Origin: an uncultured Chlorobium sp.
GTDB lineage: Bacteria > Bacteroidota > Chlorobiia > Chlorobiales > Chlorobiaceae
DNA: 64,000 nucleotides
NCBI GenBank assembly: GCA_964451845.1
Contig: CAYVJF010000001.1
Coordinates: 14,616-78,615, forward strand
Direction of reading: 5' to 3'
In this document: in pieces, positions 1-64,000 of the stretch
Position numbering within the stretch: position 1 is the first letter of the stretch
How the letters are laid out: each line of letters begins with the position of its first letter
The notes under the pieces: generated by a model
Seen by the model: only the letters and a program-made list of their open reading frames with translations
Told to the model about the DNA's origin: nothing
The model's database searches: none
Program-made: the position numbers and the translations under genes

Positions 1-2
1 TT

Positions 3-1097
3 TGTCGTAATGATATGCAAATCGGGGTCTTTCACCTTGCCGAACTTTCTTACCACAATACCGTTGTCAACCGGCCAGGGAAGCAGGCCGAGCGCTTTAT
101 CGAAATCTCCCGAAATCTTTGCAAGCTCGGCTGCGGAGAGGTCGCCGAAAGGCTTGTACTCTTCCGGTTTCCCACTTCGCTCGGCTGCAAGTCTTCTGCG
201 TTCCTGTTCTTCTTCTATCGCTTTCTGCTCGATTGCTATCAGCTCCTCGATTTTCGCCTGGAGTTGCTGCAACTTTTTCTGGTTTGCCTGTATCGCGCCG
301 GCAAACTTTTTCTTGTTCTTTTTCAGTGTGTTGAGAACGACCTGTTTTTCTTTTTTCTTTTTGGAAAAATCGCGCGCCTTGCTCTCTTGCTCCTGAACAA
401 TACCGGCTCGTTTACGAGAACTCTCTTCAAGAGCCATACGGCTTTCCTGCAACTCCTGGGCTGCATGTTGAAGGTCATCGACGGTTCTGAAAACAGCATC
501 CGCAAAAAAACCGATGTATCGTGTTCTGACAATGGCTTCATTCAGAGAACCGGACGCATACAACAGCTCGATATCCTGTTTCGTCGACCCGTTCTTGTAG
601 ACCACTACAGCGATGCGCCTGAAATCCTCGACAAGTGTGCTGTAGGTGTCCTGGTTTTCAGCAAACCGATCCTTGAGAATCTGTATTTCCGTGTCCTGCA
701 TGCGAATTTTCGCCTGGTTTTTCGAGATCATTTCCTCGAGCAGTTTCAACTGTCTGGTATAGTTTTTCAAATCTTTCAGCGAACTGGCCTCGTCTTTGAC
801 GGTTTTTTTCATTTTTGCCTGATACTCTTCAAGCTGTTTTTGAAGGCCGGCAAGGTCGCGTTCGAGCTTTTTCCGCTCTGTCATTATTTTTTCGATTGCT
901 TCATTGCCAAGCGCATCGGACGCTACTGCCGCTCCGACTACAGTCATCAGAACAAAAACCACCCCGGCAGTTTGCAGGATAGCACGTATCGACAGCAGTA
1001 ACCGCACGCTTGCTTTCATTCGGTTCCTGGATTTTTCCAGCGTATCTCTCAAAACCGCGCCTTTGTCATTCTTGCTTTTGAAACAGGACTCTTTCAT
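3..1097 (-). CDS. Murein hydrolase activator EnvC-like / M23 peptidase family coiled-coil protein (3' end runs off window start)
   Basis: Hand translation from ATG 1097 (MKESCFKSK...) gives a hydrophobic segment (VVFVLMTVVGAAVA), a long heptad coiled coil (ERKKLERDLAGLQKQLEEYQ...) and the start of an M23-like domain (IVVRKFGKVKDPDLHIITT). It is absent from the ORF track because no stop lies in the window. The + strand ORFs at 10-1143 are its antisense shadows. Confidence 0.75.
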   Translation of the reverse strand, partial: MKESCFKSKNDKGAVLRDTLEKSRNRMKASVRLLLSIRAILQTAGVVFVLMTVVGAAVASDALGNEAIEKIMTERKKLERDLAGLQKQLEEYQAKMKKTVKDEASSLKDLKNYTRQLKLLEEMISKNQAKIRMQDTEIQILKDRFAENQDTYSTLVEDFRRIAVVVYKNGSTKQDIELLYASGSLNEAIVRTRYIGFFADAVFRTVDDLQHAAQELQESRMALEESSRKRAGIVQEQESKARDFSKKKKEKQVVLNTLKKNKKKFAGAIQANQKKLQQLQAKIEELIAIEQKAIEEEQERRRLAAERSGKPEEYKPFGDLSAAELAKISGDFDKALGLLPWPVDNGIVVRKFGKVKDPDLHIITT

Positions 1098-1252
1098 GAG
1101 CCGGAAAAACAGCTCAGGGAAATATGAAGAAAATAAGTCATAATCGCATACTTCCCCGCTCTTGCAATCAATGACTCTGCAAATAGCCGTTCGAGTTTTT
1201 TTTTCGGGTTGAAATGATTAAATAACCGGTTTTATCGTCAGTTCATACACTT

Positions 1253-2527
1253 ATGGAGAAACTCGTCATCCAGGGAGGGCGTCGGCTCTCGGGATCGGTT
1301 CAGGCATCCGGCTCGAAAAATTCAGCACTGCTGCTCATGGCGGCAACGCTGCTTTGTGACAGCGGCAGCATCACGCTTCATCGTATTCCGGGACTGAAAG
1401 ATATTCTGACATTCAAAAAGCTGCTGGAATATCTCGGAGCGGAGATCGATTTTACCAGGAACAGCCTGAACATCTCCACGTCGAACATCCGCTGCATTCA
1501 GGCTCCCTACGAACTGGTCAAACAGATGCGCGCCTCGGTCTACGTTCTCGGGCCGCTTCTTGGCCGCTTTGGGCAAGCAACGGTATCGATGCCCGGCGGC
1601 TGCGCTTTCGGCCCCAGGCCTATCGACCTGCACCTGATGGCGATGGAAAGGCTCGGCGCTGCGGTCTCTATCGAACAGGGGTATATCGATGCGCGTACCG
1701 ACGGAAAACGGCTCAAAGGCGCGTTGATAGATTTTCCGATCTCTTCGGTGGGAGCGACAGGAAACACCGTGATGGCCGCTTGCCTGGCTGAAGGGGTAAC
1801 AACCATACGCAATGCCGCGATAGAGCCTGAAATTACAACGCTTTGTTTTTTCCTGAACACGATGGGCGCCCGGATTCAGGGAATCGGCACAAAGTCATTG
1901 ACCATTGAGGGCGTCGAGGCCCTTTCGTCCGCCGATTTTACCAATATATTCGACAGAATAGAAGCAGCCACGCTTCTGGCAGCCGGAGCAATTACCGGCA
2001 GCCGAATCACCGTGACGGATATCGTGCCTTCACAACTGACGGCGATTCTGGAAAAGTTCGAACATGCAGGCTGCAGCATCATCACCGATAAGGACTCCAT
2101 TACCCTGCACTGTCCCGAGACTCTTGCACCCACCGATGTGATCGCCAAACCCTATCCGCATTTTCCCACCGATATGCAGGCGCAATGGATAGCGCTCATG
2201 ACCCAGGCGCAGGGTGTCAGCCATATCATAGACAAGGTGTATTACGAACGCTTCAATCATATTCCCGAGCTGAACAGGCTGGGCGCGCACATCGCTATCA
2301 GCAATAACGAAGCGACGGTCTACGGCCCCCGTCAATTAACCGGCACAACGATCATGTCTACCGATCTCAGGGCATCGGCGTGCCTGGTTCTTGCGGGACT
2401 CGTCGCCGAAGGAGTCACGGAAGTGCTCAGGATTTATCATCTTGACAGAGGATATGAGCGGATAGAAAAGAAACTCAACAGTCTCGGGGCGTCAGTTGAG
2501 CGGCAATCCTATCAGGAGTTTGCTTGA
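1253..2527 (+). CDS. murA: UDP-N-acetylglucosamine 1-carboxyvinyltransferase
   Basis: [26 protein letters not shown] (catalytic Cys), [26 protein letters not shown] motifs; 424 aa. Confidence 0.97.
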
Positions 2528-2657
2528 GGTGCCCTTAACGGTATCTTTCTTTCATGGTATGCAGAGTTTTGCCCTCTTTCGTGCGTGCCGCCGGTCAAAA
2601 CGCAGGGAAGCTGCGGCAGGCTGGAAATGAGGAATGGCCATGAAAAAGCCTTTCAGC

Positions 2658-2687
2658 TTGCATAATTATATGAAAAAATTATATTAA
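2658..2687 (+). promoter_or_regulatory. Putative sigma70 promoter of the tRNA cluster
   Basis: TTGCAT (2658-2663), then TATATT/TATTAA 16-18 nt later, in an AT-rich patch ~27 nt before tRNA-Ile2. Confidence 0.5.
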
Positions 2688-2713
2688 ATGGCTCTAAAGC
2701 CGGGCTTTTGCCA

Positions 2714-2787
2714 GGGCCCTTAGCTCAGTTGGTTAGAGCAAGCGACTCATAATCGCTAGGTCGTAGGTTCAAGTCCTACAGGGCCCA
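2714..2787 (+). tRNA. tRNA-Ile2 (CAT anticodon, lysidine-modified type)
   Basis: GGGCCCT/AGGGCCC acceptor stem, TAGCTCAGTTGGTTAGAGCA D-arm, AGCGA-CT-CAT-AA-TCGCT anticodon arm, GGTTCAAGTCC T-arm. The body resembles ileX-type rather than Met tRNAs. CCA not encoded. Confidence 0.9.
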
Positions 2788-2817
2788 CAAGGCTCTGTCT
2801 TTAGTGAAAAACAAAAT

Positions 2818-2891
2818 GGCGTGTTCGTCTAGTGGCCCAGGACACCGCCCTCTCAAGGCGGAGATCACGGGTTCGAATCCCGTACACGCTA
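2818..2891 (+). tRNA. tRNA-Glu (CTC)
   Basis: GGCGTGT/ACACGCT acceptor stem, CCGCC-CT-CTC-AA-GGCGG anticodon arm, GGTTCGAATCC T-arm. Confidence 0.93.
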
Positions 2892-2912
2892 CAAATCCGC
2901 AGCATATTCCCT

Positions 2913-2986
<74 letters not shown>

Positions 2987-3017
2987 CTCTTCTCTTGTTT
3001 TCCCCACAGCTTCTCTC

Positions 3018-3326
3018 TTACCCTTGGCTGCCCATTTCGCGCTCGACCGAAGCCGTTTTGTCGCCGATTGAAACCGCCTTGTCCCGACGGTCGTCGATCT
3101 TGATAACCGTGTAGACTCGCTGCGAACCGGTTGCAAACAGGTGCTCGTGAAGCTTTTCCGCAACGGCGAACAGCTCCGCAGCGGTTCCCGCAACGGTCGA
3201 GCCCATGTCGTGCAGCCGGTGGTCGAGCCCGCTCTTCCGAAGTAAATCCTGAAGCCGGGCGACTCCGGCGCTTAGCCCCGCGGTGCCTTTGTCAAGCGGT
3301 ATCACCGTAATATCCATCAAAGCCAT
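3018..3326 (-). CDS. MTH1187/YqgV (DUF77) family thiamine-binding protein
   Basis: 102 aa with DITVIPL, LHDMGSTVAG and RVYTVIKIDDRRDK...IGDKTASV, typical of the family. Confidence 0.85.
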   Translation of the reverse strand: MALMDITVIPLDKGTAGLSAGVARLQDLLRKSGLDHRLHDMGSTVAGTAAELFAVAEKLHEHLFATGSQRVYTVIKIDDRRDKAVSIGDKTASVEREMGSQG

Positions 3327-3353
3327 AGCATTTCCTGTTTATCGTGACCTGCA

Positions 3354-4643
3354 TTAACGGAAAACCGTTTCATCCCTGCCCGGCCCGACCGAAATAAAGG
3401 TAACCGGCGTTGCAAGTTCATCTTCGAGAAACTCGATGAAAGCCTTTGTTTCGGCATGCAGATCATCGTACGAACGCGCCGGCGCATTGGATTCGTTCCA
3501 GCCTTTGAGCGTTTTGTAGACAGGTTTCACGCGGCTGAGCGTCTGGTCGTCGGTCGGGAAATCGGTGATCGTTTTTCCATCGAGCAGATATGAGGTGCAT
3601 ACGGATATCTCCTCGAAGGCATCGAGCACATCGAGTTTGGTGAGCGCGATTTCCTGCACGCCGTTGACAATGAGAGAGTAGCGCAGTGCAACAAGATCGA
3701 GCCAGCCGCACCGCCTTTTCCGCCCTGTTGTCGCGCCGAACTCATTGCCGATTCTGCCGAGCTTTTCGCCGGTCTCGTCATGAAGTTCGGTCGGAAAAGA
3801 ACCGTTGCCGACGCGGGTCATATACGCCTTGACGACACCGATGACGTTGCGGATGTGGTTCGGTGCGATGCCCGAGCCGGTGGACGCTCCGCCTGCGGTC
3901 GGGTTGGATGAGGTAACATAGGGATAGGTGCCGTGATCGACATCGAGCAGGCAGCCCTGCGCGCCTTCGAGCAAAACGGATTTACCTTCACGAAGTGCGC
4001 GGTTCAAGAAAAGCTGGGTGTTGGTGACATAGGGATTGATACGGTCGTCGAATTCGGAATACTCGCGAACCATCGCGTCGATATCGATCTCATCCGACCC
4101 GTAGATATTTTTGATCAGCTTGTTTTTGGTCTCGAGGTTCGAGCGCAGCTTTTCTTCAAGAATTTCAGGGTGCAGCAAATCGACGACACGAATGCCTCTG
4201 CGGGCGAACTTGTCTACATAGCTCGGCCCGATGCCGCGCCCGGTCGTTCCGATTTTCTTCTTGTCCTGGGCGTTTTCGTGCAGCGAATCGAGCAGCTTGT
4301 GGTACGGCATGATCAGATGGGCGTTGTGGCTGATAAACAGCCGCCCTTGAACCTCGTAGCCGAGTTCTTCGACCTGCTGTATTTCGTCGAGCAGCGCATT
4401 GGGGTCGATAACGACGCCGTTGCCGATCACGCACGAACAGCCTTCCTGAAAGATGCCCGAGGGAATGAGATGAAGCACAATCGTTTTGTTGTCAAAACAG
4501 ATTGTATGGCCGGCATTTGCACCGCCCTGGTAGCGCGCGACAACATCGAACTTCGAGGAGAGAAAATCAACCAGTTTTCCTTTTCCTTCGTCGCCGAACT
4601 GGGTTCCGACAATAACTGTTGCCGAAGCCGACAGTTGCTGCAT
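3354..4643 (-). CDS. purA: Adenylosuccinate synthetase
   Basis: GTQFGDEGKGK, RYQGGANAGHT, GTTGRGIGP, EGAQG, GTYPYVTSS, TTGRKRRCGWLD; ATG 4643 preferred over TTG 4661. Confidence 0.97.
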   Translation of the reverse strand: MQQLSASATVIVGTQFGDEGKGKLVDFLSSKFDVVARYQGGANAGHTICFDNKTIVLHLIPSGIFQEGCSCVIGNGVVIDPNALLDEIQQVEELGYEVQGRLFISHNAHLIMPYHKLLDSLHENAQDKKKIGTTGRGIGPSYVDKFARRGIRVVDLLHPEILEEKLRSNLETKNKLIKNIYGSDEIDIDAMVREYSEFDDRINPYVTNTQLFLNRALREGKSVLLEGAQGCLLDVDHGTYPYVTSSNPTAGGASTGSGIAPNHIRNVIGVVKAYMTRVGNGSFPTELHDETGEKLGRIGNEFGATTGRKRRCGWLDLVALRYSLIVNGVQEIALTKLDVLDAFEEISVCTSYLLDGKTITDFPTDDQTLSRVKPVYKTLKGWNESNAPARSYDDLHAETKAFIEFLEDELATPVTFISVGPGRDETVFR

Positions 4644-4689
4644 GTTTGTTTTTTCTTTCACGACAATTCTTTTTTTAGCCCGTATATTT

Positions 4690-5268
4690 TTAGCCGGTGT
4701 ATGGGGCCAGTTGTTCTAAAAGCTCCTCTCTGCCCTGCTTGGAAAGAGCCGAGTAATTTACGATAAATTTGGATTTGCGGGCGTATCTTTTCATTGCAAG
4801 CCCGGCATGCGCTTTTTCTTTCTGCTTCAGTTTGTCGTACTTGGTCAGCACGATGCCATAGGAGCGGCCGCAGTATTCCAGAAACTCCGTCATCTGATGA
4901 TCGGACTCCATGCCGGGATGCCGGGAATCGATGAGCAGGACAACAAGAACGATGCGGTCGCGGGTGCGAACATACTCTCCGAGCAGTTTGCCCCACGCGT
5001 ATTTTTTGCCTTTACCGACTTTGGCATAGCCATAGCCCGGAAGATCGACAAAAAAGCAGGTATCGTTGATCAGGAAATAGTTGATGAGCTGCGTTTTTCC
5101 CGGAGTCGAGCTTGTTTTTGCCAGCCCTTTTTTTTCTGTCAGCGAGTTCAGGAGCGTCGATTTGCCGACATTCGATCTTCCGGCAAAAACAATTTCCGGC
5201 AACTTTTCTTCCGGCAACTGATCGAGGGCGGAAACACTTTTATAAAACTTTGCGTTTCGTATTTTCAT
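4690..5268 (-). CDS. engB: Ribosome biogenesis GTPase EngB/YihA/YsxC
   Basis: [29 protein letters not shown]; likely start ATG 5268 (MKIRNAKF). Confidence 0.93.
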
Positions 5269-5409
5269 CTCAGAGTATGCATCGACCCGTAGGGAATAAA
5301 AAGTTCGCAAGCAGAAGGTCCGTGAGCAGCAAGCAACCGGTAAAAAGCTTAAAAAGAAAGCTACACACCCTGCGCGAAAAACCAAAATGTTTAACCTGAA
5401 CCTGTAACC

Positions 5410-6855
5410 ATGCCTTTGCACATCTACAATTCACTCACCCGAGAGAAAGATGCGTTTGTTCCGCTGCATCCCGGAATTGTCACCATGTATGTTTGCGGCC
5501 CGACGGTTTACGGGCATGCTCACCTGGGGCATGCAAAAAGTTATGTCTCCTTCGATGTGGTTGTCAAATGGCTTCGTCACCTCGGCTATGCTGTGAAATA
5601 TATTCAGAACATCACCGATGTCGGGCACCTGACCGACGACGCCGACGAGGGAGAGGACAAAATCGCCAAACAGGCGCGCCTTGAAAAAACCGATCCCATG
5701 GAGATTGCGCAGTATTACACCCGGAGCTACTACGAGGATATGGACCGCCTGGGCGTCGACAGGCCGAACATTGCGCCCACGGCAACCGGCCACATTCCCG
5801 AACAGATTACGCTTATAGCAACGCTGCTAAAAAAAGGGCATGCCTACGAAGTGAACGGCAATGTTTACTTCTCGGTCTCCTCCTTTTCCGGCTACGGCCG
5901 TCTCTCGGGCAGAACCGATCAGGATGCGCAGCAAGCCGGCGGCCGGGTGGAATCGAGAAGCGAGAAGCGCCACCCTTCGGATTTTGCGCTCTGGAAAAAA
6001 GCCGAACCCGGCCACCTGATGCAATGGGATTCGCCCTGGAGCAAGGGCTATCCGGGCTGGCACGCGGAATGCTCCGCCATGGCGATGAAATATCTTGGCG
6101 AAACGATCGACATCCACGGCGGCGGCATGGAAAACCGCTTCCCTCACCACGAGTGCGAGATCGCGCAGTCCGAAGCGGCTACCGGTAAGCCGTATGTCCG
6201 CTACTGGATGCATAACAATATGGTGACGGTGAACGGCGCGAAAATGGGCAAGTCGCTGAGAAACTCGGTGAACCTGAAGGATCTTTTTCAGACCGTTCCT
6301 CCGATTGTTATACGATTTTTTATCCTGCAATCCCATTACCGTTCCCCGCTCGATTTTTCGGAAACGGCCATCAGGGCTTCACAAGCAGGCCTTGAAAAGC
6401 TTCAGGAAACCTCGCGCGCACTTGCAGCCGCCGTTCCCGGCAGCGAAGAACTCGACACAGCCTCCTACGAAGAGCGCTTCACGGAGGCCATGAACGACGA
6501 CTTCAATACCCCGGTTGCCATTGCGGTTCTTTTCGACGCTGCAAAAGCGGTCAACGCTGCGTTGCACAGTGGCAAAGGTCTTTCGGAAAACGCGCTCGAA
6601 GCGTGCAGGAAATTCTTCGAATCATACGGACACGATGTGCTCGGCATTCTTGAAACCGGCGAAGCAGGGGGCGACGAAGCCGCCGTTGCCAAGAAGAAGA
6701 CGCTCGACGACGTGGTGTCGATTCTGCTCGAGCTGCGCGAACAGGCGAGGAAAAACAAGGATTTCGCGCAAAGCGACCTTATCCGCGACAGGCTCGCCGA
6801 ATCCGGCATCGTGCTGAAAGATACCAAGAGCGGGACGGAGTGGAGCATCTCTTAA
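5410..6855 (+). CDS. cysS: Cysteine--tRNA ligase
   Basis: [38 protein letters not shown]. Confidence 0.97.
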
Positions 6856-6859
6856 GGAT

Positions 6860-6890
6860 GCTCATGACAAATTTATAGAGGAGTCCTTAA
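6860..6890. repeat. Degenerate end fragment of the MITE-like family between convergent cysS and manC
   Basis: GCTCATGACAAATTTATAGAGGAGTCCTT resembles CGCTCATGACAATTT-N-GAGACGCCCT at 49603-49630 and the reverse complement of 32425-32452. Confidence 0.55.
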
Positions 6891-8002
6891 AGATACTCGT
6901 CCAACCCTTCCCGGCGCAGAATATCGATCACTTTTCTCACATCGTGCGCAGAGCCTTTGTTGCAGATCAGGAGAGCGTCCTTGGTATCGATAACGATAAT
7001 ATTTTCGAGCCCTATAACAGCGACCGCTTTTTCTCTCGATTTTTTGATGAAATTGTTGGACGCATCTATCTGAACGACATTGGCCTCCGTGCGCCCGGAT
7101 GTCTCGATATCCTCACGTCTCGTTTTCAGAACATCGTCCCAGCTTCCGAGATCCGCCCATCCGAAGTCTCCGGCAAGCATGCAAACCGATTCGGCATGTT
7201 CCATAATGCCATAGGCTATCGATACCGGGTGTATCCAACTGTATACATCTTCGATAATCTCGTGCTCTTTCGCCGAGCCGATGGCTTCGCTGATGCTTTG
7301 CAGGTCTTTGTATAAGTCGGGCATGGAACGTTTGAACTCCCGGTTAATCGCGTCGATATGCCAGATATAGACGCCGCTGTTCCAATAAAAGTCGCCGCTG
7401 TCGAGAAACTCCCGGGCTGTTGCGGCATCCGGTTTTTCTGCAAACGTCTTGACCGAGAAAAGAACGCTGTTTTCCGAGAGGGCGATATCTTTCGATTCCC
7501 GGGGTTTATCGGCCTGGATATAGCCGTATTCTGTTTCCGGGCGGTCGGGAGCAACCCCTATGGTGACAATACTTTTCCGGTCATGTGCTACGGCGATGCC
7601 GTCTTTGAGTATGTTCATGAAAGCCGGTTCATCGAGCACAAGAAGATCGGCGGGGACAGTTACCATAATCGCCTCGGGGTCCCTTTTGCCGATATAGGCC
7701 GTTGCAAGCGCAATACAGGGAGCGGTATTTCTCGATATCGGTTCGACAAAAATGTTTTCGGCGGGAAACCAGGGAAGTAATCGGCGTATTGTTTCTTCTC
7801 CGGGCGCATTGGTGATGATATGAATGTTTTCCGGCGGCACCACGCTGCGTATGCGGGTGATCGCCGATTCGATCATGGTTCCACCGCCAAGAACATCGAT
7901 GAACTGCTTGGGCTTGTTTTCCCTCGAAAAAGGCCACAACATCAAGCAGCCGGTTCTGCAGGCGATAATGACCGCGTGGATGTGTTTTGAAGGAACGTCC
8001 AT
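6887..8002 (-). CDS. manC: Mannose-1-phosphate guanylyltransferase
   Basis: LWPFSRENKPKQF, EPISRNTAPC, EYGYI, FAEKPD, WNSG, WADLGSWD. Confidence 0.88.
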   Translation of the reverse strand: MDVPSKHIHAVIIACRTGCLMLWPFSRENKPKQFIDVLGGGTMIESAITRIRSVVPPENIHIITNAPGEETIRRLLPWFPAENIFVEPISRNTAPCIALATAYIGKRDPEAIMVTVPADLLVLDEPAFMNILKDGIAVAHDRKSIVTIGVAPDRPETEYGYIQADKPRESKDIALSENSVLFSVKTFAEKPDAATAREFLDSGDFYWNSGVYIWHIDAINREFKRSMPDLYKDLQSISEAIGSAKEHEIIEDVYSWIHPVSIAYGIMEHAESVCMLAGDFGWADLGSWDDVLKTRREDIETSGRTEANVVQIDASNNFIKKSREKAVAVIGLENIIVIDTKDALLICNKGSAHDVRKVIDILRREGLDEYL

Positions 8003-8147
8003 GATGGTGAATAGTAAAGGATAATGCGTTTCGGAGTCTCCTTTCAGGCTTGTAATTTAAGTACATTATCATGCACAGGCAATTTCTGCTTTTTTCGGGA
8101 TGAGCGGGGAGCGATGAGATGCGGGCTTTTTCCATAAGATTTGTTCA

Positions 8148-8840
8148 ATGAGGTTCGTGCGCGAAAGAGAAATCATATACAACGCATACGCTGAAAAAGG
8201 AGTCGTACTCAGTGACCATCAGCTTTTCCAGCTCGAAGAGTACGCCGGTCTTCTTGAAGCGGCGAACAGAACACTGAATCTCGTGAGCCGGAAAGAGCGT
8301 GCGCCGCTGCTGCTCCGTCACATTTTTCACTCGCTTCTTATCGGGCTGTTTCACGATTTTCGGCCGGGTGAAAAAGTGCTCGATATCGGCACCGGCGGCG
8401 GCCTGCCGGGTATTCCGCTTGCAATCGGTTTTCCCGAAACCCGGTTTCTGCTGATTGACGCGACGGGGAAAAAAATTGCCGCATGCGAGCAGATGATCAA
8501 GGCTTTGGGGTTGACAAACGTGCTTGCCAGAAAAACAAGAGCGGAAGAATTGAAGGGCGTTTCTTTCGATACCGTGCTCAGCCGCCAGGTTGCGCCGCTC
8601 GAGCGGCTGTGCCAATACGCCGAAAGGGTGCTGTCGTCAGAGGGGACGCTTGTCTGTTTAAAAGGAGGGAATCTCGAAAAAGAGGTGGAGGACGCACTGG
8701 GTGGGGCGAAAAAAAATAACGGTTTTCCGGGTGAGGTGACGCTTCATCCGATCGGGCGCTTCGACAAGTGCTTCGAAGATAAATATGTGGTCGTTGCCAA
8801 AAGGCGCTCGTCCGGGCGCGATGAAAAACAGCAGCATTAA
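8148..8840 (+). CDS. rsmG: 16S rRNA m7G527 methyltransferase
   Basis: NLVS, RHIFHSL, LDIGTGGGLPGIPLAI, LIDATGKK, SRQVA, LKG. Confidence 0.93.
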   Translation: MRFVREREIIYNAYAEKGVVLSDHQLFQLEEYAGLLEAANRTLNLVSRKERAPLLLRHIFHSLLIGLFHDFRPGEKVLDIGTGGGLPGIPLAIGFPETRFLLIDATGKKIAACEQMIKALGLTNVLARKTRAEELKGVSFDTVLSRQVAPLERLCQYAERVLSSEGTLVCLKGGNLEKEVEDALGGAKKNNGFPGEVTLHPIGRFDKCFEDKYVVVAKRRSSGRDEKQQH

Positions 8841-8949
8841 AGACCTGTTGGCCGAGGAAGCGGAGAAAGAAAGAGAAAGAAACTTTCAGGAAAGAATTGT
8901 TTTTAATGAGTGGGAAAACCGTTTGCGCTTCAGAGCGGCTGCCGATTGA
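8821..8949 (+). CDS. Possible 42-aa small protein (MKNSSIKDLLAEEAEKERERNFQERIVFNEWENRLRFRAAAD)
   Basis: Open frame from ATG 8821 to TGA 8947-8949, overlapping the rsmG end by 20 nt; charged, helix-like composition; no family recognised. Confidence 0.3.
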   Translation: MKNSSIKDLLAEEAEKERERNFQERIVFNEWENRLRFRAAAD

Positions 8950-9052
8950 AAGCCGGGATTCGATGGCGAGCGGTGGCGGGAATCGGAAAGAGTCAAATGC
9001 CCGGACGCCGGGAAAGTCTATTATTCTTTTATAAACAGAACATTACAGCACC

Positions 9053-9847
9053 ATGACCGCAGAGCAGATATGGCCGAAGATACGTTTGGAGGTCGAACAG
9101 GAAAAAGAGCGTGAGCCATACATGCGGCATTTCCTTGAACAGCACATTTTGAATTTCGATACGCTGGCGTCGGCTCTTGCGATGCTGCTTTCGGTCAAGC
9201 TTGCCTCCAAGCACTTTCCGCCCCAGGTTTTGCAAAGCCTGTTCGAAGAGTTTTACGAACAAAGCGCCGAGTCGGTGGAGATGGCGGTGTTCGATCTTAC
9301 CGCGACGCTCGACAGGGACCCCGCAGCCGTCAAATATTTCGAGATTATGCTTTTTTTTAAGGGGTTTCAGGCGCTTCAGGCATATCGTCTCTCTCACTGG
9401 CTTTGGAACCATGGCCGCATATCGATGGCCTATCTCATACAGAGCAGAATGACCGAGGTGTTTGCCGTCGATATTCATCCCGCAGCAAGGATAGGAAAGG
9501 GAATTCTTATCGATCACGCGACCAGCCTTGTGATCGGGGAAACAGCGGTTGTCGAGGATAATGTGTCGCTGCTGCACGAAGTAACGCTTGGCGGCACGGG
9601 CAAGGACACCGGTGACCGGCATCCGAAAGTGAGGCGTTCCGTGTTGATCGGCGCGGGAGCAAAAATTCTCGGCAATGTCGAAATAGGTGAAGGTGCGAAG
9701 GTGGGAGCGGGCAGTGTTGTGCTGGACAATGTTCCGCCGCATTACACCGTTGCAGGCGTGCCAGCGCAGATTGTCGGACGAACAGAGGTTGCCGAGCCGT
9801 CCCTCGAGATGAATCAGCGATTGAACTCCCGCCGGAACCGGCAGTGA
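9053..9847 (+). CDS. cysE: Serine O-acetyltransferase
   Basis: DRDPA, FKGFQALQAYR, DIHPAARIGKGILIDHAT, TLGGTGK, RHPK, hexapeptide repeats. Confidence 0.95.
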   Translation: MTAEQIWPKIRLEVEQEKEREPYMRHFLEQHILNFDTLASALAMLLSVKLASKHFPPQVLQSLFEEFYEQSAESVEMAVFDLTATLDRDPAAVKYFEIMLFFKGFQALQAYRLSHWLWNHGRISMAYLIQSRMTEVFAVDIHPAARIGKGILIDHATSLVIGETAVVEDNVSLLHEVTLGGTGKDTGDRHPKVRRSVLIGAGAKILGNVEIGEGAKVGAGSVVLDNVPPHYTVAGVPAQIVGRTEVAEPSLEMNQRLNSRRNRQ

Positions 9848-9985
9848 TTGCTACTTCTTGCCGCCCCGGTTCTGACGATGCGGCTCATCGAGCGGTCGGG
9901 TAAAACAATCCGGAAAGCGTTTAGAAAATATCTTTTTTGCTTTCTTGCACAGTGCCGCCGTCACGACGGTTCATGGAAATACTCT

Positions 9986-10711
9986 TCAGTTGGTCTTGAA
10001 ATCATAGCCTATACCGAGAAGGATATGAAACGCGGTATTGGGCGCTACGGCGTCTCCGTCGGCTATGGGGACGGTTGCGTAGGATGCCGTCAGTTTTGCT
10101 TCACCGGTTACAAACAGTGATTCCCATATATGCAGCTTTTTCTGAATCGCCACCTGTGCTGTCGGGCCGGCAACATAGTAATTGCCGTCACCTTTCAGGC
10201 CGCCATCCATTTCATAGAATTTCTTGTTTCTAACGGTCGATTCCGGATGAGCGACAACAATACCCAGTCCGACCCGGTAGATGATCGAATCGATGTCCCA
10301 GGCTCTGTTTAACGTTACAAGATTATAGCCGTGAGATATCTCGAAATGCTGAACATCGTCGGGGTTGTTGTTGAGATATATCTTGTGGTGAACCATCTCT
10401 ACCTCCCATGCTTTTCCATCGACCCAGCGCCCCAAGCGAACAGCATAATAAGGATGCTTGTTAAAAGGCTTGGTGTCGTAGTGGGCGGTAAAACTGATAT
10501 CATCGTACCCTTCCTGCTTCAGCTTCAGAGGCATCGGGAAACTGAAAGCGGTTCCTCCCAACACTTCGAATGCGACACTCTCTCTTTTTTGAGCGGTTAT
10601 CCCGCTTGTGTCCGATGCTCTTGCCGTTCGTTCCGGAGAAGCGGCCAGGCAGATCAGAAGCAGTACAATAATCGGCAGGTAAAGCACCTGCTGTCGTTGC
10701 GTTGTCATCAT
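9986..10711 (-). CDS. Exported outer-membrane beta-barrel protein, LpxQ (lipid A oxidase)-like
   Basis: Signal peptide (LPIIVLLLICLAA), alternating strands and C-terminal GIGYDF. Segments SFTAHYDTKPF..PYY, HHKIY, HFEISHGYNLVTLN and GLGIVVAHPE resemble LpxQ as recalled. Start ATG 10711 or 10708. Confidence 0.6.
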   Translation of the reverse strand: MMTTQRQQVLYLPIIVLLLICLAASPERTARASDTSGITAQKRESVAFEVLGGTAFSFPMPLKLKQEGYDDISFTAHYDTKPFNKHPYYAVRLGRWVDGKAWEVEMVHHKIYLNNNPDDVQHFEISHGYNLVTLNRAWDIDSIIYRVGLGIVVAHPESTVRNKKFYEMDGGLKGDGNYYVAGPTAQVAIQKKLHIWESLFVTGEAKLTASYATVPIADGDAVAPNTAFHILLGIGYDFKTN

Positions 10712-10984
10712 GGTGAAAGCAAAATATGGGTTCTGGTTGCAGGGGTAGTTCCCGCCATTACTTGGTCCTGTAAGTGGCGGATCGGCAATGAGTGACATTA
10801 CGGCGAGGCTCTTTTCATCGTTGTGAGCAGCCGCATCGCGCAGGATGAAGAACGTCGCCGTACATAATACTATTTCATGATCGAATTACAAAAAAAGTGC
10901 GAGCATCTTTCTTCAGTCATTCAGCCCCGGCCAGCCTTCTTCCCGGGGCGTTCACGATGGTTTTTCGAAGCGAGATTATAGGTG

Positions 10985-11878
10985 TCATCGGGCAGACGGG
11001 TTGCGGTAAAAACCCTGTCTCTTGATTTCGCCGAACCACTCCCGCGCTTTGTTGTCGGCGGCGCGTTCCGGCATCCAGTGAATGAAACTCACGATATCTC
11101 TCACCGCGGCCCGTTCGGCAAAAGCAAAATCAACAACGCGGCTTTTTCCCAGCTCCCATGTCTGCGGCTCTTTGACTTTCCCCTGCTCCGGGTCATCGTA
11201 CTCGGCGGGAGGAAACATCTCCTTCAGCGTTTTTTCTCCCCACTCGTCGTCAGCAACGGTGATCCTCATGGCAAAGTCGCCCTGCGGCTTCGATCCTGCA
11301 AAAGCAGCAGCCCGAACAACCGGTTGGCCGAGCACAGAAGCGCCGAACTTTCCGGGAGTACCGGTAAAACCGGCGGTGACCGAACCGCTTGCAAGACCAA
11401 CCCTGGGGCCGAACCTGAAAACGTCGTGCTCCCCCATCCACCGGGCAACCCGCAAAGCGTCGGCAAAAGGATCGGATGAGCCGAGTTTTTCCGAAAAAAC
11501 CAGCAAGACGGCGTGATCAAGCTCACGATGCAACACGGAGCAGTTCACGGTTTCCGCAGCCCTGGTCATCCAGGCGAGGAAATTGTTCACATAGATGAGC
11601 ATTTCGCCTGGTTGAAGCGAAAAAGAATACCGGTAATAGTCGGCGAGTTCTGCATACAGTACGGTTGCCTGCAGCTCGATACCCTTGACAGGAAAACTCC
11701 CCGACCATTCATCCTCGATCTCCACATCGATCGTCAGCGGATGGGAGACCAGGAAATCCTCTACTGTGCGATAGCGTCGCCTTGTTTTCACCTCTCGAAA
11801 AACTGCCGTAAGATTGTAGAAGCGTTCTTTGCCTGTAGGGTTAGTATAAAAAAGAATCACGTTGATCCCTGCCTTCAT
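10985..11878 (-). CDS. Class III nucleotidyl-cyclase-fold protein with degenerate active site
   Basis: ATVLYAELADY, ELDHAVLLVF, RVGLASGSVTAGFTG and SVLGQPVVRAA align by eye to cyclase motifs TVLFADI.GF, IGDAVM.VF, RIGI..G....G..G and VIGD.VN.AAR. Confidence 0.6.
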   Translation of the reverse strand: MKAGINVILFYTNPTGKERFYNLTAVFREVKTRRRYRTVEDFLVSHPLTIDVEIEDEWSGSFPVKGIELQATVLYAELADYYRYSFSLQPGEMLIYVNNFLAWMTRAAETVNCSVLHRELDHAVLLVFSEKLGSSDPFADALRVARWMGEHDVFRFGPRVGLASGSVTAGFTGTPGKFGASVLGQPVVRAAAFAGSKPQGDFAMRITVADDEWGEKTLKEMFPPAEYDDPEQGKVKEPQTWELGKSRVVDFAFAERAAVRDIVSFIHWMPERAADNKAREWFGEIKRQGFYRNPSAR

Positions 11879-12061
11879 TGTCGTGAAATTGAAAGAGATG
11901 TGTTTTGTGTACGATTATTAATATTTCGCGGGCAAAGCATCAACGTCTGGCATAAAAGAACCGGCTGAAGCGCTTGGCGGTTCTATAAGCCGGGCGCGAA
12001 AATCCCGATCGATTCGTACATTACTACGTTGGTTTGTCCGATTCCCATTGACACATGAGCC

Positions 12062-13225
12062 ATGAATCCGGCGGAAGTTCTTCTTTCATTCGGCGCTCTC
12101 CTGCTTGCAGGGCTTGCCATCGACCTTCTGGGTAAAAAAACCTTCTTGCCCCGCGTAACACTTTTGCTGCTCTTCGGCATGCTCATCGGCGAGGAACTGC
12201 TTGATCTTGTGCCGAAATTTTTAACCGCACGGTTCGAGTTGATTGCCGATATGGCGCTGCTTATGATCGGGTTTCTTCTCGGGGGGAAGCTCACCATGAG
12301 TACACTAAAACAGTCGGGGAAAACCATCGTCACGATGTCTGTCTTTGCCGCTGTTATGACAACCCTTATGGTTGCGGCCGGGCTGTTGCTCGCCGGCACA
12401 AGCGCAGAAATCGCAATTCTGATCGGCTGCATAGCCTCCGCAACAGCTCCCGCTGCAACAGCCTATACTGTTTTTGAATCTGGTGAGGATTCCCGATTTA
12501 CTCGCATTCTCTTATCGGTGGTTGCGCTTGACGATGCGTGGGCCCTGATTCTGTTCAGCTCAGGAATCGCTGTTGTAAATGCCATATCGGCAGGAGGCTC
12601 TGTTGAGCCATCCCTGATGATAGCTGTCAGGGATATTGGAGGAGCTGTTGTGCTTGGCGCGGCTATTGGATTTCCCGCATCGATGCTTACGGGCAGGATC
12701 AAGGAAGGGCAGCCGATGTTGAGCGAGGCTTTGGGTATTGTGCTGCTTTGCGGCGGCCTCGCCCTTTATCTGGAGGTCTCCTTTCTGATAGCTTCCATGG
12801 TTATGGGAATGATTATTACCAATTTTGCGCAGCATCATGAATACCCGTTCAACGCCATCGAAGGCATTGAGTGGCCGTTTCTTGTTGTTTTTTTTGTGCT
12901 TGCCGGAGCCTCGCTTGAATTCGAAGCGTTGCCATACATAGGGTTGACAGGCGGTATCTATATTGTCAGCAGAATAGCCGGAAAAATAACAGGCGCCGCA
13001 GTAGGTGGCATTGTCGGCGGCGCCGACAGCAGAACGCGTTCATGGCTTGGCGTCGCTCTGCTGCCACAAGCGGGCGCGGCAATGGGCATGGCTCTGGCAG
13101 CGGCAAATTATTTTCCGGAATACCGTCAAACCATTCTCTCTCTCATTATTGGCACAACGGTTTTTTTTGAACTTGTCGGCCCTTTGTTTACCCGTTTGGC
13201 GATCAGAAAAACAAGCAAGAAATAA
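12062..13225 (+). CDS. Cation:proton antiporter (Na+/H+ exchanger family)
   Basis: ~12 hydrophobic segments; LPRVT, ATAPAAT, ALDDA, LLPQAG motifs. Confidence 0.85.
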   Translation: MNPAEVLLSFGALLLAGLAIDLLGKKTFLPRVTLLLLFGMLIGEELLDLVPKFLTARFELIADMALLMIGFLLGGKLTMSTLKQSGKTIVTMSVFAAVMTTLMVAAGLLLAGTSAEIAILIGCIASATAPAATAYTVFESGEDSRFTRILLSVVALDDAWALILFSSGIAVVNAISAGGSVEPSLMIAVRDIGGAVVLGAAIGFPASMLTGRIKEGQPMLSEALGIVLLCGGLALYLEVSFLIASMVMGMIITNFAQHHEYPFNAIEGIEWPFLVVFFVLAGASLEFEALPYIGLTGGIYIVSRIAGKITGAAVGGIVGGADSRTRSWLGVALLPQAGAAMGMALAAANYFPEYRQTILSLIIGTTVFFELVGPLFTRLAIRKTSKK

Positions 13226-13348
13226 GCCGCTCGATTTTTTTCTATCATGCAAAATCAGGACTATGCAGCACATGCTGAATGACAGCCGCCCGGTTGGGAG
13301 AGGTTCCCGGGGAGAGGGGAGAACAGAAAGCACTCGAAGAGTTGGCAG

Positions 13349-14305
13349 ATGTGGATAGTTTTCATTATAACAGGGGCAGTGCTTGCCGCAGCGCTTTTCA
13401 TCCTTACTCCCCGGAACATCCCTGAGCTTGTTTCTCAGCCGGATCCTGCGCAGGATTATGGTGAAGCGCTCAGGCGTGTTGAAAGGCTTCGCAAAGAGGT
13501 GCACAAGGAAATGAATCCGCTCTGCAGGCTACAATTCTTCACCCACGGCAAAAAAACCAGCCGGGCTGTTTTGCTGATTCATGGCTATACCAGCTGCCCG
13601 CAACAGTTCCGCAAATTGGGAGAACAGCTCCATGATTCCGGCAGCAATGTGCTTATCGCGCCGCTTCCCCGTCATGGCTTTGCCGACAGGATGACCGAGG
13701 AGCATTCGAAGCTCAGGGCGGAGGAACTTGCGGCCTATGCCGACAAGGTTGCCGATATTGCCGCCGGTCTTGGAAAAGAGACGGTCATGATGGGGCTATC
13801 CACCGGAGGTCTTGCCGCTGCCTGGGCCGCCGAGCACCGTCATGATATCGCTCTGGCGGTCGTTATTTCCCCTGCGTTCGGTTTCAGGAAAATTCCGACT
13901 GTTCTGACCGCTGCGGCCATGAACATCTTTTCGGTTCTGCCGGACAAATATACCTGGTGGAATCCGGAACTGCAGGCCCAGGCTTCCCCTGCGTACGCCT
14001 ATCCCCGCTACTCCCGGCGCACACTGACCCAGATTCTCAGGCTCGGTTTTGCCGTACAGCGGGATATACAGCGCGGGCGAACCGTCGCAAAAAAAATCGT
14101 GGTGGTCTTCAACCATCATGATGACCAGATCAACAACAAGCTGACGCAGAAGATCGTCGAACGCTGGCAAGCAGGCAATGCAAACATAACGACGTACGAT
14201 TTCGACGATTCCCTCGGGCTTGCTCATGATTTCATCGATCCCAATCATCCCGATCAAAAAATCGCTCTTGTCTATCCGAAGCTGTTGGAGCTTGTCAATC
14301 CATGA
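13349..14305 (+). CDS. Alpha/beta hydrolase (esterase/lipase) with N-terminal membrane anchor
   Basis: LIHG oxyanion region, GLSTGG nucleophile elbow, C-terminal HD; hydrophobic N-terminus. Confidence 0.8.
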   Translation: MWIVFIITGAVLAAALFILTPRNIPELVSQPDPAQDYGEALRRVERLRKEVHKEMNPLCRLQFFTHGKKTSRAVLLIHGYTSCPQQFRKLGEQLHDSGSNVLIAPLPRHGFADRMTEEHSKLRAEELAAYADKVADIAAGLGKETVMMGLSTGGLAAAWAAEHRHDIALAVVISPAFGFRKIPTVLTAAAMNIFSVLPDKYTWWNPELQAQASPAYAYPRYSRRTLTQILRLGFAVQRDIQRGRTVAKKIVVVFNHHDDQINNKLTQKIVERWQAGNANITTYDFDDSLGLAHDFIDPNHPDQKIALVYPKLLELVNP

Positions 14306-14335
14306 GAAGCGGGCGCTCTGTTTTTTAGAGCCACC

Positions 14336-16027
14336 CTACAGTTCCAGGATCATATGCGCTTCGGTGGCGTGTGCCCGCAGCATTGATGCACAATCATCGA
14401 GAATACGCCACCCGTATTTGTTGATGTAGTAAAAGATATTGACGACCCTTTCCTGGGGAAGATCCCGAGGAAAAAGACCGGTTGCAGCTTTTTCCAGCTG
14501 CGCCACCAGTTCGTCATGTTTTTTCCTGCTTGCCCGATGCGTTTTCTCCCGGATGCCATCCATCACTTTTTCCAGCTGTCTCCTTGATCCGGCAAGAACC
14601 TGTTCGAGGTTTCTGTCGATGTTTGCAAGCAGTGGAGAGAGCTGCTCGAACTCGGCAAGCATGGCTTTTTCCGTTGCATCCAGCGCTGCATCGAAATCAT
14701 GGTTTTCGGCGCCTGAAAGAGCATTTTTCTGCAGCAGGCCGAGATCGTGAAAAGCGGTGTGATAAATCTGCTTTCTCGACAGGCTGGGCCGTCCGGTTTT
14801 CTGCAGAATCTTGTCCATGACTCTCTTGACAGCCGGCTCGACCAGCGTGAAGCTGCCTCTCGGTATGATGAACGGCATATGAAGCCCGAAATGTTCGTAG
14901 ACTTTACGGTATTGAGCGAAGTAGCTGATTTCTCCCGGCCCGGCAATGTATGCGAAAACCGGCAGAACATGATCCTGCATGACCGGCCTGAGCACGACGT
15001 TCGGGCTGAATTGCTCGGAATGGTCGTTGCAGAGCTCCAGCATCTGGTGTTTGCTGTAGCGGTATTTTTCCGGGACAATGGTGAATTCGTCGGCGGCAGG
15101 CTGCTCGATTTTCATGCGCCGGTCATGATGGTTTACATAAAACAGGTTGACCGCACGCGGTTTGGCCTGCGCCTGATAGCCCATACTTTCGAGGAGCGAG
15201 CTCTGTTCAATAACGCTGTACGAGGTGTGGGGAGCGGTTGCAATCTCGCGGCTGAAAACATCTCCGGCAAGTTTTTTGAAACCGGGATCGCTTGGCGAAA
15301 GCAAGAGCAGGGGGTAGTTCCTGAACAAAAACGCCATGGTTTTTCCGAATGCAAGCTCGAGGGAGCTTTCCGGTGTATAGCAATCATGCAGCACCCTCGA
15401 TATTTCATCTTTCTCTTCGCTTTCCTGCAGGCCGGCAAGAAAGGTCGAAAGCGTTTCAGTGATACCTGGCCCCATGGCCGTCCGGCTTACCATCTGGTCC
15501 GGAGTCCGCTGCCAGGCATCGAGCCGAATCTGTTTCAGCCTGCCGCTTTCGAACAGTGACGTTGCTGCCGACTCGTCGAAATCATGGTCTTCGCCTTCGA
15601 TCCAGAACAGGGGAAGAAAATCGTATTCCGGAAACATCTCTTTCTGCCGTTCGGCTACCACAATGGCAGTAAGCGCTTTATAAATGGAATAGAGGACTCC
15701 TGTAAACAGCCCCGGCTGCTGCCCGGTCACCACGAGCATGCAGCGCGGAGAGCCGAGTTTTTCTATCGAGGCTATCGTTTTTTCAGCGGCTCCGAACATT
15801 CTGTTTTGCCGAAGGAGAAGCTCGGCAAGCTCGCTCCGGCGGTATTTTCTGGAGAAAAGAAGGTTAAGGTGTTTGTAGTAGTCGGCTTCTTTCCGGTAAT
15901 CGAAATGGAAAAACGTGCTTGTCAGTTTTTCGTGCATTTCACCTTCATGGGTGTAATCGTTGAAAAGTTTTGAAAAACCTTTCTTCGGGGCATGGATGTC
16001 TCGATAGTCGATCAGAAAAGAGTTCAC
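14336..16027 (-). CDS. bshC: Bacillithiol biosynthesis cysteine-adding enzyme BshC
   Basis: VVTGQQPGLFTG, FWIEGEDHDFDE, FSPNVVLRP, YIAGPGEISYFAQ, PQERV; GTG start. Confidence 0.9.
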   Translation of the reverse strand: MNSFLIDYRDIHAPKKGFSKLFNDYTHEGEMHEKLTSTFFHFDYRKEADYYKHLNLLFSRKYRRSELAELLLRQNRMFGAAEKTIASIEKLGSPRCMLVVTGQQPGLFTGVLYSIYKALTAIVVAERQKEMFPEYDFLPLFWIEGEDHDFDESAATSLFESGRLKQIRLDAWQRTPDQMVSRTAMGPGITETLSTFLAGLQESEEKDEISRVLHDCYTPESSLELAFGKTMAFLFRNYPLLLLSPSDPGFKKLAGDVFSREIATAPHTSYSVIEQSSLLESMGYQAQAKPRAVNLFYVNHHDRRMKIEQPAADEFTIVPEKYRYSKHQMLELCNDHSEQFSPNVVLRPVMQDHVLPVFAYIAGPGEISYFAQYRKVYEHFGLHMPFIIPRGSFTLVEPAVKRVMDKILQKTGRPSLSRKQIYHTAFHDLGLLQKNALSGAENHDFDAALDATEKAMLAEFEQLSPLLANIDRNLEQVLAGSRRQLEKVMDGIREKTHRASRKKHDELVAQLEKAATGLFPRDLPQERVVNIFYYINKYGWRILDDCASMLRAHATEAHMILEL

Positions 16028-16030
16028 GGC

Positions 16031-16822
16031 CTACTTGTTTAATTTCCAGCGCCGGATATTTTTCAGCGCGCTGTGATTGGTCATGTCGATGGATACAGGC
16101 GTGACGGTGATATAATTTTCCCGGATGGCATATTCGTCATGGAGCAGGTCTTGATCGAGCAGCTTCAGTTCACCGCTCAGCCAGTAATAGGGGTTGCCAT
16201 ACATATCATCGCGTTCAATGGTATTTTCAGCCCAGCGGGATTTGCCCTGCGCGGTTATCTGCACGCCCCGGATCTCTTCCTCGGGCAGGTTCGGGATGTT
16301 CACCGAAAGCACGGTGTCTTCCGGGAGGCCTTCTCGAAGCACTTTCCTTGCAAGTTTTTTTGAGAATTTTCCGGCATAGGTAAAATCGGCGTTTTCATAG
16401 GTGGCCAGTGAAAACGCAATCGAAGGAATACGCTGTATGACGCCTTCCCGCGCAGCGCCGACAGTGCCGGAGTAGAGCGTATTCGTTGCGGTGTTGCTCC
16501 CGTAATTAATCCCGCTGACAATCAGGTCGGGTTTTTCGGAAAGGATGTGGCTCAGCGCGACTTTGATGCAATCCACCGGCGTTCCGGAAACCGTGTAGCC
16601 GAAGAAACGATTGTTTTTGGCGTACTTCTTTACCCGGAGCGGGACGCCGAGGGTCATGGCGTGGCTCATACCGCTGCGCGGCTCCGAAGGCGCAACAACC
16701 GTCACGCTGCCGATTTTTTTCATCGAGGCGGCAAGAACATGCAGTCCTTCTCCGTCGATACCATCATCATTGCAGACCAGAATACGCGGCTGTTGTGTCC
16801 GGGTTACGTGCTTCCTTTGCAT
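16031..16822 (-). CDS. surE: 5'/3'-nucleotidase SurE
   Basis: [30 protein letters not shown]. Confidence 0.95.
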
Positions 16823-16863
16823 GGCGTAAAAGGCTTGTGGGCGTCACTGGGCGGTTAAGATAC

Positions 16864-16888
16864 AAAAAACCGGAAGCAAAAGCTTCCC
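16864..16888 (-). terminator. Putative intrinsic terminator after the patatin-Omp85 gene
   Basis: Minus strand GGAAGC-TTTT-GCTTCC followed by GGTTTTTT. Confidence 0.5.
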
Positions 16889-16921
16889 ATGCAGGATATC
16901 GGCAGATGAACAGGTGAGCGG

Positions 16922-19726
16922 TTAAAACTCATAACCGAAGCTGAAATACAGCACGGTTTCAGCAAACCGAAGCGCTGCATCATCGTTGTTCTTTTCGTCG
17001 TCACTGAACCTGAACGCTTTTGCTGCAGTAAAACTGGCGGGGCCGATGGGTGTTTTCCAGTTCAGACCGGCGCCGACACCGTGGATAATATCCTCCGAGA
17101 AGATATCACTCCTCTTTTGCCAGACGTTACCAACGTTATAGTACAGCAAAAACGACGAGGGAAAGATGAGATCGAAAGAAGGACTGTAGCGGAAATTCGC
17201 CCCCAAAGCAGCCATGTTTCTGCCGATAAGCCCGTTTTCTTTCAAACCGATAAATCTGCGGCTGTAGGCGCTGCCGGTTCCGCCCAGAAAAAACATTTCC
17301 GAAAAAGGCAGGTCTTCACTGCCGAAGCCGAAAGAAAAACTGAGCTGACCCGAAACCCGGTTGCTGAACGCAATGTTTTCCTCGTGTTCAAGGGACGCCT
17401 GCCAAAACGTTCGATCATTGAAGATTTCCGGCGTGAACGAGTAACGCAGGTTGGTGCGCCGTCCTTTGGTCGGCAAAAAGGAGTCGTCTCTTGTGTCGAG
17501 AGCGAACTCGATGGCTGTCGATGCTATAGCGGTATTTTCAATATCACGGTCTGCGTTTCCTTTATCGTATGTCCGGCTGTTCTTGACGGTCATATCGAGC
17601 AGAAACCGGCTGCTCTTTGCGATTCTGGTTCCAAAAGAGGATGTGATGCCATAGCGCTCTATTCCGAGCTGCCGGACGGCGCCGGGGTCGGAAAAGAAAA
17701 ACGCTTTTGAAAACGAAGGTTCGCGTCTGTCCAGGTCACGCTGGTCATAAAAAAGTTTTGTCGTGAAGGTCAGACTGGTGTTGCCGATTTTCGGCATATT
17801 GTACTCGAGGTTCGCGCGATTGTTCTTTTCTCCTATTTTTCCCCAGACGCCAATGGAATTTGCGGTGCCATAAAGATTTTCGTTTCTGAAATCAAGCAAG
17901 GCCTGGGCGTTGTATGTTTCGTTATAGTGCAGGCCGAGCCGAAGGACATTCGAAGGTTTTTCATTCAGCCGCACTCTGAGAACGTCGGTGTTTTCCCTTT
18001 TTTCCGAAAGAGAGCCGGTTGCTGCAATGCTGAGAGAAACCCGGTTGAATGCGCCTGTCCCGAACAGATTGTCAATCGACCGTTCGACATCCTGGATTCG
18101 CAGCGCTTTCGAGGTGTCGATCGACAGCTCCCTCATGATCGGAGTCTCGCGCGTGATGTTTTTATCCTGCGAAATGACAAGTTTCGATATTTTCCCATCG
18201 GACAAGCCTATTGAAAGCGTCCCGTTGCGAACGTCAATCTGCTCGATGTTGACGAGGGGATAGCCTTTTTTTCTGAACAGTTGAAGAAGTTTTTCAAGAG
18301 CTTCGGTTCCTTCTCTATTGGTATAGGGCTGCATCAAAAGGCTGCTGAAACAGGCGTCGATATCCTTTTTGGCAATCGGCGTGACAGCGTGCAACAGCTC
18401 TACATTGTTGAAAGACGGCGGCGTTTCGCAGAAAAACACGATTTCTTTCGAGGTGTTGTCGATTGTTGCGTAAACCCTGGTGAAAAGGTCGGTTTCGAGC
18501 AGTTCCTGCAGCGCCTCCTCGGCACATGAAGCATTTCGTATGATCTCGCCTGCCGCATGGTAGCTTGTCGCGGCTTCTTTTCCCGTGCCGGTGATCCTGA
18601 TCGATTTTTGATAGCGCGCCATGCTGGTCGCTTCCCGGAGAGGGAGGGCAACAGCCTTGCGAATTTTTCCCGCGAGCGCTTTGCCGCTTTTGTAGCCGGC
18701 ATCGATCAGCTCGGGAAGTTTCGAGAAATCGATGGCCGGGTTATTGCCGACATCCGGCGCGATCACCAGATCGGCTTTTTCGAGCTGACGCGGGTACTGC
18801 AATTCTATGAGGATGGTCATGGTCTGGTCGGCTGCCTGCCACGGGATATCGATATCCTCTGCAAGGGTATACATGCTGCCTCTGGTGTCCACGCCGATTT
18901 TATACCCGACAGAAGCGTTTTCAAGCTCGTCGACCGGAAGATTGGCAACAAGTCCGCCGTCGGCCAGCTTCTGTTTGCCCAGCTCGACCGGCTCGAAAAT
19001 GACCGGAATGGTGCTGCTTGCAAGCATGGCTTCAGAAAGCGCTCCATCGAGAAGAGTGACCCGTTTGCCGGAAACGAGGTCGGTTGTGACCGCCCTGAAC
19101 GAGATCGGAAGGCTGGAGAACGAACCTGCGGGGTGGTATAGAGCGTTCATGCTCAGCAGGTCGAGCACTCTGGTAAGCTTCTGTGACGAGCTCAGCGATT
19201 TCGGGATAACCAGTTTGAAGTTCTCGAAACGGATAGCGATCGTTGCGCGGTCGCGGATTTTTTGCTGCTCAAGGAAGGTATTGGCTCTTGGCGCATCGTT
19301 TTCCAGGGAAAGCAGCTCCTCCCAGGGAATCTCCAGTGCGATTTTTTCCAGATCATCAGCATTGTACCCTGCGCTGTACAGCCCGCCGATCACCGCGCCG
19401 ATGCTTGTACCGGCAATTGCGTCAACCGTGATATTTTCTTCCTCCAGCGCTTTGAGCACGCCTACCTGGGCCATGCCGTTGGCGCCTCCTCCTGAAAGCG
19501 CAAGTCCGACGGTTTTTCTCGAGGGCCGCATGTACGGCGCGATAGCCAGGCGCTTCTGCTGAAGGTCGAGCGTGTCCGGATACACAATTGCCCGGTTTTG
19601 AGCATGGAGCGAAGCATTGGCGGTGAGCACCAGAAAGCAACTGCAGAAGAAAAGCAGGATGCGAAATCCGGGTTTGGGCAATTGAAGGCTCCGGAGGGTT
19701 GTTTTGAGTTCTCGGGGTGACTTCAT
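16922..19726 (-). CDS. Patatin-like phospholipase fused to POTRA and Omp85/BamA-type barrel (PlpD-like)
   Basis: Signal peptide; GGGANG, GTSIG and DGG patatin motifs; POTRA-like central region; C-terminal barrel ending FSFGYEF. Confidence 0.85.
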   Translation of the reverse strand: MKSPRELKTTLRSLQLPKPGFRILLFFCSCFLVLTANASLHAQNRAIVYPDTLDLQQKRLAIAPYMRPSRKTVGLALSGGGANGMAQVGVLKALEEENITVDAIAGTSIGAVIGGLYSAGYNADDLEKIALEIPWEELLSLENDAPRANTFLEQQKIRDRATIAIRFENFKLVIPKSLSSSQKLTRVLDLLSMNALYHPAGSFSSLPISFRAVTTDLVSGKRVTLLDGALSEAMLASSTIPVIFEPVELGKQKLADGGLVANLPVDELENASVGYKIGVDTRGSMYTLAEDIDIPWQAADQTMTILIELQYPRQLEKADLVIAPDVGNNPAIDFSKLPELIDAGYKSGKALAGKIRKAVALPLREATSMARYQKSIRITGTGKEAATSYHAAGEIIRNASCAEEALQELLETDLFTRVYATIDNTSKEIVFFCETPPSFNNVELLHAVTPIAKKDIDACFSSLLMQPYTNREGTEALEKLLQLFRKKGYPLVNIEQIDVRNGTLSIGLSDGKISKLVISQDKNITRETPIMRELSIDTSKALRIQDVERSIDNLFGTGAFNRVSLSIAATGSLSEKRENTDVLRVRLNEKPSNVLRLGLHYNETYNAQALLDFRNENLYGTANSIGVWGKIGEKNNRANLEYNMPKIGNTSLTFTTKLFYDQRDLDRREPSFSKAFFFSDPGAVRQLGIERYGITSSFGTRIAKSSRFLLDMTVKNSRTYDKGNADRDIENTAIASTAIEFALDTRDDSFLPTKGRRTNLRYSFTPEIFNDRTFWQASLEHEENIAFSNRVSGQLSFSFGFGSEDLPFSEMFFLGGTGSAYSRRFIGLKENGLIGRNMAALGANFRYSPSFDLIFPSSFLLYYNVGNVWQKRSDIFSEDIIHGVGAGLNWKTPIGPASFTAAKAFRFSDDEKNNDDAALRFAETVLYFSFGYEF

Positions 19727-19810
19727 ATCTTCACTTGAAATCCGGGTGAGAGCGCCGGCTGCTGAAGAGTTCGCTCAATTGAAATGTATAATCTTTACAA
19801 ATAATTAAAA

Positions 19811-20650
19811 ATGGTCTGGTTTAAACGGGCAAAGCCCTCCATACGTACAAAGGACAGACGGGATATTCCGGAAGGTCTCTGGCGAAAATGCGACAGTTGC
19901 GGGGCGGCTTTGCATAAAAAACAGGTTGAAGACTGCCTTTATACCTGTTGCGAATGCGGGTATCATTTCAGAATAGCACCCGGCGCATATTTTGATCTCC
20001 TTTTCGATGACGAGAAGTACGAAGGGTTCAGCGATGCATTACGCGCTGCCGATCCGCTGCTTTTTTCCGATACGAAGAAATATCCTGCCAGGGTTGCCGA
20101 CGCCATCGAAAAAAGCGGCAAGACCGAAGCGTGCCGCAATGCGTTCGGGATGGTCGGCGGGCGTCAGGTGGTGATTGCGGCCATGGATTTCGGCTTTATC
20201 GGCGGCTCGATGGGCTCAGTTGTCGGTGAAAAAATTGCCCAGGCTATCGACAAAAGCATTGAACTGAACGCACCGCTGATCATTATTTCCCAGTCGGGCG
20301 GCGCGCGGATGATGGAGGGCGCCTTCAGTCTTATGCAGATGGCCAAAACCTCCGCCCGGCTGTTCAGGCTCGCTGAAAAAAAGATTCCCTACATTTCACT
20401 CATGACCGACCCTACCATGGGTGGTACAAGCGCTTCCTACGCCATGCTGGGAGATGTGAATATCAGCGAACCGAAAGCGCTTATCGGTTTTGCGGGGCCG
20501 AGAGTGATCAAGGATACCATCAAGCGCGATCTGCCGGAAGGTTTTCAAAGGGCGGAATTTCTGCTCGAACACGGGTTTCTCGACATGATTGTGCACCGCC
20601 GGGATCTCAAAGGCCGTATTACACAGCTTCTCGATCATTTTGCCGCTTAA
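19811..20650 (+). CDS. accD: Acetyl-CoA carboxylase carboxyltransferase beta subunit
   Basis: CxxC...CxxC zinc finger, [33 protein letters not shown]. Confidence 0.96.
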
Positions 20651-20656
20651 TTAATT

Positions 20657-21313
20657 CTATGTCGAAGCCCACTCGAGCGCAGCGGCAGTCACCGGGAACT
20701 CCGCGATGAAAATCTCCCTGACAGCTTCGGCAATATCCCGATGCTCTTTCTGCGTTGCCGAATTCGTCCGCACCTCTATGTAGTGAATCCAGCTCCTCAC
20801 CGACCCCTTCATATAGAGCTTGGTCTGCGTGCCGAGCGGCAGCAGCATTCTTGCGCATTCCCTCGCAATGCCTTTTTCGAGGGCATCGTTGTACTTGTCG
20901 ACGCAAAGCGTCCGAATCTCTTCCTGCGCATCGGCAAACCAGTTCACCGTCGATGCATCGAGGTCATTGATCGAATGCTGGCGGTTTTTGCTGTCCTGTC
21001 TTCTCGGCGTGTAGGTTTCAAAATCCTGCACTTTTGCATACCGCTGCGAAAATTCCTGGAAAACAAAACTGCGGTGCCGCAGAATCTGCGGAGAAATCGC
21101 CCGGGAGGTGATGATCTCGACCGTCATATCGACCATTTCAAAAATGCTCCAGTGCCGGTTTTTGATGCAGTACGCAAGCAGCTTTTCGTAATCGAGGTTC
21201 TCCTGATGCGGGCTTGAAACCCTTGCACAGTAGGCAATGAGCCCTTCGGGGGTAAGTTTTTGATTGTGTATTTCGACAAGCGGGTTGGTGACGGCAATCA
21301 GGCGAACATGCAT
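20657..21313 (-). CDS. thyX: FAD-dependent thymidylate synthase
   Basis: [23 protein letters not shown] signature, RMLLP, QKEHR. Confidence 0.93.
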
Positions 21314-21705
21314 GGTGAACGGTTGAAAAGATTGACAGAAGCAAATTCAACAGGAATACCCCTGCAACTCAATGTAGGAAAAAACGGTTTTTTTCGTGAA
21401 ATCAAGGCCACCTTGTTGTATTGTTTCTGCGGGAAGTTATCTTACAGGTTTTGATCCCTGATGTGCCTGCTGCTTGTTTTTCTGTAGCAAAAACGGGGGA
21501 ATGTTCCGGATTGTTAAAAGCATCGCAGCATCACTCAGATCATCAGTCAAGATATTTATTTTTAACTACTTGTTGAGATTCTTCCTGAAGCAGAAAAACC
21601 AATCCGTGAGCAGCCGGAACTGTTGTGTGCTCGCCGTGGTTTTTTCAGAGTGTCTATGCAGAAAAGGGATACTAGCAAACAGTAGATGAAACGGAGAGAG
21701 TCTAT

Positions 21706-22383
21706 ATGGCCAACGTTAATTTCGGGTTTGAACGCCAGGCAAAAAAAATGTACTCGAGCGCAATTGAACAGGGGATTACCGACAGCCTTGTTCCAATGGT
21801 GATAGAAACATCAGGCCGCGGTGAAAGAGCTTTTGATATTTTCTCACGACTCCTGAGGGAGCGTATTATTTTTATGGGAACTCCCATCGATGATCATGTG
21901 GCCAGCCTCTTGATGGCTCAGCTGCTTTTTCTTGAGTCGGAGGATCCTGAACGTGATATTTTTGTGTATATCAATTCGCCCGGCGGCAGTGTTTCCGCCG
22001 GTCTCGGCGTCTACGATACCATTCAGTATATCCGCTCGGAGGTTTCTACCGTCTGCGTGGGTATGGCGGCGAGCATGGGGGCTTTTCTGCTTGCCTGCGG
22101 AGCAAAAGGCAAGCGGGCGTCGCTGCCGCATTCCCGCATCATGATTCATCAGCCTTCGGGCGGAGTGCAGGGGCAGGAAACCGATATTCTGATACAGGCG
22201 CGGGAAATCGAAAAAATCCGCAAACTCCTCGAGGAAATTCTCGCATCGCATTCAGGTCAGAGTGTCGAGAAAATCCGGGAAGATTCCGAGCGGGATCGCT
22301 GGATGAACGCTAAAGAAGCAAAGGCGTACGGTCTTATCGATCATATTTATGATCGCCGTCCCGTTCCCAAAAAAGAAGAATAA
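21706..22383 (+). CDS. clpP: ATP-dependent Clp protease proteolytic subunit
   Basis: [25 protein letters not shown] (Ser), MIHQP (His), ERDRW (Asp). Confidence 0.96.
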
Positions 22384-22502
22384 ACAGAAAACGGCAAGAA
22401 TCGCGTTTCCGGAATCCGGGTATGGGTGTCTGTATCTACTCAGGATTCCTTTTCAAGCGTATTCTTGTTTTCCAAGATTGCTCACGGCATTGGTCATCAG
22501 TA

Positions 22503-25202
22503 ATGAGTGTAAGCCTCGAAAAAACGTATAACCATCATGATGTGGAGCGCCGCTGGAAGAGCGCCCACTGGGAGTCCGAAGGAATTTTCGAAGCGGAAAG
22601 CTTCAGGGTGCTTGACGAAGGCAAGAAACCCTATACGGTGCTCATGCCTCCCCCGAACGTTACTGGAAGCCTTACCCTCGGCCATGTTCTGAACCATACC
22701 TTACAGGATATTTTTATCCGGTACCAGAGAATGTCCGGCAAAGAAGCGCTCTGGCTTCCCGGCACAGATCATGCCGGTATCGCTACCCAGACGGTGGTGG
22801 AAAAAAAGCTTCGTGAAAAAGGGGTTTCGCGTTACGACCTCGGGCGCAAGGACTTTCTCGATCATGTCTGGAAGTGGAGGGAAGAATACGGCGGGCTGAT
22901 TCTCAAACAGCTTCGCACGCTCGGTATTTCCTGTGACTGGCGCCGCAATCTGTTTACCATGGACGAGCGTGCATCCAAGGCTGTTCGTCACACCTTCGCC
23001 ACCCTGTATCGTGACGGCCTGATATACCGCGGGAAACGCATTATCAACTGGTGTCCTGTTTCCCAGACAGCTCTTTCCGACGAAGAGGTGATCATGAAGC
23101 CGAGGAAAGACAAGCTTGTCTATGTTCGCTATCAGCTCGCCAAACGTCCGGGCGAGTTTATCACCATAGCGACCGTGAGGCCTGAAACCATTCTTGCCGA
23201 TGTCGCCATAGCGGTTAATCCCGATGATCCCCGCTACGCCAATCTGGCTGGAGAGCTTGCGATTGTGCCCGTTGCAGGCCGGCATGTGCCGATCATTGCC
23301 GACGAGTATGTCGATAAGGAGTTCGGCACGGGCGCGCTGAAAATAACGCCGGCTCATGATCCCAACGATTTCGAGGTTGCCGGACGCCATAACCTGCCGG
23401 TTCTTTGTGTGGTCGGGCGGGATGGCAAGATGATCGACGAGTTCGGTTATGCCGGGCTCGACCGTTTTGAGGCAAGGGAAAAAATCATCGATGAACTTGA
23501 AAAAAGAGGCAACCTTGTCAAGCAGGAAGAGTACGAACACAATGTCGGGTATTCGGAAAGGGCGGGCGTTGTTGTCGAACCCTATCTTTCCGAGCAGTGG
23601 TTTGTCAAGATGAAGCCGCTGGCCGAAAAAGCGCTACAGGTTGTGAACGAAGGCACAATACGTTTTCACCCCTCGCACTGGATCAATACCTATCGCCACT
23701 GGATGGAGAACATCCGGGACTGGTGCATATCGCGCCAGCTCTGGTGGGGGCACCGGATTCCGGCATGGTATGATGAGCAGGGGAAAATCTGGGTTGCCGA
23801 GTCCTATGAAGAAGCGTGTCATCTTGCCGGAACCGACAAGCTGCTTCAGGATGAAGATGTGCTGGACACCTGGTTTTCTTCCTGGCTCTGGCCGCTGACC
23901 ACACTGGGTTGGACAGGTGAGCACGATGACAATGACGACCTCCGGGCGTTTTATCCGACCGATACGCTGGTAACCGGTCCGGATATCATTTTCTTCTGGG
24001 TTGCCAGAATGATCATGGCGGGGCTGTATTTCAAGGGAGATGTGCCGTTCAGAGATGTTTATTTTACCAGCATTATCAGGGACATGAAAGGGCGGAAGCT
24101 TTCCAAATCCCTCGGCAACTCGCCGGATCCCCTGAAAGTGATGGAATCGTATGGAACCGATGCGCTTCGTTTCACCATTGTGTATATCGCGCCGCTCGGT
24201 CAGGATGTGCTGTTCGGCGAGGAGAAATGCGAGTTCGGCAGAAATTTCGCCACCAAAATCTGGAATGCATCGCGTCTGGTTTTCATGCAGCGTGAAAAAG
24301 TGTTCGGCGCCTCGGAGGAGTTCGATAAAGCGTACCCAGGTTTTGTGCCTGATGCCGCTGCGTTATCCGATGCAGAGCGCTGGATACTCGGGCGTTATCA
24401 CGGCATGCTCGATTCCTACCACAAGGCGTTTTCGCAATTCAGGATGAACGATATTACCAGAATCGTCTACGATTTTTTCCGCAGTGACTACTGTGACTGG
24501 TACCTTGAAACATTGAAAATCGAAATGGCAGGAGAGAGTGATGAGTCGAAAAGGCGGCATGCAGTTTCTCTTGCAGTTTATCTCCTTGAGGGGGTTCTGA
24601 AAGTGCTGCATCCAGTGATGCCTTTTATTACCGAAGAAATCTGGCATCACATTCTCGAACGCAAGAAGAGTGAAAGTATCGCGCGATCCGACATGCCTCA
24701 AGCGGAGGAGCGTTGGGTGAAGAGTGAGCAGGCGCGCTTTACCGCCGTGCAGAACGTTATTGCAGAAGCGCGCAGCCTCCGGGCGGTGTTCGGTGTTCCC
24801 CACGATATGCAGGCGCGTCTCGTTATCAATGCAGCGAACGAGTCTGCAAGGAGCGCCTTTGTCGCCAATACACAGATTATCGAGCAGATGACCGGCTGCG
24901 ATCTTGAACGAGCTGCAGGTGATGTGCAGCGCCCGCCTCATTCCGCGAGTTCCGTTGTCGATGGCAATGAACTTTTTATGCCTCTCGAGGGGTTAATTTC
25001 GTTTGATAAGGAGATTCGCCGGCTTGAAAAGGAACTGACCAATGTTTCCTCCTACGTACAACGAACAGAGAAAAAGCTTGCCAACAAAGGTTTTGTCGAG
25101 AACGCTCCCGATAAGGTCGTAGCGGGCGAAAAGAGAAAATTCGAGGAGGCAAAAAAGAATCTCGAGAAACTTCAGGCAAACCTCGAGGTGTTGTGTGACT
25201 GA
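22503..25202 (+). CDS. valS: Valine--tRNA ligase
   Basis: [41 protein letters not shown]-terminal coiled coil; start ATG 22503 preferred. Confidence 0.97.
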
Positions 25203-25360
25203 AGAGTTCGTTGTTTTTCCTTTCTGCGCAGGTTCTGGCACGAGGCTTTTTTTTCGTAGCGGTAACATAGCGAGCGCACGGTGCGGCGAGGGCTGCGGTG
25301 CAGATCTGAATCCGGTTCGATATCCGAATAGAAAGTAATAAGCAAGAAGCAAGATGGAGA

Positions 25361-26269
25361 ATGTCAATGCGGCAACTGAAAATAAGTAAGCAGATTACCA
25401 ATCGCGAGAGTCTTTCTCTTGACCGCTATCTGCAAGAGATTGGAAAATACGAGCTTCTGACGGCAGAAGATGAGGTGAAGCTCACCAAGGCGATCAAGAA
25501 GGGCTACGACATGGCTGTCGATACGCCGGAATACAAGCGTGCAAAGCGCGCTCTCGACAAGCTTATCAAAGGCAATCTTCGTTTTGTTGTCTCTGTCGCC
25601 AAGCAGTACCAGAATCAGGGGTTGACACTCGGTGATCTTATCAACGAGGGGAATCTCGGTTTGATCAAGGCCGCCAAGCGTTTTGATGAAACCCGGGGAT
25701 TCAAGTTTATTTCCTATGCTGTCTGGTGGATTCGCCAATCCATTCTCCAGGCTCTTGCCGAGCAGTCGCGTATCGTGCGCCTTCCCCTCAACAGGGTCGG
25801 TACGCTGAACAAGATCAGCAAGGCGTACAGCCAGCTCGAGCAGGAATTTGAAAGGGACCCCAATACGAAGGAACTGGCGAATCTTCTCGATATGGAATCT
25901 CAGGATGTTGCCGATACGCTGAAAATCGCCGGGCGTCATGTTTCGGTGGATGCTCCGTTTGCGCAGGGCGACGATAACCGGCTGCTTGATGTTCTCCAGA
26001 ACGAGGGTCATAAGCCGGATCACGGTCTGACCCGCGACTCGCTGAATCTCGAAGTCGAGCGATCGCTTTCCGTGCTTGCGCAGCGTGAAGCCGATGTCAT
26101 TCGTTCCTATTTCGGCATCGGTATGGAGAATCCGCTCACCCTCGAGGAAATAGGCGAAAAATTCAAGCTGACACGGGAAAGAGTTCGCCAAATCAAGGAA
26201 AAGGCTATCAGAAGATTGCGCCAGTCTGCGTACAGCAATATTCTCAAGGAGTATATCGGAGGTCGTTAG
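25361..26269 (+). CDS. sigA: Group 1-type sigma70 factor (RpoD/SigA-like, no region 1.1)
   Basis: [53 protein letters not shown]. Confidence 0.85.
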
Positions 26270-26299
26270 CGTATCCCCTGCTTTCCCGCCCACCTCATC

Positions 26300-27115
26300 T
26301 TATGATGCGCCGATAAGCAGCGTTACCCGGTCGCCGGCCTGTAATTCGAGTTCGCGGGCGCCATTGCCGTTGCGTACAGCGATTTCAACAAATCCGCCAC
26401 TTCCTTTGTAAGCAAGCGCCTGTCCTTCAGCAGCATCCCCGAAAGTGGAAAACATCGGGAGCGTACGGCCGTTTCCCAAGCGTATTTGCGCTGATCGGTC
26501 TCCTGCCATGACCATGTCGTTTGTGAACGAGGTGATCAAATTGCCGTAGACATCGCAATAAAGAATCTCTCCTTCCCAGCTTTTGCCGTCGTCGCAGGCG
26601 GTGTTCTCGGGAAGGTCGATCCTTTTGCACTCTTCCGGATCGAGCGCGTTGCCCAGGGCCGACGGTCGAAGACCGTTTGCCAGGTGTGCAGCCGCCGGTG
26701 AAAACAGGTCTCTGCCGTGAAATGTCGCACTTTGGTGCTCGAGCATGCAGGCGGGGTTTGTAATAGTGTAACAGGCCGCTATCTTTTGCTGTTTCATGAC
26801 AGAGGTCAGGAGACCGTTGTCGGGCGAAATAAACACCTGTTTTTCGGTGACAAGAGCGATGGCTTTTCGCGCTGTGCCCACTCCCGGATCGACAACCGCG
26901 ACAAAAATTGCGCCATCGGGGAAATAAGGAGCGGATGAACCGAGCAGGAGCGATCCTTGCAGGATATTTTGCGGGGAGATGCCGTGAGTCAGATCGATGA
27001 CCTGCGCTGCCGGTGAAATACCGGCGATTACTCCTTTCATAACGCCAATGTAGGTGTCTTGCAGACCGAAATCGGTCATGAGCACAATCAGGGGACGCTG
27101 CTTGCCAGAATTCAT
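26300..27115 (-). CDS. SAM hydrolase / SAM-dependent halogenase family (DUF62)
   Basis: LMTDFG, DLTH, VVDPGVG, PDNG, TFHGRD, DVYGNL, GNGA. Confidence 0.88.
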   Translation of the reverse strand: MNSGKQRPLIVLMTDFGLQDTYIGVMKGVIAGISPAAQVIDLTHGISPQNILQGSLLLGSSAPYFPDGAIFVAVVDPGVGTARKAIALVTEKQVFISPDNGLLTSVMKQQKIAACYTITNPACMLEHQSATFHGRDLFSPAAAHLANGLRPSALGNALDPEECKRIDLPENTACDDGKSWEGEILYCDVYGNLITSFTNDMVMAGDRSAQIRLGNGRTLPMFSTFGDAAEGQALAYKGSGGFVEIAVRNGNGARELELQAGDRVTLLIGAS

Positions 27116-28206
27116 GTATCCGCGATTTTATAAATGATGATTCCAACAACAAGAAAGAGGAGATTCGGCAGCCAGGAAGCGAGCACCGGGTTAAACTGTT
27201 CCATGTATCCGGCAGTGGTAACCGTTTTCTGAAAGCCGAGATAAAGAAGGCCTATAAAGAGGCTGATGCCAAACTCGAAGGCAAGCCCGCTCCGTTTTTG
27301 CCGGGAGGAAAGCGGGACGCCGATCAGGATCATCAGCAAGGGCGCGAAAGGCAGGGAGAGTTTGTTGTGAAAATTCACCACAATGCTGCCGAGATTCGAG
27401 AAACCGGCCTCCTGTTTTTCACGGATATAACGGTGTTGCTGAAAGATGGTCATTTCATTGGGTTGAATGCTGAGGTCGTTGAGTGATGAAGCGCTGAGCG
27501 AAAGCTTCAGGGTGTCGGTTCCCGGATTGCTGCTGTAAACGAGAACGCCGTCACGAAAAACGCGTGTTGTGGTGTCGTGCAGAATCCATCGGTCGAGTGA
27601 CGGGTTATAGGATATTTCCTTGGCGTCTATTCTCCGGACGACCGAAGCGCCGTCGAATGTTTCGAGGGAGACGGTGTACCCTGTGGTTGTGTGCGGATCG
27701 AGCCGCCCGATGGAAAGAATTCTGTTCTGTGATTCAAGAACATGGAGGTTATCATTTTCAGCAATGCCCTTGTTAATGGTGTCGAAATATTTGCCGAAAT
27801 TTTCCATTTCGAACCTGTTTTTCAAGGCGGTGGTTTTCGGCGCAAACCACCCGGCGTCCAGGATATTGAAGAGTGATATCAGGAATGCCACGGCGAAAAA
27901 CGGCTTGAGCAGGTCGCGCAAGCCTGCTCCGGCTGATTTCATCGCTGACAGCTCGCTTGAACCCGACATTCGGCCGGTCACGTAAAAGGATGCAAGAAGG
28001 GTGCTTAACGGTGACGTGAGCACCAGGGTTTCGGGGGTAAGATTCAGGTAGTACAGAACTATCTGACCGGTTTCTACTCCCTTGTCGAGAAACCGGTCCA
28101 GCTTTTCAATGAGATTGACAAGAACAAAGAGCGAGGTAAAACTTATCGAAGCAAAGACATAGGTTAAAAAAAACTGACGGGCGATGTATTTATCCAGGAG
28201 TTTCAT
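27112..28206 (-). CDS. LptF/LptG family LPS export permease
   Basis: Three N-terminal TM helices, SELSAMKSAG, periplasmic domain, three C-terminal TM helices with ASWLPN. Confidence 0.88.
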   Translation of the reverse strand: MKLLDKYIARQFFLTYVFASISFTSLFVLVNLIEKLDRFLDKGVETGQIVLYYLNLTPETLVLTSPLSTLLASFYVTGRMSGSSELSAMKSAGAGLRDLLKPFFAVAFLISLFNILDAGWFAPKTTALKNRFEMENFGKYFDTINKGIAENDNLHVLESQNRILSIGRLDPHTTTGYTVSLETFDGASVVRRIDAKEISYNPSLDRWILHDTTTRVFRDGVLVYSSNPGTDTLKLSLSASSLNDLSIQPNEMTIFQQHRYIREKQEAGFSNLGSIVVNFHNKLSLPFAPLLMILIGVPLSSRQKRSGLAFEFGISLFIGLLYLGFQKTVTTAGYMEQFNPVLASWLPNLLFLVVGIIIYKIADT

Positions 28207-28207
28207 C

Positions 28208-29119
28208 TCATTGGCCTATCAGCACCGACGCGCCTTTGCTGTCCCCCATAATGATGACTTTGGAGTTGTTCGACTGGACAAGTTTTTGCAGCGCTTTTAT
28301 CTGTTCATATCTCAGCAGCTTGTCATTCAGTGAGCGGGTAAGCTCCTGTTGATAATCGGCAATACCTTTTGCCTCGACCCGCTTTCTTTCGGCTTCCTGG
28401 GTCTCTTTCTGCAGTACGAACTGCATTTTCTGCGCTTCCTGTTCCGCGTTGATTTTCGCTTCGATTGCAGCTTTTACGGACTGGGGAAGAGAGATGTTGC
28501 GAACAAGCAGGTTCTCGAGTATGAGGCCGCGTTTTTCAAAATCGGCTTTAATGCTGTCAAAAATGTTTGTCTGAAATTCTTCACGCTGCTTCGAATAAAG
28601 ATCGACAGCATTATAGATTACTGCATTGTCCCTGATGCGTGTTCTGGCGGTCGGACGAACGATTTTGTCGATATAGGAAAGGCCGGGTCCTATCTCGCTG
28701 CGTATTTCGGGAGCCTGGGTGGGGTTGATGCGATACAGCACGGTCATGTCGATGGTGACCTCGAGACCGTCGGCGCTGAGCACCCTGATCGGCGCATCGC
28801 TTAGCTGCGACACTTCGGTTTCCGTGCCGGACATGGTATAAGTCTGGGTCGTGATATCGAATAACTCCACCTTGACAAGCGGATTGATGAGGTTGAGCCC
28901 GCTGGAAAGCACTTTATCCTGCACTTCCCCGAACAGAACCATCACGCCGACCTTGCCGGGTTCGATAACCCTGACGCTTGCGGTCAGAAGGCCGAGGAGT
29001 ATCGTGAAAATGCCCCCTATTTTAAACAGCCCGGAAAACCGTGTCAGGGAAGGATTAAGGGATCGGGCGGTGAATCCGATAAACAAAAGAACGATGCCAA
29101 GAAATAACAGTGATGTCAT
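28208..29119 (-). CDS. SPFH/prohibitin (band 7) family membrane protein
   Basis: Two N-terminal TM segments, SADGLEV, VRNISLP, AIEAKINAEQEAQKMQF...KQETQEAERKRVEAKG. Confidence 0.9.
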   Translation of the reverse strand: MTSLLFLGIVLLFIGFTARSLNPSLTRFSGLFKIGGIFTILLGLLTASVRVIEPGKVGVMVLFGEVQDKVLSSGLNLINPLVKVELFDITTQTYTMSGTETEVSQLSDAPIRVLSADGLEVTIDMTVLYRINPTQAPEIRSEIGPGLSYIDKIVRPTARTRIRDNAVIYNAVDLYSKQREEFQTNIFDSIKADFEKRGLILENLLVRNISLPQSVKAAIEAKINAEQEAQKMQFVLQKETQEAERKRVEAKGIADYQQELTRSLNDKLLRYEQIKALQKLVQSNNSKVIIMGDSKGASVLIGQ

Positions 29120-29295
29120 GATCGAAAAGTGGTTTGTTGCTCTGATGAGTTGCTTGCAGAGCCGGTTTGCATCCCCAAAAAAGGTTTTGAATCGATTGCT
29201 GTATAATAATATTTTTTTGCTTCAGCTTGAAACCACTTCCTTTTCCGGGAAAGGTTCTTCAGCCAGCACGAGCTTCCATGCTTCCGCGTTCCGAA

Positions 29296-32238
29296 TTAGT
29301 AGCCGAAGAGTTCATCCAGCGTCAATGGTGTAACAGGGCCTATCTTTTTCAGGGTTTCCATGTCGAGTTTTTCCTTGTTGCCCAGCACCAGCAAGGAGTA
29401 GTGCTTGTTTGCAAAATGTTCACGGTGGAATGCAGCGATATCCTCAAAATCGAAGCGGTCGATATTTTCATAAATATCTTTGCGGATATCATGGCCGAGT
29501 CCCAGTTTTGCAGCTTCTTCCCGTGTGAAAAGTATTTTGGTTTTGTTCAAACGCTCGGTGCGTATTTTTCTCTGAATTCCCTCCTTGGCCGTTCGGAAAA
29601 GCTCGGGTGATTCAGGAAGGTGTTCGAAAAGCTCGGCAATTCCCGAGAGCGCTTCGGGGAGTTTATCGGATTGTGTACCGATATAGGTGAAAAGATATGA
29701 ATGATCCTCCTTGTCTTTCGGCAGTCGATAGATGGAAAACACCGAATAGGCAAGCGCCTTGGCTTCACGAAGTTCCTGAAAAACAACCGACGACATGCCT
29801 CCGCCATAATACTCGTTGAACAGCGTGACCAGCGGAACATCATCCGGATTATAGCGTTTGTCTCTGGCAAGCATCAGCAGTTCCGCCTGTGTCATATCGT
29901 AGTCGACAACATAGACGCGGTTTTCCTGCTGGGCGATCTCCATGAAAGGAGGAGCGGCGGGAACGGGATGACGCGCTTCTTCGATATGAGGCAGCTTGCC
30001 GAAGAGTGTTGACAATTCTCCGGTTTCAGCAGGCCCGTAATACAAAACCCTGTGCCGGTAGTGTATCAGCGTATCGATTTCCGAAAGCAGGGCTTCCGAT
30101 GTGACGTTCTTCAGCGCCTCGTTATCGAGCACGTTGGTGAAGGGCGAAGACGCGCCGTACCTGCCGTAATGATACATCGCCTCGAAAAGAATCTTTCGCT
30201 TCGACAGCTTGTCGTCCGCGCGTTCTTTCAGGATGCCGGCTTTGAGCTTTTCAAGCGCCTCGGTGTTGGGCCGGGCGTCGGTGAGCAGTTTTTCAAGCAT
30301 CTGAAGGGCTTCAGGAAAATGTTCCTGGAGGCCGGAGAGCTTGAGGTAAAGATGGTCGTCCGATGTATAGGCGGAGAAGCTGGCGCCTATTTTGTACATT
30401 TCCTGGCTGAATGCAACGGGTGACAGGGTCGAAGTGCCGAGATAGCCGAGATAGTCCAGCGCCAGATCGATTGTTTTTGAGTGGTTGCTGCCGATATCGA
30501 AAACATAGTAGAGCGAGAACAGATTGTTTTCTGTGTTTTTTACTGCATAGAGTGGGATATGCGGCGTAATGTTTTGCGACTGGATATCCCGTTGGAAATC
30601 CAGAAAAACAGGGGCGATCTCTTCTGTTTTACGGGACAGGATATTTTTTGCAAAGGGCGAAGTGCTGGTGCGATTCACCTTGAGAGGGGTGATCGGCGGC
30701 TTTTTGATCTTGGGCTTTTCCGCGTCTTTGCCGTGTTCCTTGTAAACCGCGACATAGTTCTCACCATAGTGCCGCCTTGCAAAAGCGGTAAGTTCCTCTT
30801 TTGTGATACGGCGTAACCGGTCGATTCTTTCGGTAACCTGTTCCCAGTCCAGACCTAAAACAAAAGCATCGACAAATGTTTCTGTGCGCCCCCTGTTGGT
30901 TTCACAGGTTTTCAGCTCCTCGATCTTCAAGTCGTTGATAACCGCTTCGAGCAGCCAGTCGGGATAGTCTCCCTCCTTCAACTTTTCTATCTGCCCGAGC
31001 AACAGCGTCCGGATTTCGTCAAGACTCTGGCCTTCACGCGGTTTTGCGCTCAGAATATGCGTTGCGTAATCTTTCATCTCCACAATCATCGAACCGGCTT
31101 CGAGCACGCGCTGCTCCTGATTGAGATCGAGGTCGATCAGTCCGGCGGTTTGATTGTAGAGTATTTTATCGATGAGGGTAAGATAGTCCATGTCTTTCGA
31201 TCCTGCGCCTTTGAACCGGAACCCCAGAACCAGTTCTTCTGCTTCCGGCCCTTTGACGCTGAGCATAACCGGCTCGGTGATCGGTTCTTCTGCGGGCGGA
31301 ATAAATTCCGGAATGTCTCCCGGCTTCAGGATCGAGAACTTTTCATCGATGAGCCTGATCGCTTCATCGGGATCGAAGTCACCCGCAAGACAGATCGCCA
31401 TATTATTCGGCACATACCATGTCCGGTAGTACTCGATAACGTTTTTTATCGAAGGGTTTTTCAGGTGCTCCGCTTCGCCGATGGTTGTCTGCGTGCCGTA
31501 GGAGTGCTTTTTGAACAGGCCGCCAAAAAGATTTTCCCAGATTTTACGGCTGTCGCTGTCCATCGTCATATTTTTTTCTTCATAGACGGTTTCAAGCTCG
31601 GTATGGAAAAGCCGCATGACCGGGTTGCGGAATCGTTCGGCTTCGATTGATAGCCATTTTTCAAACTGGTTCGACGGGATGTCGTTCAGATAAACGGTTT
31701 GCTCCACCCAGGTGTAAGCGTTTGTTCCCCGCGCCCCGATCGAGCTGAGCAGCTTGTCGTACTCGTTCGGGACAGTGAACTGGGCGGCGAAATTCGAGGT
31801 GCTGTCTATCTGGCGGTAAATGTCCTTTCTCTCGTCGGGGTCATCGGTCGTCCGGTACTGTTCATACAGATCGATGATCTTTTGCAGCTCGGCTTTTTCC
31901 CGCTCGTAATCGAGCGCCCCGATGGAGTCCGTACCCTTGAACAGCATATGCTCGAGATAATGCGCCAGGCCGGTTGTTTCGGCAGGGTCGTTTTTGCTGC
32001 CCGCTCTGACGGCAATTGATGTGTATATCCTGGGTTCATTCTTTTGAGGACTCATATAGACGGTAAGACCGTTTTCAAGCGTATAGATTCTCGTATGGAG
32101 CGGATCGTCCGGCAGGGAGAGGTAAGAGTACTGTTTTTCAGGCTGCATAACGTTGCATGATGATAAATGAAAAAAAATAATTCCGGCTGTGCAGATGGCA
32201 ATCAGGGAGGAAAAAGAGCGTTTCTTCACGAGATGCAT
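29296..32238 (-). CDS. M16 family zinc metallopeptidase (exported/lipoprotein)
   Basis: Inverted zincin [26 protein letters not shown]; lipoprotein-like LSSC. Confidence 0.9.
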
Positions 32239-32424
32239 GATCTTGGTAGCCTGTCTTGTAATGCGTAAAAGCTCAGGAAGTGACCTTCATGGTACAATCT
32301 GAAAAAAGAACTAACAAATTATAAAAATAGTTTAATACGAATAGTTTAATACGTTTTGATACGTTGTATTCATTGAGGTGCTATCCATTGAAACCGGTTC
32401 GGTTTACCTGCCGGGTGGATTTGA

Positions 32425-32569
32425 AGGGCGCCCCTGTAAATTGTCATGAGCGCCCTGAAGACGAGGCGGACGGAGCGGAGAAACCGGAGTGTACAACGGA
32501 GTACATGAGGATTTCGAGCACCGACCAACGAAGTATTCAGGGTGCGGAATAAATTTAGAGAGGTGCCCT
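32425..32569. mobile_element. 145-bp MITE-like element with 18-bp imperfect terminal inverted repeats
   Basis: Left end AGGGCGCCCCTGTAAATT vs reverse complement of right end AGGGCACCTCTCTAAATT (15/18 identical). Inner segment bounded by CCCTGAAGAC...GTATTCAGGG. Related copies at 43884, 49577 and 6860. Confidence 0.75.
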
Positions 32570-32596
32570 AAAAATGAAGCGGGGCTGTTCGGCCAC

Positions 32597-34651
32597 ATGA
32601 AAAAAAACGGCGAGAGTATTTACAGCATCATCAGCAGCTACGAGCCAAAGGGAGACCAGCCTGAAGCGATTCAGGCTTTAGCAGAAGGCGTGCGGCGCGG
32701 AGATGATTGCCAGGTGCTGCTCGGGGTAACCGGGTCGGGCAAGACCTTCACGATGGCGAATGTTATCGCTTCGGTGAACAAACCGGTCTTGCTGATCAGC
32801 CATAACAAGACGCTCGCTGCGCAACTGTACGGTGAACTGAAGCAGTTTTTTCCTCATAACGCGGTAGAGTATTTTATCAGCTATTATGATTTCTACCAGC
32901 CCGAGGCCTACATCCCGTCGATGGATAAATATATCGCCAAGGATCTGAAGATTAATGACGAGATCGAACGGCTCAGGCTCAAGGCAACCAGCGCGCTATT
33001 GAGTGGCCGGAGAGATGTTATCGTTGTCAGTTCAGTGAGCTGTATCTATGGTCTGGGCTCTCCTGAAGACTGGATGGCGCAGATCATCGAGCTGAGAAGA
33101 AACATGGAAAAAGACAGGGACGAGTTTTTGCAGGAGCTTGTTTCCCTGCACTTTTTTCGTGATGACCGTGAGCTGGCTCCCGGCAGGTTTCGGGTGCGCG
33201 GAGATGTTATCGATCTGGTTCCCATGCACGAAGAAGCTGCATTGCGGGTTGCGTTTTTCGGCGATGAGATCGAGAGTCTGCAACGTTTCGATTACCGGAG
33301 CGGTGAGCTTTTCGATGACGAGGAGTATGCCTTTATTTACCCGGCGCGGCAGTTTGTTGCGGATTCTGAAAAGCTCCAGAAAGCCATGCTCTCGATCGAG
33401 AACGAACTTGCCGGGCGGTTGAACGAGCTTCGCGCCGCAGAGAAGTTTCTCGAAGCCGGGCGGCTTGAAGAGAGAACCCGCTACGATCTCGAGATGATCA
33501 GGGAGCTTGGCTACTGTTCCGGGATCGAAAATTATTCGCGCCATCTGTCGGGCAGAAAAAAAGGCGAAAGGCCGTACTGCCTGCTGGATTATTTTCCTGA
33601 CGATTATCTGGTCATTGTGGACGAGTCCCATGTAACCTTTCCGCAGATTCGGGGGATGTACGCCGGCGACCGTTCCAGGAAAACCATTCTTGTCGAGTAC
33701 GGTTTCCGCCTTCCTTCCGCGCTCGATAACCGGCCGTTGCAGTTCGATGAATTCGAAGCGATGGTGCCGCAGTTGATCGGCGTCAGCGCCACTCCCGGCG
33801 AGTATGAGCTCACACGCAGCGGCGGCGCGGTTGTCGAGCAGTTGGTCAGGCCAACCGGTCTGCTCGATCCGGAAATCGTTGTTCGTTCCGTCGCTGGCCA
33901 GATCGACGATCTTCTCGAAGAGATTCGGCTTCATACCGCGAAAGGATTCAAAAGCCTGGTGATGACGCTGACCAAACGGATGAGCGAGGATCTCCATGAT
34001 TATTTCAGAAAGGCCGGGTTGAGAAGCCGCTATCTGCATTCGGAAATCAAAAGTCTTGAAAGAATGCAGATTCTCAGGGAGTTGCGAACCGGCGATATCG
34101 ATGTTCTGGTCGGCGTCAATCTTTTGCGCGAAGGGCTGGATCTTCCCGAGGTTTCGCTTGTCGCTATTCTCGATGCCGATAAAGAAGGATTTCTCCGGGA
34201 TAGTAAATCACTTATGCAGATTGCCGGACGCGCCGCGAGGAATGTCGAGGGACGTGTTGTTTTCTATGCCGACCGGATGACCGGTTCCATGCGGGCGGTT
34301 ATCGAGGAGACGGAGAGACGAAGAAACGTTCAGCAGAAATTCAATGAAGAGCACGGCATCGTTCCCGCTTCTATTGTCAAGTCGGTCGAAGAGGTGCTGG
34401 ATACAACCGGAGTCGCCGATGCCGAGGAGCGTTTCAGAAGACGGCGTCTGGGGCTGGAGCAGCGTCCTCCGAGAGTGCTCGAGGATCTCATCGGTTCCCT
34501 TGAAAAAGAAGAACTTGCAGCAATGGCCGGGAATCTTGTGATGGAAATGCAGGAAGCTGCAGAAAGCATGGAATACGAAAAAGCCGCCTACCTTCGTGAC
34601 GAGATACAGAAAATCGAACGTGCGGCATCCGGAAAAGAGCCGGAGAAGTAA
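32597..34651 (+). CDS. uvrB: Excinuclease ABC subunit B
   Basis: [43 protein letters not shown]; start ATG 32597 preferred. Confidence 0.97.
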
Positions 34652-34817
34652 GCCGGTGAGGTTTGACGGTGAACATCAAAAACAATACAATACATTCCGG
34701 GTTCTTTTTTCGGTGACGAGTTCACCGGTAGCCGGGAGCCGGAGCAAACCGAACAGCACATGACCAGCAGGCGCACGAGCCGAAGTAACAATACAAAACC
34801 ATGATGATTGCCCTTTT

Positions 34818-37013
34818 ATGTTAGCCCAGATCGACAAACAGCAGTATGAAAAAATGCACGAGATTTTGCGGCTTGCCCGCGAGAATCTCAAGGACTTTGA
34901 TGAATCGCTGATTCAGCGGGCTTTTTTTATGTGCTATCGGGCTCACGAAGGGGAAAAACGTGCGTCGGGAGAGCCGTACCTCTATCATCCTGTCGAGGTC
35001 GCCAGGATAATGCTGACCGAACTGCCTCTTGATGGTGTCTCCGTTGCGGCGGCGCTCTTGCACGATGTTATTGAAGATAGTGAATACACCTATGAAGACC
35101 TTGTCGCTGAACTGGGCCGTGAAGTTGCCGATATCGTCGAGGGGCTGACGAAGATATCGGGGATTATGGTGAACCGTGAGGTGACACAGGCCGAAGGGTT
35201 CCGCAAGATGCTGCTTTCTGTTGTGAAAGATGTCCGGGTTATTCTGATCAAGTTCTGTGATCGGTTGCATAACATGAGAACCCTGGAAGCCCTTCCGGAT
35301 CATCGCCGTTTGAAAATTGCTCTCGAGACCAGGGATATTTATGCTCCGCTCGCTCACAGGTTCGGGCTTGGAAAGATGAAAATAGAGCTGGAGAACCTTG
35401 CGTTCAAGTATATCGATCCGGTGATGTTCGATATGATTCAGCGGAAAGTGCGCCTCAGCAGGGCCGAGCGCATCGCATATCTCGACAAAATGATTGTGCC
35501 GATCAAGAAGGACCTTGAAAAACAGGGCTTCAAGACGGAGGTCGAAGGCAGGGCCAAGCATCTGTTTTCGATCTACAACAAGATGCGGTATAAAAACAAA
35601 AAGTTTGAAGATATCCACGATCTCTACGGCATCAGGATTATTCTCGATACCGACCGGATTTCCGACTGCTTCGGGGCGTACGGTTATATCACACAGAAGT
35701 ATCCCCCGCTTCCGCAGCATTTCAAGGATTATATCTCCATTCCGAAACATAACGGCTATCAGTCGCTCCACTCCGCTATTCTCGGCCCGAAAGGCAGGGT
35801 CGTCGAAGTGCAGATACGAACAAAGCGGATGCATGAGTTTGCGGAGTTCGGTATCGCTGCTCACTGGCGATACAAGGAAAAAGTATCCCGAGATGATGCG
35901 ACCATCGATGCTTTTCTGAAATGGGCGCGGGAGCTGATCAAGGATACCGATTCAGCAGCATCGTTTATGGAAGGTTTCAAGCTGAATCTCTATCATGACG
36001 AAGTTTATATTTTTACGCCCAAAGGGGATATGAAAACCCTGCCGGCCGGAGCAACCCCTCTTGATTTTGCCTATGCCATTCATACCGAGGTGGGCCATCG
36101 TTGTATCGGCGCGAAAGTAAACGGAAAGATTGTGCGTCTCAACTCGGAATTGAGATCCGGAGACCGCGTCGAGATCATTACATCGAAAAACCAGCAGCCG
36201 AAACCCGACTGGCTCAAGTTTGTTGTCACCCACCGGGCGCGGATGAAAATACGCTCCGCAATCAATGACGAGCGCCGCCGCCAGATTGAAAAAGGGCGCA
36301 ACATGTGGGAAAAAACGCTGGCCGGTACAAAAAAGCTTTTTACGGACAATGAGATTGTCAAGCAGGCCAGAAAGTATGGCATCAAAACGCCGTCCGACTT
36401 TTTCAGCGCTTTAGCGAACCAGCAGATTGACGGCAAAAAAGTCATGCAGAGCCTCGAAGCCAAGGAATCCCGGGCTGTGTTGGCTGAACAGGCCGAGGTG
36501 GAAGCGCCGGCATACGATTCTTTCGCAGAAGAGGCGCGCCAGGGAAAAGAGGGGGAACTTGCCGGTAAGGATGAAGTCGTTATCGAGGGCATGCCCAATA
36601 TTGCCTACTCCTACGCAAAATGCTGCAAGCCGGTTCCCGGTGACGATATTATCGGATTCGTGACAAGAGAGGGGGTGGCGAAGATTCATCGTAAAAACTG
36701 TGTCAATGTCAGCAACGAGAATCTGCTGAAAAGTGAGCGCGTGCTGAGTGTGGCCTGGAACAGAAAGGTCGAGGCGGAGTTTCTTGCGGGTCTGAAAATT
36801 ATGGGGGAAGACAGGATCGGCATCACGAATCAGATCACCGGCGTGCTCTCGAAATCGGATACTAATATCCGCAGCATTTCCCTGCACGCCAGGGACGGGA
36901 TGTTTCTGGGGACGGTCATGATCTACGTCCGGAATATTTCCCGTCTCAACGCACTGATCGATAAGGTGAAAAAAGTGCAGGGAGTCTTTTCCGTCGAGCG
37001 CCTCAGCAACTGA
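34818..37013 (+). CDS. relA: Bifunctional (p)ppGpp synthetase/hydrolase (HD-SYNTH-TGS-ACT)
   Basis: SGEPY..HP, LHDVIED, DRLHNMRTL, YQSLH, EVQIRT, TGS domain (TPLDFAYAIHTEVG), ACT domain. Confidence 0.93.
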   Translation: MLAQIDKQQYEKMHEILRLARENLKDFDESLIQRAFFMCYRAHEGEKRASGEPYLYHPVEVARIMLTELPLDGVSVAAALLHDVIEDSEYTYEDLVAELGREVADIVEGLTKISGIMVNREVTQAEGFRKMLLSVVKDVRVILIKFCDRLHNMRTLEALPDHRRLKIALETRDIYAPLAHRFGLGKMKIELENLAFKYIDPVMFDMIQRKVRLSRAERIAYLDKMIVPIKKDLEKQGFKTEVEGRAKHLFSIYNKMRYKNKKFEDIHDLYGIRIILDTDRISDCFGAYGYITQKYPPLPQHFKDYISIPKHNGYQSLHSAILGPKGRVVEVQIRTKRMHEFAEFGIAAHWRYKEKVSRDDATIDAFLKWARELIKDTDSAASFMEGFKLNLYHDEVYIFTPKGDMKTLPAGATPLDFAYAIHTEVGHRCIGAKVNGKIVRLNSELRSGDRVEIITSKNQQPKPDWLKFVVTHRARMKIRSAINDERRRQIEKGRNMWEKTLAGTKKLFTDNEIVKQARKYGIKTPSDFFSALANQQIDGKKVMQSLEAKESRAVLAEQAEVEAPAYDSFAEEARQGKEGELAGKDEVVIEGMPNIAYSYAKCCKPVPGDDIIGFVTREGVAKIHRKNCVNVSNENLLKSERVLSVAWNRKVEAEFLAGLKIMGEDRIGITNQITGVLSKSDTNIRSISLHARDGMFLGTVMIYVRNISRLNALIDKVKKVQGVFSVERLSN

Positions 37014-37257
37014 ATCACACGAAAATCTGCTTTTCCTGTCTCAATACCGTTTCGCTCTCGATCACCGTTCGATTGAAGAGAAACGAGGATGAGATACTGT
37101 GCCGGAACGCGAACCGGTCCCGAAACAGTTCTGTACCGCGAAAAACTCCATTCAGGTTTTTTGCCGGTTTTCGAAGATGTAACGATGACATACCATACTT
37201 TTAGCCTACATTATTCCCCGCGAACAACACCTTGCTGATTTCTAACCCCGTACCGCA

Positions 37258-39228
37258 ATGAACGACAACATACAGCCCCCGCTTTCGAGTATCGAGAAAA
37301 GTCTTCAGGAAATCGATCTCGATGAACTCTCTCATGGAAAAACCTATCATGCCTCGCCAGCGTCATGGGATGATGAAGTGCTCTATTTTCTTTTTCTCGA
37401 TCGCTTCTCCGATGGAAAAGAATACGGCGGTTTTATCGGCACCGACGGTCATTCTCTTACCGAGCCTTCGTCAAAGCGATCGACGCCGTTGTTCTCGCTG
37501 GATAACGATGCCAACAACGCGCCTTTCGACGAACGGTTCGAAGCGGGCAAAAACTGGTGCGGCGGCACCATAGCCGGCCTGCGCGATAAACTCGGCTACC
37601 TGCAGCGCCTCGGTATCACGGCCATCTGGATCAGTCCGGTTTTTCGCCAGGCTGCTCAAAGCGCCGACTACCACGGCTATGGCATCCAGAACTTCCTCGA
37701 TGTCGATCCCAATTTCGGCACCCGTGAGGAATTGCGCGATTTTGTCCAAGCCGCTCATGAGCACGGCATCCGTGTGATTCTCGACATCATTGTCAACCAT
37801 GCCGGGGACGTTTTTGCCTATCAGGGCAATAACCGTTATTACTACTATAACGGCGAAGTCTGGCCGGTGCAGGGATTTCGCAAGAATAGCGAGGATGCCG
37901 GAGCCATACCGTTTGGCGAGCAGAGTGGTGAAGAAGACGCGGGAATTTTTCCTGAAGAGTCGGTCTGGCCTGAAGAGCTGCAACACCACGATATCTGGAG
38001 CCGCCAGGGTGAAATCCGCAGTTGGGACGCCTACCCGGAATACGTCGAAGGTGATTTCTTTTCCCTGAAAGACCTCAATCTCGGTGACCTCAACGCTGAA
38101 GGCATCGAAGGATGGGATCTGCACAAACGAATCAGCTCGTTTTCGGCGCGCGAAGCGCTGATGCACATGATCAAGGTCTACCGGTTCTGGATCGCCTATG
38201 CCGATATCGACGGCTACCGTCTCGATACCGTCAAACATATGGAGCCGGGAGCCGTGCGCTTGTTTGCCAATGCTCTTCATGAATTTGCGCAGTCGATCGG
38301 CAAGGAAAATTTCCCGATCATAGGAGAAGTTACAGGAGGGCGCTCGCTTGCTTTCAAAACGCTTGAAGTTACCGGTCTCGACGCTGTGCTCGGAATCAAC
38401 GATATCCCTGATAAACTGGAATTTCTCGCCAAAGGCAGGCGAAGTCCCGGCCATCCCGGTACGCTGGAGCAGGAGGGGTACTTCGACATTTTCCGCAACA
38501 GTTTACAGGAAAGCAAACACACCCACCAGTGGTACGGCAAGCATGTAGTAACCATGTTCGACGACCATGACCAGGTGGGAGTCAAACACAAGTTTCGTTT
38601 TTGCGGACATGGCGGAGAAGAAAGTTATCGATTGCTCCGGGCGGCCATTGGTCTCAACCTCACCACAGCCGGCATTCCCTGCCTTTTCTACGGCACGGAA
38701 CAGGCTTTCAACGGCGCCGACCCCAGGAGCGGCGGCGATGATTCGTACAGTGATGTGTTCCTGCGCGAGTGTATGTTTGGCGGCCCGTTTGGCTCACTCG
38801 GAAGCCGCGGTCGTCACTTCTTTAACGAATCGCATGACATCTACCGGTTCATCAGCCGCCTCAATGCAGTGAGAAAAGAGCATCATGCTCTCAGGCGCGG
38901 GCGGCAGTACCTGAGGCAGGTATCATCAACCGGTAACGATGGAGATTTTCATTATCCCCAGCCGGTAGGAGGAGAGCTGCGGTGGATCGTGGCGTGGTCG
39001 CGCATCTTTGCCGATAAGGAATATCTCTGCGCGTGCAATACCGATCCTCGCAAGTCCTTGACGCTGCTGGTAACGGTCGACAGCGCGCTTCATCCGGCAG
39101 GATCGGCCATGAGCTGTTTGTTCAGTTCGGACGAAACGCAGGAGAACCAAACCGTCGATGTCGAACCACGCAACGGCTCCGCTCTCCGTATCACGGTTCC
39201 TCCGGGCGGCTTTGTTGTGTACCATTAA
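37258..39228 (+). CDS. GH13 alpha-amylase family glycosidase
   Basis: DRFSDG, GGTIAG, YHGY, DIIVNH; catalytic RLDTVKH / IGEV / DDHD; no signal peptide seen. Confidence 0.88.
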   Translation: MNDNIQPPLSSIEKSLQEIDLDELSHGKTYHASPASWDDEVLYFLFLDRFSDGKEYGGFIGTDGHSLTEPSSKRSTPLFSLDNDANNAPFDERFEAGKNWCGGTIAGLRDKLGYLQRLGITAIWISPVFRQAAQSADYHGYGIQNFLDVDPNFGTREELRDFVQAAHEHGIRVILDIIVNHAGDVFAYQGNNRYYYYNGEVWPVQGFRKNSEDAGAIPFGEQSGEEDAGIFPEESVWPEELQHHDIWSRQGEIRSWDAYPEYVEGDFFSLKDLNLGDLNAEGIEGWDLHKRISSFSAREALMHMIKVYRFWIAYADIDGYRLDTVKHMEPGAVRLFANALHEFAQSIGKENFPIIGEVTGGRSLAFKTLEVTGLDAVLGINDIPDKLEFLAKGRRSPGHPGTLEQEGYFDIFRNSLQESKHTHQWYGKHVVTMFDDHDQVGVKHKFRFCGHGGEESYRLLRAAIGLNLTTAGIPCLFYGTEQAFNGADPRSGGDDSYSDVFLRECMFGGPFGSLGSRGRHFFNESHDIYRFISRLNAVRKEHHALRRGRQYLRQVSSTGNDGDFHYPQPVGGELRWIVAWSRIFADKEYLCACNTDPRKSLTLLVTVDSALHPAGSAMSCLFSSDETQENQTVDVEPRNGSALRITVPPGGFVVYH

Positions 39229-39261
39229 AGCTGCGTCATGAGTTCCGTGTGTGTCGATAGA

Positions 39262-39399
39262 TGTGGATTGAAAAGTCGATCACAATCGTTCCGGATACAC
39301 GCCTTGCTGGATTTGCCGAGGAGTGCAAGCGACCAGCAAGAAAAGGATGCCTTGGAGTTTCTTGATCGTGCGGCCGATCGCGATGGTTGGGAGGCATGA
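39262..39399 (+). pseudogene. Decayed DUF3018/MazE-like antitoxin
   Basis: Frame pieces IVPDTRLAGFAEECKR and QQEKDALEFLDRAADRDGWEA*, joined by a frameshift/deletion; stop overlaps the toxin ATG (ATGA). Confidence 0.65.
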
Positions 39400-39560
39400 A
39401 AAAAGGGGAGATTGTAACTATAGCGCTGAAGGGTGATTATGGCAACCCTGGTTCGGCGCTTGTTATTCAATCGGTTTTTTTCTGCCCATTTTTCTATAAC
39501 CGTATTACCGGTTACCATTGAAATTACGGCAAGCACCTTTGTTTTGCATCACCAATACGT
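39396..39560 (+). pseudogene. Decayed PemK/MazF-like toxin
   Basis: MKKGEIVTIALKGDYGNPGSALVIQS, frameshift in a T7 tract, then SAHFSITVLPVTIEI in another frame; KPRP-type catalytic motif eroded to NPGS. Confidence 0.7.
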
Positions 39561-39660
39561 TGTATGCTTTTTGTGACGACGAGGAAATCCTTATTTTTTC
39601 GGGGTACTGCCATACCTTTTAAACGATCAAAGCCAAAGCCCGCAAACAAGGAGAACAGTT

Positions 39661-40248
39661 ATGAAATCCGGTTTTTTAAAGGTTCTTGCAGTCGTGATGT
39701 TCGCTTCACTCTTCAGTGGTTGTGGATACAACACGATGCAGAGAAACGAGGAGGGAGTCAACAAGGCCTGGGGGGACCTCGAGTCACAGCTTCAGCGAAG
39801 GGCCGATCTTGTGCCGAACCTTGTTTCAACCGTGAAAGGAGCGGCCAATTTTGAGCAGGAAACCCTCACGCAAGTCATCGAAGCGCGTTCGAAAGCTTCT
39901 TCGATCCAACTGACCCCCGCAATGCTGAGTGATCCGGCTGCCATGGCAAAATTTCAGAGTGCACAGGGTGAGCTTTCGTCCATGCTTTCACGGCTGATGG
40001 TGGTTGTCGAGCGGTATCCTGAGCTGAAGGCGAACCAGAACTTCAGGGACTTGCAGAACCAGTTGGAGGGAACCGAAAACCGGATCAGTGTCGCCCGTCA
40101 GCGCTATAACGCTTCGGTTGAAACTTTCAACACCTCTATCCGTATATTTCCTAACTCGCTGACCAACGGCATTGTTCTTCATCTCGATCCGAAAGAATAT
40201 TTCAAGGCCGATGCAGCTGCGCAACAGGTTCCACAGGTAGAGTTTTAA
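39661..40248 (+). CDS. lemA: LemA family lipoprotein
   Basis: LFSGC lipobox, [35 protein letters not shown]. Confidence 0.92.
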
Positions 40249-41049
40249 ATGAAGCAACACTTTCCTGCATATCCCTTCGCGCTCATTCTGTGCGGAGCTT
40301 TGTTCGTTATCATACCGCTCTTGTTTTTTGTGACGAAGAGCCTTGCCGTTGAAGTGCCGGTGTTGAAAGGAAGGGTCAACGACTACGCCTCGATGATCTC
40401 CGCCGGGGCGGAAAGGGAAATCGATCAAAAACTTGTAAGCCTTGAAGAGAATGGATCGACGCAGGTGGTTGTGCTGACCATCGATTCTCTCGGCGGTGAG
40501 CCGCTCGAGGAATTTTCCATCCGCGTTGCAGAAGCCTGGAAGATCGGCCAGAAAGGATTCGACAACGGAGTGCTCTTGCTCGTTGCAAAAAAAGAACGAA
40601 AAGCACGCATAGAGGTCGGGTATGGGCTGGAAGGGGCGCTGACCGATTTAACCGCCGGCAGGATCGTCGATAACGTCATTGTGCCGCTGTTTGTCAAAGG
40701 GCGTTTCGATGAAGGCTTTGTTCGCGGTGTCGATATGATCATTGCCGCTGTACAGGGCGAATATTCAGCGTTGCCAAAGGAACAAGCTTCTGAAAATAGC
40801 GGAGGTTCTCCGTTTCCGGTTCTGATTATCCTTATCCTGATCGTGTATTTTTATAGTCAGATTCCGCGAGGCGGCGGGAAACATGGCTCGGGGCCATTGA
40901 TCTTTACAGCGGGTACGGCGGCAGGTTTATTGTTCGGCGGAAGCCGGCGCGGCGGTGGTTTCGGTGGCGGTGGAGGCGGTTTCAGCGGAGGAGGATTCAG
41001 CGGCGGCGGCGGTGGTTTTGGCGGCGGCGGGGCTTCAGGAAGCTGGTAG
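40249..41049 (+). CDS. TPM domain protein with TM helix and Gly-rich tail (YgcG-like)
   Basis: RVNDYA, IGQKGFDNGVLLL, RIEVGYGLEG, GGGGFGGGGASGSW. Confidence 0.9.
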   Translation: MKQHFPAYPFALILCGALFVIIPLLFFVTKSLAVEVPVLKGRVNDYASMISAGAEREIDQKLVSLEENGSTQVVVLTIDSLGGEPLEEFSIRVAEAWKIGQKGFDNGVLLLVAKKERKARIEVGYGLEGALTDLTAGRIVDNVIVPLFVKGRFDEGFVRGVDMIIAAVQGEYSALPKEQASENSGGSPFPVLIILILIVYFYSQIPRGGGKHGSGPLIFTAGTAAGLLFGGSRRGGGFGGGGGGFSGGGFSGGGGGFGGGGASGSW

Positions 41050-41083
41050 GCCGCAAGCCGAGAGAGTCAAAGCAGAGGTGTTT

Positions 41084-41722
41084 ATGAAAGATATTGTAGG
41101 AAAATTTCTTTCCGAAGAGGATAAGGCCGCGATAGAGGAGGCGGTTCGAGAGGCGGAAAAAAGAACCTCGGGAGAGATCGTTCTTATGGTGGTTTCATCC
41201 AGCTATCATTATCCTCTTGCCAATATACTTGGCGGTCTCCTGTTCGGTGTTGTGGCGGCAGTCTTGGTCGCTCTACTCACCGGACTTTCTTCCATGTGGC
41301 ACTTTCTTGGATTTTTCGTGCCCTCGTTTGCGCTCTGCAGTGAGGTGATCAAACGAAGTTACCTTCTCAGGCGATTGTTTGTCACCCGTTCCGATATGGA
41401 TGAGGAAGTCGAGGAGGCGGCAATCGCTTCTTTTTATAAAAAAGAGATATACGATACCAGGGAGCATACGGGTATCTTGATTTACCTGTCACTTTTTGAA
41501 CATCGTGTACGGGTTCTTGCCGACAAAGGGATCGATAAAAAGGTGGAGAGAAAGGTATGGCAGGAGATAACTGCAATGATAACGGACGGAATAAGAGAGA
41601 AAAGGCAGGCTGCCGCGATCTGCCAGGCCGTTCTTCGTTGTGGCGATATCCTTGAAAAAAATTTCCCTGCCGAAGAAGAGAATCCCAACGAACTTGGTGA
41701 TTCTGTGATTATCGGCCATTGA
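41084..41722 (+). CDS. TPM domain membrane protein (LemA operon partner)
   Basis: AEKRTSGEIV, TREHTGILIYLSLFEHRV.VLADKGI; start ATG 41084. Confidence 0.85.
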   Translation: MKDIVGKFLSEEDKAAIEEAVREAEKRTSGEIVLMVVSSSYHYPLANILGGLLFGVVAAVLVALLTGLSSMWHFLGFFVPSFALCSEVIKRSYLLRRLFVTRSDMDEEVEEAAIASFYKKEIYDTREHTGILIYLSLFEHRVRVLADKGIDKKVERKVWQEITAMITDGIREKRQAAAICQAVLRCGDILEKNFPAEEENPNELGDSVIIGH

Positions 41723-41738
41723 AATGGGGATGTGGTGA

Positions 41739-42248
41739 ATGATTCTTTTCGTGGAAAGCCCGGGGTCGAAAGGGCGCAGGATCGGCACGGTTCTTGCCCT
41801 CCTGATGCTTCTTCTGTCACTGCTTTTCCTGATGAACGATTATCGCCTTTCCGAGCCTGCTCCTGAAGCAATGCCCCGGGAAAAAAGCTGGGCGCGCTCG
41901 GGATTCATGCCTGACGTCATGGTGTCCGGTATCGAGGTCGAGCCTCTTCTTCCTGTGAAGGGCGAGCCTTTCGCCCTGAATGTTTTCTGCCAGAACATCG
42001 GCATGGTGAGCGCAGGTTTCTACCGCATCGATGTTGCCGTTACCGACGAAGGCGGCAACGAGGTTTTTGCCGGCTCCGCCTATCGTAAGAAAATGCTCGA
42101 CCCCGGAGAGACTGACGCGGCATTTTCCGCATCGATAACACTGAATACTACGGGCAAGTATACAATATCGGTGGCGCTGAACCCGGAGGATTTCGAGGAT
42201 AACAATCTCGAAAACAACCGAAGCGCAAAGCTGATCGACACGCGGTAA
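41739..42248 (+). CDS. Membrane-anchored Ig-like (CARDB-like) protein
   Basis: N-terminal TM helix; PDVMV, V.CQNIG, G.YTISV.LNP, E.N..NN. Confidence 0.6.
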   Translation: MILFVESPGSKGRRIGTVLALLMLLLSLLFLMNDYRLSEPAPEAMPREKSWARSGFMPDVMVSGIEVEPLLPVKGEPFALNVFCQNIGMVSAGFYRIDVAVTDEGGNEVFAGSAYRKKMLDPGETDAAFSASITLNTTGKYTISVALNPEDFEDNNLENNRSAKLIDTR

Positions 42249-42296
42249 AAACCGGTGTTCATCTCTTTCCGGCGGGAATCGCCCTGCAGCAGCTTT

Positions 42297-42549
42297 TCAT
42301 TTGAGTATTTTCCGGTCATGGAAAAAGTGGAGATAGCCGGCCGCCAACCCTATTCCCAGAAAAATAGCATTGTGCCCGAAAAGAAGCGGGCAGGCAAAAA
42401 GAATAGCCAGCATGAGACTATAGAGGAGGATTGAAGAGGCTTTTCGGGTGAAGCTGCTGGTTTTATCAAGCAATCGCTCGCCGCAGGCCAGAAAATTGAT
42501 GAAAGCGATAAAAAAAAGCTAACGAGTAATAGATGTAAGGGTCTCTCAT
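42297..42549 (-). pseudogene. Small membrane protein (~83 aa) frameshifted at an A8/T8 tract
   Basis: Removing one T gives MRDPYIYYSLAFFIAFINFLACGERLLDKTSSFTRKASSILLYSLMLAILFACPLLFGHNAIFLGIGLAAGYLHFFHDRKILK*. Confidence 0.6.
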
Positions 42550-42795
42550 CGATTGCCCCACGGTTACATTCGGTCTCGACCACTGAACTGCCTCGGAAAG
42601 AACAACGGAAGCATTCGGTACTGAATTCCCCGTTTGCTTTGCCGCCTTACTTTTCCTTCGTCATTATTCCGGTTCCTCGGAGGCAGACTTTCCTGTAACA
42701 GATTCCTCGGGTATATTCTCCGGAATTCTATATTGTTATAAGTTATTGCGAAACGTGGCAGCGGTTCGAGCACAAAGAAGCAAGTTCGACGATTC

Positions 42796-43881
42796 ATGAA
42801 AAAAACAGCACTCTATTCCTGGCACCTCGCGGCAGGCGCGAAGATGGTTGATTTTTGCGGTTACCTCATGCCGGTGCAGTATTCCGGAATTATTGCGGAG
42901 CATCAGTGTGTACGAAGCGGTGTCGGGCTTTTCGACGTGTCGCATATGGGTATCTTTTCCGTAAAAGGCGTTCGTTCCCTCGATTTTCTGCAATACATGA
43001 CAGCAAATGACGCGGCTGCTCTGAAGAACAGTCAGGCGCAGTACACCCTGATGCTCTATCCGAACGGTTGCATTATCGATGATCTTATTCTCTACCGGGT
43101 AGATCGTGAGACATGGTTTCTGATTGTCAATGCGGGCAACAGGGAAAAGGATTTCGATTGGCTGGAAGAACATATGCGGAACTTTGACGGGGTGATACTT
43201 GAAGATTTGTCCGACCGGCGCTCGCTTTTTGCCTTGCAGGGGCCGAAGTCGATGCAGGTGCTTAAGCGCGTGTTTCCTGCAATGGCCGTGGAACAGCTTT
43301 CTTCTTTTTATTTTCTGGAGACCGGCTTTGATGATACAACGGTCATCGTGGCTTGCACGGGCTACACCGGCGAGAAAGGTGTCGAAATATCAGTGCCCAA
43401 TGAGCGTGCCGAAATGTTATGGAACGCTCTCATACGGGAAGGGCGAGAGTTCGATATTCAGCCGATCGGGCTGGGAGCGCGGGATACGCTTCGTCTTGAA
43501 AAGGGCTATCCGCTTTATGGACATGAGATAAACGACACCACAACCCCTATCGAAACCAGGCTCAAATGGGTAACGAAATTCGATAAGGGGGATTTTGTTG
43601 GAAAAGACTCCTGCATGCAGGTTGACCGGAATCCTGAAAAAGCTCTTGTCGGGTTTATCATGAAGGAGCGGGCGATTCCGAGGCAGGGGCACAAGTTGTA
43701 TACGAGTGATAAAAAAGAGATAGGAACGGTTTGCAGCGGCACCATGTCGCCAACATTGAAAGCGCCTATAGGAACGGCGCACGTTCTCCGAAATTTCATG
43801 AAGCCGGAGACCCCTGTTTTTCTGGAGGTGAGGAACAGGCGGTTTCGGGGAAAGGTGGTGCGGCTGCCTTTTGTCAAATGA
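42796..43881 (+). CDS. gcvT: Glycine cleavage system T protein (aminomethyltransferase)
   Basis: GLFDVSHMG, IIDDL, VNAGN, LQGP, TGYTGE.G.E, GLGARDTLRLEKG.PLYG. Confidence 0.96.
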   Translation: MKKTALYSWHLAAGAKMVDFCGYLMPVQYSGIIAEHQCVRSGVGLFDVSHMGIFSVKGVRSLDFLQYMTANDAAALKNSQAQYTLMLYPNGCIIDDLILYRVDRETWFLIVNAGNREKDFDWLEEHMRNFDGVILEDLSDRRSLFALQGPKSMQVLKRVFPAMAVEQLSSFYFLETGFDDTTVIVACTGYTGEKGVEISVPNERAEMLWNALIREGREFDIQPIGLGARDTLRLEKGYPLYGHEINDTTTPIETRLKWVTKFDKGDFVGKDSCMQVDRNPEKALVGFIMKERAIPRQGHKLYTSDKKEIGTVCSGTMSPTLKAPIGTAHVLRNFMKPETPVFLEVRNRRFRGKVVRLPFVK

Positions 43882-43883
43882 TG

Positions 43884-43938
43884 AGGGCGTCTCGAAAAAC
43901 CTGTTCCGCAACTCGATAGCTGCGTTGGTCGGTGCTCG
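43884..43938. repeat. Truncated 55-bp end of the MITE-like family right after the gcvT stop
   Basis: AGGGCGTCTCGAAAAACCTGTTCCGCAACTCGATAGCTGCGTTGGTCGGTGCTCG aligns without gaps to the reverse complement of 32515-32569. Confidence 0.7.
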
Positions 43939-44061
43939 GCCAGCAGCTAAAAAAGCGGGGGTGAGTGCCAGCAGCGCAAATAGCATCGACAACAGAGCAG
44001 GCAGCCCCTCTTTTTTTGCAAAAAAAGGTATGCGAATGACGATTTCAGACAGAGCATCGAG

Positions 44062-46407
44062 ATGAACAAGGAAAAGCTGAAAAACGAGATCGCGGGAATT
44101 CTTCTGGGGGTTCTCGGTTTTTTTTACATCGGAGCTTTACTGTTCTATCATCCTGACGACAAAGCGATTCTCGGTGATTTGAGCTGGTATGATTTTTTCA
44201 GCCGGGAAGCAATGCAGACCGCTGCGGAACTGCATAATCCGTTCGGGTTGTTCGGGGCGCGTTTTGCCGGGCTCCTGATCGGTTCGTTTCTGGGTTATGT
44301 TTCGGTTCTTCCAGGTCTCGCCATTCTGCACTGGGGATGGTCGCTTTTGCGCCATAAAAGTCTCAAAGCGCCTTTTCTTTTTACACTGTATACGGTTTTG
44401 ATCTCGTTCGATGTCGCCGCCATCTTTGGGCTGACGACGGCGTCCTTCGGGGATGTCATGGCCGGCCCGGTCGGGCGGATGCTGGCGGCATTCTTTTCGA
44501 CCGTGATCGGCTATACCGGGGCGTGGATTTTGCTTCTGACGCTTTTTGTGCTGGCTACACTTGTTCTGGTGAGGGTTTTTGTCGAAAAACCGCTCGACAA
44601 GCTCGGTTCTCTCCGCTCGGTTCTCGGCTCTTTTGGCGCCGGTATCACGGGGCTGGGAGGTAAACTGTTCTCGTTCTTCAGATTCAAAAAAAAGCATGAT
44701 GCTGCGCAAGACGACGGTTTTTCTCAAGAGGGCGAAGAACCTCAGGAGCCTTTTGATCCGGCCGATCCGTTAGCGCGCGAAGCAGGTGAAGACGGAGAAG
44801 AATGGAAGTCATCTACGGAAGAAGATGTTTTGCAGGGTGAACACCATGAGGAGCCGGAAATAACAATCCGTGAAGGTGTTCACGAAAAAACAGCCGATCT
44901 CGATAAACGCAAGCGGAAGGTGAAAACAAAAGACAAGGTCGCCTACCGTTTTCCTTCGGTCGATCTTCTTCGCCATGTCCGTGAAGAAGATGACTATGTC
45001 GATGCAAAACTGCTCGAGGAAAGCAAGAGCCGGCTGCTCGACAAACTCAGTATCTACAAGGTCGAGGTTGTCAGAATCACTGCAACGGTAGGCCCGAGAG
45101 TAACGCTTTTCGAGCTGGAACTCGCTCCCGATGTCAAGGTGAGCAAGGTGACATCGCTGGAAAACGATCTCGCCATGGCGATGGCCGCAAGAGGAATTCG
45201 CATTATCGCGCCCATTCCCGGCAAAAACGCGGTGGGTGTGGAAATTCCTCACGGTAAACCGCGAACGGTATGGATGCGCTCCGTGCTCCAGGTCGAGAAA
45301 TTCAAAAACAACACAATGGCGCTGCCGGTCGTGCTCGGCAAGACCATCTCGAACGAGGTTTACCTCGACGACCTTTCCAGAATGCCGCATCTCCTGATTG
45401 CCGGGGCGACCGGTGCCGGGAAATCGGTCGGTATCAACGTTCTGCTGACCAGCCTGATCTATGCGTGCAGCCCGGACATGGTGAAGTTTGTGCTCATTGA
45501 TCCCAAGCGTGTCGAGCTCTTGCATTATCAGAACCTGAAAAACCATTTTCTCGTCAGGTTCCACGGACTTGACGAGCAGATTATCACCGATCCGGCAAAA
45601 GCGGTGTATGCGCTGCGCTCGGTGGAAAAAGAGATGGAGGTACGGTATGAGCAGCTCGAACACGCCGGTGTGCGCAACATCGCAGATTTAAACCGCCGCT
45701 ATCCCGATGAAGCGCTGCCGTACCTTGTCGTTGTGATCGATGAACTGGCCGATCTTATGATCACGGCCGGGCGGGATGTCGAGGAACCGATTACCCGGAT
45801 TGCGCAGCTTGCCAGAGCGGTCGGTATCCATCTTATCGTTGCGACGCAACGGCCTTCGGTGGACATCATTACCGGTGTTATCAAGGCGAACTTTCCCGCC
45901 AGGATTGCCTATCAGGTTGCAAGCAAGGTGGACTCCCGCACCATACTCGATGGATCGGGAGCCGAGCAGTTACTCGGCAACGGCGATATGCTCTATCAGC
46001 CGGCCTCGCAGCCGAAACCCGAGCGAATGCAGTCCCCCTATATTTCTGCAAACGAACTGGAACGAATCACCTCGTTCATTGGCGACCAGACCGGCTTGCA
46101 TAATATCTACCGGTTACCGCAACCCGATATGGGCGAAAAAAGCAACGCCTTCCGGAACGATGAAATCCAGGATAAAAGCCGGCGAGACAGTATGTTCGAA
46201 GAAGCCGCCCATCTTGTGGTGATGCATCAGCAGGGCAGCGTTTCACTGCTTCAGCGAAGGCTCAAGCTGGGCTTCAGCCGGGCGGCGCGAATTATGGACC
46301 AGATGGAGGTTTGCGGGATTGTCGGCCCTGCCGATGGCAGCAAGGCGCGTGAAGTGCTTGTCAACAATCATGATGCACTGGAGCTGCTTCTGCGAAACCT
46401 TGACTGA
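44062..46407 (+). CDS. ftsK: DNA translocase FtsK
   Basis: N-terminal TM domain, GATGAGKS, IDELADLM, ATQRPS, GAEQLLG.GDML, gamma domain SVSLLQRRLK.G..RA. Confidence 0.96.
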   Translation: MNKEKLKNEIAGILLGVLGFFYIGALLFYHPDDKAILGDLSWYDFFSREAMQTAAELHNPFGLFGARFAGLLIGSFLGYVSVLPGLAILHWGWSLLRHKSLKAPFLFTLYTVLISFDVAAIFGLTTASFGDVMAGPVGRMLAAFFSTVIGYTGAWILLLTLFVLATLVLVRVFVEKPLDKLGSLRSVLGSFGAGITGLGGKLFSFFRFKKKHDAAQDDGFSQEGEEPQEPFDPADPLAREAGEDGEEWKSSTEEDVLQGEHHEEPEITIREGVHEKTADLDKRKRKVKTKDKVAYRFPSVDLLRHVREEDDYVDAKLLEESKSRLLDKLSIYKVEVVRITATVGPRVTLFELELAPDVKVSKVTSLENDLAMAMAARGIRIIAPIPGKNAVGVEIPHGKPRTVWMRSVLQVEKFKNNTMALPVVLGKTISNEVYLDDLSRMPHLLIAGATGAGKSVGINVLLTSLIYACSPDMVKFVLIDPKRVELLHYQNLKNHFLVRFHGLDEQIITDPAKAVYALRSVEKEMEVRYEQLEHAGVRNIADLNRRYPDEALPYLVVVIDELADLMITAGRDVEEPITRIAQLARAVGIHLIVATQRPSVDIITGVIKANFPARIAYQVASKVDSRTILDGSGAEQLLGNGDMLYQPASQPKPERMQSPYISANELERITSFIGDQTGLHNIYRLPQPDMGEKSNAFRNDEIQDKSRRDSMFEEAAHLVVMHQQGSVSLLQRRLKLGFSRAARIMDQMEVCGIVGPADGSKAREVLVNNHDALELLLRNLD

Positions 46408-46510
46408 GGCGGTATGAAAAAAAACTATTTTTTGTTTTTTCTTGCTTACACTTCATATTAGGTCATACGGATTATGACAGTTCTTTTTTTGACATAAAAA
46501 CATCATACTT

Positions 46511-46771
46511 ATGAGTACCACAAAAGATTACCTGCCTGATACCGATCCGCTCTACGACAGAGTCATTAACGCGCTCGAAGAGGTGCGCCCTTACCTTCAG
46601 GCTGATGGGGGAGATTGCCAACTGGTTGGTATAACAGCAGACAAGGTTGTCGATGTCAAGCTGCTCGGTGCATGCGGTTCGTGCCCGATGAGCACGCTGA
46701 CGCTTCGCGCAGGTGTTGAGCAGGCTATCAAGAAAGCTATTCCGGAAATCTCGAGAGTCGAGGCGATCTGA
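46511..46771 (+). CDS. NifU C-terminal domain / NfuA-type Fe-S scaffold
   Basis: VRPYLQADGGD, GACGSCPMS..TL..GVE. Confidence 0.9.
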   Translation: MSTTKDYLPDTDPLYDRVINALEEVRPYLQADGGDCQLVGITADKVVDVKLLGACGSCPMSTLTLRAGVEQAIKKAIPEISRVEAI

Positions 46772-46985
46772 CGGGCTTGTGCCGCGATAAACGGTTTTAC
46801 AGTAAGACTTTACAGTAATCAATTCCACACGCTTACATCCGGGTTTGATTGCTGTATTCATTTCTGGCAGCGCCTTGGTAATTACCGGAGAGCTGGCCAG
46901 GAAGGTAGCGTGAGTAGTTGTGAAGTATTTGAATCTTTTTATAGATTAATGATGTTGCACCGCTTTTCAATTCACGGCTTTCACG

Positions 46986-47480
46986 ATGGACATTCGCGGC
47001 AGAATAGCAGCCAGACTCAGCATGACCAGGGCGGAGGTAACCGTTATATCGGCGCTTCTCTTTTTTCTCATTCTCGGTATCGTTATCAACAGCGGACGGT
47101 CATGGCAGAAAGCGCGGCTGTTCGAGAGCACAGAAGAGCACGCGGAGCGGTTTCTCGACGCTGAGGTTGACAGCCTTCTGAAAGAGGCGGTTCTTCTCGA
47201 AGCAGCGCTTGCCGCATCCGGCGCGCAAGCTCCGCATATCCAGCGGGAAATCAACACAGAACGAAAGCCATTGCCGGTTTCTCACAAGATTATGTTTTCC
47301 AATGCAACCGCAGATGAACTGAAAAGTATTCCCGGCATCAGTACGGTATTAGCCGGGAGACTGATTGCTTTCAGACAGGGAAAGGAAGGGAAGATAGAAC
47401 AACTGTCGGATTTGCTGGAAGTGAAAGGTATCGGCAGCAAAAAACTGGAAGTGCTTGGTGAGTATCTTATCCTTGAGTAA
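46986..47480 (+). CDS. ComEA-like helix-hairpin-helix DNA-binding protein
   Basis: N-terminal TM helix, NATADELKSIPGI...A, LLEVKGIG. Confidence 0.8.
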   Translation: MDIRGRIAARLSMTRAEVTVISALLFFLILGIVINSGRSWQKARLFESTEEHAERFLDAEVDSLLKEAVLLEAALAASGAQAPHIQREINTERKPLPVSHKIMFSNATADELKSIPGISTVLAGRLIAFRQGKEGKIEQLSDLLEVKGIGSKKLEVLGEYLILE

Positions 47481-48356
47481 ATGAGTATTACATCTCACGC
47501 ATGCGCAATAGATGCTGAATCGACCGCAATTGCAACGGTGGTTTACCGTGAAAACCAGGGTTACAGCATCGAGGAATGCAGAACGCTTCGTGCAGGGGCG
47601 AACGAGTTTTCGGGCAGGAACAGCGAGCGGGCTTTTCGAAAACTCTCCTCGCTGTTAAAGAAACTTGCTATCGAGAGCATGTCCATTTCCCTGCAACCTT
47701 CCCGTTTTTTTCCGCTGGAGTCGCACTTTTCCCGCACCTTCTCCAGCAGTTTGTTTACGGCTCACTGCCGGGCCGAAGCCTCTCTATTGCTGAAGAAGCC
47801 CGAACAATACCTGCATGATTACCTGCCGTACGCCGCTCTTGCCGATGATCGCTCTTTCAGCCGTTATCTCCTGATCTTTTCTCCAGCCGAACTGTTTCAG
47901 AGAACAACGGTCGCACTCCGTTCATGTTGTTCGGTCAACAGCATATCGCACTATTTCAAGCCGATGATCCTGAGCCTTGCCGCCACGATGCAGCCCTTCC
48001 GGCTCTTGGAGCTTGAGGATAACTATCTGACGTTTTGTGCAGGAAGTCACGGGGAGCTGGAATATTTTCAGTACTGGCAGTTGAACCACCCCGACGATGC
48101 CGGATATTTTGCGCTGCGGGAAATAGCATCGTCCCCGGAGCGCCGGGGTTATCCTGTCTATATCACAGGATCCCGTTCGATTGACAACGCCTTGCCGGAT
48201 TCCATAGTAGCCTCGGCGGGAAAAAAGCTGACACGGTTTACCGTTCAGGAACTGTTTTCAATGAAGAAAAATGTTCGGGCTTCCTGCAGTTCGCTGCTGG
48301 AAAACAAGGCGTTATGCACCGCTCTCGCCGAGCTTCAGGCTCAATTGCCCTCATAG
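47481..48356 (+). CDS. Hypothetical protein (possible PilM/actin-like fold)
   Basis: 291-aa open frame immediately after comEA; N-terminal ACAIDAES beta-strand is only weakly reminiscent of actin-fold proteins. Confidence 0.6.
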   Translation: MSITSHACAIDAESTAIATVVYRENQGYSIEECRTLRAGANEFSGRNSERAFRKLSSLLKKLAIESMSISLQPSRFFPLESHFSRTFSSSLFTAHCRAEASLLLKKPEQYLHDYLPYAALADDRSFSRYLLIFSPAELFQRTTVALRSCCSVNSISHYFKPMILSLAATMQPFRLLELEDNYLTFCAGSHGELEYFQYWQLNHPDDAGYFALREIASSPERRGYPVYITGSRSIDNALPDSIVASAGKKLTRFTVQELFSMKKNVRASCSSLLENKALCTALAELQAQLPS

Positions 48357-49370
48357 CTTGCCAACGAGCTGTTCGGCAATCTGGACAGCGTTGGTTGCCG
48401 CACCTTTACGCAGATTATCAGCAACAATCCACATATTCAGTGTGTTCGGATGCCAGTAATCCCTTCGGATGCGTCCGACGAACACATCGTCTTTTTGATA
48501 GGAAGTGAGCGGCATGGGATAGAGGTTTCGAGAAGGATCGTCCTGAACAGCGATTCCCGGAGCCTCTGCAAGCTCTTCCCTGATTTTTTCGATGTCGAAA
48601 TCATTCTCGAATTCGATATTCAGTGATTCTCCATGCCCGCCGTACACAGGAATGCGCACCGTTGTCGGAGAAATACTCAACGCGTTGTCGCCCATGATCT
48701 TGCGGGTCTCGTTGACCATTTTCATTTCCTCTTTCGTGTAACCGTTCTCCTGAAAAAGATCGATATGCGGAATGGCATTAAAGGCGATCGGGTGAAGATG
48801 CACATACGATTCCGGCCTGTTTCCGGCAAGTTCATCTTCCAGCGCGTCACGGCCAGCCTTTCCTTTGCCGGTAACCGATTGATAGGTTGAAACAACCACT
48901 CTTCGGATACGGTAGCGGTCGTGCAGCGGTTTGAGGACAACGACCATCTGGATTGTCGAACAGTTGGGATTTGCAATAATCTTTTTTGGCGAGTTGTCCG
49001 GCTCAAAAATACTTTCCGGATTGACCTCGGGAACAACCAGAGGTACGTCAGGATTCATACGAAAAGCGGACGAATTATCGATAACGACCGCTCCTGCTTC
49101 CGCGGCGACCGTCGCCCAGATTTTGCTTGCTTCCGAACCTGCCGAAAAAAGGGCGATGTCCGTTTTGCTGAATATTTCCGGGGATGGCGCCTCGACCGGA
49201 ACCTTTGTATCCTTGAACGTCACGTCTTTGCCGCGGCTTCGCGCTGAAGCAAGCGGCACGATGTCACGTACCGGAAAATCACATTCCTCGAGAACCTGGA
49301 GCATGGTTCTGCCGACAAGTCCTGTCGCCCCGAGAACTGCTACGGTGTATTTTTTTTCTGTAAGGCTCAT
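48351..49370 (-). CDS. asd: Aspartate-semialdehyde dehydrogenase
   Basis: VAVLGATGLVG, IDNSSAFR, NPNCST, STYQSVTG.G, RIPV..GH, DNLRKGAA.NA; start ATG 49370. Confidence 0.96.
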   Translation of the reverse strand: MSLTEKKYTVAVLGATGLVGRTMLQVLEECDFPVRDIVPLASARSRGKDVTFKDTKVPVEAPSPEIFSKTDIALFSAGSEASKIWATVAAEAGAVVIDNSSAFRMNPDVPLVVPEVNPESIFEPDNSPKKIIANPNCSTIQMVVVLKPLHDRYRIRRVVVSTYQSVTGKGKAGRDALEDELAGNRPESYVHLHPIAFNAIPHIDLFQENGYTKEEMKMVNETRKIMGDNALSISPTTVRIPVYGGHGESLNIEFENDFDIEKIREELAEAPGIAVQDDPSRNLYPMPLTSYQKDDVFVGRIRRDYWHPNTLNMWIVADNLRKGAATNAVQIAEQLVGKL

Positions 49371-49576
49371 TGTGTGTACTCTCGAATTGTTCTCTCTGTG
49401 TTGTAACAAATATCCTTGATAAAACGGCAGTGCGTTGGATGAGTCCTGCTCGCATAAGGCATCGGGACAAGACGCAGTGCCTGCCACAACGCTCCGGGAA
49501 CATTCCATCCCCGCCATCGCACCCCTCTTTCTTCACCGCGAAGCTAAGATATATTGATTTGACAAGCAAGCGTTTT

Positions 49577-49630
49577 GGGTGCCTCTCTCAATTTATTCCG
49601 CACGCTCATGACAATTTGGAGAGACGCCCT
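49577..49630. repeat. Internally deleted 54-bp copy of the MITE-like element; forms a hairpin downstream of mfd
   Basis: GGGTGCCTCTCTCAATTTATTCCGCA joined to CGCTCATGACAATTTGGAGAGACGCCCT, i.e. the two outer arms of 32425-32569 (reverse orientation) without the 90-bp core. Confidence 0.75.
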
Positions 49631-49647
49631 TTCGGTTTACTGCTTTG

Positions 49648-52600
49648 TCAGCTGGAAAGAATCGAGTTCAGCAACGAGCCGTACTCTTCCATGAGTCCGG
49701 TTGGTTCGAGTTCGGTTTTTTGGGGGAGATGAAGCAGCAACTGCATCGACTTGCCTTCCTGAAAGCGCGGGCGATAGGTCTGCATCCATTCGGACTGAAC
49801 GGCGACGATCAATTTCTGAAAGAATTCCCGGTTATAGAAATCACTCTGGTTGTCACCGGGCAGGTGCAGCCGGCAGCTTTCGGGTTGCAGGTCTACTTTG
49901 ACGAGGCCGATCTTCGAGCAAAGGTTTTTCAGCTTTGCGAGTCCGAGCAGGTTTTCCGCTTCACGGGGAAGCGGGCCGAATCGGTCGCGTAATTCGAGAG
50001 CGATGGCGTCGATCTCTTTGTCGGTCGGACTCTTTGCTATTTTTTCATAGAAAGCAAACCGCTCGTCCGCTGCCGATACGTAAGAATCCGGAAGAAGCGC
50101 ATCGAAATAAAAGGTCATGTCGGTGCCGCCTGCGGGCTGTGGCTGCTGTTCTCGGTTGTTTGAGAAAAGCTGGCTGAATTCGCCGGTTTTCAGTTCGAGA
50201 ACCGCTTCTTCGAGAAGCTTCTGATACAGGTCGAAACCAAGCTCATGAATGGCGCCGGACTGTTCGGCGCCGAGCAGGTTCCCTGCCCCCCGTATATCGA
50301 GGTCGCGCAAGGCAATGTTGAAACCGGAGCCAAGCTCGGTAAAACTTTCTATGACGGCCAGACGCTGCACGGCCTCTCTCTTGAGCGTGTGGAGGGGCGG
50401 GATGACGAGATAGCTGTACGCCTTGCGTTCGCTTCTGCCGACCCTTCCCCTTAGCTGATAGAGATCGGAAAGGCCGAACATGTCGGCGCGGTTGATGATG
50501 ATGGTGTTCGCATTCGATATATCCAGCCCTGATCCGATGATGGTTGTCGAGATGAGAATATCGAGGTCGCGGTTGATAAAATCCATCATCACGTTTTCAA
50601 GCTCTCTGGTCGGCATTTGTCCGTGGGCGATATTCATTCTCGCCTCGGGAACCAGTTCCCTGAGCGTATTCTGGATTTCGTCCAGTCCTGCAATGCGGTT
50701 ATGGAGAAAAAAAACCTGTCCCTTGCGGTGTATCTCTCGCTGTATCGCCGAGCGAAGGGTTTCAGGATCGAACTGTGTGATGATGGTTTCAACAGGCTGC
50801 CGGTTTCTCGGGGCTGTTGCAACAAGAGAAAGGTCTCGCGCCCCGAGCATGGAAAACTGTAACGTTCTCGGGATAGGTGTCGCCGACATGGTGAGCGTAT
50901 CGACGCCGGGAAAACTCTGGCGCAGCTTTTCTTTTGTGGCGACGCCGAAATGCTGCTCTTCGTCGATAATCAGCAGGCCGAGGTCCTGGAAAGTAACATC
51001 CTTGGAGACAAGCCGGTGTGTGCCGATAACGATATCGAAGAGGCCGCGGGAAATTTTTTCGAGGAGCGGCTTTTGCTCTTTTCTGGAGACAAACCGGCTC
51101 AGGACAGCGATGCTGATCGGAAAGTTCTCGAATCGCTGCCGGAACGTATCGAAATGCTGGTGCGCCAGGATCGTGGTCGGGGTGAGCACGGCAACCTGTT
51201 TTTTCGATTCGATCGCCTTGAATGCGGCGCGCATCGCGATTTCGGTTTTGCCGAACCCGGCATCGCCGCAGATCAGCCGGTCCATCGGTGAGCCGGACTG
51301 CATATCTTTTTTAACCTCGTCGATGGTTTTCAACTGGTCGGGGGTTTCATCGAAAATGAAAGCAGCGTCAAACTCTCGCTGGAAAATGGAGTCGGGGCCA
51401 AAAGCAAAGCCGGGAGTCATTTTCCGTTTCGCATACAGTTTGATGAGCTTGGCTGCGATATCCTTGAGCCTTTTTTTTGTTTTCTCTTTCTTCGCTTTCC
51501 ATTTTGAACTTCCCAGTTTTGAAAGCGTGGGAAGAGCGTTTTCCGAAGCGGTATATTTCGAAAGAAGCCCGATGTTCTGGATATTGACGTAGAGACAATC
51601 GCCGCCCTGGTATTCTACGAGGACGCTTTCCTGTTCGGAATTGCCCACTTCGATGGTATCGAGCGCCTTGAAAATGCCGATTCCATACTCTTCATGAACG
51701 ATGTAGTCTCCCAGCTTCAGTTTCTGCAGGTCTTTGAGGGAAATACCCTTGAAGACTCTTTTTTTATGAGACTTTTTCGCATGCAGTTTCCCGAAGATGT
51801 CTGATTCGGTAAAGACGTCGAGGCCATTGAAAAGAAAGCCTGAGTGCAGGTTGAGCGCAACCCAGTTGATCTCGATCTGTGCTTTTTCTTCGCCGTCGCC
51901 AATTTCGTCGATAACGAATTCTGCAAGTTCCTCGATTTCTTTTTTCGAGCCGCCGACAAAAACCTTGTTTTCCCTGCCCGTTTTGTTTCGGCTCAACTCT
52001 TGCGAGAAGAGTTTGAAATTGGCGTTAAATCTTTTCTGAGGTTCCGCATTGAAATCGAGAGGCTGTTTTTCAAGGCGGTTGAGAGAAATGCATTGAAAAT
52101 CTTTTACTTTTGTTTCAACAGCAGCCAGGGCTTCATGAGAACTGAGGGCGGTGATATCGTCGATAAGCACGGCCGTCCGGGAGGGAAGATGGTCGAGAAG
52201 AGTCCAGGATTCGCGGGACGCATCACCGGTGTTGTCGAGCACAAAATTTCCTGTCAGGACGACCGAATCGAGTGCTGCGCCGGAAAGCTGGCTGTCGGTG
52301 TCGAAAGAGCGCAGTGAGGTGATGCAGTCTCCGAAAAATTCAAGACGAAGAGGGTTCCGGGAGCCAAAAGGGTAGATATCGAAAACGGAGCCTCGCGCGG
52401 AGAATTCCCCTTCGTTTTCGACAAACTCTTTTTTGAAATAACCGTTTCGGGACAGAAACAGCGAGAGCTTTTCATAGCCCACGTCCCTGTTGTTTTCGAG
52501 AGTAAACAACCGTGAGCTCGAACTCGCCGGATCGACAAGCGGTGTCAGGAAATCATCAAATGTTGCAAGAAGCGCTATATTTCGCTGTTCGGAAAGCGCA

Positions 52601-52965
52601 CCGAGCGCCGGCGAAAGTTCATCGGCCGCAGTATAAACGCGGTCAGATCCGATCAATTCGGAAAGATCGGTATCATAGAGATCGAAGACATCCTGTGATG
52701 CGATGACGAGAAGCGGAGCTTGCATCTCGCTGTAGAGCGTGGCGGCAAAGAGGGAAGAGAGAGAACCCTGCATTCCGGAGATGCTGATTGCAGATGGCGG
52801 CGCCGATCGGCTGGCGGGCGATTGCAGTTTTTGTTGAATTGCATCGAAGGCCGGATGTTTTCTGAGAATATCGAGCAGGTATGAAGGTTTTCTTCTGGTA
52901 ACCGATGTGGTCGTATGGCGTCGAGAGCTATTCTGGCCGTCTTCAAAAGTATCTGAATCTTGCAT
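49648..52965 (-). CDS. mfd: Transcription-repair coupling factor
   Basis: RGSVFDIYP, CarD-like RID domain, [38 protein letters not shown]-terminal domain. Confidence 0.96.
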
Positions 52966-53044
52966 AACCTGTTTCTTCTATGAGTTCCTTCGTTTTGGCC
53001 GGCTTGTGCTTTGGTCGCCCACGTCATTGAGAGACGCCCATGCG

Positions 53045-54031
53045 ATGAAAAACCCGTTAAGTATGCAAAATATCCTGGAAGTAAAAAACCTCAAGACCTA
53101 CTACTCGATTGATGAAGAAACAGCCAAAGCCGTCGATGGAGTCAGCTTTTCTCTCAAACGTAACCGCACGCTGGGCATCGTCGGGGAATCCGGTTGCGGA
53201 AAATCGGTCACGGCGCTCTCGATCATGCGGCTTGTTCCCATGCCGCCGGGGTATTTTGCCGGAGGAGAAATTTTCTGGCAGGGGCAGGATCTTCTCAAGC
53301 TTTCCGAGGAACAGATGAGAAAGCTGAGGGGCGATGATATCGCCATGATCTTTCAGGAGCCGATGAGTTCTCTCAATCCCGTCTATACGTGCGGCTACCA
53401 GATTATCGAACAGATTCTGCTGCACCGCCGGATATCGGGAAAAGAAGCGAGAGAGAAGGCGATAGAAATGCTGCGGCTTGTCGGTATCGCGCAGCCGTCC
53501 GAACGGATCGATGCCTACCCGCACGAGCTTTCGGGCGGCATGCGGCAGCGTGTGATGATCGCCATGGCGTTATCGTGCGACCCCGCCCTGCTTATTGCCG
53601 ACGAGCCGACAACAGCGCTCGATGTAACCGTTCAGGCTCAGATACTCGAGCTGATCGGCAAGCTTCAGGGTGATACGGGGATGAGTGTGATCCTGATTAC
53701 GCACGATTTCGGTGTTATCGCCGAGCTGTGTGAGGAGGTGCTGGTGATGTATGCGTCGAAAGTTGTCGAAAGCGGAAGCCTCTCACGGATTTTCGCCAAT
53801 CCGCTTCATCCCTATACCATCGGGCTTCTTCGTTCGATTCCAAGAATCGGCTCGAAAAAGAAACGGCTTTCGGTTATCGAGGGCACCGTTCCGAGCGCCG
53901 CACATCTTCCGCCAGGCTGCCGTTTTGCCAACCGCTGCCCTCTTGCCGACGAGCACTGCAGAGAACATGAGCCGGAACTGCGCGAGTACGAGCGGGATCA
54001 TGCTGCGGCATGCTGGAAAATAGAGGCCTGA
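53045..54031 (+). CDS. Oligopeptide/dipeptide ABC transporter ATP-binding subunit (OppD/DppD-like)
   Basis: [42 protein letters not shown]; start 53045 or 53063. Confidence 0.9.
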
Positions 54032-54066
54032 GGGCGCTCTTGAATGCGCCAGGTTGCAGGTGAAAT

Positions 54067-54083
54067 GTAACAGAATCGTAACA
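54067..54083. promoter_or_regulatory. Pho-box-like direct repeat upstream of the phoB-like gene
   Basis: GTAACA at 54067-54072 and 54078-54083 (11-bp period), ~110 nt upstream of the OmpR/PhoB-family gene. Confidence 0.5.
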
Positions 54084-54191
54084 TATATTTACGGTATCAT
54101 CGCTCGGTAGAGTGGCGGAAAAAACGGCATATATCCTATATTTCTCACTTGGTCTCATCGATTCAACCGCTTCCCCCAGGAAGAGTATGCT

Positions 54192-55025
54192 ATGCTGAAC
54201 AAGTCGGAACCGTTGATACTTGTTGTTGAAGATGACCGGAATCTTGCGAGTCTCCTGAAGTATAATCTCGAAAAGGCCAACTACAGTTTTTGTCTGGCCG
54301 AATCGGGAGAAAAGGCGCTGGAGCTGCTCGGTGAAAAAGAAATCGATCTTGTTCTGCTCGATATCATGCTCCCCGGCATCGATGGTTTCGAGGTGTGCAG
54401 GAGAATACGGCAGCATCAGCTCTACAAAGAGCTGCCGATTATTATGCTGACGGCAAAGGGAGAGGAGATTGACAAGGTGCTCGGTTTTGAGCTGGGCATC
54501 GACGACTATGTTGTCAAGCCGTTTAGTCCGCGGGAGTTGAGTCTGAGAATTCGCGCCATTCTCAAGCGAGACCGCCGGAGCAAACAGGATATTCGTGAGG
54601 TAATGAAATGCGACGGCCTCGAGGTGGACATTGCCCGTCACAGCGTGAAACTTGACGGCCAGGTGATAACCCTGACCCTCATGGAGTTCAAGCTGCTTGT
54701 GGTGCTGCTGAAAAGACGGGGGCAGGCCCAGTCCCGGGAAACGCTGCTCAGCGATGTCTGGGATGTTGACAAGACCATCAATACCCGAACAATCGATACG
54801 CATATTACCAGGTTGAGAGAGAAGCTCGGCAATACCGGCAAGCTGATTAAAACCGTCAGAGGGCTTGGCTACAAGCTTGTGGAGAGCAGAGAAAGCGGTG
54901 AGGAGAAAGATGTTTCGTGGCATACCGTGATTTCCTGTTTTTCTCCAAAGAACACACGTCCCGGTGCGTTTCAAACCTTTATGAACACACCTCTCCTCAT
55001 CCTTCCGGCGCTGTGTCACGTTTGA
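54192..55025 (+). CDS. phoB: OmpR/PhoB family response regulator (PhoB-like) with a long C-terminal tail
   Basis: VVEDD, LLDIML, LTAK, DDYVVKPFSPREL; winged helix RTIDTHITRLREKLG..KTVRGLGY. Confidence 0.8.
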   Translation: MLNKSEPLILVVEDDRNLASLLKYNLEKANYSFCLAESGEKALELLGEKEIDLVLLDIMLPGIDGFEVCRRIRQHQLYKELPIIMLTAKGEEIDKVLGFELGIDDYVVKPFSPRELSLRIRAILKRDRRSKQDIREVMKCDGLEVDIARHSVKLDGQVITLTLMEFKLLVVLLKRRGQAQSRETLLSDVWDVDKTINTRTIDTHITRLREKLGNTGKLIKTVRGLGYKLVESRESGEEKDVSWHTVISCFSPKNTRPGAFQTFMNTPLLILPALCHV

Positions 55026-55240
55026 AAAGCCGTATTTCAGCCCTTATCGTGAAAAGCGCGGCAACGTGGCGATTTCTCTTACATTGCAGGAAGAGAATGG
55101 ATTGCCACAGCCTTCGGCCTCTCGAACAGCATGAGCGTCAAAGAGCGGGTAATCAGGCGACAGAGCAAATGGAGAGAGGTATCCATGAAGGGAAATAGCG
55201 GTAAAGGGAGCGCCCTTATGTTGTTATCGCGGAGAGAGAG

Positions 55241-57052
55241 ATGAAGAAATCAGGTGTTTCGTTTCGGTTCGGGCTGGTTTTTGGGGTCATTATTTTTTTT
55301 ACGGTTGCCATTAACTACTTCTCTTTTGGCGGTCAGCTCCGGCTGCTTTTTTACAATGCCCTGAAAAACCAGTTATACAGTGAGCTGCAGCTCAACCGCA
55401 GTTTTCTCGAGCGCAGGCCGGAGCTTTTGCGTGACAGCAAGGTGGCCGACCAGTGGGCCGATGATGTCGGCGCTGCGCTGGGGCTGCATGTCACGCTCAT
55501 TTCGATTGACGGGCAGGTGATCGGCGACTCCTACATCGCCGCAGAGCGTTTGCCGTTCACGGAAAATTATTTGCAGCGCCCGGAAATCGAGGAAGCGCTT
55601 CTCGATGGCCGGGGAGAGAGCGCCCGCGCGAGTGACACGATCGAGGAGACGGTGCTCTATATCGCAGTGCCGGTCGGCGTCACAAAGCCGCTTGCGGTGC
55701 TGCGTTTTGCAAAACCTCTGCATGCGATGAGGCTGCTCGAGAGCGAGCTGCATAAAGGTCTTGAAGGCGCATTGTTCTGGTCTCTTTTTCTTTCCCTCGT
55801 TTTCGGGGTGTTGGCGGCGGTTTTTCTGTTCAGGCCGCTGCGCCGTATCGTTGAAGCCGCCAATCGTGTTGTGCATGGGGATTTTTCACAGAAGCTTCGT
55901 GTCGATCATGATGACGAAATAGGTCAGCTCTCTCGTTCCGTTAACTTCCTGGCTGATGAAATGAAACGGATGAACCAGCAGGAGGAGTGGTTCAAGGAGA
56001 TTTTTTCAAGTATCCGCGAGGCGATTATCGTGACGGATTCCAAAGGGAGTATCATGCTGGAAAACCCTGCGGCATGCAGGCTGTTCAATCTCGATTGCGG
56101 CCCGATGATAAAAACCGGCGGCGGGCACAAGGCGACCGATACTCGATTGCTCGATTTGTTCGATCGGCTGAAAAAGTTCGGTTATCCGGTTGAAAAAGAG
56201 GAAATAACCGTGATGACTTCTCGCGGAGAAAGGGTTTTGCAGGTCAGCGCGATGCCTGTTATGAACGAGAAGCAGTCTCAGGGAACGGTCTATGTTATGA
56301 ACGATATTACGAAGCTGCGTAATCTCGAGCGTGTCAGAAGGGATTTTGTCGCAAGCGTTTCCCACGAGCTTCGGACTCCGCTCACCAGCATATCGGGCTA
56401 TACCGAAACGCTTCTTGATGGAGCTGTGAATGAACCGGAAACCGCACAACATTTTCTGCGGATCATCTTGCAGGAAACCGAGCAGCTGACGGCGCTTATC
56501 AACGATGTGCTCGATCTTTCGAAAATCGAGTCCGGCAGGATAGACTATACGTTCAAGCCTGTACAGATAGGCGAAATCGTTGATAAAACGATACATCTCT
56601 TCGAAAGTGTGATCAGGAAAAGAGGAATCGCCGTCCGGTTGCAAATACCGCAGAATCTTCCGTATGTTAGCGCTGACAGGGATTATCTCGAACTTGTTGT
56701 TCGAAACCTGGTCGATAATGCAATAAAGTATATGCCTGACTCGAATGGAAAGATATGGATCGGCGCTTCGAGAGTCGGTGATATGGTCAAGGTGGAGGTG
56801 AGGGATAACGGAATCGGTATTCCCCGGGAATATCTCGGCAGGATTTTCGAACGGTTTTACCGGGTCGACAAAGCACGGTCGAGAGCTATCGGCGGAACCG
56901 GTCTCGGGTTATCGATTGTCAAGCACATTATCCTTGCACACAAGGGCAAGGTCGAGGTGCATTCCAGGCTGAATCTCGGCTCGCAGTTCAGTTTTACCGT
57001 ACCGATAGCCCGGAGAAATGAAACGCATGCAGCCGGTGCAGAGACAAGCTGA
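55241..57052 (+). CDS. phoR: Sensor histidine kinase, HAMP-PAS-HisKA-HATPase (PhoR-like)
   Basis: Two TM helices, HAMP, PAS, RRDFVASVSHELRTPLT, NLVDNA, FYRVDKARSR..GGTGLGL. Confidence 0.8.
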   Translation: MKKSGVSFRFGLVFGVIIFFTVAINYFSFGGQLRLLFYNALKNQLYSELQLNRSFLERRPELLRDSKVADQWADDVGAALGLHVTLISIDGQVIGDSYIAAERLPFTENYLQRPEIEEALLDGRGESARASDTIEETVLYIAVPVGVTKPLAVLRFAKPLHAMRLLESELHKGLEGALFWSLFLSLVFGVLAAVFLFRPLRRIVEAANRVVHGDFSQKLRVDHDDEIGQLSRSVNFLADEMKRMNQQEEWFKEIFSSIREAIIVTDSKGSIMLENPAACRLFNLDCGPMIKTGGGHKATDTRLLDLFDRLKKFGYPVEKEEITVMTSRGERVLQVSAMPVMNEKQSQGTVYVMNDITKLRNLERVRRDFVASVSHELRTPLTSISGYTETLLDGAVNEPETAQHFLRIILQETEQLTALINDVLDLSKIESGRIDYTFKPVQIGEIVDKTIHLFESVIRKRGIAVRLQIPQNLPYVSADRDYLELVVRNLVDNAIKYMPDSNGKIWIGASRVGDMVKVEVRDNGIGIPREYLGRIFERFYRVDKARSRAIGGTGLGLSIVKHIILAHKGKVEVHSRLNLGSQFSFTVPIARRNETHAAGAETS

Positions 57053-57156
57053 TCCGGGACGGGGTCGGCAGCCCGCGTATCGACACTTTGGTCGCTTTCG
57101 ATTGAGGCACAGATGAAGAAAGCTCGCGGCACTCCGGTTAACAAAACTTCAGCGCT

Positions 57157-58431
57157 ATGATAGAATCGGCACTTTCCTTTATACAGCTATACGGATTCAG
57201 TGAAACGGAAGCACAAGCGCTCGTCACGGTCGGGATGGTTTTTCTCACCCTTGCGTTTGTTTTTGCAGTGAATCTGGTGAGCAAAAGAATAGTTCTGCGC
57301 TCTGTTGTGGCATTTGCTGCAAAGACAAACACACAATATGACGATCTGCTTGTCAGGCACAAGGTGTTCGAGCGGCTCGCCCACCTGATTCCGGCAATTC
57401 TGCTGTATAATCTGGTTGTTCCTGTTCTGCAGTTTTATCCTTCGAGCATCCCGGTTGTTCAGTCCGCCGTTCTGCTCTACCTCACGGTTATTATCGTCCT
57501 GGTGATACTGAGTTTGCTGGAGGCTATTCTTGAAAATTACAGCGAGAGTGATCTGGCCGGAAAGCTGCCGCTGAAGAGCTTTGTTCAGGTTACAAAAATT
57601 GTGGTGATTTTGGTCGGGGCGGTCATTGTTATCTCGAACCTGCTCGGGAAATCACCGGTCGTGTTTTTCAGCGGAATCGGTGCGTTTACCGCAGTGATTA
57701 TTCTTGTCTTCAAGGATTCGATTCTCGGCTTTGTCGCCGGTATTCAGCTCTCCGCGAACAATCTTGTCAAGGTCGGTGACTGGATCGAGATGCCGAAATA
57801 CGGCGTCGATGGGGATGTCATCGATATTTCCCTGGTAACGGTATCGGTACAGAACTGGGACAAGACTATCAGCACCATTCCGGCCTACGCATTGATTGCG
57901 GAAGGGTTCAAGAACTGGCGGGGAATGAGTGAGTCGGGAGGGCGCAGGATCAAGCGATCGGTTAATATCGATATGAACAGCGTCCGGTTCTGCGATGAAA
58001 AGATGCTCAAGTCGTTCAATACCGTCCAGTTGTTGCAGGACTATCTCGGCAGTAAAAAAGCTGAGATCAGCGAATACAATGAGCGCCAAAGAATTGATGT
58101 TTCTTCCGGCATTAATGGCCGCCGACTGACCAATCTCGGCACCTTTCGCGCCTACCTTGTTTCCTATCTTCGCAATCACCCGAAAATCAATTCAAGCATG
58201 ACCTTTCTGATACGGCACCTCCAGCCGACCGATAAAGGGATTCCTGTGGAGATTTATGTTTTCTGCAATGACCAGGCCTGGGAGAATTACGAGGCGATAC
58301 AGGCAGATATCATGGATCATGTTCTGGCGGTCTTGCCGTTTTTCGGGCTGAAGGTGTTCCAGGCTCCGGCAGGCGGGGACATTATCAGGTTGGGTGGAGC
58401 CTTGCAGCAAGCGCTTCAAAGAAATGAATAG
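57157..58431 (+). CDS. Mechanosensitive channel, MscS family (YbdG/MscM-like)
   Basis: FKDSILGFVAGIQL, GDWIEMP, VQNWDKT, FKNWRGM.ESGGRRIKR, TNLG.FRAY. Confidence 0.88.
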   Translation: MIESALSFIQLYGFSETEAQALVTVGMVFLTLAFVFAVNLVSKRIVLRSVVAFAAKTNTQYDDLLVRHKVFERLAHLIPAILLYNLVVPVLQFYPSSIPVVQSAVLLYLTVIIVLVILSLLEAILENYSESDLAGKLPLKSFVQVTKIVVILVGAVIVISNLLGKSPVVFFSGIGAFTAVIILVFKDSILGFVAGIQLSANNLVKVGDWIEMPKYGVDGDVIDISLVTVSVQNWDKTISTIPAYALIAEGFKNWRGMSESGGRRIKRSVNIDMNSVRFCDEKMLKSFNTVQLLQDYLGSKKAEISEYNERQRIDVSSGINGRRLTNLGTFRAYLVSYLRNHPKINSSMTFLIRHLQPTDKGIPVEIYVFCNDQAWENYEAIQADIMDHVLAVLPFFGLKVFQAPAGGDIIRLGGALQQALQRNE

Positions 58432-58463
58432 CGCTACGAGGTGTGCCCCGGAGAGAGATTCCC

Positions 58464-58961
58464 TTAAGCGAGAGTCATGGCGTCTTCAATGACCTTTTGA
58501 TGGAGGGGAATAGTGATTCGGGGAATATCGGAGTGCGCGAAAAATCCCGCTTCATACAGCTCATGGTTGATTTGCACGATATCCTCTTCGACCAAAACCT
58601 TGTAGGCAACAACAATCAGAGAGCCGTACATTTTTGATGCACGATGGTAGGCTCCGATGAGGCTCTCGATTTTTCCTTTCAGCGCGGTTTCTTCCTCCAG
58701 CTCACGAAGGCAGCCTTCCTGGGGCGTTTCGCCGGACTCCAGAAATCCGCCGGGTAAAGCCCATTCATTATATGCCGGATAATGCGCTCTTCTGACAACG
58801 AGAAGTTCGCCGGAACGGTTTTGCGTATAGGCCAGAGCAACCGGCAGGGGATTTTCATAATGTATCCATGAGCACGAGGGGCACGTTTTTCTGGTTCTTT
58901 TTTCTATTTCGGCAGTTTTCAGCGGAGTACCGCAGAGAGGGCAGTAGGTATAGGTCTTCAT
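58464..58961 (-). CDS. NUDIX hydrolase with N-terminal zinc ribbon
   Basis: YCPLCG, CPSC, ENP, WALPGGFLESGETPQEGCLRELEEET (Nudix box). Confidence 0.9.
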   Translation of the reverse strand: MKTYTYCPLCGTPLKTAEIEKRTRKTCPSCSWIHYENPLPVALAYTQNRSGELLVVRRAHYPAYNEWALPGGFLESGETPQEGCLRELEEETALKGKIESLIGAYHRASKMYGSLIVVAYKVLVEEDIVQINHELYEAGFFAHSDIPRITIPLHQKVIEDAMTLA

Positions 58962-59202
58962 CGTGTGCTGCGTTGATAACATTTTTTACTGGAGCGAGGA
59001 AGAGTGAATGTAAAGGAGGGGTTTCTGTTCATGGTTCGCTCCTCTGTTCAGGCCGTGAAACAATGAAACTTTTTGTCGGGACAATTAATTCACTTAAGTT
59101 GATTGAAGCACGTCGGTTCATATCGGGCAACCGTATTGTATAAAAACATTCAGGGTTTACAAGGCTCTTCTTTCGGAAAAAGAAAAAAATAAAGCGTTTT
59201 TT

Positions 59203-59673
<471 letters not shown>

Positions 59674-59676
59674 ACC

Positions 59677-60240
59677 ATGGTAAACGAGTTTGATCAGCTG
59701 ACAATCGGCGGGCTTATTATGGCTTCTGCAGGAATGCTCGAGTCGAGCTTCAAGCGGACGGTCTTGCTGATGTGTGAGCATAATGAAGACGGTTCGCTGG
59801 GATTTATTCTGAACCGCCCTATGGAAATAAAAGTAAGCGACGCCATCGAGGGGTTTGAAGAAATCGATATCCCGCTGCATATGGGCGGGCCGGTTCAGGT
59901 CGATACGATTCATTTTCTGCATACCAGAGGCGATGTGATCGATGGCTCCCATGAGGTTATTCCGGGAGTTTTCTGGGGAGGAGAGCAGGAACAGCTCGGT
60001 TATCTTATTGCGTCCGGGGTGGTGAGCCCTGCAGAGGTTCGTTTTTATCTCGGTTATGCCGGATGGGCATCGGAGCAACTCGAGGCGGAGTTCGAAGAGG
60101 GCGCCTGGTATACCACTGAAGCTTCCAAGGCAATTATTTTCAGCGACGAGTATGAGCGGATGTGGGCACGGACTGTCCGCTCAAAGGGAGGAGAGTATTA
60201 TTTCGCCGCTAATTCCCCTGAATTGCCCGGCATGAACTGA
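59677..60240 (+). CDS. YqgE/AlgH family protein
   Basis: FKRTVLLMCEH, GFILNRP, GGPV, YLGYAGW...QL..E...GAW. Confidence 0.9.
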   Translation: MVNEFDQLTIGGLIMASAGMLESSFKRTVLLMCEHNEDGSLGFILNRPMEIKVSDAIEGFEEIDIPLHMGGPVQVDTIHFLHTRGDVIDGSHEVIPGVFWGGEQEQLGYLIASGVVSPAEVRFYLGYAGWASEQLEAEFEEGAWYTTEASKAIIFSDEYERMWARTVRSKGGEYYFAANSPELPGMN

Positions 60241-60410
60241 GCGATCGTCTTCCAGGAAAAAGTGTTTTAGTGGCAGCTTCCCCCGTTACCCAGTCGTTCA
60301 GTCAGCAGCAAATTTCTTACCATGAAACGTTGTGGCCGGTATCCCGGTTGTAACTATGGCGCTGAAAAACTATACTTCGTGTTTTTCAAGCATTGTTCTT
60401 TGTCATTGTC

Positions 60411-60810
60411 GGGGATGACAGGCTTTTGACAGGATAGGTGTGCGATCCAGTTGCACTCCGAGTTTCAGCATGGATGGACTCGTTAAAGAAGTCTATGTGA
60501 CAAATAGATGCAGACGATTATTCGTATGCAATGGCTGCTTAATTAGCAAAAGTTAATTTAATCGGCCATCGTTCGATGAAGGATGCGCTTACTCTGAAAC
60601 CATCGAATGGCATAACCCGCGCTTGAGCCATTGCTCGCGCAAGTAAGCTTCATTCGCTTGTTTTCCGGAAAAGCGGATGAATAACGCTCCGGAATAGTGT
60701 TCCGAACTTTGTCGGTGAAGTCGTGGAACATGAACGTTAAACATCGAAGATGAGTGTGGTGGCTGTTTCAAGCAATGTTCTGGACGCGGGTTCGATTCCC
60801 GCCATCTCCA
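60411..60810 (+). ncRNA. ssrA: tmRNA; tag peptide ADDYSYAMAA encoded at 60510-60542
   Basis: 5' GGGGATG pairs with 3' CATCTCC; T-arm GCGGGTTCGATTCCCGC; tag frame GCA GAC GAT TAT TCG TAT GCA ATG GCT GCT TAA. Confidence 0.95.
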
Positions 60811-60845
60811 CAAGTAAGCGGTCTTATGAAATCCGCAAATGTCCG

Positions 60846-60880
60846 AAAACCCCTGAGGAATCAGGGGTTTTTCTGTTTTT
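60846..60880 (+). terminator. Intrinsic terminator after ssrA (potentially bidirectional)
   Basis: AAAACCCCTGA-GGAA-TCAGGGGTTTT followed by T-rich sequence. Confidence 0.7.
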
Positions 60881-60924
60881 ATCGGCCTTGTATTGTCCGG
60901 CGAAGTTTTTTGTGCAGCAAGAAG

Positions 60925-60965
60925 AAAAGCGCAAAAGAAGATGGCAGTCCTTCCTTTTGCGCTTT
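60925..60965 (-). terminator. Intrinsic terminator closing the sqr/small-ORF transcript
   Basis: Minus strand AAAGCGCAAAAGGAAG...CTTCTTTTGCGCTTT followed by TCTTCTT, ~33 nt after the small ORF stop. Confidence 0.65.
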
Positions 60966-60998
60966 CAAGTTGCAACAGTGTATCGATTGCTCTCTCGA

Positions 60999-61115
60999 TC
61001 AGGCTCTCTTGCTGTGATCGACCGCTTTGAGAATCTTGACATTCAGTACAATGAACCGCCAGAACTGGTAGAGCTTGTTCTTCATCAGGAATCTATCGAA
61101 CTTTGAAGGTCTCAT
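60999..61115 (-). CDS. 38-aa small protein downstream of sqr (MRPSKFDRFLMKNKLYQFWRFIVLNVKILKAVDHSKRA)
   Basis: ATG 61115 to TGA 61001-60999; 37 nt after the sqr stop and followed by a terminator; basic/aromatic amphipathic helix pattern. Confidence 0.65.
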   Translation of the reverse strand: MRPSKFDRFLMKNKLYQFWRFIVLNVKILKAVDHSKRA

Positions 61116-61152
61116 AATGAGTCTCGGGTTTAACGTGTTTTAAAAATCTTCA

Positions 61153-62586
61153 TTATTCGGGAATAATCTGCCAGCCGATGCGTCCCCTGAACTTGTGCAT
61201 GAAGGTTGTCTCGACCATCTGCTTCAGCCATGCGCCTGACAAACCGCGTTCGACCCGGGTGACAAACAGGTCGCGCCCTTCCTTGTTGTCGTAGCGGGTG
61301 TGATCCGGCACGACCGGGTAGATAATCATGACAATGGCCGAACCGCTCCAGAGCGATTTACCGTTCGATGCAATACAGACAGCCAGCATTTCCGACATGC
61401 GCTCGCGGTGGGTCATGCGCCCGGTTTTCACCAGATCGATGATATTCAGTGCTACGACCCTGCCGATAACACCGGAAATCATTCCCGTTCTCGGAGCGCC
61501 CGGAACAATGGTCGTGCCGTTTTTCGTGGTATGCGGAACAGAAATCGGGCCCGGAGGCGCGAATGCGATACCTGCGGAAAAAATGTTCTTGTAAAGAGGA
61601 TTCTGATAGTTTGCCGGCCATGCGTCAGGAGTTTTTACCAGCTCGTCATAACTCAGTCCGTAAATACCGTCTGCAAGAACAAAGCCTCCGGGGTTGGTGA
61701 CTTTGGCGGAAATATCCTCGCCGTTCTTGTCGTAGAACGGGAAGGTAACACCTCGTGACTGCGGGATAAGCATCGCGAAATCATACTCGTCCTCCCCGAA
61801 ATTTCCCTCGAAGTTCTCCCAATAGATTTTTTTCTCGTCGACCTCTTTGACGCCGCGCCGAACCGACTTCTCGAGGCCGAACTCATCCATGGTAGCCTCG
61901 ATCATGTCGGCTCCGCGTGCAATTCTGCCGCCTCGCTTCACGACATTAATGCCCCCGACACCGAAGTCGCCGATTGCCGGTTCATTGGTCAGGTAAGCAA
62001 GTTCCGCCTTGTTTCTGATACCGCGTCGCGTCAGATCGTGGTGTATATTGGTGATATACTCGAACGCCGCACCCTGGCAGGCGGCCATCGGGTGACCCGT
62101 GCCGATAACCATGCGCTGCTTTTCTCCGCGTTTCATTCGTTCGACCGACTCGAGATAGGCATCGCGAGCCTTGATGGCCGTGTCGTAATGGCAGATCGAT
62201 TCAGTGTTTTTGTCAGGCCCGAGCCCGGGAGTAGCCGGATAGTTCATATGAGCGCCGGTCGCAACGATAAGGTAGTCATACGCAACATTGGTTTCGCCGC
62301 CTCCGTTCGCCTGATCGACCACCACATAATTTTCATCGGGATGAACCGAGGTTACCTTGCCCTGGACAAAGTTCACCCTGAACCTGTCGTAAATCGGTTT
62401 GAGCTTGAATGTGGTTTCTTCCGGTTTCACCGCATCGATGCCCACCCATACCCAGGACGGCACGAAGCCGAAATAATCGAACTTGTGTATGACCGTTATC
62501 TCATGCTCTTTTCCTATGGCGTCTCCCAGGTACATCGCCGCAGTATGCCCTGCGAACCCGGCGCCAATGATCGCAACCTTTGCCAT
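61153..62586 (-). CDS. sqr: Sulfide:quinone oxidoreductase, type IV (SqrD/SqrX-like)
   Basis: GAGFAG Rossmann fold, [39 protein letters not shown]-terminal WQIIPE, as in Chlorobi SqrD-type enzymes. Confidence 0.88.
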
Positions 62587-62749
62587 TGCCTGTTGTCTCC
62601 GTTATTCTCGTTAGAACGCACCGGCGGCGAAAGTTATCCTTTCGCTTTCCGATTCCGCCCTTTACCGGTGCGCTGTAGTATAAATAAATTCCGTTGCTCT
62701 GTGTGAAAGAAGATAGAAAAGATAGAAAATAAAGCTCTCCGTCGCAAGC

Positions 62750-62915
62750 AGTAGGGTATTGGCTTCTCTTGTTGAAAAGTGGAAGGAATTTTTGTTTCTG
62801 AACGAAGAAATCAGCTCAACACCGCGAGACCTTTTCGCCCCGTTTCCACTCGCGGCCATCCGGGGCTCCGGCGGGAGTTCCCGGTACAAAGGATCAGAAT
62901 CGATTGTGACGACAT
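62750..62915 (-). pseudogene. arsC: Decayed arsenate reductase ArsC (LMW-PTP family) 5' fragment
   Basis: ATG 62915, 20 nt after the permease stop: MSSQSILILCTGNSRRS (canonical LxLCTGNSCRSQMAE), followed by a frameshift before ATG GCC and an early stop at 62813-62811. Confidence 0.7.
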
Positions 62916-62935
62916 GATAAGATGGATGTTAACGG

Positions 62936-64000
62936 TTACAAAAGCAGGTTGAAGACAAATCCGACGATGATGATGCCCGAGGCGACAATGCCCGCAAAAA
63001 CAGCGATCAGGCGGGGTTTGAGGACCTTGCGCAGGATGATCATTTCAGGAGCCGACAGCGCGATAACGCTCATCATGAACGCCATGACGGTACCGGTAGC
63101 AGCTCCTTTGCCGACGAGTGCTTCTGCGACCGGCAGCACGCCGACAATATTGGTATACATGGGCACCCCAAGAAGTACGGCGGCAGGAACCGACCACCAG
63201 GTTTGTTCACCCATAATCGAAGCCATGAATTCCTCCGGCACATACCCGTGAATAACTGCTCCTGCGCCGACGCCCAGCACAATAAATCGCCAGACCTTGC
63301 CGACGATCGAGCGGACTGACGCAAAGCCTTCTTTGATACGCTCGTTCCAGGATAACACAGGCTGTTTCCCTTCTGCGGGAGAAATGCCCTTCTGCAGGCT
63401 CTGTACCCACTCTTCGAGACTACTCTCCATATTCAGGTTTTCTATGACCAGTCCGGAAACCAGGGCTATCATGAAACCCATCAGGACATAGGTCAGGGCA
63501 ATCTGCCAGCCGAACATGCCAAAGAGCAGAAACAGGGCAACCCCGTCGACCATCGGCGCAGCAATAAGAAAAGAAAAGGTAACGCCGAGCGGCACGCCAG
63601 CCTGCAGGAACCCGATAAACAGCGGTACAGCCGAGCAGGAACAAAACGGTGTGACCATCCCGAGCAGTGCAGCCAGCGCATTGCCTGTCCCCGCTCTGCG
63701 TTTGGCAAGCAGTTCACGGGTTCGTTCCGGAGAAACAAACGTGTGCACCACGCCCATCACAAAGACGACAGCCGTCAGCAGGAGCAGCACTTTCGGGATT
63801 TCATAAAAGAAAAAATGCAGGCTTTCCCCTGAACGGCTCGATCTCGTGAGTCCGATCAGCCCGACAAGCAGGTCGGCAAGCTGTTCCAGATGAGTAAAGA
63901 GCACAATCCAGATAAACGCAGCGGTAGCCATGCCAGCCAGCAGTGCCCGGTTTTTTAGCTGCATGCTGTTGATGTTGTTCTTCGGGAACTCTGCACTCAT
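62936..64000 (-). CDS. ArsP/DUF318 family permease
   Basis: TPFCSCSAVP, GVPMY, GT.MAFMMSV.ALS.PE; multiple TM helices; start at 64000 or 63964. Confidence 0.85.
   Translation of the reverse strand: MSAEFPKNNINSMQLKNRALLAGMATAAFIWIVLFTHLEQLADLLVGLIGLTRSSRSGESLHFFFYEIPKVLLLLTAVVFVMGVVHTFVSPERTRELLAKRRAGTGNALAALLGMVTPFCSCSAVPLFIGFLQAGVPLGVTFSFLIAAPMVDGVALFLLFGMFGWQIALTYVLMGFMIALVSGLVIENLNMESSLEEWVQSLQKGISPAEGKQPVLSWNERIKEGFASVRSIVGKVWRFIVLGVGAGAVIHGYVPEEFMASIMGEQTWWSVPAAVLLGVPMYTNIVGVLPVAEALVGKGAATGTVMAFMMSVIALSAPEMIILRKVLKPRLIAVFAGIVASGIIIVGFVFNLLL

Follow-up and report, generated by a model that had tools for sequence, protein, structure and literature searches.

A conserved microprotein gene directly downstream of a sulfide:quinone oxidoreductase gene in Chlorobium and in other bacteria

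In the Chlorobium sp. DNA analysed here (a stretch of 64,000 nt, called the window throughout), the gene for sulfide:quinone oxidoreductase (SQR) is followed on the same strand by an open reading frame of only 38 codons. The locus raises the question of whether so short a frame is a gene and, if it is, whether its product works with the enzyme encoded upstream. An earlier reading of the letters of the window, hereafter the sequence-only reading, had proposed that it encodes an accessory subunit of a type IV SQR.

The reading frame downstream of sqr

The frame lies on the minus strand at 60999-61115, from an ATG at 61115-61113 to a TGA at 61001-60999, and encodes the 38-aa peptide MRPSKFDRFLMKNKLYQFWRFIVLNVKILKAVDHSKRA; a spacer of 37 nt (61116-61152, minus strand) separates it from the sqr stop codon (TAA, 61155-61153). 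The sequence-only reading had given the coordinates, the peptide and the 37-nt distance exactly, and had pointed out that the ribosome-binding site is weak. The Shine-Dalgarno sequence is indeed reduced to GAG (61125-61123, positions -10 to -8), GAGG being found at the same position in most same-genus relatives of the gene. The ATG is the sole possible start within the 46-codon open frame. As the local 7-kb stretch is overlapped by 99 ORFs of 25 aa or more, a length of 38 codons is by itself no better than chance, and it is conservation that carries the reality of the gene.

When 61 related genomes were searched in all six frames, the peptide was recovered, as an open frame devoid of stops, in 18 of the 19 genomes of the genus, and also in part of a second genus (identities of 65-97%). 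The remaining genome of the genus, 78% complete, lacks SQR as well as the peptide. Across 22 Chlorobiaceae loci the positions of the ATG and of the stop codon are fixed, and the upstream spacer drifts. The protein-coding status claimed for the ORF was upheld by the pattern of substitutions: dN/dS is about 0.05-0.13 (Nei-Gojobori), and variable columns number 18, 13 and 35 of 38 at codon positions 1, 2 and 3, respectively. Between phyla, synonymous sites are saturated (pS 0.63-0.95) and a 25-residue core, NKLYQFWRFIVLNLKILKAVDHSKR, is kept through the use of different codons. Given the codon-position pattern and the preservation of the core at synonymous saturation, neither the RNA nor the opposite strand can account for the conservation. 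In conclusion, it is virtually certain that the microprotein is encoded by a real, conserved gene partnered with SQR.

The ORF had been described as unannotated. This is correct for the exact 38-aa peptide, which has no entry in a collection of 15 billion proteins, and incorrect for some of its homologues, which reference genomes list, wherever they annotate them, as 'hypothetical protein' (for example AAM71366.1 / Q8KG50 in Cba. tepidum and Clim_2404 in Chl. limicola). Five representative peptides, taken from both of the subfamilies described below, gave no Pfam or NCBIfam match at E-values up to 1-10; similarly, no DUF1641 or CydX-type profile of Pfam-A/NCBIfam was matched, and no PDB chain relevant to the microprotein was found.

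The terminator scan detected no terminator-like site in the 37-nt spacer between sqr and the microprotein gene. A putative intrinsic terminator of the sqr-microprotein operon is located further downstream, at 60918-60965 (minus strand): a 40-nt hairpin (60965-60926), which begins 33 nt past the microprotein stop codon, is followed by UCUUCUUG at 60925-60918. The 101-nt stretch that contains the hairpin (60900-61000) folds with -30.7 kcal/mol (z = -2.9 compared with shuffled sequences); the loop of the hairpin exceeds 8 nt, and for this reason it escaped the consensus terminator scan. In 19/19 Chlorobiaceae loci a hairpin and a U-run are present 9-45 nt past the microprotein stop codon, with stem sequences that differ from locus to locus, which supports the claim that transcription terminates after the microprotein gene and not after sqr. 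Judged from these signals in the DNA, sqr and the microprotein gene probably share one transcript. In other phyla the gap between the two genes is often only 8-17 nt, a spacing consistent with translational coupling.

The operon is converged upon by a tmRNA gene (ssrA, 60411-60813, plus strand; tag peptide ADDYSYAMAA), which has its own terminator at 60845-60872 (plus strand), opposed to that of the operon at a distance of about 50 nt. This neighbouring tmRNA was the only Rfam match, none being obtained on the microprotein region. A plus-strand ORF of 118 codons (60750-61106) was rejected as a gene; it is spurious, with its start within the tmRNA.

The upstream enzyme and its linkage to the microprotein

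The gene upstream of the microprotein gene (61153-62586, minus strand) encodes a protein of 477 aa with the C-terminus ...GWQIIPE, which matches Pfam Pyr_redox_2 (2e-18) and has its best PDB matches in the SQRs of A. aeolicus (1e-38) and A. ferrooxidans (1e-34). A GxGxxG-type FAD-binding Rossmann motif is present at residues 6-14 (IIGAGFAGH). The only cysteines of the protein, C132, C170 and C404, fall in SIC, CxG and CIA motifs in a phmmer alignment to 3HYV; we take them to be the counterparts of the catalytic cysteines C124, C156 and C347 of the A. aeolicus enzyme. The AlphaFold2 model of an orthologue that is 91% identical gave Foldseek TM scores of 0.82-0.91 against the SQR structures of A. 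aeolicus and A. ferrooxidans. The upstream gene does encode an SQR.

The assignment of this enzyme to type IV did not hold. In Cba. tepidum TLS (genome G036), the SQR encoded at 112431-113885, which from its position and the locus numbering would be CT0117 (SqrD), is 45% identical to the window SQR, and a maximum-likelihood tree places the two enzymes in sister clades split with 100/100 support; the window enzyme is therefore outside the SqrD clade. Its clade is probably the one named 'SqrX' (Gregersen et al., 2011, as cited in PMC4288042); SqrD is described in the cited paper as common in Proteobacteria. Upstream of sqr, 349 nt (62587-62935, minus strand) separate it from an ArsP-like permease gene (62936-64000, minus strand); within this region, an ORF of 34 codons encodes the motif CTGNSRRS, which is ArsC/LMW-PTP-like, and two promoter-like sites were noted at 62941-62914 and 62932-62903.

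Homologues of the microprotein were searched for in one genome per species (185,579 species), and relatives were found in 243 genomes. Among the 80 best loci of these genomes, 79 have an SQR orthologue immediately upstream on the same strand, and in the exception the peptide lies 17 nt from a contig end. The upstream orthologues of these best 80 loci are 55-94% identical and end 8 to about 270 nt before the peptide. Conserved relatives thus adjoin SQR genes, as the sequence-only reading had anticipated, and the motif that it had named (KFD.F...N..YQ..RF..LN.KIL) was found beside SQR genes of other phyla. Viewed from the enzyme, all 22 orthologous SQR genes of the family Chlorobiaceae (22/22) carry a microprotein gene behind them; when both clades are considered in the 61 related genomes, 40 of the 41 SQR genes do so, the 41st being at a contig end.

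An SQR-like gene was also found directly upstream in 11 of 12 further exact-protein loci, which come from Anaerolineales, Myxococcales, Chloroflexota, Rummeliibacillus (Bacillota), Sulfuricurvum (Campylobacterota), Polynucleobacter and metagenome contigs. No third gene is consistently linked to the pair in these further loci, and the flanking genes differ by lineage, which indicates that sqr and the microprotein gene travel as a self-contained two-gene module. More than ten phyla carry the microprotein behind this SQR superclade; SQR-linked copies are present in Chlorobiota, Chloroflexota, Calditrichota, Fibrobacterota, Krumholzibacteriota and Acidobacteriota, as well as in Ignavibacteriota, Myxococcota, Bacillota, Campylobacterota and Betaproteobacteria.

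The 41st SQR gene mentioned above (L127, G020 C145) belongs to a Chlorobaculum-group genome, and its contig ends 199 nt past the stop codon. This terminal segment (1545-1743), which follows a SqrD-type gene, is GC-rich with internally repeated segments and no visible peptide ORF, and an inserted repeat may separate the SQR and peptide genes there. In [Clostridium] ultunense Esp (HG764817.1, L126, 3290-3680), the SQR gene is deleted to its last 20 codons (...KGNVGWSMIPE) and a 59-codon peptide ORF is still open behind the remnant; L042, which is syntenic with this locus, has kept a full SQR of 473 aa. L126 may be a relic of recent origin; alternatively, it hints that the peptide is able to persist without the enzyme. 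Two peptide genes are present in G002, a MAG of the genus (C26:58920-59033 and C59:11178-11291; L043 and L048), encoding peptides 97% and 92% identical to that of the window. The second copy is at a contig start, with just the 3' end of sqr in front of it; either the gene has truly been duplicated or the bin mixes several strains.

Members of the family were recognized by the motif Q-x-x-R-F-x-x-L-N-x-K in a peptide of 28-60 aa whose gene immediately follows that of an SQR with the C-terminus ...IPE. The window peptide has this core (Q17, R20, F21, L24, N25 and K27). Among 78 homologues, Q17, R20, F21, N25, I28, L29, A31, V32, D33, K36 and R37 are invariant, and there is no conserved Cys. In a second subfamily the peptide reads MGxNKxKAYYDEAYPPVPxxxTLxWRKNxxWQxxRFxVLNxKxxRIVxGGHS and adjoins SQRs that are only 41-45% identical to the window SQR; the N-terminal AYYDEAYPPVP is also fixed in this SqrD-linked subfamily. 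The peptide of Cba. tepidum TLS (G036), 52 aa long, is identical to AAM71366.1 / Q8KG50. The microproteins of one subgroup (L037 652-978; P0121, P0122 and P0105) have an additional conserved segment of 30-70 aa at the C-terminus (...HSKRLPxFxxKYKVSY...), which brings them to 68-111 aa, and are still encoded directly after the SQR gene.

Placed on the SQR tree, the peptide subtype changes 3 times, compared with 13.6 times for shuffled labels, and 0 of 200 shuffles gave a number as low; the microprotein has co-diversified with SQR. The 25-residue core is more conserved than the enzyme: for pairs in which the SQRs share 61% identity, the identity of the peptides is 81% in the core and 46% in the N-terminal 13 residues. 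This difference between core and enzyme, together with the fixed AYYDEAYPPVP, points to specific protein contacts.

Possible roles of the microprotein

The peptide was predicted by AlphaFold2 to form a helix over roughly residues 5-31; it is cationic (pI about 10.5, compared with about 6.4 for SQR) and moderately amphipathic (hydrophobic moment, muH, about 0.42), in agreement with the amphipathic, basic-flanked helix that had been suggested. A standard transmembrane helix was rejected, as the best 18-residue Kyte-Doolittle window reaches 1.05, compared with the at least 18 residues at about 1.6 or more that such a helix has; this window holds R20, N25, K27 and K30, and both ends are basic. The SqrD-linked subfamily, with values of 1.4-1.6, is borderline for a transmembrane helix. 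Conservation extends to all faces of the helix, and an invariant Asn is inside the hydrophobic face. With its moderate muH and nearly every core position fixed, the helix looks more like one that packs against another protein than one that faces lipid alone.

In the majority of SQRs, a pair of C-terminal amphipathic helices provides both the attachment to the membrane and the quinone site (PMC9666304). In peptide-linked SQRs, one C-terminal helix was predicted, at residues 449-466 and 451-468 of two AlphaFold2 models. All peptide-linked SQRs, over a range of 39%-100% identity, end in ...[IV]PE followed by the stop codon, with GW before it (61156-61164, minus strand, in the window), and the invariant Lys and Arg residues of the microprotein may contact this constant free end of the enzyme. 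Type VI SQRs also have one helix, and Cba. tepidum shows no second peptide gene whose product could accompany its type VI SQR, CT1087; possession of a single helix does not, as a general rule, imply that a peptide is needed.

Enzymes of the SqrD/'SqrX' superclade probably work with an unstudied small partner protein. Obligate synteny and co-diversification suggest that this partner is an accessory subunit, and we lean towards a cationic amphipathic helical subunit docked at the membrane and quinone side of SQR. A subunit is favoured because the linkage is ancient and obligate, because the two proteins have co-diversified, and because of the conservation on all helix faces, the Pro-rich motif of the SqrD subfamily and the single helix of the enzyme. 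In such a complex, a helical and strongly basic microprotein, made from the transcript of SQR, would be a dedicated partner of the enzyme and most likely a stoichiometric subunit. Its helix, spanning approximately residues 13-33 (NKLYQFWRFIVLNxKILKAVD), would pack against the enzyme through its hydrophobic face and the buried Asn25, the proposed packing partners being the single C-terminal amphipathic helix and the invariant ...GW..IPE tail of SQR, and the Lys and Arg residues would face the anionic membrane surface. The microprotein would thereby complete the membrane-docking and quinone-access region, for which type I SQRs use two helices of their own. We infer binding, the binding site and an effect on activity from these patterns. 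A more tentative extension, which we consider rather unlikely, is that the microprotein is essential, either as one wall of the quinone channel or as the factor that places the signal-peptide-less SqrD/SqrX enzymes on the correct face of the membrane.

AlphaFold2 was run on two natural in-frame read-through fusions, L047 (14-residue linker) and L071 (4-residue linker), in which the stops were read as Gly, with an alignment of 117 rows, 22 of them paired. The SQR part was modelled with pLDDT above 90, and the peptide part with only 30-55, so that the peptide is not confidently docked on SQR. No similarity was detected between the microprotein and the C-terminal helices of SQRs of known structure. 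A profile search of 1.84 billion cluster representatives, in which 62 clusters matched, found no fusion of SQR with the peptide, and hence no Rosetta-stone evidence.

That AlphaFold2 found no stable docked pose also agrees with the action of a biogenesis or targeting factor, which would assist SQR transiently in folding, flavin loading, membrane insertion or movement to the correct face. Such a factor, for which the same synteny and co-diversification would be expected, is the most serious alternative to a subunit, and we regard it as possible but improbable. The SQR of Rhodobacter capsulatus, reportedly described by Schuetz et al. in 1999 as periplasmic without a signal peptide and in a manner that depends on its C-terminus, counts for it. 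So does the difficulty of making active SQRs in foreign hosts (PMC9666304). However, a core that is near-invariant across phyla is more typical of a permanent interface, and no chaperone or translocase motif was found in the microprotein with Pfam and NCBIfam.

Clearly less probable again is an independent small membrane protein that does not bind SQR and serves in polysulfide or sulfur handling, or in quinone or sulfide sensing. A cationic hydrophobic helix and the putative co-transcription would suit such a protein, but the subtype of the peptide goes with the clade of its SQR, there is no consistently linked third gene, and no conserved Cys is available for sulfur chemistry; the ORF that is open in [Clostridium] ultunense Esp next to the last 20 codons of SQR also agrees with independence, but it is a single case that may be a recent relic.

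Finally, it is hardly conceivable that there is no separate protein and that the ORF, which sits in the sqr 3' region, acts as an RNA or 3'-UTR element or as a C-terminal extension of SQR made by read-through or frameshifting, since the codon-position pattern and the synonymous saturation reveal selection at the protein level, Rfam detects nothing at the microprotein, spacers vary from about 8 to about 270 nt with an ATG belonging to each copy, and the share of loci in frame with sqr (30/78, 12 of these 30 with a single intervening stop) is the one third expected by chance, many in-frame loci having two to six intervening stops. As the in-frame share is that of chance, read-through is not the functional form, and a read-through or frameshift fusion is largely refuted.

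Novelty and comparison with known systems

If the microprotein is a partner of SQR, as we favour, the model of how the monotopic SqrD/SqrX enzymes meet the membrane and quinone would change. To our knowledge, this class of SQR has always been regarded as an enzyme of one polypeptide. The partner would then also be a likely reason why active SQR is difficult to produce in foreign hosts (PMC9666304). If it proves to be an essential part of the enzyme, the enzymology, heterologous expression and mutant phenotypes of SqrD/SqrX would need to be read again, with a second gene having been disregarded. Genome annotation would change too, because the sqr-microprotein pair is a precise marker of this SQR superclade. 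The placement of the window enzyme in a sister clade of SqrD corrects its 'type IV' label and at the same time widens the finding, as both SQR clades carry the peptide gene.

Two annotated genes belong to the same superfamily as the window microprotein gene: AAM71366.1 / Q8KG50 of Cba. tepidum TLS, directly after a SqrD-type SQR gene, and Clim_2404 of Chl. limicola DSM 245, directly after an SQR gene of the window type. A non-exhaustive literature search for a small SQR partner, or for CT0118/CT0116, found no relevant description, and the supplement of a paper on Cba. tepidum outer-membrane vesicles does not mention the peptide gene. Microprotein subunits of respiratory enzymes are known already, as is the association of YjlC/DUF1641 with NDH-2; within the literature searched, the microprotein family itself is new, as would be any accessory protein for the SqrD/SqrX class.

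Three known systems resemble the one described here. The first is provided by the C-terminal helices of type I SQRs (A. aeolicus, 3HYV/3HYW; A. ferrooxidans, 3T31), which are likewise short amphipathic helices with aromatic and basic residues in a monotopic SQR, and which attach the enzyme to the membrane and form the lining of its quinone channel (PMC9666304). Unlike them, the microprotein is separately encoded and has no sequence similarity to these helices, the enzyme that it accompanies keeps one helix, and its docking is a proposal.

The second is YjlC (DUF1641) of Bacillus subtilis, a small protein encoded in the operon of a flavoprotein, the NDH-2 YjlD, with which it appears in the integrative model 9A63. 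YjlD and SQR are both monotopic flavoprotein quinone reductases with two dinucleotide-binding domains, and the structural matches to the SQR model include chain B of 9A63 (rank 32). YjlC forms a folded domain, about 140 aa in length, whereas the microprotein is a single helix of 38-60 aa without a Pfam match, and no homology between the two is implied.

The third is CydX, a protein of less than 60 aa that is encoded right after the cytochrome bd oxidase genes, was long overlooked and is needed for the activity or stability of the oxidase. The microprotein is similarly shorter than 60 aa, encoded immediately after the gene of an enzyme, and long overlooked. In contrast to CydX, which has a true transmembrane helix and belongs to an integral membrane complex, the microprotein has a helix that holds an Arg, an Asn and two Lys residues, and its partner is a monotopic flavoprotein.
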